IMG/VR virus record: IMGVR_UViG_3300006875_000075
Location: 1 to 33,551 of that record
DNA length: 33,551 nucleotides
Reading direction: 5' to 3' (one strand)
From: a virus
Taxonomy: Duplodnaviria > Caudoviricetes
Shown: positions 1 to 33,551 of the stretch, in pieces
Layout: the number at the start of each line of letters is the position of its first letter
Position numbering within the stretch: position 1 is the first letter of the stretch
Made by a program: the position numbers and the translations under genes
The notes under the pieces: model-generated
The model's database searches: none
What the model was told of the DNA's origin: nothing
What the model saw: only the letters and a program-made list of their open reading frames with translations

Positions 1-1040
1 TTGAGAACCAGTAAATCCTTGAGTTCCTTGAGCACCTTGAGAACCTACAGCACCTTGAGAACCAGAACCAATAATACCTTGAGAACCAGTAAATCCTTGA
101 GTTCCTTGAGCACCTTGAGATCCTGTTGAACCTTGAGAACCAGAACCAATAATACCTTGAGAACCAGTAAATCCTTGAGTTCCTTGAGCACCTTGAGATC
201 CTGTTGAACCTTGAGAACCAGAACCAATAATACCTTGAGAACCCGCAAATCCTTGAGTTCCTGTTGCACCTTGAGCACCTATAGCACCTTGAGCACCTAT
301 AGCACCTTGAGATCCAGAGGCACCTTGAGATCCTGTTGAACCTTGAGAACCTACAGCACCTTGAGATCCTGTTGAACCTTGAGAACCTACAGCACCTTGA
401 GATCCTGTTGAACCTTGAGCACCTATAGCACCTTGAGATCCTGTTGCACCTTGAGAACCAACGGCACCTTGAGATCCTGTTGAACCTTGAGATCCAGAGG
501 CACCTTGAGAACCAACGGCACCTTGAGATCCTGTTGAACCTTGAGAACCAACGGCACCTTGAGCACCTATAGCACCTTGAGATCCAGAGGCACCTTGAGA
601 ACCAACGGCACCTTGAGATCCTGTTGAACCTTGAGAACCTACAGCACCTTGAGATCCTGTTGAACCTTGAGAACCTACAGCACCTTGAGATCCTGTTGAA
701 CCTTGAGAACCAGAACCAATAATACCTTGAGAACCAGTAAATCCTTGAGTTCCTTGAGCACCTTGAGAACCTACAGCACCTTGAGAACCAGAACCAATAA
801 TACCTTGAGAACCCGTAAATCCTTGAGCACCTGATGCTCCTTGAGAACCTTCTGCTCCTTGGGTACCAGCACCTGTAGATCCTTGAGAACCCGCAAATCC
901 TTGAGCACCTGATGCTCCTTGAGAACCTTCTGCTCCTTGGGTACCAGCACCTGTAGATCCTTGAGAACCCGCAAATCCTTGAGCTCCATCAGTTCCAACA
1001 TATCCACCAGGTCCTTGTGTTCCCTGAACACCCTGAAGAC
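1..1040. repeat. Coding tandem repeats: 9/18-bp Gly-X-Y units and higher-order 78-bp units
   Basis: Recurrent ccttgaga(a/t)cc. Exact 78-bp tandem copies start at 817 and 895; a different 78-bp period is seen at 83 and 161. Confidence 0.9.
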
Positions 1041-1104
1041 TACTAGATTCTCTTGTGACTTTAAAAGAAGGTGAATAACCTACGGTAACGTTATAATCCG
1101 TCAT
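1..1104 (-). CDS. Collagen-like (Gly-X-Y) fibre protein, 5' part, running off the left edge of the window
   Basis: Not in the ORF track because there is no stop in the window. ATG at 1104-1102 overlaps the TAA of the upstream gene (TAATG). Reads MTDYNVTVGYSPSFKVTRESSSLQGVQGTQGPGGYVGTDGAQGFAGSQGSTGAGTQ..., then continuous GSQ/GAQ/GST/GAV triplets, still in frame at base 1. Confidence 0.9.
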   Translation of the reverse strand, partial: MTDYNVTVGYSPSFKVTRESSSLQGVQGTQGPGGYVGTDGAQGFAGSQGSTGAGTQGAEGSQGASGAQGFAGSQGSTGAGTQGAEGSQGASGAQGFTGSQGIIGSGSQGAVGSQGAQGTQGFTGSQGIIGSGSQGSTGSQGAVGSQGSTGSQGAVGSQGSTGSQGAVGSQGASGSQGAIGAQGAVGSQGSTGSQGAVGSQGASGSQGSTGSQGAVGSQGATGSQGAIGAQGSTGSQGAVGSQGSTGSQGAVGSQGSTGSQGASGSQGAIGAQGAIGAQGATGTQGFAGSQGIIGSGSQGSTGSQGAQGTQGFTGSQGIIGSGSQGSTGSQGAQGTQGFTGSQGIIGSGSQGAVGSQGAQGTQGFTGSQ

Positions 1105-1439
1105 TATATTGTCTCAGTAGCGTTTACTAGCACCATTCCATCAACAACTTTAGTTTTTTTATTTGTAACCGATGATGCAATAATTACATCATAGTAATAT
1201 CTTCCTGCCTTTAAGTCAGCAGTAACTGTATTTGCAAGAGATACTACAACTTGTCCTGCATCAGACACAATTCCAACAGTGAATGGTGTAGAAGTTGCTG
1301 ATTCTGGAAACTTACGAATTTTTGCCACTCCAGTATAACCTGTTAGATCCAAGGGAGATCCATCGGGATTATTTACAGTAAAAACATCTAAATAATCTGT
1401 TCCTTGCTCTATAACAATATTAACTGCAGCAACTGCCAT
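1104..1439 (-). CDS. Conserved cyanophage virion protein (111 aa) of the type found beside fibre genes
   Basis: MAVAAVNIVIEQGTDY..F....DGSPLDLTGYTG.AKIRK...GRYYYDV pattern. CATAAATA late-type promoter at 1460-1467. Translationally coupled to the collagen gene. Confidence 0.75.
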   Translation of the reverse strand: MAVAAVNIVIEQGTDYLDVFTVNNPDGSPLDLTGYTGVAKIRKFPESATSTPFTVGIVSDAGQVVVSLANTVTADLKAGRYYYDVIIASSVTNKKTKVVDGMVLVNATETI

Positions 1440-1496
1440 TGTTTTTGGAAACTTTTAATTATTTATGATAGAATACATACTATAGAATAGAAAAAT

Positions 1497-1724
1497 ATGA
1501 GTGAGTTTCTTAAAAAAGGATGGTATTATCTTCCAGAAATTATAACTCCAGAAGAAGCAATACAAATCAAGTATAAGAATCTTTGTGGTGCGATGAATGA
1601 CCTTGGAAGTTTAGAAGGGCATTTTGACCCAGAAAGAGGAAGAGTATTGACTTGTTATGCTCCACCTTCTTGTGCTTTTGTGATGTTAACTGCAGGTACT
1701 GTCATTGGATTGGAGTATTTTTAA
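1497..1724 (+). pseudogene. Truncated 2OG-Fe(II) oxygenase-like gene, N-terminal part only
   Basis: The N-terminus (FLKKGWYYLPEII) resembles the YFDRHGYMIIKNL segment of the oxygenase at 5631-6401, but the ORF stops at 75 aa before any HxD...H motif. Its last codons are antisense to the start of another gene. It is the only plausible plus-strand gene. Confidence 0.6.
1655..1705 (-). pseudogene. N-terminal stub (MTVPAVNIT...) of a paralogue of the 1104-1439 gene
   Basis: ATG ACA GTA CCT GCA GTT AAC ATC ACA versus MAVAAVNIV. It has its own CATAAATA at 1726-1733 and terminates after 16 codons. Confidence 0.6.
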
Positions 1725-1728
1725 ATAT

Positions 1729-2523
1729 TTATGATTTTTTCCAAAATGTAAATTCTCTGTATTTTTCAATAACAGATTTTGGTAGATAATCCTCAGCAGA
1801 ATATTCTGTTTTTTTCAAATCTTTCTTAACTTTATGTAAATTTTTTCCAAACTCAGAATCATCATATTTTAATCCATTTAATTCTAAGTCATTTAGATTT
1901 TGAAATCTATGAGTATATTTACAAATACCCAAGAAATCATATATTTCATCTATTGTTTCTTGTGGATTATTAACTAAAGAATCATACTCTATAAAAGTAG
2001 AGTATTTTAAATTTTCTTCTTTAAATAAAGTAAATGCCGATAACATTGTTTTTGCAATTTGCCCATGTGGATTCATTAGATAATCACATTGATCTTCTAT
2101 GGTTTTATATTCTCTATCAATAAAATTATTTGGATTTTCTTTGGACCATTTAATAAAAGACGCTAAAATATCAGTAACATCTCTAAGTAGAACTATTATT
2201 TTTATCTTATTGGGGCAATACTTTTTCAAAAGAGTTAAATTATCTGGTGTTCCCCAAGAACCTCTATCAATAATGTATCTTTGGTTCCAATTTTTATAAT
2301 AACTTGGAATCAACTGACTCATCATTGATTCATAAGATTTTAAGTCACTAAAATTTTTATATCCTCTATCACAGTATTTAAAATTTTCAAAATTATACAA
2401 TATTTCTGGCAAAATACTATTTGCAGTTACTGCGATTTTCTTGTTCTGATTTAAAATAGATGCCAATAAAGTATTTCCTGACCTAGGCATCCCCGAAAGG
2501 AAATAATATTTTTTAACGGACAT
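1729..2523 (-). CDS. Sulfotransferase family protein
   Basis: N-terminal PAPS-binding loop SGMPRSGNTLLASILNQN, KIIVLLRD...ILAS motif and YDSLVNNPQETIDEIYDFLG motif. Confidence 0.85.
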   Translation of the reverse strand: MSVKKYYFLSGMPRSGNTLLASILNQNKKIAVTANSILPEILYNFENFKYCDRGYKNFSDLKSYESMMSQLIPSYYKNWNQRYIIDRGSWGTPDNLTLLKKYCPNKIKIIVLLRDVTDILASFIKWSKENPNNFIDREYKTIEDQCDYLMNPHGQIAKTMLSAFTLFKEENLKYSTFIEYDSLVNNPQETIDEIYDFLGICKYTHRFQNLNDLELNGLKYDDSEFGKNLHKVKKDLKKTEYSAEDYLPKSVIEKYREFTFWKKS

Positions 2524-2543
2524 AATATAAAAATTTAAAATTA

Positions 2544-2571
2544 ATTATAACAAAAAATAAAATTAGGTCAA
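2544..2571 (-). promoter_or_regulatory. Sigma70-like promoter for the sulfotransferase
   Basis: TTGACC-16 nt-TATAAT with an extended -10 (TGn). The region is AT-rich, so a chance match is possible. Confidence 0.55.
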
Positions 2572-2577
2572 TAGATA

Positions 2578-3603
2578 TTATATTAAAATTCTAACAATTA
2601 CTACACCGCTTCCTCCAGCTGTTGAGAGAGTGCCATTTGGATGTCCTCCTGCTCCACCTCCACCAAGACCAGAAATACCAATAGTTAAACCTCTAGGACT
2701 AGAAGCTACACTTCCACCACCACCATTTCCCCCTAATCCTTGATATCCAACTGTCCCCCCAGGTGCTGCATATTGTCCACCACCGCCACCACCTGCATAT
2801 TGGTTATTTGTTGGAGAATTTGCCACGGGAGCCAAAGTACTTAATCCAACTATAGGATATTCAAATCCTACAAATGGCTGTCCTGCACCACCATTACCCC
2901 CTCCAGCGGCAATAGTAGGAGCAAAAGTTCCTGCATTTGCTGCAGCTGCACCAGATCCTCCTCCACCTTGAGCACCATAACCACCTGTTGTGGGTTGATC
3001 TCCACCCTTAAAACCATAATTTGTTATTTGAGGAATTCCTGGATTTTGTGTTGGTTGTGTTGCAGTTCCTCCAGCAGCAGATCCTCCTCCACCGCCAGAT
3101 CCACCAGGAGCTCCTGGTCCAGTTCCACCTTGATAGAATCCGCCAGCACCACCACCCTTTGCTGTTACAATAGTACCATTGAAATTAATTGTAGTATCTG
3201 TTCCTTGTGTACCTGCCTGTGCTGCTGTTCCCACAGCAGCTCCGCCGCCACCTATAACTATAGGATAACTGCCTGCAATGATTGGAAAGGCGGAACCGTA
3301 GGCAACGCCACCACCACCGCCGCCACCACCATAATATGTTCCTCCTCCACCACCGCCGGCAACAACTAAGAAATCTATGACTTGATTGGTTGCAGTACCA
3401 GAAACTGATAATGTTCCGGAGGAAGTGAATGTATAGTACTTATATCCATTTCCAGGAATTGATTCTATACCCCCAGATACACTAAGTGGTATAAAAACGG
3501 TCCCACCACCTCCACGAATAAAAGTATTTCTACTATAACTTAATAAGTGGCCATCACTTATATTATTTTGCCCTCTATTTTTATTAGAACTTTTTGCACC
3601 CAT
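2578..3603 (-). CDS. Glycine-rich virion/adhesin-like protein (341 aa)
   Basis: GNGYKYYTFTSSG, DFLVVAGGGGGG, polyglycine runs and C-terminal GGSGVVIVR. Confidence 0.8.
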   Translation of the reverse strand: MGAKSSNKNRGQNNISDGHLLSYSRNTFIRGGGGTVFIPLSVSGGIESIPGNGYKYYTFTSSGTLSVSGTATNQVIDFLVVAGGGGGGTYYGGGGGGGGVAYGSAFPIIAGSYPIVIGGGGAAVGTAAQAGTQGTDTTINFNGTIVTAKGGGAGGFYQGGTGPGAPGGSGGGGGSAAGGTATQPTQNPGIPQITNYGFKGGDQPTTGGYGAQGGGGSGAAAANAGTFAPTIAAGGGNGGAGQPFVGFEYPIVGLSTLAPVANSPTNNQYAGGGGGGQYAAPGGTVGYQGLGGNGGGGSVASSPRGLTIGISGLGGGGAGGHPNGTLSTAGGSGVVIVRILI

Positions 3604-3616
3604 TTTAGATTACCTC

Positions 3617-4018
3617 TTAGATATCCGTATCACCAAGAATTTGATAATTAACTATAGTACCAATTCCAATTCCACCAGAACCTGATTGACTAACTTCCAC
3701 AACAATTTTTTCTTGATTAGTAAGAACTAGTGGATAGTTCATTTCAAAGAAGAATGTCTCGTTTGGTGCAAGATCAACTCTTGATAAACGATAGATAGTA
3801 ACACCGGCACCAGAAACTGCCTGACTACTTGGATAAACGTAGAGTGATGAGGTAGCAGTTGCAATTCCAGTGTTGTGCATTACTACACCACGAAGATAAG
3901 TGGTTGATGCAATACCAACACCTCCAGCAGTTTGAGTAGTTCCTACAGTAAAAATGCCAACAGTATTAATACCAGTGACTGCTTGAATACCCAATAATTT
4001 AGTTCTTCTGAGTGCCAT
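3617..4018 (-). CDS. Small beta-rich virion protein, putative connector (133 aa)
   Basis: ORF with GATAAATA at 4036-4043. Same position in its module and similar size as 10992-11369. Confidence 0.7.
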   Translation of the reverse strand: MALRRTKLLGIQAVTGINTVGIFTVGTTQTAGGVGIASTTYLRGVVMHNTGIATATSSLYVYPSSQAVSGAGVTIYRLSRVDLAPNETFFFEMNYPLVLTNQEKIVVEVSQSGSGGIGIGTIVNYQILGDTDI

Positions 4019-4038
4019 CTTACTTCTTTTCTAGTTAT

Positions 4039-5046
4039 TTATCCGAAAAGCATATTATCTAAATCACTATACCCCGCTGGAAGTCCAGATAGATTAGATC
4101 CAGATCCAACAAAACTTGTTGCAGTTACAACACCAGTTACATTAATTCCCGTTGAACGAACAGTAACTGCAGAACCTACTATTGCTGCAGTGGAAGTTAC
4201 AACACCAGTTACACTAACTCCTGTTGCATTAAATGTGTTTGAAGAACCAGTGATATCAAATTCTCTTGCTGTGATAATACCAACTCCAGCATTAATTCCC
4301 GTTGAACGAACAGTAACTGCAGAACCTACTATTGCTGCAGTGGAAGTTACAACACCAGTTGCATTAATGTTTGATGCGTTTGTTTGTCCAGTAAGTGTTG
4401 ATATTCCAGTTACATTAATATTGTCAAATTGCCCTGCCGTTGTAACAATTGTTGCAACATTATATGCAATAGACTCAATTTCATCATTTAAGTTTGCTGC
4501 ATCGGCAAGAACAAAAGTTGTGCCATTAGTAGCGGTAAAGTCACTACCAGATGTTAGTCTGACGCCATTACGATAAACTTCTAAATATCCTACAGTATAT
4601 GTTCCAGTAACAGTAAAATTAGTCTGTCCTGCAGTTGCGGTAAATGTACTTCTAGTATAAACATTACCATTATTTGCATAATCTACTGGAACTGCCGGAC
4701 CTAAAGAAACTGCAGAAAACGTAAGTCCAGATGCTGGTGCAGTTGTAAAGGTAATATTACTTCCAGAAATTGTATAATCATCAGATGGATCTTGAATAAC
4801 ACCACCAAGATTTACTATTACTGATTGTGAAGTTGGTGGAGAAATTGCAGATCCATTAGCAGTTAATGGAAAAGTTTGAGTACTACCATTAAAACTCGAA
4901 CTAATATCATCTATAATTTTAATATTAGAACTACTCGCCCCAGTAAAACTTTTCCATACCGTTCCATCCCACTCATAGGAAAACCCAGATGTTGAATCGG
5001 TATATATTTGTCCTACTGTAGGAGAGTTTGGAAAATTAAGTGCCAC
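4039..5046 (-). CDS. Tail-fibre-like structural protein (335 aa)
   Basis: MALNFPNSPTVGQ...YEWDGTVW, FTATAGQTNF, GVVTATSFVGSGSNLSG fibre repeats. AATAAATA at 5072-5079. Confidence 0.8.
   Translation of the reverse strand: MALNFPNSPTVGQIYTDSTSGFSYEWDGTVWKSFTGASSSNIKIIDDISSSFNGSTQTFPLTANGSAISPPTSQSVIVNLGGVIQDPSDDYTISGSNITFTTAPASGLTFSAVSLGPAVPVDYANNGNVYTRSTFTATAGQTNFTVTGTYTVGYLEVYRNGVRLTSGSDFTATNGTTFVLADAANLNDEIESIAYNVATIVTTAGQFDNINVTGISTLTGQTNASNINATGVVTSTAAIVGSAVTVRSTGINAGVGIITAREFDITGSSNTFNATGVSVTGVVTSTAAIVGSAVTVRSTGINVTGVVTATSFVGSGSNLSGLPAGYSDLDNMLFG
4140..4360. repeat. Exact 71-bp intragenic direct repeat (4140-4210 and 4290-4360)
   Basis: cattaattcccgttgaacgaacagtaactgcagaacctactattgctgcagtggaagttacaacaccagtt occurs twice, 150 bp apart and in frame. 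Confidence 0.9.
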
Positions 5047-5082
5047 TTCTTCTCTATTATCTCTATAGTTTTATTTATTGAC

Positions 5083-5634
5083 TTATTTTAGTGACTGATG
5101 ATCTGGAGTCTCTGGAAGTAAATCAAAAGATAATATAGAACGTCTTTTTCTTGTTTGATTTGGATAAACAAAGTGTAAAGTATAACTAGGGAACAAGATC
5201 ATTGTTCCCTCTTTAACATTTTGTGGAAAAACTAAAGATGTTGTGTCTGTTCTTGGATCTTGCCAAGGAGCAACAAAACAAGTAGGACTATGCACTATTG
5301 GATCATACTCCAAATATATAATCCCACTAAATCCCCAAGAACGGTGATTATGAATTGTTTGTTGATCTCCTTTATAGTATCTTACACACCAGGCATCAGT
5401 CATTCTACAAGTAACTTCAGCTTCTTGACAGAATTCATTTAACTCAGGTTTTAATATGTCCTGAAGGTAATGAATATATGAATGATTGTCTTTTTGACGA
5501 TCAGTTTCAAATGTTTGAAGTGAAGTTCTTATAAAATTTTTATCTTTAATTTTACCCAAAATTGCTTTCTTTTTAAAGTCCCAATCCGTTAATTGATATT
5601 GATATGTGGGATATTCAAAAAGTGGTATTTTCAT
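5083..5634 (-). CDS. Putative 2OG-Fe(II) oxygenase
   Basis: HNH...FSGIIYL...EGTMILFPSYTLHFVYPN...RSILSFD: HxH...H triad plus distal Arg. Confidence 0.8.
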   Translation of the reverse strand: MKIPLFEYPTYQYQLTDWDFKKKAILGKIKDKNFIRTSLQTFETDRQKDNHSYIHYLQDILKPELNEFCQEAEVTCRMTDAWCVRYYKGDQQTIHNHRSWGFSGIIYLEYDPIVHSPTCFVAPWQDPRTDTTSLVFPQNVKEGTMILFPSYTLHFVYPNQTRKRRSILSFDLLPETPDHQSLK

Positions 5635-6401
5635 CGCGCAGCATCATTTGCACAGTGAGCTCTTGGTCCATTTGCTCTTACATAATGGAAGAAAATTTGG
5701 TGATGATATGTATCATCTGGTTTTCTAAGAACTTTGTTTAGAATTTTACCAAATTTAGTGTATCTAGATTCTAGTGGATCTCTCCAGTGTTGCCTCTCAC
5801 ATCCTTTATAAAGAAGTCCCCAACCATCTTCAAGATTTGCAAAACGCTCTTCACCACTTGGAGTTTCAATACAGAAAGGCCAAGGTTTATCTGCATTAGT
5901 GCTAATTTGAACACTTACAGAAACCTCACAAGCATCACGATCCGAATGCCTTACAAGTCTTTGCCCAGCGAAATAAAAACGATCATAATAATAAGTATTA
6001 TAAAGTTTTTCACCAAGAATATCTTCAAGAATTAAACGAATCTTTGTATGCGCTTCTTTATATTGTGGGTGAGTGTAGCGTGCAAGTGAACCTGGAACTT
6101 GCATTTCATCTGGATTATGGTTAAATCTATCTACAGATCCAAAATAATTAAGTTGACCTCTTTCTTTTGGGACTTCATGAAATAATTCTTTCGGATCATA
6201 TAGATTTTTGATAATCATATATCCATGACGATCAAAGTATTCGCGAGCACCAAGAGGAACAGCAGGAGCACCAGGATCAATTGAACATTGAAGTCCTTGC
6301 TGATGATACTTATTAAACTGTTCCATAATTGGTTTGGACTCTACCATTTCTTTGGTAGCACCAATTGGTCTATTTGGATTGAAATCACATCCGACGTTCA
6401 T
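5631..6401 (-). CDS. 2OG-Fe(II) oxygenase
   Basis: RHSDRDACEVSVSVQI (HxD), GLLYKGCERQHWR, QIFFHYV. Confidence 0.85.
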   Translation of the reverse strand: MNVGCDFNPNRPIGATKEMVESKPIMEQFNKYHQQGLQCSIDPGAPAVPLGAREYFDRHGYMIIKNLYDPKELFHEVPKERGQLNYFGSVDRFNHNPDEMQVPGSLARYTHPQYKEAHTKIRLILEDILGEKLYNTYYYDRFYFAGQRLVRHSDRDACEVSVSVQISTNADKPWPFCIETPSGEERFANLEDGWGLLYKGCERQHWRDPLESRYTKFGKILNKVLRKPDDTYHHQIFFHYVRANGPRAHCANDAAR

Positions 6402-6404
6402 TTT

Positions 6405-7070
6405 TTATACCTCTTTCTGTTGCTGACGCTTATTTTCCCACCAAAGTTTTCTTGCCTCTTTCATTTTCATAAGTGTTTCCTCACTATGTTTTTTTCCAAA
6501 ATTTGGATTTTTTTCCCCTTTGTTATTTTCTCTAAACTTTTCTTTTGACTCTTCACTATGTTTTCTACCAATCCAAGGATGTGGTTGATTTTTCCAAGTT
6601 TCTTTTATTCCTTTCTTTATAAGTTCTTTTGTTTCTTGTGAATGTGTTTTACCATGAAATGGATTGTTTTCTCCTTTATAAGATCTACGATTTTTTACAT
6701 ATCCGTTATTTTCTATTTGATATTGACTAATAATTTTTTTTGTTTCCTCAGAGTGTAACTTTCCATAAAATGGATTTTCCTCACCAAATTTTTTTTCTGC
6801 ATAATAAAATCCACTTGTTTTTTGTCTTGCTTTATTTGCAAAATGTGGGTTTTTATCTACTTGATAAAATTTATGAAGATCTACTTCTGCTTGGAGTGCT
6901 TCTTCTCTTGTAGAAAAAGTTTCAAGAATTATTTTATCTGTTGGATTAAAAGTTTGGTCGGTATAAGAACCAAGATAATTATCATCTTCTGGGAGACAAT
7001 CGCAGGTTCTAGAACCTATATAACCTCTCCCAAATTCTTCATAAGAATAATAAACATAATGATTTTCCAT
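6405..7070 (-). CDS. Free-standing GIY-YIG homing endonuclease (Seg-like) with NUMOD3-type repeats
   Basis: YVY...GYIGSR, EALQAE and NKA catalytic-domain motifs; repeated NPFYGKxHSEETK. Confidence 0.88.
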   Translation of the reverse strand: MENHYVYYSYEEFGRGYIGSRTCDCLPEDDNYLGSYTDQTFNPTDKIILETFSTREEALQAEVDLHKFYQVDKNPHFANKARQKTSGFYYAEKKFGEENPFYGKLHSEETKKIISQYQIENNGYVKNRRSYKGENNPFHGKTHSQETKELIKKGIKETWKNQPHPWIGRKHSEESKEKFRENNKGEKNPNFGKKHSEETLMKMKEARKLWWENKRQQQKEV

Positions 7071-7086
7071 AACATTATTGGTTATC

Positions 7087-7113
7087 GGTGGAAGTATTTA
7101 TATTACTTCCACC
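7087..7113 (-). promoter_or_regulatory. Late promoter TATAAATA (7095-7102) inside a perfect 10-bp inverted repeat
   Basis: GGTGGAAGTA-ATATAAA-TACTTCCACC on the minus strand. Confidence 0.8.
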
Positions 7114-7119
7114 TAGGTT

Positions 7120-7740
7120 CTATTTCCATCTTGAACCGCACACCCAGCCAACCAAACTCTTACGAACTCCTTTAGTTACTTTAAGAACTCTATGTTGTGT
7201 GCGGGAATCAAAAAGAATAACCGTACCGCGCTTTCTTGGGGCAAAATATGAGTTGCCAGATTCATCAAGGAGTTGAAGGTTGCCACCTTCATAATCATCA
7301 GGATCAGAAAGTTGAACAACAAACGAAAGCTTTCTTACCATCTCAATTTTTTCATTGAGAAAATCTTGAGCAAGACCGTCTTGGCGATTACCAACACTTA
7401 CTGGTTTATATTGTGTTGCAAGTCCAGCATCATTATGCCATCCATAAAACTGACCTTCACTGTATTTTGTAAACTGCATTGATTCTCCGTCAATGCAGCG
7501 AAGATCATATAAGAAGTTTTCTCTATTTGCTCTTTCAATATAATGCCAAACAAATCCACCTACCCAATGTGTAGTGGGAATCCAGGCATTTTGTGAGTTT
7601 CTTTTTTCTTTGTTTAGAGCATCTCCATGAAGTCTGGAGTCTGCCATTTGCTGATCAAACTTTTCAGTTAAATCTCTTTCGATAATGTCTACTACATCTT
7701 CTGGTAGGTCACTAAAGTACCAAATTGATTGAAATGCCAT
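7120..7740 (-). CDS. 2OG-Fe(II) oxygenase, prolyl-4-hydroxylase-like
   Basis: YGWHND, RKLSFVVQLSDPDDYEGG, FDSRTQHRV..VTKGVRKSLVGW. Confidence 0.9.
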   Translation of the reverse strand: MAFQSIWYFSDLPEDVVDIIERDLTEKFDQQMADSRLHGDALNKEKRNSQNAWIPTTHWVGGFVWHYIERANRENFLYDLRCIDGESMQFTKYSEGQFYGWHNDAGLATQYKPVSVGNRQDGLAQDFLNEKIEMVRKLSFVVQLSDPDDYEGGNLQLLDESGNSYFAPRKRGTVILFDSRTQHRVLKVTKGVRKSLVGWVCGSRWK

Positions 7741-7763
7741 ATGTGAATAATATATTCAGGTTT

Positions 7764-7792
7764 ATTATATATGATATTTTCAGAAATGTCTA
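7764..7792 (-). promoter_or_regulatory. Sigma70-like promoter for the oxygenase cluster
   Basis: TAGACA-17 nt-TATAAT. Confidence 0.6.
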
Positions 7793-8596
7793 TGATAATG
7801 GCCAAGCATAAGTTCCGCTGTATACACCATAAGTTGAATTAGAATAATTTGTCAATGAATATGTTGTAGCATTGATAGTTGCCCCATTTACATTATTTGT
7901 AGATGTACCAGGAAGACTAAATGGACTAGATGAAGTTAACGCAGTGTTTTGGACTATTGTGCTTGTTCCTCCACTATATGATGCAAGCCAACTGGAAGCA
8001 ACGAATAGACTATTATAAGTTTTTCCTGCCGCAGTTGTGCTATTATCATAAACATAAGACATATAACCGTTGGCATTTAACTCTTCAAAAACGCAGTTAT
8101 AAGCTTGTCCATTAGTTGCACCAGCATACTCACTCCAAATGGCCGTATTGTAATCTGTGGTTCTTCCGTCATTATTTCTTTTGAAGGTAAAACCATATAA
8201 TTTAATATTTGTATTATTAATTGCTAAAATATGATTATCCCTTAGTCCCAGATTACTAGCTTCTGTCCATATTACTCTTCCAGGAGCAGCAATGTAACTT
8301 AATACTTTAGTAGTATACACCATCGCATCAGCTCCACCACCTATATTATAATTAACTTCACTATAAGTTCCTGGATATACAATAATTGCAGAGCTTGGTA
8401 ATGCCTGAGATTCTGCGTATTTAATTGTTAACCAAGGATTATTTAATGAACCATTTCCAGTAGAATCGCTTCCAGTTTTTGCAACATAATATTTTGTAGA
8501 AAACGAATCTATTAATGATTGATATGCTGGAGGAAACGCTAATCCAGAATTTGAAGCACTAAACCCAAATTTTGACCCAGTAAAAATTGGAGACAT
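7790..8596 (-). CDS. Putative parallel beta-helix (pectin-lyase-like) tip protein (268 aa)
   Basis: YYVAKTGSDSTGNGSLNNPWLTI..A.......IIVYPGTYSE motif, typical of beta-helix N-termini. Confidence 0.7.
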   Translation of the reverse strand: MSPIFTGSKFGFSASNSGLAFPPAYQSLIDSFSTKYYVAKTGSDSTGNGSLNNPWLTIKYAESQALPSSAIIVYPGTYSEVNYNIGGGADAMVYTTKVLSYIAAPGRVIWTEASNLGLRDNHILAINNTNIKLYGFTFKRNNDGRTTDYNTAIWSEYAGATNGQAYNCVFEELNANGYMSYVYDNSTTAAGKTYNSLFVASSWLASYSGGTSTIVQNTALTSSSPFSLPGTSTNNVNGATINATTYSLTNYSNSTYGVYSGTYAWPLS

Positions 8597-8599
8597 AAT

Positions 8600-9499
8600 T
8601 TAGCGGAATCCTCCATTTTTAGTGGCATAAACTTGATAGCTCGATGCTGTAGTATTTGTTCCTCCTGTATAATGTATAAAGAATGAAACAAATTCTCTAT
8701 CATTTCCAGTTGAAGTGAGAGTAATTGTTGAACCAAAACTAACCAATGCTCTTGTTGTTATTCCAGCAACAGGCGCTCCATTTTCATATCCAACTATAGT
8801 AATATTTGTCCCTATACCTGTTGCTGTAGTAGTATTACCAGTTCCTGCAGAGTTTTGAGTTACTAATAACGTAATGGTAGAACCACTTGGGCGGTTAGTT
8901 TGAGCTGGCATATTTTTAAAAGAAACAATACCAATATTTGCCCCTGCTGGCATTGTATAAGTATACGTTGTTGCTTGCCTTACATCCATCTCAAGCACTA
9001 ACGCAGAACCGCTCAAATATGTGGTTGCCGTAGATACAGTCTCTATTACGCCACCAAATCTGGAATCTCCACCAACAACATGCAACTCTGAAGTTGGATT
9101 TGTGGTTCCAATACCAACATCACCTGTTGTATCTTTTACAACAAGTCTCCAATTACCAGATGTATTATCATAAATTCCACCACCAGATATAGAAGTATTA
9201 GCACCAAAAATATAACTTGAACCAGAAGTTGGTGTTACAATAAATGAAGGTGATGTAGTTCCAAGTGACCTCACATTTCCACCAAATACATCAAGTTTTG
9301 ATGAAGGATTAGTCGTACCAACTCCAACTGATCCAGAAATATAAGCATTACCAGTAACTTGAAGTCTTTGATTTAATGTCCCAGTTGATGATGCAGAACC
9401 TGCAAGAATAGGATTATTAGAAACTGTTAATCCTTTCGAAAAATTTGGTGCTCCGTTATCATCTTTATTTACAATAGTATCAACTTGTACTTTTGACAT
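8600..9499 (-). CDS. Short tail-fibre/adaptor protein (299 aa)
   Basis: VGIGTTNP repeats; C-terminal domain closely similar to that of 13037-13834. Confidence 0.8.
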   Translation of the reverse strand: MSKVQVDTIVNKDDNGAPNFSKGLTVSNNPILAGSASSTGTLNQRLQVTGNAYISGSVGVGTTNPSSKLDVFGGNVRSLGTTSPSFIVTPTSGSSYIFGANTSISGGGIYDNTSGNWRLVVKDTTGDVGIGTTNPTSELHVVGGDSRFGGVIETVSTATTYLSGSALVLEMDVRQATTYTYTMPAGANIGIVSFKNMPAQTNRPSGSTITLLVTQNSAGTGNTTTATGIGTNITIVGYENGAPVAGITTRALVSFGSTITLTSTGNDREFVSFFIHYTGGTNTTASSYQVYATKNGGFR

Positions 9500-9518
9500 C
9501 AGATTACAGTTTTTTTAA

Positions 9519-9526
9519 TATTTATA
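9519..9526 (-). promoter_or_regulatory. T4-type late promoter
   Basis: Exact TATAAATA about 20 nt upstream of the ATG at 9499. Confidence 0.75.
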
Positions 9527-9532
9527 TTACTC

Positions 9533-9937
9533 TCAAGGTATTGGAGAAGTTTCTAAAACCCATTCACCATTGTCTTCATCCCAACGATAGAATGAACGTG
9601 CTTCGATTTGTTCTTCTGTGAGAGTTGGTTTAGCAACTGGTGATTCCCAATCAAACGTAGAGTCATTCAGAACCCAAGATTCATATGGTTTAGGTGGAAT
9701 AAAAGCATCTAGAGTTTCGTTATAGGTATATCCAATACCAGCATAACGAACTCTAAAATTATTATTGTATGATGTTTTTACCCATCTATCTTCTAAAGAA
9801 TCGGGAATTGTTTCGTAAAGATGTTTATAAGCCCAGTCTTCATGCTCATTACCATTAATATCAGTAATCATTTCATTTGGAATGGGTGTTACATAAGTAA
9901 CAATATTATTTGAATTAATTCTTGCGTAGTGTGCCAT
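9533..9937 (-). CDS. Conserved phage protein of the MAHY/MAHF type (134 aa)
   Basis: MAHYARI...WVKTSYNNNFRVRYAGIGYTY...DAFIPPKPYESW. Paralogue of 14837-15247. Confidence 0.8.
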   Translation of the reverse strand: MAHYARINSNNIVTYVTPIPNEMITDINGNEHEDWAYKHLYETIPDSLEDRWVKTSYNNNFRVRYAGIGYTYNETLDAFIPPKPYESWVLNDSTFDWESPVAKPTLTEEQIEARSFYRWDEDNGEWVLETSPIP

Positions 9938-9950
9938 AATTTTATATACC

Positions 9951-10964
9951 CTATACTAAGTAACGAATGACGACAATACCGGAACCACCAGCTCCAGCTC
10001 TATTTGTTGGCGTGTTTGGATCTCCACCACATCCTCCTCCGCCTCCACCAGTATTGGCAGTTCCATCAGTTCCACTAACAGACCTTGCACCGCCAGCTCC
10101 GCCGCCAGCAAATGGTCCTCCAGGTCCACCACCAGGACCACCATTTCCGGCAAATATTCCCATAGCACCGCCACCGCCTCCAGCAAACCAACGACCTGAA
10201 GATGGACCGGGAGCACCATATGTAGGTGGAATACCAGCATCTGCAGAAAATCCAGATACTCCAATTCCACCATATCCTGCTGTTCCGGGAGTAACTCCCG
10301 GTCCAGGTTGTCCAGCACTTGAACCACCACCGCCACCGCCAGCATTTGTATAATTTGTAGAACCTCCATCCCCTCCTTGAGGTGGAGAAGTTGGTGGACT
10401 ATTACCAGAACCGCCTGGAGCGGTGGCTCCTCCACCACCAGTTCCTCCTCCACCACCAGATCCACCATTCCCACCAACATTTGATGGATGATATGGAGCT
10501 CCACCATAACCTCCGCCGGTAGAAGTTATTGCATTAAAAGTTGATGGATTGCCTGCTCCCCCTGGAGATCCTCCAGCAGGATTTAGCAATCCAGCAGGTC
10601 CTCCTGCTCCAACTGAAACTGGGTAAATGCCGGGTGTAATGGACATCGATCCTGTTCGATATCCTCCAGCACCACCCCCGCCTCCGCCTGCATATGATCC
10701 AGATATAGAAGCACCACCACCGCCGGCGCCGCCAGCAACTACGATATATTCTACAGTAACTGGGTTTCCTGCTGTAGTATTGACTAAAGTATCTGGACTT
10801 GTGAAAAAATGATACCTATAACCATTTCCTGGATTTGTAACAGTTCCTCCAGAAATGGTTACTCTACCTAATGTTTTAAAATAACTATTTTCAATTCTAG
10901 TAAAAACTCCACCATCGAAAATACTAGAAACTGCATACCCAACTCTTCCTGCATTGTTTCTCAT
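9951..10964 (-). CDS. Glycine-rich virion/adhesin-like protein (337 aa)
   Basis: GNGYRYHFFTSP, EYIVVAGGAGGGG, PPTSPPQG, GGSGIVVIRY. Confidence 0.8.
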   Translation of the reverse strand: MRNNAGRVGYAVSSIFDGGVFTRIENSYFKTLGRVTISGGTVTNPGNGYRYHFFTSPDTLVNTTAGNPVTVEYIVVAGGAGGGGASISGSYAGGGGGGAGGYRTGSMSITPGIYPVSVGAGGPAGLLNPAGGSPGGAGNPSTFNAITSTGGGYGGAPYHPSNVGGNGGSGGGGGTGGGGATAPGGSGNSPPTSPPQGGDGGSTNYTNAGGGGGGSSAGQPGPGVTPGTAGYGGIGVSGFSADAGIPPTYGAPGPSSGRWFAGGGGGAMGIFAGNGGPGGGPGGPFAGGGAGGARSVSGTDGTANTGGGGGGCGGDPNTPTNRAGAGGSGIVVIRYLV

Positions 10965-10991
10965 ATTTTTAAATCTCTCTTATGTTTAAAA

Positions 10992-11369
10992 TCACGAAAT
11001 AGCTTCATATGAAGCATAAACATCAACAGAATTTGTAAAGTTTGCATTTACTCCTATTGAACGATTCTCTTCAATATAAACTGGATTATCTTTACCAATC
11101 AATACTATTGAAGAACCACCAGGAATTGCAATAGACGAAGCCATAGAAACTGATGACCCAGTACCTGCAGCGCCACCAAATATTTTTACAGTAATTGCAG
11201 TTGTATTATTACTAGTTGTATTTGAAGCAACTAAAGTATTAAGTTTAAATACTTGATTACTAGATGCTGCATTTGAAATAAGAACATTATATGAGGTAGT
11301 GCTAACACCAGAAATAAAGGTAGAAACACCTGTAATAGTTGTGAGACCTGCAATATTTGGCGCTGCCAT
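10992..11369 (-). CDS. Small virion protein, putative connector (125 aa)
   Basis: MAAPNIAGLTTITG...LISNAASSNQVFKLN...YIEENRSI...SYEAIS. CATAAATA at 11391-11398. Confidence 0.75.
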   Translation of the reverse strand: MAAPNIAGLTTITGVSTFISGVSTTSYNVLISNAASSNQVFKLNTLVASNTTSNNTTAITVKIFGGAAGTGSSVSMASSIAIPGGSSIVLIGKDNPVYIEENRSIGVNANFTNSVDVYASYEAIS

Positions 11370-11404
11370 TTTCTATAAACCTTTTTGTAATATTTATGAG
11401 ATTA

Positions 11405-11584
11405 TCAACCACCAAAAACAATACTCATTGCTATTGCTTTATTATTTACGTTAATACCGGTAAGATTAGATCCAGATCCAACAAAACTTGTAGCAGTTAC
11501 AATACCAGTAACATTTAAAGAAGGAACAGTTGGTCCACCGGTTCCTAATCTATTTTTTATAGTATCTACATTTAACTGCGACAT
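11405..11584 (-). CDS. Mini fibre-like protein (59 aa), below the ORF-track cutoff
   Basis: MSQLNVDTIKNRLGTGGPTVPSLNVTGIVTATSFVGSGSNLTGINVNNKAIAMSIVFGG. N-terminus resembles 8600-9499 (MSKVQVDTIVN); C-terminal half resembles 4039-5046. Preceded by TATAAATA. Confidence 0.8.
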   Translation of the reverse strand: MSQLNVDTIKNRLGTGGPTVPSLNVTGIVTATSFVGSGSNLTGINVNNKAIAMSIVFGG

Positions 11585-11604
11585 CTTATTTGATACTTTT
11601 TAAT

Positions 11605-11612
11605 TATTTATA
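11605..11612 (-). promoter_or_regulatory. T4-type late promoter
   Basis: Exact TATAAATA 20 nt upstream of the ATG at 11584. Confidence 0.75.
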
Positions 11613-11999
11613 TTAAAACACATCATATGAAATTAAATGCTGTAGAGGTTTTATCTCATAGTCCCTATCAAATAGTTCATCAAAAAAAGAAATTTGTTCT
11701 CTGGACGTAGAACTAACAATAAAGTCTACATTAATAAAATCAAATATGATATTGTGATATTTTAAATTCTCTAGTTGTTGGATAATATTTTCCCTTTTGC
11801 TGCTATCAATTCTAGTAAAAATGTTTATAATATGTCCTTTATCATATAAAGAATTAACAGCCTTTAATCTACATGGATGAAATACTATTCTCTCATCATT
11901 TAAATAATTAATATTACATATAGACTCTAAATCTATAAGAATATTGTAAGTGTCTTTTACTAAATTATTTTCTTTTTGATAATTTTTAATTATAGACAT
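11613..11999 (-). CDS. Hypothetical protein, possibly a degenerate HAD-like phosphatase
   Basis: ILIDLESIC...VNSLYDKGHIINIFTR...LKYHNIIF resembles small HAD phosphatases but lacks an intact DxDGT. AT-rich. Confidence 0.5.
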   Translation of the reverse strand: MSIIKNYQKENNLVKDTYNILIDLESICNINYLNDERIVFHPCRLKAVNSLYDKGHIINIFTRIDSSKRENIIQQLENLKYHNIIFDFINVDFIVSSTSREQISFFDELFDRDYEIKPLQHLISYDVF

Positions 12000-13024
12000 T
12001 AATTATAATAATTAACTATTAAGACACCAGGAATTGCAGAATTTCCATATTGAGTTGGTACTGATGCCCAATATGGCGCAATTTGTGGATGATTTTTACC
12101 TGCACCTAAAGGATATGGACCTCCAACACCAGATCCACCCGGGTCTCCCATTCCAGTATAGTTTCTTTCAACTGCAGGTGATGGAACATAAAGTGGAGAT
12201 GACGTATTAATATACCCAGAACCTCCTCCACCTCCAGCAGAATTTCCTCCAGATGTGCTGTTCGATCCACCACCTCCTCCACCACCATAATATCCAGCTC
12301 CGCCTCCACCGCCACCATATGCCCACAGAGGACCAGCAGGGGCAGGAACAGAACTTCCATTACCACCAACTAATTGACCTCCATTAGTAGCAGTAGCTGG
12401 TGGAGATCCAGGTTGATTAAGTCCTCCTGCTCCACCCGAAACTTGACTTCCGCCTCCACCACCTGTTCCTGTTCCTGGTGTAGGTGCAGCGTCTGCTGTT
12501 GTTCCCCCACCATTACCACCAAGTCCACCACTATAACGATTTCCACCGCCAGCGCCTGCAACAATTAATGCAGTAGCTTGAGTTATTCCTGGAGCAGATG
12601 GAGTATTAAAAACTCCAGTTAAACCACCTCCACCGGCGCCACTATAAAGAGGTGCTGGTGGATAAGACGAATATCCAGAACCACCATATCCTATAGTTGG
12701 AGACCATCCTGCTCCGCCGGCAGCACCTGGACCAGCGGCTTGCCCAGCAGCACCAACTGCATATAAAAGAGTTGTTGTTGTTGGAATTGTAAATCTTGCA
12801 ACTGATATTCCCCCTTGCCCTCCACTTCCACTCGCAGTTGTTCCACCCCCTCCACCAACAGCAATAAATTCAACTTTAGAAGAAACTCTAGAAGAACTAG
12901 TGAACGGAGATGTAAAAACATCTGTAGATATTAATGCATTAAAACTCGTGTCAGAAACTCCAGAAGTTCTAGAAATCCAAAATCCACCCAGACTCTTTGC
13001 AATTCCAGTAAAAAATGGTGCCAT
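11999..13024 (-). CDS. Glycine-rich virion/adhesin-like protein (341 aa)
   Basis: EFIAVGGGGG, ALIVAGAGGG, GGGGAGYYGGGGG, GGGGSGY. Confidence 0.8.
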   Translation of the reverse strand: MAPFFTGIAKSLGGFWISRTSGVSDTSFNALISTDVFTSPFTSSSRVSSKVEFIAVGGGGGTTASGSGGQGGISVARFTIPTTTTLLYAVGAAGQAAGPGAAGGAGWSPTIGYGGSGYSSYPPAPLYSGAGGGGLTGVFNTPSAPGITQATALIVAGAGGGNRYSGGLGGNGGGTTADAAPTPGTGTGGGGGSQVSGGAGGLNQPGSPPATATNGGQLVGGNGSSVPAPAGPLWAYGGGGGGAGYYGGGGGGGSNSTSGGNSAGGGGGSGYINTSSPLYVPSPAVERNYTGMGDPGGSGVGGPYPLGAGKNHPQIAPYWASVPTQYGNSAIPGVLIVNYYN

Positions 13025-13036
13025 AATTACCTCCGA

Positions 13037-13834
13037 TCAAGGTCTAATATTACCAAGACGATATCCTGCATTATTTGCCCCGAAAACTCTATAATTTCCG
13101 GGAGTTTCTGTTCCAGATCCATTATAATGAATAGCAAGAGTTACAATATCAACATCACTTGCTGTTTGAGACAATGTAATTGTAGATGCAGACGAAACTC
13201 TTGCTGACGTACTAAATCCAGAAACTCCAAGAGGTGTAAGTGTAATATTAGTTCCTATACCTGTTGCTGCGGTAGTGTTACCAGTTCCAGAAGAGTTTTG
13301 TGTGAATAGAATAGTAAATGTTGTTACTGAATTTTTGGTTACTGGAAAATTTCTCAATGAAACAATACCAACGTTTCCATTTGATAAGTCATGAGTAAAA
13401 ACAGTTCCATTTTGTGCATTACATTCAAGAATAACTCTACCACCACCTAAATTGGATGTTGTTCCAGTCGAAACAGTTTCTATTGCACCTTTAATGTCAA
13501 TACCTTCACTGAAGGTAAACGAATCTGAATTATCCTGCCAAAGAATACTTTTATTTGTTGTTCCATAAATGACAATACCACCTCCATCGACACCAGCATC
13601 AGTTGGTGATGAAGTAGAACCAATACCTATAGTCTTATCTTTTACATCAAGAATATTTGTATTAATAATGGTTTTAGTACCATTAACCGTTAAATTTCCG
13701 GGGATAACAATAGTGTCACTAGAAGATCCAATAGTTGTTGCGGTCAAAACACCACTGACAACTGCACCATCAGGTAAATTCGGAGCACTTCCAGAGGTTC
13801 TTCCTCTTAAATTAGTAACTCTTAAATCTGACAT
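13037..13834 (-). CDS. Short tail-fibre/adaptor protein (265 aa)
   Basis: GNLTVNGTKTIINT..LDVKDKTI fibre motif. C-terminal domain shared with 8600-9499 (NxGIVS..N.P, TQNS.GTGNTT.ATGIGTNIT, IHY.G). Confidence 0.8.
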   Translation of the reverse strand: MSDLRVTNLRGRTSGSAPNLPDGAVVSGVLTATTIGSSSDTIVIPGNLTVNGTKTIINTNILDVKDKTIGIGSTSSPTDAGVDGGGIVIYGTTNKSILWQDNSDSFTFSEGIDIKGAIETVSTGTTSNLGGGRVILECNAQNGTVFTHDLSNGNVGIVSLRNFPVTKNSVTTFTILFTQNSSGTGNTTAATGIGTNITLTPLGVSGFSTSARVSSASTITLSQTASDVDIVTLAIHYNGSGTETPGNYRVFGANNAGYRLGNIRP

Positions 13835-14184
13835 CAGAGATCTCCTATTTGTAGAACATCAATTACCATAGTTTTACCTACACCTACGGTAACGCCAATA
13901 CCAGAAGCAATCGTAATATTTGGAACAACTGCTACAACGTAAGAATCATAGTTACCTGCATTGGTGGTATCAAACGTAATGCTTTGAGTTACAGTTGCAG
14001 CAGCAGCAACATAATTAAAAAGTCCATCAGCATCACCAGTTGGTTGCCCTACACCACCACCAACACCGGTAAGTTGAGAACCATCACCAGAAAATGATGA
14101 TGCAGTAACGATGCCAGTAAAACTTGCACCACCAGATACATTTCCTACAATATTACTGACTAATTGTACTTTTGTGGCGGACAT
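13834..14184 (-). CDS. Small fibre-like structural protein (116 aa)
   Basis: GIVTASSFSGDGSQLTG motif. AATAAATA at 14207-14214. Confidence 0.75.
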   Translation of the reverse strand: MSATKVQLVSNIVGNVSGGASFTGIVTASSFSGDGSQLTGVGGGVGQPTGDADGLFNYVAAAATVTQSITFDTTNAGNYDSYVVAVVPNITIASGIGVTVGVGKTMVIDVLQIGDL

Positions 14185-14209
14185 TTCTATCTTTATTTTA
14201 TATGTTTAT

Positions 14210-14734
14210 TTATTCAATTACATTTAGGAGAGCGTATTGTCCAAAGTATTCAAGTGCTTTTTTGTTATATGCAATTGCTGCTTCCTTTTCTGTTAAAAAA
14301 TATTCCGAATAAACGCATTTTCTTTCTACCATCAATCTAGACAACCATTTTTTTCTATTTTTTCTTCTAGAAACTCCCTTATATTTACTTGATGTTTTTC
14401 TTTTTGTCTTTTTTGCATTTCCTCCATTTTGAGAGTGCGTTGCTTTTCTAATATTAAAATTATTACCCCTGCCCGAAATATGGTCAATACAAAAATCTTG
14501 AGGATCTTCTCCTGTTTTCATGTAATATAATATTCTATGAGTTTTATAGTTTCTATCTTTATCGGTTCTTACTCCAACGTGATAGTAACCATAAGTATTA
14601 ATTCTTCCAGCAGTATCTCCTCTTTTGACAGAGTTTGATCTTGGATTTTTCCAAACAAGACCACTAGGAGATGTTTCACTAATTTCAAACAAGTGATTTA
14701 ACAACTCCAGTGGTGGGAGTGGATTGATTTTCAT
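14210..14734 (-). CDS. HNH endonuclease with C-terminal AP2-like DNA-binding domain (copy 1)
   Basis: YKTHRILY...IDHISG....FNIRKATHSQN, then SSKYKGVS...KKW...EKEAAIAYNKKALEYFG. Confidence 0.85.
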   Translation of the reverse strand: MKINPLPPLELLNHLFEISETSPSGLVWKNPRSNSVKRGDTAGRINTYGYYHVGVRTDKDRNYKTHRILYYMKTGEDPQDFCIDHISGRGNNFNIRKATHSQNGGNAKKTKRKTSSKYKGVSRRKNRKKWLSRLMVERKCVYSEYFLTEKEAAIAYNKKALEYFGQYALLNVIE

Positions 14735-14739
14735 TTTTG

Positions 14740-14767
14740 CTCTAGAACTACCGCATTATTATTTATA
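14740..14767 (-). promoter_or_regulatory. Late promoter TATAAATA (14760-14767) plus leader TGCGGTAGTTCTAGAG
   Basis: Exact late consensus. The leader is complementary to 14810-14823. Confidence 0.8.
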
Positions 14768-14768
14768 G

Positions 14769-14795
14769 TAAAAGAGGGTGCTTTAGAGGCACCCC
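14769..14795 (-). terminator. Intrinsic terminator
   Basis: GGGTGC-CTCTAAA-GCACCC followed by TCTTTT. Confidence 0.7.
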
Positions 14796-14826
14796 ATACC
14801 TGTAACGATTGCGGTAGTTTCAGGCG
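14769..14826 (-). ncRNA. Candidate small RNA 1 (stem-loop plus terminator) upstream of HNH-AP2 copy 1
   Basis: GATAAATA at 14831-14838, then CCTGAAAC-TACCGCAATC-GTTACAGG stem-loop, then terminator. No ORF. Ends are approximate. Confidence 0.5.
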
Positions 14827-14836
14827 TTATTATTTA

Positions 14837-15247
14837 TCATTCAGCAGGAGGTGCTGGTGGAGTTTCTAGAACCCATTCACCATTATCTTCATCCCAACGA
14901 TATAATGAACGTGAATCAATTTCTTCTTGGGTTAATGTTGGAGCGGGTCCAACTGGCGATTCCCAATCTGCTGTTGTTTCATTCAGAACCCAAGAAGCAA
15001 AAGGCTTGGGTGGTACAAAAGCGTCTAGTGCTTCATTGTAAGAATATCCAATACCTGCATAGCGAACTCTCATATTGTTATTGTATGAGGTCTGCTTCCA
15101 GTTAGTATCAGCACCCAGAAGTTTCTTACAGAAAGCAACTCCGATTTCTTCTACTTCGTTTCCGTTAACATCCGAAGTATCTTCGTTACTCACAATGATA
15201 ACTTGAGTAACAACGTTGTTTTCATCTAACATTGCAAAATGTGCCAA
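14837..15247 (-). CDS. Conserved phage protein of the MAHF type, probable TTG start
   Basis: AAGGAGGAAAGGAAC-TTG GCA CAT TTT GCA aligns with MAHYA of paralogue 9533-9937. The longer ORF-track start overlaps the HNH gene. Confidence 0.8.
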   Translation of the reverse strand: MAHFAMLDENNVVTQVIIVSNEDTSDVNGNEVEEIGVAFCKKLLGADTNWKQTSYNNNMRVRYAGIGYSYNEALDAFVPPKPFASWVLNETTADWESPVGPAPTLTQEEIDSRSLYRWDEDNGEWVLETPPAPPAE

Positions 15248-15263
15248 GTTCCTTTCCTCCTTA

Positions 15264-15749
15264 TTAATAAGATCCGTGGTTTGCAAAATCCTTGAAGTAT
15301 TTATTACGCATAGAAGTTGCAACTTGTTTTGCTTCTTCTAAGACGGTATAATGACCAAAACAGTGTTTTTTGCCGTTAATATGCATAGAAACTCTCCATT
15401 TATTCATAGATGAGTTCCAATAAACATTCTTCACACCCGACTTACTTGTAGAGTATATTCTACTATTCTGTCGATTTTGATAAGTATTTGCTTCTCTTAG
15501 GTTTTCTATTCGGTTGTCATAACGATCACCATTAATGTGATCTATTAACTTGGGCATATACCCTTTATGATATAAGAATATAATGCGATGGAGTTTATAG
15601 TTTTGACCATCAATACCTATTCTAACATATCTATGGTGTTTTGGGGAATAACAACCCATTTCTTTATTATCACTTCTTCGGAATAACTTTCCGTCTTCAT
15701 ACTTAAAAAGTTCCAGTGCTCTCTCCTGAGAGACCTCTAATCGTTTCAT
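15264..15749 (-). CDS. HNH endonuclease with AP2-like C-terminal domain (copy 2)
   Basis: YKLHRIIF...IDHINGDRYDNRIENLREANTYQN, then SKSGVKNVYW....KWRV...FGHY..LEEA. Confidence 0.9.
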   Translation of the reverse strand: MKRLEVSQERALELFKYEDGKLFRRSDNKEMGCYSPKHHRYVRIGIDGQNYKLHRIIFLYHKGYMPKLIDHINGDRYDNRIENLREANTYQNRQNSRIYSTSKSGVKNVYWNSSMNKWRVSMHINGKKHCFGHYTVLEEAKQVATSMRNKYFKDFANHGSY

Positions 15750-15753
15750 ACTA

Positions 15754-15781
15754 CTCTAAACAGGTGACAAATGTATTTATA
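15754..15781 (-). promoter_or_regulatory. Late promoter TATAAATA (15774-15781) plus leader TGTCACCTGTTTAGAG
   Basis: Exact late consensus. The leader is complementary to 15823-15836. Confidence 0.8.
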
Positions 15782-15783
15782 TT

Positions 15784-15804
15784 AAAAAGGAGCATTTCTG
15801 CTCC
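15784..15804 (-). terminator. Intrinsic terminator
   Basis: GGAGCA-GAAA-TGCTCC-TTTTT: GNRA loop and U-tract. Confidence 0.85.
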
Positions 15805-15860
15805 CTCCCTTTTCCTGAAGAGTGTCACCTGTTCAGGTCTTTTAGAACTTTAAAGTTCTG
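15784..15860 (-). ncRNA. Candidate small RNA 2 upstream of HNH-AP2 copy 2
   Basis: CATAAATA at 15865-15872, AGAACTTTAAAGTTCT palindrome, CCTGAA-CAGGTGACACTC-TTCAGG stem-loop, then terminator. Ends are approximate. Confidence 0.5.
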
Positions 15861-15867
15861 ATCATAT

Positions 15868-17772
15868 TTATGAAGGATATGCAATAAGAACGATGCCAGA
15901 ACCACCCAATCCACCATTAGGATCTGCTCCAGATGGTCCAGATCCTCCTCCTCCACCACCTCCAGTATTTTCAGATCCATTAATAATTATTGAACCGGGA
16001 GGAACTGGAAATCCTGGTGAACCATTTCCACCGCCACCAGATCCTCCAGTTGCTGAAGTTCCTCCATTAGATCCACCTCCACCACCACCTGCATAAATTA
16101 CTGATGATCCAGAGATAGAAGAAGGTGATCCAGGTCCACCATTTCCTGCATTAGTTGGTGTTGCATTAGTACCAGTCCCACCGGCACCCCCGCCACCACC
16201 ACCTACAGCAGCAACTCCTGGATTATGGAATCCACTTCCACCATTACTTCCTTGTGAAGGAGAAACTGGTGGAGTATTTCCAGATCCTCCTCCAGCAGGT
16301 CCACTAACTCCTGGGCTGCCGCCACCACCACCAGACCCACCTGGAGATCCGGAGTTAGGGGCATTATTATAATTGCCGCCGCCACCGCCGCCGGTAGAAG
16401 TTATGGTAGAAAATACTGAAGGATTTCCATTACCTCCCCCACCTCTAGCTCCACCAGATCCAACAGTAATTGTGTATGATCCAGGAGATGGACTTACAGG
16501 AAATGAAGTTCCTGTTCTAAATCCACCAGCACCTCCCCCACCGCCACCCAAAATCCCACCACCGCCGCCACCAGCAACAACAAGATAGTCAACAGAAGTT
16601 AGAGAAGGATTTGTAATAGTAAATGTTCCTGATGATAAAAACTGATGAATGGTCTTTCCACCACTATAACTAATCAAACCACCAGTTGCTTTTGTAGATG
16701 CAACGATTTGTCCTATTTTATACCTAACAACTACAATTCCTGAACCACCACTTCCACCACCAGAAGATCCTGCAGGGTCATCACCACCACCTCCACCGCC
16801 ACCGCCTGTAGAATAAGTTCCATTACCACCTGGAACTCCAGGAGATGGAAATCCTGGTCCACCATTTCCACCACCACCAGATCCACCAGTTCCAGAAGTT
16901 CCTGCATTTGCTGCACCTGCAGCTCCACCTCCAGCAAAATATCCACCGCCAGGATTTGGACCAGGCGTTCCTAGTGGAGATGCAGAACCAGCAATTAAAA
17001 CTTGAGAACCAACACCACCTGGACCACCATTTAAATCGCTTGGTGCTGAAGAACCAGCACCACCAGCACCACCACCACCATTTCCAGCCCGTGCTGCAGG
17101 ATTAGAGTTTGCTCCGGAATTTCCTTGCGGTGGTGATGATGGTGGAGTATTTCCAGTTCCCCCGGTTGTTCCAGCAAATGGCACAACGCCAGGATTAGAT
17201 CCTCCACCTCCTCCACCAGATCCACCAGGACTTCCACTTTGAACTGGACTTGGAAAAGCTGCTCCACCATAACCACCACCTATTGCTGTAATTACTCCAA
17301 CATATCCAGGTGCAAATACAGAATTAGAACCAGAAGAAAATCCTTTATTGTTATTTGATCCTGCTGAAGGTGGTGCAGATCCAGCCCCACCAGCCCCAAC
17401 TGTTACAACATAAGATCCAGGAGAAGTTGATACTAAAAATGCTGAACCCTCTAGTGGGTGGCCAGAAAGATTAGTTCGCAAACCACCTGCGCCACCACCT
17501 CCAGCTCTTTGACCACCTCCGCCTCCTCCACCAGCAACTACCAAATAATCTACATTAGAACCATAACCACCAATAGAACTTACAGTAAAAGTTCCCGATG
17601 AGGTAAAAATATGTGCTCTATAAATTATTCCTGGTCCCGGATCAGTATAATCACTAATGACACCACCAGTTGCGGTGAGTCCAGTACTACCAGGAGGAGA
17701 AGAAGAAGCAAGAACAGCACCAATGCCAAACTGTTTTACAATAGATGCTAGAGAAGTAACGATGGGAGCCAT
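15868..17772 (-). CDS. Glycine-rich virion/adhesin-like protein with two tandem Gly-rich domains (634 aa)
   Basis: Two copies of ATGG.I...H.F.SSGTFT...VDYLVVAGGGGGG...GGSGIV. Confidence 0.82.
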   Translation of the reverse strand: MAPIVTSLASIVKQFGIGAVLASSSPPGSTGLTATGGVISDYTDPGPGIIYRAHIFTSSGTFTVSSIGGYGSNVDYLVVAGGGGGGGQRAGGGGAGGLRTNLSGHPLEGSAFLVSTSPGSYVVTVGAGGAGSAPPSAGSNNNKGFSSGSNSVFAPGYVGVITAIGGGYGGAAFPSPVQSGSPGGSGGGGGGSNPGVVPFAGTTGGTGNTPPSSPPQGNSGANSNPAARAGNGGGGAGGAGSSAPSDLNGGPGGVGSQVLIAGSASPLGTPGPNPGGGYFAGGGAAGAANAGTSGTGGSGGGGNGGPGFPSPGVPGGNGTYSTGGGGGGGGDDPAGSSGGGSGGSGIVVVRYKIGQIVASTKATGGLISYSGGKTIHQFLSSGTFTITNPSLTSVDYLVVAGGGGGGILGGGGGGAGGFRTGTSFPVSPSPGSYTITVGSGGARGGGGNGNPSVFSTITSTGGGGGGNYNNAPNSGSPGGSGGGGGSPGVSGPAGGGSGNTPPVSPSQGSNGGSGFHNPGVAAVGGGGGGAGGTGTNATPTNAGNGGPGSPSSISGSSVIYAGGGGGGSNGGTSATGGSGGGGNGSPGFPVPPGSIIINGSENTGGGGGGGSGPSGADPNGGLGGSGIVLIAYPS

Positions 17773-17775
17773 AAA

Positions 17776-18453
17776 TCAGTACCTTCTATATCCGCCGCTT
17801 ACATTTGAGAGTATTTTATAATTAAGTGTTGTTGATGCAGAACCAGTAGTATTGATACCGGTAAAGTTAAAGACATCATAACCAGTAGTACTTCCTGTTG
17901 CTACTGTTCCGGACACATAAGCAATATGAGTTTGAACACCAACAGTTGCATTCGCACCAAAGGCAACACCATTTAGAGTAACGCTAGTGCAAGCATATGC
18001 TGTTGCTGTTTGAATAGCAATTACGGCAAATGAGATTGCCCGATTATTAAAAGAACTATCAGTTGGAATACCAGTTACATTGAGTGTAATAGGTCCTGTT
18101 GGATTTGTGCAAATCGCAACATTACCACCACCAGTATTATAAACAAGACTTACGCTATTGCCACTTACGATTGTAGTTTTATCAGCAATAGAAGAGAGTC
18201 TTAAGTCAGTAACCGTAGAAACACCAGTATTATTTACTCCAGATACAGAAATTATAGGACTTCCTGATAGACCTGTTGCTGTTCCAGTAACATTTCCAAC
18301 AAAACTGACAGAAGTAACAACACCCGTTACATTAATACCACTTGCATTGACAGTTACACTAGACCCTACAATTGCTGATGTTGCTGTTAAAATACCAGTA
18401 TTCGTATTCCTACTGTCATCAATTACAGTAGTTCCTGAGACTTTAATGGCCAT
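17776..18453 (-). CDS. Short tail-fibre/adaptor protein (225 aa)
   Basis: MAIKVSGTTVIDDSRN, AIVGSSVTVN.SGINVTGVVT repeats, C-terminal beta domain ending GGYRRY. Confidence 0.8.
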   Translation of the reverse strand: MAIKVSGTTVIDDSRNTNTGILTATSAIVGSSVTVNASGINVTGVVTSVSFVGNVTGTATGLSGSPIISVSGVNNTGVSTVTDLRLSSIADKTTIVSGNSVSLVYNTGGGNVAICTNPTGPITLNVTGIPTDSSFNNRAISFAVIAIQTATAYACTSVTLNGVAFGANATVGVQTHIAYVSGTVATGSTTGYDVFNFTGINTTGSASTTLNYKILSNVSGGYRRY

Positions 18454-18456
18454 TTT

Positions 18457-19104
18457 TTAAATCCTCTTGCCAGATTTTAGTTTACCAAGTTTCCAACCAG
18501 ATTCTAAATATTTATCAACTTCCTCTTTCTGGACCCATTTCCAACTTACATCATTATGAACTGCTTTTCTGCCATATAATGAATGATTTTCTCCCTGTTG
18601 ATGTTTATTTTTCGCATATGTATCTTTACGCTTTTTAATATATTCTTCAGTTAAAGATTTTTGAGTTCTAATCATTTGGAATTCACGAGTTGCAGTAGAA
18701 CACTTTCCATTTTTCATAGCATTACGAACTCCTAAAGAAATATTACGATTACGTCTTTCTGCCCAGTTTGGATCATTTTTTAATTTTTGAGCAATTGTTT
18801 CATTACTTTTTATCCAGGTAGATGTTAAACCCGAACCACCTATAGATAAATTATAAGTGTCTTTTCTACAAACAAACTCCTTATTTACAATCTTTTTTTC
18901 TAAATCCATCAATGACTCTCTACTGTCACAATATTCAAGAATAGTTTTTGAAAAATTATTCCTGCCATATTTTTCAATCGCACGGGACACTAAAGTGCTG
19001 GATCCCATATATCCATCATTTATATTTTCTGTGGAGTGGACTCCAATATAAATTTTTCCGTTTAATTTATTTTCTATTTTATAGAGATAGTGAATTTTTG
19101 CCAT
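18457..19104 (-). CDS. Free-standing GIY-YIG homing endonuclease (Seg-like)
   Basis: YLYKIENKLNGKIYIGVHST...YMGS...AIEKYG..NF.K.IL...E...TYN. Confidence 0.88.
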   Translation of the reverse strand: MAKIHYLYKIENKLNGKIYIGVHSTENINDGYMGSSTLVSRAIEKYGRNNFSKTILEYCDSRESLMDLEKKIVNKEFVCRKDTYNLSIGGSGLTSTWIKSNETIAQKLKNDPNWAERRNRNISLGVRNAMKNGKCSTATREFQMIRTQKSLTEEYIKKRKDTYAKNKHQQGENHSLYGRKAVHNDVSWKWVQKEEVDKYLESGWKLGKLKSGKRI

Positions 19105-19131
19105 CTTCGTGTTACCACTCGGCGTTTCTTA

Positions 19132-20880
19132 TTATTTAGTGTTCTTTAGTTCTTCCACTTCTGCTTTGAGTTCCTTAATCGCTTCAATTAGAACGCCAAT
19201 AATACCATTATAGTTAACAGTCTTAGGGTCATCACCATGAACTAGTTCGGGTAGAACGTCTTCAAGTTCTTGTGCAATTACACCATAAGAAGGAAGACCA
19301 CTTTCCTTCCAGTTGAACTTAACTCCACGTAATTGATCGACTTTTAGTAATGCACTATTAACAGTATTGACGTTTTCCTTATAACGAATATCAGAAAGTG
19401 AATCAAAATCAGTTGCCGTAGCTATTCCAGTTACTCTAATTCCTGCAGGATTGATATTTAAGATTGAAGATCCAGCAGATACAAATGTTTGTTGTCCTGC
19501 AGTTGGTGAGAACACACCAGTTGTTGAACTGTTGTCAAAATACCAACTCGGAGCAATTGCAGTCCCATTCGCGAATGAAAGACTTCCAACTGCTGTAATT
19601 ATACCAACATTAAATGGTGCAGCATCAACCCATTGGGCACTATCAGTATCTTGGTAATAAATGAATAGTCTACCAATATTTGTATTGTACCAGAGATTTC
19701 CAGACGTTACAAAACCAACAGGAAATCCAGCAGAACCGGGAGTTGATCCAACACCAATTGTCGCACCTCCACCACCACCAACAATATTAACAGTTGCAAT
19801 ACCAGTTGTACTATCATAAAAAACTGTTGATAGTCCTGGACCTCTTAGATCAATAAAAGATACTGCATATCCAACAACTCCAGCAGAGGTTCCAATACCA
19901 ATTGTTGCAGTTAGATTTCTTGCATTTCCACTGAGATATGATCCATCTCCATAATAAGTAACAACACCTGAAGTTGCTGTAATAATTCCAGAAGAAATTC
20001 TTACCGTTCCTAATGTCGAAATTCCAGAAACATTAAGTTGTTTTGCAAATAACGTAGGACCGGTTACTGTTGTAATTCCAGAAAATGTGGAAATACCTGT
20101 TATATTAATACCAGTTGCATTAATAGTTTGCGCTGATCCTACTCGATAAGTAGTAGAAGTTATAATACCAGTTATATTGACACCAGTTCTATTAATTGTA
20201 ACTGCAGATCCTACAACCACCGATGCAGCAGTTAAAGCAGTTCCAACATTAAAACTTGATGTTACAGTTCCTACACCCGTAACATAAATTCCTGTTGAGT
20301 TAATGGTAACCGCAGATCCAACTATTGCTGAAGATAATGTGGTTATTCCAGAAACTCTTAGGTTATTTGATATATCAACACTATTATTAATATCAGTATA
20401 ACCATCAAAAGTAGATATACCTGTTACGTAGAGAGTTGCTCCGCTATTCAGTTGTGCAGCTTGACTTACAAAAAGTCTATTAATATCTGCTTGATCAAGA
20501 ACAATATCATCAATATTAACGTCTCCAGTTACATTAAGATCACCATAAACATAGAGTGCTGTCTGGCCAGTAGAAACCGGAGAGCGAACATCCAATAAGT
20601 ATTCCGGATATGCAGTACCAACACCTATAGATTTTGCTATTCCAGTTGGTCCTGCAATTACACTAAAAGCTTGTCCACCCGCTCCAACTCTTAGTTCATT
20701 TGTAATTGTTGAAATTCCACTGACATAAGAGTTGGTAACACCAATTCCACCTATAACATGAAATCCGTATTGTGGGATTGTTGTACCAATACCAACCTTA
20801 TCTGTCGTAGCGTCTGCAACGATAAGGTTGGTATTAACCTCAAATCCGTTCTTAACTACAAAATTCTTATTTACTGCCAT
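19132..20880 (-). CDS. Tail fibre with C-terminal intramolecular chaperone (peptidase S74-like)
   Basis: GIST/GIIT fibre repeats, then SDIRYKEN...LRGVKFNWK...GVIAQE...VNYNGIIGVLIEAIKEL and a coiled-coil end. Confidence 0.88.
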   Translation of the reverse strand: MAVNKNFVVKNGFEVNTNLIVADATTDKVGIGTTIPQYGFHVIGGIGVTNSYVSGISTITNELRVGAGGQAFSVIAGPTGIAKSIGVGTAYPEYLLDVRSPVSTGQTALYVYGDLNVTGDVNIDDIVLDQADINRLFVSQAAQLNSGATLYVTGISTFDGYTDINNSVDISNNLRVSGITTLSSAIVGSAVTINSTGIYVTGVGTVTSSFNVGTALTAASVVVGSAVTINRTGVNITGIITSTTYRVGSAQTINATGINITGISTFSGITTVTGPTLFAKQLNVSGISTLGTVRISSGIITATSGVVTYYGDGSYLSGNARNLTATIGIGTSAGVVGYAVSFIDLRGPGLSTVFYDSTTGIATVNIVGGGGGATIGVGSTPGSAGFPVGFVTSGNLWYNTNIGRLFIYYQDTDSAQWVDAAPFNVGIITAVGSLSFANGTAIAPSWYFDNSSTTGVFSPTAGQQTFVSAGSSILNINPAGIRVTGIATATDFDSLSDIRYKENVNTVNSALLKVDQLRGVKFNWKESGLPSYGVIAQELEDVLPELVHGDDPKTVNYNGIIGVLIEAIKELKAEVEELKNTK

Positions 20881-20918
20881 TTGGGTTCACTCTCCCCCAA
20901 TTAGATTTTAATTATTTA

Positions 20919-23900
20919 TCAAGGAAAATCAGGAACACCTGGAGGAAGTATCCATAAATTTGCAGTTGTGTTGCTATAAGTCGTTGGAGAAAAGAATGAA
21001 TTGGAAGATTGTCCATAATATCCATAATAATATGTTGTTCCACCCCAAGAAAGAATGGAATAGTCCAATCCATATCCGGGACCAATGCTATCTTCATCCC
21101 ATGCTAAACAATAAAATGGATATGAATATGGAACATATTGCCAATCAGTCAAACTAGTCTTAAGTTTTATATAATTTGAATTTATCATTTTCCTAATATT
21201 AAAATCAGTTGCTCTCGAAATTGCTGTAGTTTTTCCATCAAGAGTTGCTGTCAAACGATAATTTTGAGTCTTTGCAAGTTCAATAAAACTCTGCCATCTT
21301 ATATCATCAATACAAGAATCAGTTCCTGGAAGAACTCTACCTGTTGTTTTAGTTAAAGTTCTTGGATCTTTTCCTGCTGTTGCTGCAGAAAAGATAAGAA
21401 TTCTTCCAGCAGAATCTCTATAGAAATCTCCCGTCGTCTCAAATAATCTCATAATAAGTTTGGTTTCTTTTTCAGTATGTCCACCAAGAGTTGTATTTAC
21501 TACAGTGACAGATCCATCAGTATATCCAGATCCACCTCCTCCACCACCAGAAGTTCCTCCAGATCCACCAGTGGCTCCATTACCACCAATACCACCATCA
21601 GATCCACTATTACTACCTGCAGTTTGATTTATACCATAACCTTCTTTAAATCCTCGTATAATGGCAACACTATTTGTAACTTCTCTACCATCTGATAATC
21701 TAAACTTAGTTACACCAAGATCTGAACAAGCGGTTTTTCCCTCAGATCTCCAATAGATACCTTTAGTACAAGATATTGTTCTTCCACCAGTCAATCCAGA
21801 TGCTTTAGAATCTTCAGAATATATGTTCTTCGTTGCCGAGGAAGATCCAAAAATACCATTACCACTCAATTGACCAATAGGAATTGCTTGCCCACCAGAT
21901 CCAGATAGTCTTCCAAATCCATTTTCACCAGCAACATTTACACCACCACCTCTTCCGCCAGCGCCATAGCGTCCACCTTTACCACCTTGACCAACACAAG
22001 CAATCAACTGAGCCTTTCTATACAAATAAAGTGCTGTTTTTGATTTAATACCTTTAACAATATATTCTTCACCTCTTTTCATAGTAAATCTAATCTTTGA
22101 ATAACCACCTTCACCACCAAGTTCTTTCGTTGGACTTGTATAATCAGAGTCTTCACCTCTCGCACCATACATCTCAAATTCTACTGTAATATCCCTATCC
22201 TTTGCATATAAGCAAATAGTATCTGAATCAAAAACTCTTGATGTGATTGTATAATCAAGATTAGTTAAATCAAACTCACGTAAAGTTGCTGTGGTTGAAT
22301 TTAAATCATATGCCTCAACTTCAATAACTGCACGACTTGTTGAGGAAACAACATTTAATTGAGCAGTATTTGTATAAACTGGAGAATTACAAGCAGTTGG
22401 GTGTGTTATTTTTGCTCTTAATAAATTCTTAGATACGTTTGGAAGAGAAATTGATAAAGTTGGTGTTTGTGACCCACTTGCAAATGTAGAAACATCAATA
22501 TTTTGTGACAAACCACTTACGATTGAAGTTTGTTCTGGGGTGAAGTTGGATGTATATTTCGCAAGACCTTTGTAAATCTTAATGTCCTGCATATAACAGA
22601 ATGGGAAGTAATATCCTTGGTCATGGAATGTTGCGTGCTCCAAACCAATATATCCGGCAGCGTTGCCACCATAGGAAGAACTATCAATTCTTTGTCCAAT
22701 GTACTGACCATCAACATAAAATCTGACATTTGTTCCTTGTTTTGATACTGCAAGGTGTCTCCAAGTTCCCAATTTTAAATCACTTACAGTTCCAATAGAG
22801 GCATATCCACTAACATTTGCAATGTAAAAAGTGGCACCTGTCCCACTCCTAACAAAAGCAAACCAAGTTCCACCATCACCATAATATCCACCACCAACAC
22901 AAACAAGAACTTCATAAGGTCCAGTTGGATATGGATTTGAACCACTTTGGAAATTAACCCAACATTCTATTGTGAAATCTCCAGTTCCAAAATTAAAATC
23001 AGAACTTCCAGCAACATTTAAGTATGAACTTCCACCAAAATACGCAGCACCTCCATAAAATTTACCAACTCCAGTTCTCCAAGACGGAGACCTCCCCCAA
23101 GTGCTACCAGGAGTAATTGTTTTTGAAGTAGATGATAAATCAGTTAATGATAAACTTCCAGTTCCATTATCCCATAAAGGAAGAGATAATACTAATCTTT
23201 TATCAACTATCGCAACTGTTGATGGGGTAAAGTTTGCTGTATACTTAGATAATGCGTAAATTTGGAAGTCTTGTATTTTTCCAATCATATTATAAGTATT
23301 TCCTGGTGTCCTTCCTATCTTAACATCTGTTGCTGATATATTGCCGTTAAATGTTGCACTGGAAACTTGAATACCATCTATAAACAATCTTAGAGTAGAA
23401 TCTCTTTTTGTAATAGTTGTAGAAGGAGTTGTTCTTGTTACAGCAACATGATGCCAAGTATTTAAACTAAACTGACCACCAGAAGCAATAATAGTTCCAT
23501 TATAATAAACTTCAAGTTGTTCAGAACCAGGAGAACTACTTAATTGAGATGATTTATTTTTTCTAATACTTAACTGGTTTTGTCCATAATTTCCCGTTGA
23601 AAAAATATCATTCCATCCTGTTTGAGTAAAATATACCCAAGTTTCTACTGTAAAATCTCCTATTCCAAAATTAAAATCAGATAGCGGAGTTAGAGTAATA
23701 AAGGAATTACTATTAAAACTTGCATATCCATTGTAAAATTTGCCTCCACCAGAAACCCAAGATACATTAGTACTCGTGACTGTATTAGCAACATTAGTTA
23801 AATCTTCTAGTACTAATGAACCAGTATTTTTGTCCCAAAGAGGAAGTCTCAGTAATGCGTCTGTCGAATAATCTCCATTATTTTTTGGAACAGATATTGT

Positions 23901-25289
23901 GTTCTCACCATCAATCAAATCAATTCCATTTAATTGCCATTGGTAAGATACTTCTCCTTGGGAACTGTCTTCTAATGAAGATTCCGTGGAAAAAGATACA
24001 ATAGAATTTTGAGATGATGTTGCAATATCAGATCCCGATGATACTACTTCAATTTTAAAAGATCCATTTGTAGCAGGAGCTGGTAAAGTTTGAGCACCAT
24101 CTGGATTAAATGATGCTCCACTAACTAAATTTGGATGTATAAATCCAGATCCACCACCGCCTCCACCATCTTCACAACATCCAGAACTAGCATTAGGACC
24201 ACCAAAACCAGCGTAGTATCCTCCTCCACCACCGCCACCTGGGGCAGATAATGCATTAAGAGCTGCAGAACCACTACTTTGAGTTGCACCAGCCCCTCCT
24301 CTTCCAGGATAATTTGATGCATTTCCACCAGATAATCCACCACCAACACCACCAATTCCAGGATCATTTCCACCACCACCGCCGCCGCCTGCAATAATTA
24401 ATGCATTAGATTGAGAAACAGAATTTAAAAATAGACCAGTATAACCTCCTCCGCCACCAGCATATCCAGAAGTACTTTGTCCACCACCACCATATCCTCC
24501 CTTTGATCCATTCCCAGATCCACCAACGATTACTTTATAGGTGTTTCCAGCAACCAAAATAATATTTCCTTGAGCAGCACCCCCACTACCTCCAGTTATA
24601 GATCTATGATTTATTGAAGAAGCTCCACCACCACCAATGGCATATGCTTTTATCAATACATTTTTATCGGTTGTAATTGTATATTCTTTCCCAGAAACAA
24701 AATTAGAATATGCATTTACATCAAGTGTACTAAAAGTAGTATCAAATCCCAATCCATCTCTTATTCTGATATTAGCAGTTTGTTTAGTTGGTGTTGTTAT
24801 AGAAGTAATTTGTGGTTGTTTTGTTACTACAATATCTGAGTAGACGTTTAATGTAACAATTTCAGAATCTTTGGGATCATTAATTGCATTACCAGTTGAT
24901 CTGGCAGTTACAGATGTAACATCAGAACCAGCAGGTTGAGAATATGCAGATGGAATATAATCTGCTCTTAAGAAATATTCAGAATTATTAAAAAGAGTAG
25001 CACTAGAAATTCCCGAAAGAGTTAATGTTGATGTTGCTGAACCAACAACCGTTGTTCCATTGAAATCACCATCTGTTAATTCACCGTATCCAACTTGGTG
25101 CCAACGATAAGAAATATATCCAGTATTTGTTGCTGGATTTGCTGGAGTTTGTGTTGGGAATGTTGCTGTTGCAATACCAGTAAAGGTAGCAATTCCACTT
25201 GTACAAGCGGAAACAGAATATGGTTGAGTTATGAATGATAAAATAGGACCATTAAGGTCAAGAGTAGTTTGCTTATTAAAACTAGGCAT
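20919..25289 (-). CDS. Large virion protein with Ig-like, glycine-rich and two LamG/concanavalin-A-like domains (1456 aa)
   Basis: ITQP...SYRW..G and SYQWQLNG Ig-like motifs. Two DFNFG.GDFT.E.WV...W.H.AV...LF/FY.DG...QD..IY..KYT.NFTP domains. Two polyglycine blocks. Confidence 0.8.
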   Translation of the reverse strand: MPSFNKQTTLDLNGPILSFITQPYSVSACTSGIATFTGIATATFPTQTPANPATNTGYISYRWHQVGYGELTDGDFNGTTVVGSATSTLTLSGISSATLFNNSEYFLRADYIPSAYSQPAGSDVTSVTARSTGNAINDPKDSEIVTLNVYSDIVVTKQPQITSITTPTKQTANIRIRDGLGFDTTFSTLDVNAYSNFVSGKEYTITTDKNVLIKAYAIGGGGASSINHRSITGGSGGAAQGNIILVAGNTYKVIVGGSGNGSKGGYGGGGQSTSGYAGGGGGYTGLFLNSVSQSNALIIAGGGGGGGNDPGIGGVGGGLSGGNASNYPGRGGAGATQSSGSAALNALSAPGGGGGGGYYAGFGGPNASSGCCEDGGGGGGSGFIHPNLVSGASFNPDGAQTLPAPATNGSFKIEVVSSGSDIATSSQNSIVSFSTESSLEDSSQGEVSYQWQLNGIDLIDGENTISVPKNNGDYSTDALLRLPLWDKNTGSLVLEDLTNVANTVTSTNVSWVSGGGKFYNGYASFNSNSFITLTPLSDFNFGIGDFTVETWVYFTQTGWNDIFSTGNYGQNQLSIRKNKSSQLSSSPGSEQLEVYYNGTIIASGGQFSLNTWHHVAVTRTTPSTTITKRDSTLRLFIDGIQVSSATFNGNISATDVKIGRTPGNTYNMIGKIQDFQIYALSKYTANFTPSTVAIVDKRLVLSLPLWDNGTGSLSLTDLSSTSKTITPGSTWGRSPSWRTGVGKFYGGAAYFGGSSYLNVAGSSDFNFGTGDFTIECWVNFQSGSNPYPTGPYEVLVCVGGGYYGDGGTWFAFVRSGTGATFYIANVSGYASIGTVSDLKLGTWRHLAVSKQGTNVRFYVDGQYIGQRIDSSSYGGNAAGYIGLEHATFHDQGYYFPFCYMQDIKIYKGLAKYTSNFTPEQTSIVSGLSQNIDVSTFASGSQTPTLSISLPNVSKNLLRAKITHPTACNSPVYTNTAQLNVVSSTSRAVIEVEAYDLNSTTATLREFDLTNLDYTITSRVFDSDTICLYAKDRDITVEFEMYGARGEDSDYTSPTKELGGEGGYSKIRFTMKRGEEYIVKGIKSKTALYLYRKAQLIACVGQGGKGGRYGAGGRGGGVNVAGENGFGRLSGSGGQAIPIGQLSGNGIFGSSSATKNIYSEDSKASGLTGGRTISCTKGIYWRSEGKTACSDLGVTKFRLSDGREVTNSVAIIRGFKEGYGINQTAGSNSGSDGGIGGNGATGGSGGTSGGGGGGSGYTDGSVTVVNTTLGGHTEKETKLIMRLFETTGDFYRDSAGRILIFSAATAGKDPRTLTKTTGRVLPGTDSCIDDIRWQSFIELAKTQNYRLTATLDGKTTAISRATDFNIRKMINSNYIKLKTSLTDWQYVPYSYPFYCLAWDEDSIGPGYGLDYSILSWGGTTYYYGYYGQSSNSFFSPTTYSNTTANLWILPPGVPDFP

Positions 25290-25300
25290 AAGTTTTTACC

Positions 25301-28300
25301 TCAATCGGCAAAGTTTTGACCAACAACCACACCATATATTCCATTATCAGATGAATAACTTGTTAATGTATTTCCATCAAATATTCTGAATGAATAAATG
25401 TCAGTTCTATTTGCAGTTGTAGTAACTCCAGGCAGAACTCCACCACCAGGCCATCTTACTGGAATTGTGTTCAATCCAACATTCCTAAAATCATCTAGAT
25501 CTACTGTATGTCCACCAACAGAATCTTGTGTTACCTTCAAAGTGAATTGAGTAGAATCAGATGGTGCATTTAATAATACAAAGTAATTAATATCGTCAAA
25601 CAAAGTGATGTTAAAGTTTTGTGCTACTGAAAGATCAATGGTGGCAACGTTGGATGTTATAGTTAAAATACCAACTGCCTCAGAATAAGTCTTAAATCTG
25701 GCAGAACCCTCAATATCTATCTTTACTCTTGGGGTAGTAGTTCCAATACCAATGTTTACCCCAGTCGTCATCAACGTTGTTGACCCAGATCCAACTTCAA
25801 TATTTGTTGCAGTTATAATACCAGCGGTAATTTGACCAGATGAGCTGGTTAAATTAAAATCTTTCGCAGTAACTATTCCGCTTACATAAACTTGATTTGC
25901 GGTTATGATTCCAACAAACTTAGCAACATTGTGAACATAAACATCAGTATTACCTGTTCCGGGAGAACCAACTTCTAAATTATATGCTGGAACTGAAGTT
26001 CCAATACCAATTTTTGCAAATCCAGTGTTGTAATATCCACCTGAAGTTTGAGCCCATCCAGTTGCAGCTGCATTGATTGAAGTAAGTCCTGCACCACTAC
26101 CAACAAAATTAGTGGCATAACAAGTTCCACCAATATTAGTATTACCATCTACATTTAGGAAATACTGACTCGAAGTTGCGCCAATACCAACACCATTACT
26201 ATCAACACATAATATCTTACTACCATCTGTTCCAAGTCCTGTGATTTTAAGTTTGCAATCACCAGGAGATGTTGTTCCAATTCCAACTTGATCAAAGATC
26301 GCAATATTATCATTCTTGGAAATACCTACAGATCCAAAACGGAACCAATCATTTTCAGTGGTGTAAATCCAACCAACAAATCCACTCTTTGAAGGATTCT
26401 CATAATAAACAATATCACCAGGATTTCCTGCAGTTGTTGGAGTTGAAATTCCAACAGTATATTTTCTAGATACAGTCGCATCACCTTGTAAGTATATTGA
26501 ATTCGCTTCAAATCCTTTTGTTGAAGTGGATGTTACTTTATTTGTAAAAATAACTGGACCATTAAATCTGGAAGTTGCTTTATTATCAGATCCACCATCA
26601 ACTTGAACTGAGCGATCAAAATTACCTTCAAGAGCACTTACAATATTGATATTTGGTTGGGAACTAATATCTTCACCAGTTACAGTTATGATAGGAGTAT
26701 CAAAAATTTCTTCTTGACCAGTAACTGTACTTAATTTTTTATTACCAGAGTATGAAATACCCTTATCATTCATTCCAGTGTAGAAATTAATTCCTCCCTC
26801 TTTTCTAGTTGATTGTGCTAGAAGTTCTTCTGCTGGTGAGATTTGTCTAGTCTGTTTATCAGGAAGAGCAGTAGAGTAATTTCCAGGACCAAATCCAACA
26901 TATTCAAACGTATGACCAGAAGCACGAGAGATAGAATGTCTTCTTAATTCAATTGGGAATGGTTTAATCCTTCTAACAACAGATCCATTTATATGATTTG
27001 TTGCTTTTGTACCTAAGACTCCACGGAAAACAGTAATTGATGTACCTGCAGTAATTCCACTTGGAATTGTTGTCTTAATTCTTACAATTTCATCATCAAT
27101 TGCAAGATAATCACCAATCTTAAGGTCAAGACTTTCTATTCCCTGAATTGTTATTGTTTCTGTTGCAGCATCAGAAATAAGAGCAAATAGTGTTGTTGTA
27201 ATTCCAGCATAAGTTGGAACCATTCTGCCGTTTAGATTTTCATTATCAATAGTTACAACACCGTCATTTGAAGTAAATCCTTCACGATGAACATATAATG
27301 TTCCAGTTACTGATGGTGCAGTTGTTCCAACTCCAACTTTTACTTTAAATGTAGTTAAACCAACATTTTCAGTAACTACAAAATCTCCATTATAAACACT
27401 TTGATTTGCACCACTAATTCTTACTTTTGCATCAACTTTAAGTCCATGGCGGTTTAATGTTGTGACAGTTGCAATGCCAACTTCTTTATTATATACAAGA
27501 GAGCTAACCTTAAGTGCTTCACCTGTTAGATACACAAAGGCATCTTGAGTGATCGGTTGACCAATTCCTGGATTTGAACTCCAAGTAGAGATTCCTGTAG
27601 ATGATTCAGCCCTAAAACTGTTGGCAGCACCAACAGGAACTTCAGTAATTCTATAAAGATTATTGAAAGTTGAATATATTTCAGAGCTTACTCCAGAAAC
27701 TCTAACAGTATCGCCAATGTTGTTATAAATTTTTGTTACCTGAACTACTGCTTGAGAATATCCTGAAGTTGTAGCAACACCAACAACAGCAAGAGTATTT
27801 CCAACACCGTAGGCAGATCCACCATCCATGATAATAACACTTGTCAAATTGCCTAAAGCATTAACAGAAATTTTTGCCGTGGCGTGCTTTCCAGTAGTCG
27901 ATGATCCGATACTAACTAGACGAGCATTATATAAATCTCCAGCAGATCCCCCACCATATCCAGCACCACTGCTAGCAATGGATACCTTCATAATTCTATT
28001 CAATCCATGATCAATAGAAGTATAAACCGAATGAATAGTAGAGCTGGTTGAAACAATATTAGTAATTCCTACCCCAGGATTTATATCTAGGAAAGTTTTA
28101 TTGATGGTTTCCTTTGTGATACTCTTACGAATATCATCAACTAATACTTCACCAATTAAAGATGACTGTGCAAAAGACTTTGCTTCATCTGGATCAGAAA
28201 CGGGAGTATCTCTGTCTATTTGTGGATATAAATCTTTTACTGGTTGAGAAAACTTTTCATCAGAAAAATAATTAACACTTGGCGCATTCGATGAATTAAC

Positions 28301-31174
28301 AAGAGTTAAATAGTATACACCATCTTGTTCATTAGAAACATACCTTTGAATTTCTTCACTTCTGTATACATAATAAACATTTTCATATTCCTTCCTCTTA
28401 AAATATGGAAGTGATGTATTTCTTGCAGTTATATCACTCGTAAATGTTCCTGGATTTGTAGATAATCCAACAGTAAATTGTTTTGCGCTGCTAATTCCAG
28501 AAACAATAAATGTACCATTAAAACCAGAACTATCGGCAGCTGAAGTATTATTTGAGCTGACAATATTTAAAACTTGAACTTTTGATCCAATAGAAAGATT
28601 GTGTGGAAGTTCTGTGTCAATTTTAGCATTTGACCCATCCCATGATGCTCCAGCAATAAATCTAAAGTTTCTCTGTTGATTTACATTTCCTATTGATCCA
28701 CTACCAAAGTAAGACTGAATTTCAGAATTTGTAGATCCAATTGAAGTGTTTGACTCTTGAAGAATAAATCCATCACTTGGAGGTCTTGATACAATAGATC
28801 CAGTTTCTTTTGGAATTACATATCTTACACGATAAATTCTATCATTTGTATTTCTAGTGTCTTGCTTACGCTTAATATAAGATCTTGGAGTTGCTTGCCC
28901 TAATGCAGTTACCCCAATTGAAACAATAGCATTGTAAATATTATTTTCAGTGCTTGCAGATGCAACTTTTACATACCACTGCCCAACATTTGAATCATAT
29001 TGAATTGGATGACCAATATCGCCAGCATTTTTATCTGATACTCTACTTACAACTTTTAAATTTCCACCCTTTGTATTAAAAGTTATATTTTTTGCATTTG
29101 TTGAAGAGTGTGTGAGAGCATCATTTAAAGTTTTAGCGACTTTAATTTGAGTTGTTCCAATACCAACATCAGTTGTGCTAGTAATAGCATAGTATACTTG
29201 ATTATTGAGTAAACCATCTGGAATTTTTCCAGTATCACTAAAGAATCTAATAGTTTCTCCAGTTAAAAATGTATGTCCAGTTCCATCAAATGTTAAAATA
29301 TTTGTTCCAGTATTTGATGCTACATTAAATGATTTTTCAGAAGTAGATTGTGATCCCGGCATCACAATTCTAGAAGAATACTCAGTAACATTTCCTGCTA
29401 AAGATACAAGAACATTTAATGTATCATTAACCTTTGCACCAAGTCTATATCCTTCAATAATATTTTCTGGTGGAACATCTTGGTTTGTCTGACCATAAAG
29501 ATGTAAGTGACCCGTTGATCCATAACTAACTACTTTGTTAACGTCAATTGAATTAAATTCAATTGTAGTCTCTTCGATTGGAATTTCTTTTGGTGGAATA
29601 ATATGAGTAATATATCCAAAATCATCTTGTGCAAAAGCGTTTCTTCTGAAACCAGATGCTACTAACGCTTTTGCACCGAAATTGGAGTTGGAGTTGGTGA
29701 TAGAAATATCACCACCAGTTTCAGTTACAAAGTGCTCAGCATAACCAATTGCAAAAATTGACACATTTTGAATAAACGCATCGTTTGTTGCTTTAATATG
29801 AAAATTCTTCCAATCTGGTTTATATACTGCTCGTATATTATTACTTAACGTTTCATTACCTGCTACACTACTATCTTCATATAGTCCTGTGTCTTCATTA
29901 AACAGAACAAATGCTCTATCATCTTTTTGTAGTCCAATTCCAGTAAACTGGGCAACAACTACAGATTTAAATCCAGATGCTTTATCACCATCAGCCAACA
30001 ATCCGCACATTCCATATACAGAACGTAAAGAAACGTTAAAAATGTATGGAGATGCTGATGTTACAGTATCTGATTGGAGAGAAAGAGATGCGCCCGTTGT
30101 TGATGGTAGTGCAAGTGTTGGAGACTCTTGAACTTGATACTTAATTTGTAGATCAGATACTTTTTCCGTAACGACAAATTGTCCATTATACCCACTGGCA
30201 GTGATACCCTCAATACGGAATGGTGTATCGACATCAAGTCCAGGAACTTCACTACTTAAAGTGACTGTGATAACAGTGCTTGACGTAACACCATCACCTG
30301 CCTTGATACTTGAAATTCCTACTGTTTGTCCTGTAGATCCAACTATACGATATTCATCAATTTTTGGTTGGATATCAAGTCCAGATGATGGATAATCTGG
30401 TTCAATAGGACGACCAGAAGATTGACCATATGCTAATCCAACTTTTTCATAATACATATCCAAGTCAGTTCTTGATGTAGAGTATGACTGGAACGTGTCA
30501 TTAATATACACTCCATTTACACCATCAGCATACTCAAAGCAACTTAGTTTATGGTGTGAAAAATTTGGAACAGATAAGTTTGTCGTATAGTTAGTGAAGC
30601 ACTGACCGTTTGGGTTAGCATCAAATATAGAAAACTGCCAGAGATAGCATCCACCGGTAATTCTAAAAACTGCAGATCTTTCAATATCATCATTGAGTGG
30701 ATCTGGAACATATCTTGGAATAATTTTTGTTTTTCTTAGATCAAGACCAACAAGAGAAGTTCCTCTTGGAATAATAACTCCACCATGAATACTATTCAAT
30801 TTGTAAAGTTGATTATTATCTGTAGTCAGGTCAAAGTTTGAAGTTAAATCAAAAGCAGCAAAATCATTTGAAACTACACCACTTCTTAATCTAAAATTAT
30901 TGATTCCATCTGGTATCCATCCAGGACGATTATCAACTATATGATCACCAGGATAAACAAGAATAGTTGTTTTACTAAATCTATCGTTATCTAAACCTCT
31001 TTGATATGAAAATCTTGAAGACTCAATAAGTGCTCTTTGAATCGTCTTAAATGGACGAGTCAATGAATTACCTTGATTTTCAATACTATCCGTTGCATCT
31101 AAGTCATTCGGATTAACGTAGAGAATTGTTCCTCTTGCTGACTTCAGAAAATTATCTAATCTGGAGAGACCCAT
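25301..31174 (-). CDS. Large cyanomyovirus tail-fibre/tailspike-like protein (1957 aa)
   Basis: MGLSRLDNFLK..RGTILYVNPNDLDATDSIENQGNSLTRPFKTIQRAL N-terminus, VGIGTT repeats, C-terminal IDLS.AQNF...VRWPGG..P..T.....DIYSF domain. GATAAATA at 31206-31213. Confidence 0.85.
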   Translation of the reverse strand: MGLSRLDNFLKSARGTILYVNPNDLDATDSIENQGNSLTRPFKTIQRALIESSRFSYQRGLDNDRFSKTTILVYPGDHIVDNRPGWIPDGINNFRLRSGVVSNDFAAFDLTSNFDLTTDNNQLYKLNSIHGGVIIPRGTSLVGLDLRKTKIIPRYVPDPLNDDIERSAVFRITGGCYLWQFSIFDANPNGQCFTNYTTNLSVPNFSHHKLSCFEYADGVNGVYINDTFQSYSTSRTDLDMYYEKVGLAYGQSSGRPIEPDYPSSGLDIQPKIDEYRIVGSTGQTVGISSIKAGDGVTSSTVITVTLSSEVPGLDVDTPFRIEGITASGYNGQFVVTEKVSDLQIKYQVQESPTLALPSTTGASLSLQSDTVTSASPYIFNVSLRSVYGMCGLLADGDKASGFKSVVVAQFTGIGLQKDDRAFVLFNEDTGLYEDSSVAGNETLSNNIRAVYKPDWKNFHIKATNDAFIQNVSIFAIGYAEHFVTETGGDISITNSNSNFGAKALVASGFRRNAFAQDDFGYITHIIPPKEIPIEETTIEFNSIDVNKVVSYGSTGHLHLYGQTNQDVPPENIIEGYRLGAKVNDTLNVLVSLAGNVTEYSSRIVMPGSQSTSEKSFNVASNTGTNILTFDGTGHTFLTGETIRFFSDTGKIPDGLLNNQVYYAITSTTDVGIGTTQIKVAKTLNDALTHSSTNAKNITFNTKGGNLKVVSRVSDKNAGDIGHPIQYDSNVGQWYVKVASASTENNIYNAIVSIGVTALGQATPRSYIKRKQDTRNTNDRIYRVRYVIPKETGSIVSRPPSDGFILQESNTSIGSTNSEIQSYFGSGSIGNVNQQRNFRFIAGASWDGSNAKIDTELPHNLSIGSKVQVLNIVSSNNTSAADSSGFNGTFIVSGISSAKQFTVGLSTNPGTFTSDITARNTSLPYFKRKEYENVYYVYRSEEIQRYVSNEQDGVYYLTLVNSSNAPSVNYFSDEKFSQPVKDLYPQIDRDTPVSDPDEAKSFAQSSLIGEVLVDDIRKSITKETINKTFLDINPGVGITNIVSTSSTIHSVYTSIDHGLNRIMKVSIASSGAGYGGGSAGDLYNARLVSIGSSTTGKHATAKISVNALGNLTSVIIMDGGSAYGVGNTLAVVGVATTSGYSQAVVQVTKIYNNIGDTVRVSGVSSEIYSTFNNLYRITEVPVGAANSFRAESSTGISTWSSNPGIGQPITQDAFVYLTGEALKVSSLVYNKEVGIATVTTLNRHGLKVDAKVRISGANQSVYNGDFVVTENVGLTTFKVKVGVGTTAPSVTGTLYVHREGFTSNDGVVTIDNENLNGRMVPTYAGITTTLFALISDAATETITIQGIESLDLKIGDYLAIDDEIVRIKTTIPSGITAGTSITVFRGVLGTKATNHINGSVVRRIKPFPIELRRHSISRASGHTFEYVGFGPGNYSTALPDKQTRQISPAEELLAQSTRKEGGINFYTGMNDKGISYSGNKKLSTVTGQEEIFDTPIITVTGEDISSQPNINIVSALEGNFDRSVQVDGGSDNKATSRFNGPVIFTNKVTSTSTKGFEANSIYLQGDATVSRKYTVGISTPTTAGNPGDIVYYENPSKSGFVGWIYTTENDWFRFGSVGISKNDNIAIFDQVGIGTTSPGDCKLKITGLGTDGSKILCVDSNGVGIGATSSQYFLNVDGNTNIGGTCYATNFVGSGAGLTSINAAATGWAQTSGGYYNTGFAKIGIGTSVPAYNLEVGSPGTGNTDVYVHNVAKFVGIITANQVYVSGIVTAKDFNLTSSSGQITAGIITATNIEVGSGSTTLMTTGVNIGIGTTTPRVKIDIEGSARFKTYSEAVGILTITSNVATIDLSVAQNFNITLFDDINYFVLLNAPSDSTQFTLKVTQDSVGGHTVDLDDFRNVGLNTIPVRWPGGGVLPGVTTTANRTDIYSFRIFDGNTLTSYSSDNGIYGVVVGQNFAD

Positions 31175-31220
31175 CTTATTAATGCTTATAGTTTCCGTTA
31201 TGGATTATTTATCATACAAC

Positions 31221-31242
31221 AAAACCCCCAAAAGGGGGTTTT
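31221..31242. terminator. Intrinsic terminator separating the tRNA/Mom block from the late structural block
   Basis: aaaaccccc-aaaa-gggggtttt perfect inverted repeat with T-tracts in both directions. Confidence 0.85.
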
Positions 31243-31283
31243 GTGAGCACTAATTGGCATTCCTTCACACGGACATTATTATT

Positions 31284-31892
31284 TTACCACTTTTCTTCTT
31301 TCCATGTCAAGCGTTTTTTAAGTTCTTTATCAAAAACCATTAAGTATCTATGCTTCCTGCTACGATCTCTCCATTCACCCTCAACACCCTTCACAGAACC
31401 TCTAGAATGCTTTGTTCCGTCAGTATAATAAAAGTCTTTCTTAGGGTTTGTTAAACCGTAGTATTGAAAATTGCAAGCTCTGTATATAGTTCCAAGGTGG
31501 TGATTAGAGTCAGCGTAACTAAGAATAGCACGAACTGTGGCATCTTTCCTAAATCTCCTTATGCAACGACTAACGAACCAAGATGTGATATTATATTCTT
31601 CTTTTTGAATATCAGGGTGAATACAAAGTCTTGATAACTCATATATTCCTTGCTGCTGATTTCTTTCTAAACCAAACGCACCTACGGCAATTTCTGGAAC
31701 TGGGAGACCACTAAAAATGCAAGTGCCAAGACACCCGCCAATATTAAGGATATCTGTGAATGACCTTCTGTATAAACCATAATTGAAACCAGATTTAAAA
31801 TCTTTGGATTCATCTTTTAGATAATGATAGGTATAAAGAAGTTCTTTGACTTCTTCTTTACCAACTTTATCTATATAAAAATCTGATTTCAT
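31284..31892 (-). CDS. Mom-like (GNAT-fold) DNA modification protein
   Basis: HYL, YELSRL, SWFVSR, ILSYAD....GTIYRACNFQY.G motifs characteristic of the phage Mu Mom family. Confidence 0.75.
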   Translation of the reverse strand: MKSDFYIDKVGKEEVKELLYTYHYLKDESKDFKSGFNYGLYRRSFTDILNIGGCLGTCIFSGLPVPEIAVGAFGLERNQQQGIYELSRLCIHPDIQKEEYNITSWFVSRCIRRFRKDATVRAILSYADSNHHLGTIYRACNFQYYGLTNPKKDFYYTDGTKHSRGSVKGVEGEWRDRSRKHRYLMVFDKELKKRLTWKEEKW

Positions 31893-31902
31893 CTAAGTAT
31901 TT

Positions 31903-32076
31903 TTACTCACTTTGTTTGCATTTTAACATATATTCTACAGTATTTGCTACATCATTCATAGCATCACGAAGAAATGGTTGTTGACCCGATTCTTGCTTCA
32001 CAATCGGTCGTGAATCATCAGTCAGAATCCACCGCCACTGCTGCATAGATTCACAATACCAGAGATTGATTTTCAT
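31903..32076 (-). CDS. Small hypothetical protein (57 aa), not in the ORF track
   Basis: MKINLWYCESMQQWRWILTDDSRPIVKQESGQQPFLRDAMNDVANTVEYMLKCKQSE fills the gap between tRNA-Thr and the Mom-like gene. Confidence 0.7.
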   Translation of the reverse strand: MKINLWYCESMQQWRWILTDDSRPIVKQESGQQPFLRDAMNDVANTVEYMLKCKQSE

Positions 32077-32098
32077 TTTATAGTTTTATAAGAACTAA

Positions 32099-32169
32099 AG
32101 CCCCTAGACAGAATTGAACTGTCGTCTCCGCTTTACAAGAGCGGTGCATCACCACAATGCTTTAGAGGC
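32099..32169 (-). tRNA. tRNA-Thr(UGU), CCA not encoded
   Basis: GCCTCTA/TAGGGGC acceptor stem, GCAT/ATGC D stem, CCGCT-CTTGTAA-AGCGG anticodon arm, GACAG-TTCAATT-CTGTC T arm. Confidence 0.9.
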
Positions 32170-32578
32170 ATATTTTTTGTCGGTGGAAATCTAATCTTGC
32201 TCTATCACGCCTTTCAACTCTACCATTACCTTTATTCTTCCCTTTATATGTAGAAGTTTGAGAGTGACAGTTTGGGCAAATATAACGAAGATTTGATATA
32301 TCGTTATTATAAGGATTTCCGTCTTTATGGTCAATCTCTAATGATAGAGGTTTATTGTTCCATTCAGAAATACTACAACAAGAACATTTATATCCATAAT
32401 TTTCAGTTAGGTATTTTTTAAGTGCTTTTTTACCAGGAGGTCTTCCACCACTTAACCATTCATCAATTCTTTGCTTTTGCTGAAATTCTTGTTGACATTT
32501 GTTAGAACAATATTTACCAGTTTTGTTTGCTGGGTTATATCTAAACTCCACAGAGCAAAAATTACATTTACCTAACAT
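32162..32578 (-). CDS. HNH endonuclease with zinc-binding motifs
   Basis: CNFC, YCSNKC, CSCC, LEIDHKDGNPYNNDISNLRYICPNCH. Confidence 0.9.
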   Translation of the reverse strand: MLGKCNFCSVEFRYNPANKTGKYCSNKCQQEFQQKQRIDEWLSGGRPPGKKALKKYLTENYGYKCSCCSISEWNNKPLSLEIDHKDGNPYNNDISNLRYICPNCHSQTSTYKGKNKGNGRVERRDRARLDFHRQKICL

Positions 32579-32618
32579 AGTAGACCTTTTTATTTTATTT
32601 ATAAGGTCTACTATGTTA
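32573..32618 (-). promoter_or_regulatory. Late promoter (32596-32603) inside a perfect 16-bp inverted repeat covering the HNH RBS and ATG
   Basis: TAACATAGTAGACCTT-ATAAATAAAATAAA-AAGGTCTACTATGTTA. Confidence 0.85.
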
Positions 32619-32885
32619 ATCAGCAGGCATCATTTCTGGATTTTCCAGTTCAACTTCAAATAACATTGGATGACACTCTTCATCAATCAAATAGAATGAT
32701 GATTTATATAGGTCCTCTGGTTCGAAGCGTCTTTCTTTGTCTGCTAATTCTATGAGTTCCAAATCGTACATAAGACTATCTGGAACATCATCAAAAGTAA
32801 AAGGAACTTGATTTATAAAGTACATCAGAACCAATTGAGTTCCTCTATTGTACCAGCAATATCTTGCATCAATACGGTACTTCAT
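32616..32885 (-). CDS. Hypothetical phage protein (89 aa)
   Basis: ORF fills the gap, is preceded by a CTAAATA late-like motif at 32907-32913, and has an acidic C-terminus. Confidence 0.7.
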   Translation of the reverse strand: MKYRIDARYCWYNRGTQLVLMYFINQVPFTFDDVPDSLMYDLELIELADKERRFEPEDLYKSSFYLIDEECHPMLFEVELENPEMMPAD

Positions 32886-32926
32886 AGGATGTTTCCTACT
32901 TTTGATTATTTAGAGGAAGAACCTCA

Positions 32927-33000
32927 TACCCGTGGGCGGATTCGAACCGCCGACTGCTCGATTTTAAGTCGAGAACCTCATTCCGCTGGGTCACACGGGC
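32927..33000 (-). tRNA. tRNA with UAA anticodon (Leu), short variable loop, CCA not encoded
   Basis: GCCCGTG/CACGGGT acceptor stem, CTCGA-CTTAAAA-TCGAG anticodon arm, 5-nt variable loop CAGTC, GGCGG-TTCGAAT-CCGCC T arm. Confidence 0.88.
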
Positions 33001-33428
33001 TTATAGTTTAGATTTGGTTTTCCTCCTCTAAAAGTTTTATTTAACCTTTGACTATATTTTCCAGCACAGGATTTAGAACAAAATGGACCAACTTTTTGTT
33101 GTTTTAGATTGTTATGTCTAATGTCTCTTGCTGGTTTATAGAAAGATTTATCACATTCAGGACATACACAACAAATCATTTCTGCTCTGTTATGTACTGC
33201 TGCGTGTTTCCTTATGTTATCTACTCTACTTAAAACTTGTAAATTGTCAAGTGAATTGTTAGTAAAGTCTCCGTCTATATGGTCACAGGTTTCATCAGGC
33301 AAAAGAGGTCTACCAAGTTTTTGTTCTAAAAGATATTTTGGATAAGAAACTGTTGTTCTTTTACCATTTTCATAGAGAACAATTCTTTGTCTTCCGTCTT
33401 TTGCTGTATATGGACCATATACTTTCAT
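32991..33428 (-). CDS. HNH endonuclease
   Basis: EQKLGRPL..DETCDHIDGDFTNNSLDNLQVLSRVDN, then CPEC...FCSKSC. Confidence 0.88.
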   Translation of the reverse strand: MKVYGPYTAKDGRQRIVLYENGKRTTVSYPKYLLEQKLGRPLLPDETCDHIDGDFTNNSLDNLQVLSRVDNIRKHAAVHNRAEMICCVCPECDKSFYKPARDIRHNNLKQQKVGPFCSKSCAGKYSQRLNKTFRGGKPNLNYKPV

Positions 33429-33435
33429 TATAAAA

Positions 33436-33551
33436 TCACCCTTTGTAGGTGATAGGATTATACTTGAGAAACTCCCAGAATGTCAACTTCATTTCTTTTT
33501 GTGACATTCCACAGTGTTTTGCTGCTTTAGGGAGATTCCACTTTGCAGTAA
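33436..33551 (-). CDS. 3' end of a small hypothetical phage gene that starts outside the window
   Basis: Open frame ...TAKWNLPKAAKHCGMSQKEMKLTFWEFLKYNPITYKG* ending 7 nt before the HNH ATG. Confidence 0.7.
   Translation of the reverse strand, partial: TAKWNLPKAAKHCGMSQKEMKLTFWEFLKYNPITYKG
33457..33486 (-). promoter_or_regulatory. Consensus sigma70 promoter embedded in coding sequence
   Basis: TTGACA-18 nt-TATAAT pointing at the HNH/tRNA-Leu unit. Confidence 0.7.

Follow-up and report, generated by a model that had tools for sequence, protein, structure and literature searches.

Free-standing homing endonuclease genes of phages are described as being controlled through the choice of promoter, through autorepression and terminators, through processing by RNase E, and through cis hairpins (PMC2988022). 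The last of these include the translational locks of I-TevI, I-TevII, I-TevIII, segB, and Aeh1 mobE, where the late promoter lies within a hairpin (PMC2988022). In the insertion sequence IS10, the loop of RNA-OUT is described as capturing the RNA-IN mRNA by its unstructured 5′ tail, and changing the initiating bases gave orthogonal engineered RNA-IN/OUT pairs (PMC4737173). Phages P1 and P7 carry the c4 antisense RNA, whose loop sequences pair near the ribosome site and whose variants give heteroimmunity (PMC12197685). An antisense RNA, CfrI, is also described from cyanophage S-PM2, next to a homing endonuclease gene (PMC12197685, PMC9602691).

The window analyzed here is a 33,551-nt stretch of the IMG/VR virus record IMGVR_UViG_3300006875_000075 (Caudoviricetes). 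Two selfish nuclease genes of this T4-like phage are each preceded by a cassette of ∼100 bases, in the order late box, hairpin, terminator, second late box, and complementary leader.

Anatomy of the cassettes and their nuclease genes

The features of both copies are as follows (window coordinates).

14210-14734, minus strand: HNH nuclease gene P0001, 174 aa (phrog_99; weak HNH_3 and AP2 matches)
14742-14755, minus strand: leader target of copy 1, able to pair with the arm, 4 nt 3′ of P2
14760-14767, minus strand: second (downstream) late box of copy 1, P2, TATAAATA, with +1 predicted at 14754
14775-14795, minus strand: copy 1 intrinsic-terminator-like stem, with U run to 14770 (terminator scan and folding)
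14799-14825, minus strand: copy 1 address hairpin, antisense arm at 14810-14823, core ACUACCG in the loop (folding)
14831-14838, minus strand: first (upstream) late-promoter box of copy 1, P1, GATAAATA, with +1 predicted at 14825 (T4 box rule)
14837-15247, minus strand: host-phage gene separating the two nucleases (phrog_7759, function unknown)
15264-15749, minus strand: HNH nuclease gene P0002, 161 aa (HNH_3, E value, 1.5e−13; phrog_99)
15756-15769, minus strand: copy 2 leader target (ATG at 15749)
15774-15781, minus strand: second (downstream) late box of copy 2, P2, TATAAATA, with +1 predicted at 15768
15784-15810, minus strand: copy 2 terminator-like stem with U5 (folding; 11-bp stem, U run included)
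15814-15838, minus strand: copy 2 address hairpin, antisense arm at 15823-15836, core CAGGUGA (folding)
15844-15859, minus strand: copy 2 extra 5′ hairpin, a 16-nt palindrome beginning at the predicted +1
15865-15872, minus strand: copy 2 upstream late box P1, CATAAATA, predicted +1 at 15859

The order, coordinates, and spacing given for both copies in a preliminary description of this DNA held base for base, as did both arm-leader pairings with their G-U pairs and the difference between the two cores at 7/7 positions. Start sites were predicted by placing the T4 late box at −13 to −6, and the cyanophage starts rest on this T4 rule. P1 of copy 1 overlaps the stop of the phrog_7759 gene and that of copy 2 the stop of a glycine-rich gene. 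The copy 1 hairpin matched model R1 (E value, 4.6e−6), which was built including the copy 1 sequence; the extra 5′ hairpin of copy 2 recurs in one other locus (L429). The terminator U run of copy 1 and the terminator of copy 2 are the predicted 3′ ends of RNAs of 56 and 76 nt, respectively; the latter terminator was not called on the minus strand by a simple terminator scan, and its stem was supplied by folding. In copy 1, the predicted pairing extends into the AGAG purine stretch 5′ of the ATG (14734). The longest Watson-Crick runs between arm and leader were 10 (copy 1) and 11 (copy 2), lengths reached in 4/3,000 and 1/3,000 dinucleotide shuffles. Since NATAAATA boxes are frequent in the window (18 on the minus strand), a lone upstream box is little evidence; fixed family-wide spacing is.

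The two genes had been described as encoding HNH-AP2 nucleases. The HNH assignment stood, with phrog_99 common to both proteins (30% identity) and HNH_3 matches (weak in P0001), but the AP2 assignment was weak: the match in P0001 (E value, 3e−4) was under the Pfam cutoff, and an AP2 search of P0002 gave no match. A search for a relative of solved structure likewise found none for P0002. Judged by its sequence, P0001 is of the free-standing homing endonuclease type.

Comparison with described systems

As far as the cited accounts describe them, the T-even locks share with the cassette an association with homing endonuclease genes and a late promoter flanked by two arms, one upstream and one in the leader; in both, RNA initiated upstream is predicted to cover the ribosome site and the late transcript is not. 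Unlike in those locks, a terminator parts the arms of the cassette, the arm has its own late box and covarying hairpin, and the predicted 5′ end of the late mRNA serves as the anchor of the pairing. A T4 lock takes its arm from early or middle transcripts only, within one continuous hairpin, and the cassette does not have this form. Simple cis hairpins of the T4 lock kind also occur in the window, at ATG 7070 and 32578.

The cassette resembles IS10 RNA-OUT, as described, in that the hairpin loop of a short RNA is predicted to meet the 5′ end of the mRNA for a mobile-element enzyme; its 18 core alleles are natural, whereas the orthogonal RNA-IN/OUT pairs were engineered. RNA-OUT is encoded on the strand opposite its target, and complementarity is therefore automatic. 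In contrast, the cassette arm lies on the same strand, 40 to 50 nt upstream of its target, with a G-U pair on the sense strand, and compensatory changes maintain the match. With c4, the cassette would share a phage RNA whose loop-borne sequence pairs near the ribosome site and whose variants set specificity. In temperate phages, c4 RNA regulates an antirepressor and arises by processing of a longer transcript; the cassette is smaller, has two late boxes and a terminator as its boundaries, and serves nucleases of a lytic phage. CfrI, like the cassette, is described as a cyanophage noncoding RNA adjoining a homing endonuclease gene, but it is complementary to the 3′ end of psbA, whereas the cassette is a same-strand hairpin matching the nuclease leader. 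Type I toxin-antitoxin systems consist of a small toxic peptide neutralized by an antisense RNA; this class was rejected for the cassette, whose regulated genes are nucleases of 161 to 174 aa. An OMEGA/HEARO-like guide RNA was also rejected, the cassette being tied to neither one protein family nor one binding domain.

Rfam searches bore out the expectation that the motif belongs to no family held there: at gathering scores the whole window gave two tRNAs only, and thus neither C4 nor any other family at the cassettes, at an E value of ≤5 positions 14600 to 15950 gave one chance miRNA match only, and 11 homologous loci gave only a wcaG RNA elsewhere in one record (L496). A literature search found no published description of the cassette.

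A family of cassettes ahead of unrelated nucleases

Protein-seeded locus searches returned only the record itself and one relative, and DNA patterns were therefore used. Chance matches were many in pattern scans, and in one of these 4 of 87 stretches were new cassettes. Two further scans gave at least 120 loci each and covered 42/64 and 9/64 parts, so that the count understates the size of the family and takes in too few variant scaffolds. In total, at least 63 distinct copies with at least 18 core alleles were identified, the 63 being 82 distinct matches less 2 misparsed duplicates and 17 without the loop scaffold, a rule set only after the list of 82 had been inspected. None of the 17 dropped matches (0/17) had an upstream box. 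Nine of nine Watson-Crick pairs in register were found in 57/63 copies listed. Two loci (L079 and L022) hold apparently noncognate cassettes, which may be real or may be assembly chimeras. Further counts were made on 76 copies. Two of the detectors used demand both boxes and ≥9 or ≥8 pairs, so the frequencies of these features are not measurable from them. Cassette copies share descent, and counts do not equal independent events.

Cassettes are widespread in other cyanophage-like genomes, ahead of many unrelated nucleases, including GIY-YIG, HNH-NUMOD, Endo VII-like, and HNH nucleases. The best PHROG matches of 42 downstream proteins were phrog_314 (12), phrog_15526 (10), phrog_655 (8), phrog_99 (2), phrog_1035 (2), and four other families with one each; four proteins had none. 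A tie between the cassette and HNH-AP2 proteins was thus not upheld, as 2/42 belonged to that family and a Pfam scan of the 42 gave no AP2 match. The core UUGACCG was found ahead of phrog_655, phrog_314/GIY-YIG, and phrog_681 proteins, and P0002 is 81% identical to the protein at a second locus (L003), yet their cores differ. The core CAGGUGA arm accompanied one protein family in 6/6 cassettes with readable or homologous gene context, a small sample. The cultured cyanophage S-SRM01 carries six cassettes, each cognate, with boxes at 18023, 48505, 51316, 56028, 62479, and 192488 and predicted RNAs of 50 to 56 nt. The cassette is a putative nuclease control unit that is portable between nuclease families. 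At one locus (L487), a divergent gene and promoter adjoin P1, but a same-strand gene lies 484 nt upstream, and a clean inverted insertion was rejected on that account.

Arm and leader covary

Across 59 aligned cassettes, the 10-pair arm-leader helix was paired in 98% of cells and showed 164 both-side changes, a level reached in 0/500 shuffles; slid registers paired in 26 to 38% only. The seven seed positions were Watson-Crick in 329/329 cells. For 18/18 core alleles the cassette's own leader was the best partner, in both directions. The covariation of loop core and leader anticipated from the two copies therefore extends to homologues. Predicted trans binding energies were −13.4 and −15.2 kcal/mol for the cognate combinations of the two window copies and −7.3 and −4.7 kcal/mol for the crossed ones. 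The further suggestion of selection against crosstalk found no support, as the same core occurred in 1/36 within-record versus 14/429 between-record pairs; one 7.8-kb record holds two cassettes sharing one core.

The predicted upstream promoter and hairpin RNA

A late box lies ahead of the arm in 63/63 copies listed, although the patterns used in the two further scans did not include P1. The distance from the end of TAAATA to the hairpin was 6 nt in 57/63 copies; of the other six, three had 5 nt and three had 10 or 27 nt. When the T4 box is placed at −13 to −6, the predicted +1 is a purine at the hairpin base, and pyrimidine/purine at −1/+1 was found for 67/76 P1 and 73/76 P2 boxes versus 27/59 S-SRM01 boxes before open reading frames. 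P1 was mostly the less perfect box (TATAAATA in 5/28 P1 versus 26/28 P2). After gp32, a box was present in 1/74 cassette-free alleles versus 4/4 cassette alleles, so that P1 can arrive together with the arm. After hsp20 the box is native (68/68 alleles); in some cases, therefore, P1 is a host promoter that was captured. The L507 cassette has a host terminator upstream of its P1.

RNAalifold on the alignment recovered the terminator only, as the alignment was poor over the 3′ strand of the hairpin; pairs within the hairpin were therefore counted from the ends, with a filter requiring 4/5 stem pairs. Stem position 4 was G-C in 33, U-A in 11, A-U in 3, and unpaired in 2 (n = 49), and pairing with its leader partner was G-U in 29, Watson-Crick in 9, and mismatched in 9 (n = 47). 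As judged from aligned sequences, the free hairpin is selected independently of leader pairing. On predicted folds and starts, the arm bases facing mRNA positions +1 to +4 have an unpaired probability of 0.9 to 1.0 in the terminated RNA. Pairing starts at −1 or +1 of P2 in 73/76 copies and never later; the −1 base pairs in 65/76, though it is expected to be absent from the P2 mRNA. The separately made RNA of about 55 to 75 nt that had been proposed is well supported by this anatomy, which predicts an RNA of 50 to 76 nt. The upstream hairpin likely acts as a small silencing RNA and would do so in trans. A trans target for one orphan arm (L476) was sought in its own 65-kb record (32% complete), and none was found.

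Proposed mechanism and alternatives

The following reading is favored with moderate confidence. The upstream late promoter P1 would make the short terminated hairpin RNA (56 nt for copy 1 and 76 nt for copy 2), and its loop would catch the nuclease mRNA transcribed from P2 by its first bases. Pairing would open at the mRNA 5′ end and zip for 10 to 14 bp along the 5′ strand of the hairpin until it reached the ribosome site, damping nuclease translation. In transcripts passing the terminator, the same arm and leader would pair in cis, and read-through RNA would thus be locked too. The likely purpose would be to cap nuclease dose, or to confine it to a pulse while genome copies and late transcription increase.

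The main rival, a possible but distinctly less probable reading, is a purely cis lock, an elaborated T4 I-TevI/segB/mobE hairpin in which the arm pairs with the leader on read-through RNA only, only the P2 transcript is translated, and the terminated RNA is a by-product. It has strong precedent in the T-even homing endonucleases described in PMC2988022, and cis pairing accounts for the covariation equally well. The copy 1 read-through fold is stable (−36.7 kcal/mol), and the leader is predicted to be unpaired at 0.30 (copy 1) and 0.20 (copy 2) on read-through RNA versus 0.72 and 0.68 on the P2 mRNA. Pairing of the −1 base fits this lock, as does the position of the arm, which always adjoins its target; a scan of complete S-SRM01 found no target without an arm, and four tested S-SRM01 arms matched only their own late leader in a 9-mer test that missed the leader of the arm at 51255. 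Four S-SRM01 cassettes lie within 48 to 62 kb, and at least two of these have small hypothetical genes around them, a setting in which early read-through would be expected. However, a cis lock could do without a late box at a fixed distance ahead of the arm (57/63), least of all requiring one imported at gp32; the arm folds into a hairpin that covaries in its own right and competes with the cis duplex; in L507 a terminator upstream of P1 already stops host read-through; and simple cis hairpins for the same job exist in the window and in S-SRM01 (126150). The trans RNA and the cis lock may both operate.

Transcriptional interference, with a P1 polymerase paused at the terminator occluding P2 and the pairing serving as a read-through backup, would agree with a terminator U run that abuts the P2 box in nearly all copies, ending 2 to 4 nt before it. 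It is improbable, since it leaves unexplained the wobble-free seed facing the mRNA 5′ end and the loop presentation, and at two loci (L097 and L099) the spacing is 9 to 14 nt longer with pairing retained. Least probable is that the inverted repeats are DNA operators for a nuclease AP2 domain or that the nuclease holds the RNA as a guide. I-TevI is described as binding DNA to repress its own late promoter (PMC2988022), and the 6/6 association of CAGGUGA arms with one protein family, in its small sample, points the same way. These alternatives, both raised in the preliminary description, were largely refuted by cores that cross protein families (UUGACCG), by the different cores of the 81%-identical nucleases, and by AP2 matches in 0/42 downstream proteins; the conserved G-U at one position (28/47) fits RNA pairing on the sense strand.

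Implications

If the favored mechanism is true, these endonucleases would be under a new layer of control, that of a small RNA made from its own promoter and acting in trans, and an element of lytic phages would have reached the IS10 solution by a different genetic route. If the cis lock alone operates, the cassette would still elaborate the T4 design in an undescribed, though modest, way. Together the cassettes provide naturally occurring short RNA-leader pairs, most of them predicted to be orthogonal, and the six in cultured S-SRM01 make the system directly testable. A broader and more speculative picture, considered rather unlikely as a whole, is that this same-strand, loop-addressed antisense RNA family of at least 18 alleles is a plug-in dose limiter of selfish nucleases of unrelated fold in lytic T4-like cyanophages. 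As the RNA would diffuse, a resident address would silence an incoming nuclease with the same address during coinfection, even from an orphan arm such as that of L476, and would amount to an RNA-based immunity to homing.

Cassettes in the Window

The two cassettes reported in the preliminary description were present in the sequence as described, both on the minus strand. Each comprises a late box (P1), a hairpin carrying an antisense arm, a terminator, a second late box (P2), a leader complementary to the arm, and the ATG of an HNH nuclease gene (P0001 for copy 1, P0002 for copy 2); the 7-nt address in the hairpin loop is termed the core, and each core sequence an allele. The longest arm-leader Watson-Crick run was 10 bp in copy 1 and 11 bp in copy 2, equaled in 4 and 1 of 3,000 shuffles, respectively. 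Folding gave two hairpins for the terminated RNAs (z = −2.8 and −4.7) and a single long helix enclosing the terminator for the read-through RNAs (z = −4.4 and −5.2). Rfam, which the preliminary description proposed to search, held no match to the cassette region of the window. Both nucleases match the phrog_99 HNH endonuclease family; an AP2 match fell under the Pfam cut-off for P0001, and P0002 had none. As all 18 NATAAATA boxes lie on the minus strand and the gene content includes structural and glycine-rich genes, the window reads as the late region of a T4-like phage. Other features observed were:

7070–7115, minus strand: NUMOD3-bearing nuclease gene (ATG at 7070), classical T4-type hairpin with TATAAATA in the loop
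32570–32620, minus strand: HNH gene (ATG at 32578), classical T4-type hairpin with TATAAATA in the loop
9533–9937 and 14837–15247: paralogous genes, 59% identity over residues 1 to 133, with a cassette only after the second
31284–31892: Mom-family DNA-modification gene (Pfam PF25680; E value, 1.6e−22)
32099–33428: two tRNA genes (32099–32169 and 32927–33000) interleaved with two HNH genes
33428: gene with a short predicted hairpin covering the ribosome site

Given the T4-type hairpins at 7070 and 32578, both designs coexist in this genome.

Cassette Family and Cognate Pairing

Viral and metagenome contigs scanned by sequence pattern yielded at least 82 distinct candidates. Two were mis-parsed duplicates and 17 lacked the loop scaffold; their removal left at least 63 distinct cassettes with at least 18 core alleles. 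In-register arm-leader pairing was complete (9/9) in 57 of the 63 and at least 8/9 in 61. For the 53 cassettes from two scans whose pattern contained neither leader nor upstream box, these figures were 49 and 52. Three of the 62 full-length cassettes were excluded for insertions; in an alignment of the other 59, 98% of cells in the 10-pair arm-leader helix were paired, with 164 both-side changes, and 0 of 500 shuffles reached the paired fraction, both-side changes, or covariation score; slid registers were 26 to 38% paired. Loop core and leader therefore change together across homologues, as the preliminary description had anticipated. With one representative per allele, the best leader for each arm was its own (18/18), and the cognate binding total was matched by 0 of 100,000 permutations. 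A relative 81% identical to P0002 (L003) has a different core and a leader changed to match. The fold is also preserved in L484, L732, L743, and three S-SRM01 copies, whose scaffolds differ in their stem letters. The cassette is real and widespread.

The cultured Synechococcus phage S-SRM01 (NC_070963.1, freshwater reservoir) carries six cassettes, all cognate. The cognate pair was the strongest binder in 6/6, in both directions (predicted −12.5 to −15.2 kcal/mol; nearest cross pair, −9.4). The words "promoter" and "terminator" are absent from the accessible text of its description (PMC8557907). R1, a family model built from cassettes, identified no cassette in S-SCSM2R.

Two noncognate cassettes, on one contig each, may be recombinants or assembly chimeras: L079 (901–985) has the arm of one allele before a leader of the type found in window copy 2, followed by a GIY-YIG-like gene, and L022 (901–983) pairs with two mismatches. 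Record G045 (7.8 kb; L480) holds four cassette-bearing nuclease genes, two of which have a common core.

Neighboring Genes

The preliminary description linked the cassette to HNH-AP2 proteins. This link was not borne out in the 42 of 63 distinct downstream ORFs scanned: phrog_99 was the best family in two, and Pfam AP2 matched none.

Best PHROG of the 42 downstream ORFs scanned
Family, ORFs
phrog_314, 12
phrog_15526, 10
phrog_655, 8
phrog_99, 2
phrog_1035 (endonuclease VII), 2
Four further families, 1 each
No family, 4

The commonest core stands before at least three PHROG families. As the cassette is not tied to one protein family among the ORFs scanned, paired DNA operators for an AP2 domain and a guide RNA held by the nuclease were both rejected. 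Upstream neighbors, recognized from peptides, include hsp20, gp32, a PhoH-like gene, oxygenases, and tail genes.

Evidence for a Probable Small RNA

A discrete small RNA is likely made from P1, judging from sequence features: P1 spacing, import of the box at gp32, a host terminator at one locus, and independent covariation of the hairpin stem. In 57/63 copies, a spacer of 6 nt, variable in its letters, separates the P1 box from the hairpin. T4 late boxes are described as 8 bp beginning at −13 (PMC2988020), and by this rule transcription is predicted to start (+1) at the sixth base past the box, a purine at the hairpin foot or, in copy 2, the base with which an extra hairpin begins. Pyrimidine/purine occupied −1/+1 in 67/76 P1 and 73/76 P2 boxes; the figure for S-SRM01 boxes before ORFs, a set including cassette boxes, was 27/59. 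On the 3′ side of gp32, a box lay near the stop in 1/74 distinct cassette-free alleles versus 4/4 cassette alleles, and on that of hsp20 a native box was found in 68/68 alleles; P1 thus arrived with the cassette at some sites and is a captured native box at others. At L507 (1 of 87 cassettes), a host terminator lies directly upstream of P1. Stem position 4 was G-C in 33, U-A in 11, A-U in 3, and unpaired in 2 within the hairpin (n = 49), and with its leader partner G-U in 29, Watson-Crick in 9, and mismatched in 9 (n = 47). By these letters, the stem covaries independently of the leader.

Several loci depart from the standard arrangement. L476 (918–968, record G002), before an oxygenase gene, is an orphan P1 with intact hairpin and terminator that has lost P2, leader, and nuclease; it may serve simply as a terminator. 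Cassette-free alleles of two insertion sites (L483, 927–951; L499, 1501–1531) keep a cassette-like terminator, which suggests that a host terminator can be the starting point of a cassette. L097 and L099 (about 1550–1575) carry an extended −10-like TGnTATAAT between terminator and P2 that could be a nuclease early promoter beyond the reach of a cis lock. Separately, 49 distinct hsp20 3′ ends (L669–L748) carry another conserved element, in which a late box and a conserved word resembling GAATATCGTCGGCGC precede a TTGAC-containing hairpin, a U run, and an early-type −10. No Rfam match was found in three loci tested.

Proposed Action in trans or in cis

We lean toward a reading in which P1 and P2, as tandem late promoters, would drive synthesis of a short hairpin RNA and of the nuclease mRNA, respectively; the short RNA would bind the mRNA 5′ end and damp translation, and the same arm-leader pairing would also lock read-through RNA in cis. 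In the predicted fold of the terminated RNA, arm bases opposite mRNA +1 to +4 have an unpaired probability of 0.9 to 1.0. The seven seed positions were Watson-Crick in 329/329 cells, with loose pairing near the ribosome site, and of 76 copies, pairing on the leader began at −1 in 65, before it in 3, at +1 in 8, and later in none. The copies are related by ancestry, so counts across the family overstate independent support. In IS10, the RNA-OUT loop is reported to begin pairing at the 5′ tail of RNA-IN, which is unstructured (PMC4737173); likewise, the cassette hairpin loop would meet the predicted mRNA 5′ end. The geometry of the predicted RNAs fits trans action. For the two window cassettes, predicted trans binding is −13.4 and −15.2 kcal/mol in cognate and −7.3 and −4.7 in crossed pairs.

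The main rival, a lock acting only in cis on read-through RNA, is possible but appears the less probable. It is the mechanism established in T4 (PMC2988022), and the predicted read-through fold conceals the leader equally well. For four S-SRM01 arms tested, no target without its own arm was found. The base at −1 of P2 is mostly paired, and P1 is less often a perfect TATAAATA than P2 (5/28 versus 26/28). The preliminary description also held that different cores let related nucleases coexist without crosstalk. Energetically this is possible, but a sign of selection was absent: the same core occurred in 1/36 within-record versus 14/429 between-record pairs.

Relation to Known Systems

The cassette appears undescribed in the literature searched, which was mainly open access. 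RNAs named for cyanophages in the accessible text of two sources are CfrI, wcaG, manA, glnA, abiF, PhotoRC-II, and the glutamine riboswitch (PMC12197685, PMC9602691). Fremin et al. 2023 (PMC10690425) list unnamed RNA candidates before GIY-YIG and HNH genes, of which DNAVirus_1290 (92 nt, 15 freshwater sequences) could belong to this cassette family. The cassette is a member of neither the T4 nuclease locks nor the RNA-OUT family; it would work like the former, with the likely addition of an RNA-OUT-like small RNA. As this RNA builds up, it would cap nuclease output or limit it to a pulse, which may be the purpose of the arrangement.
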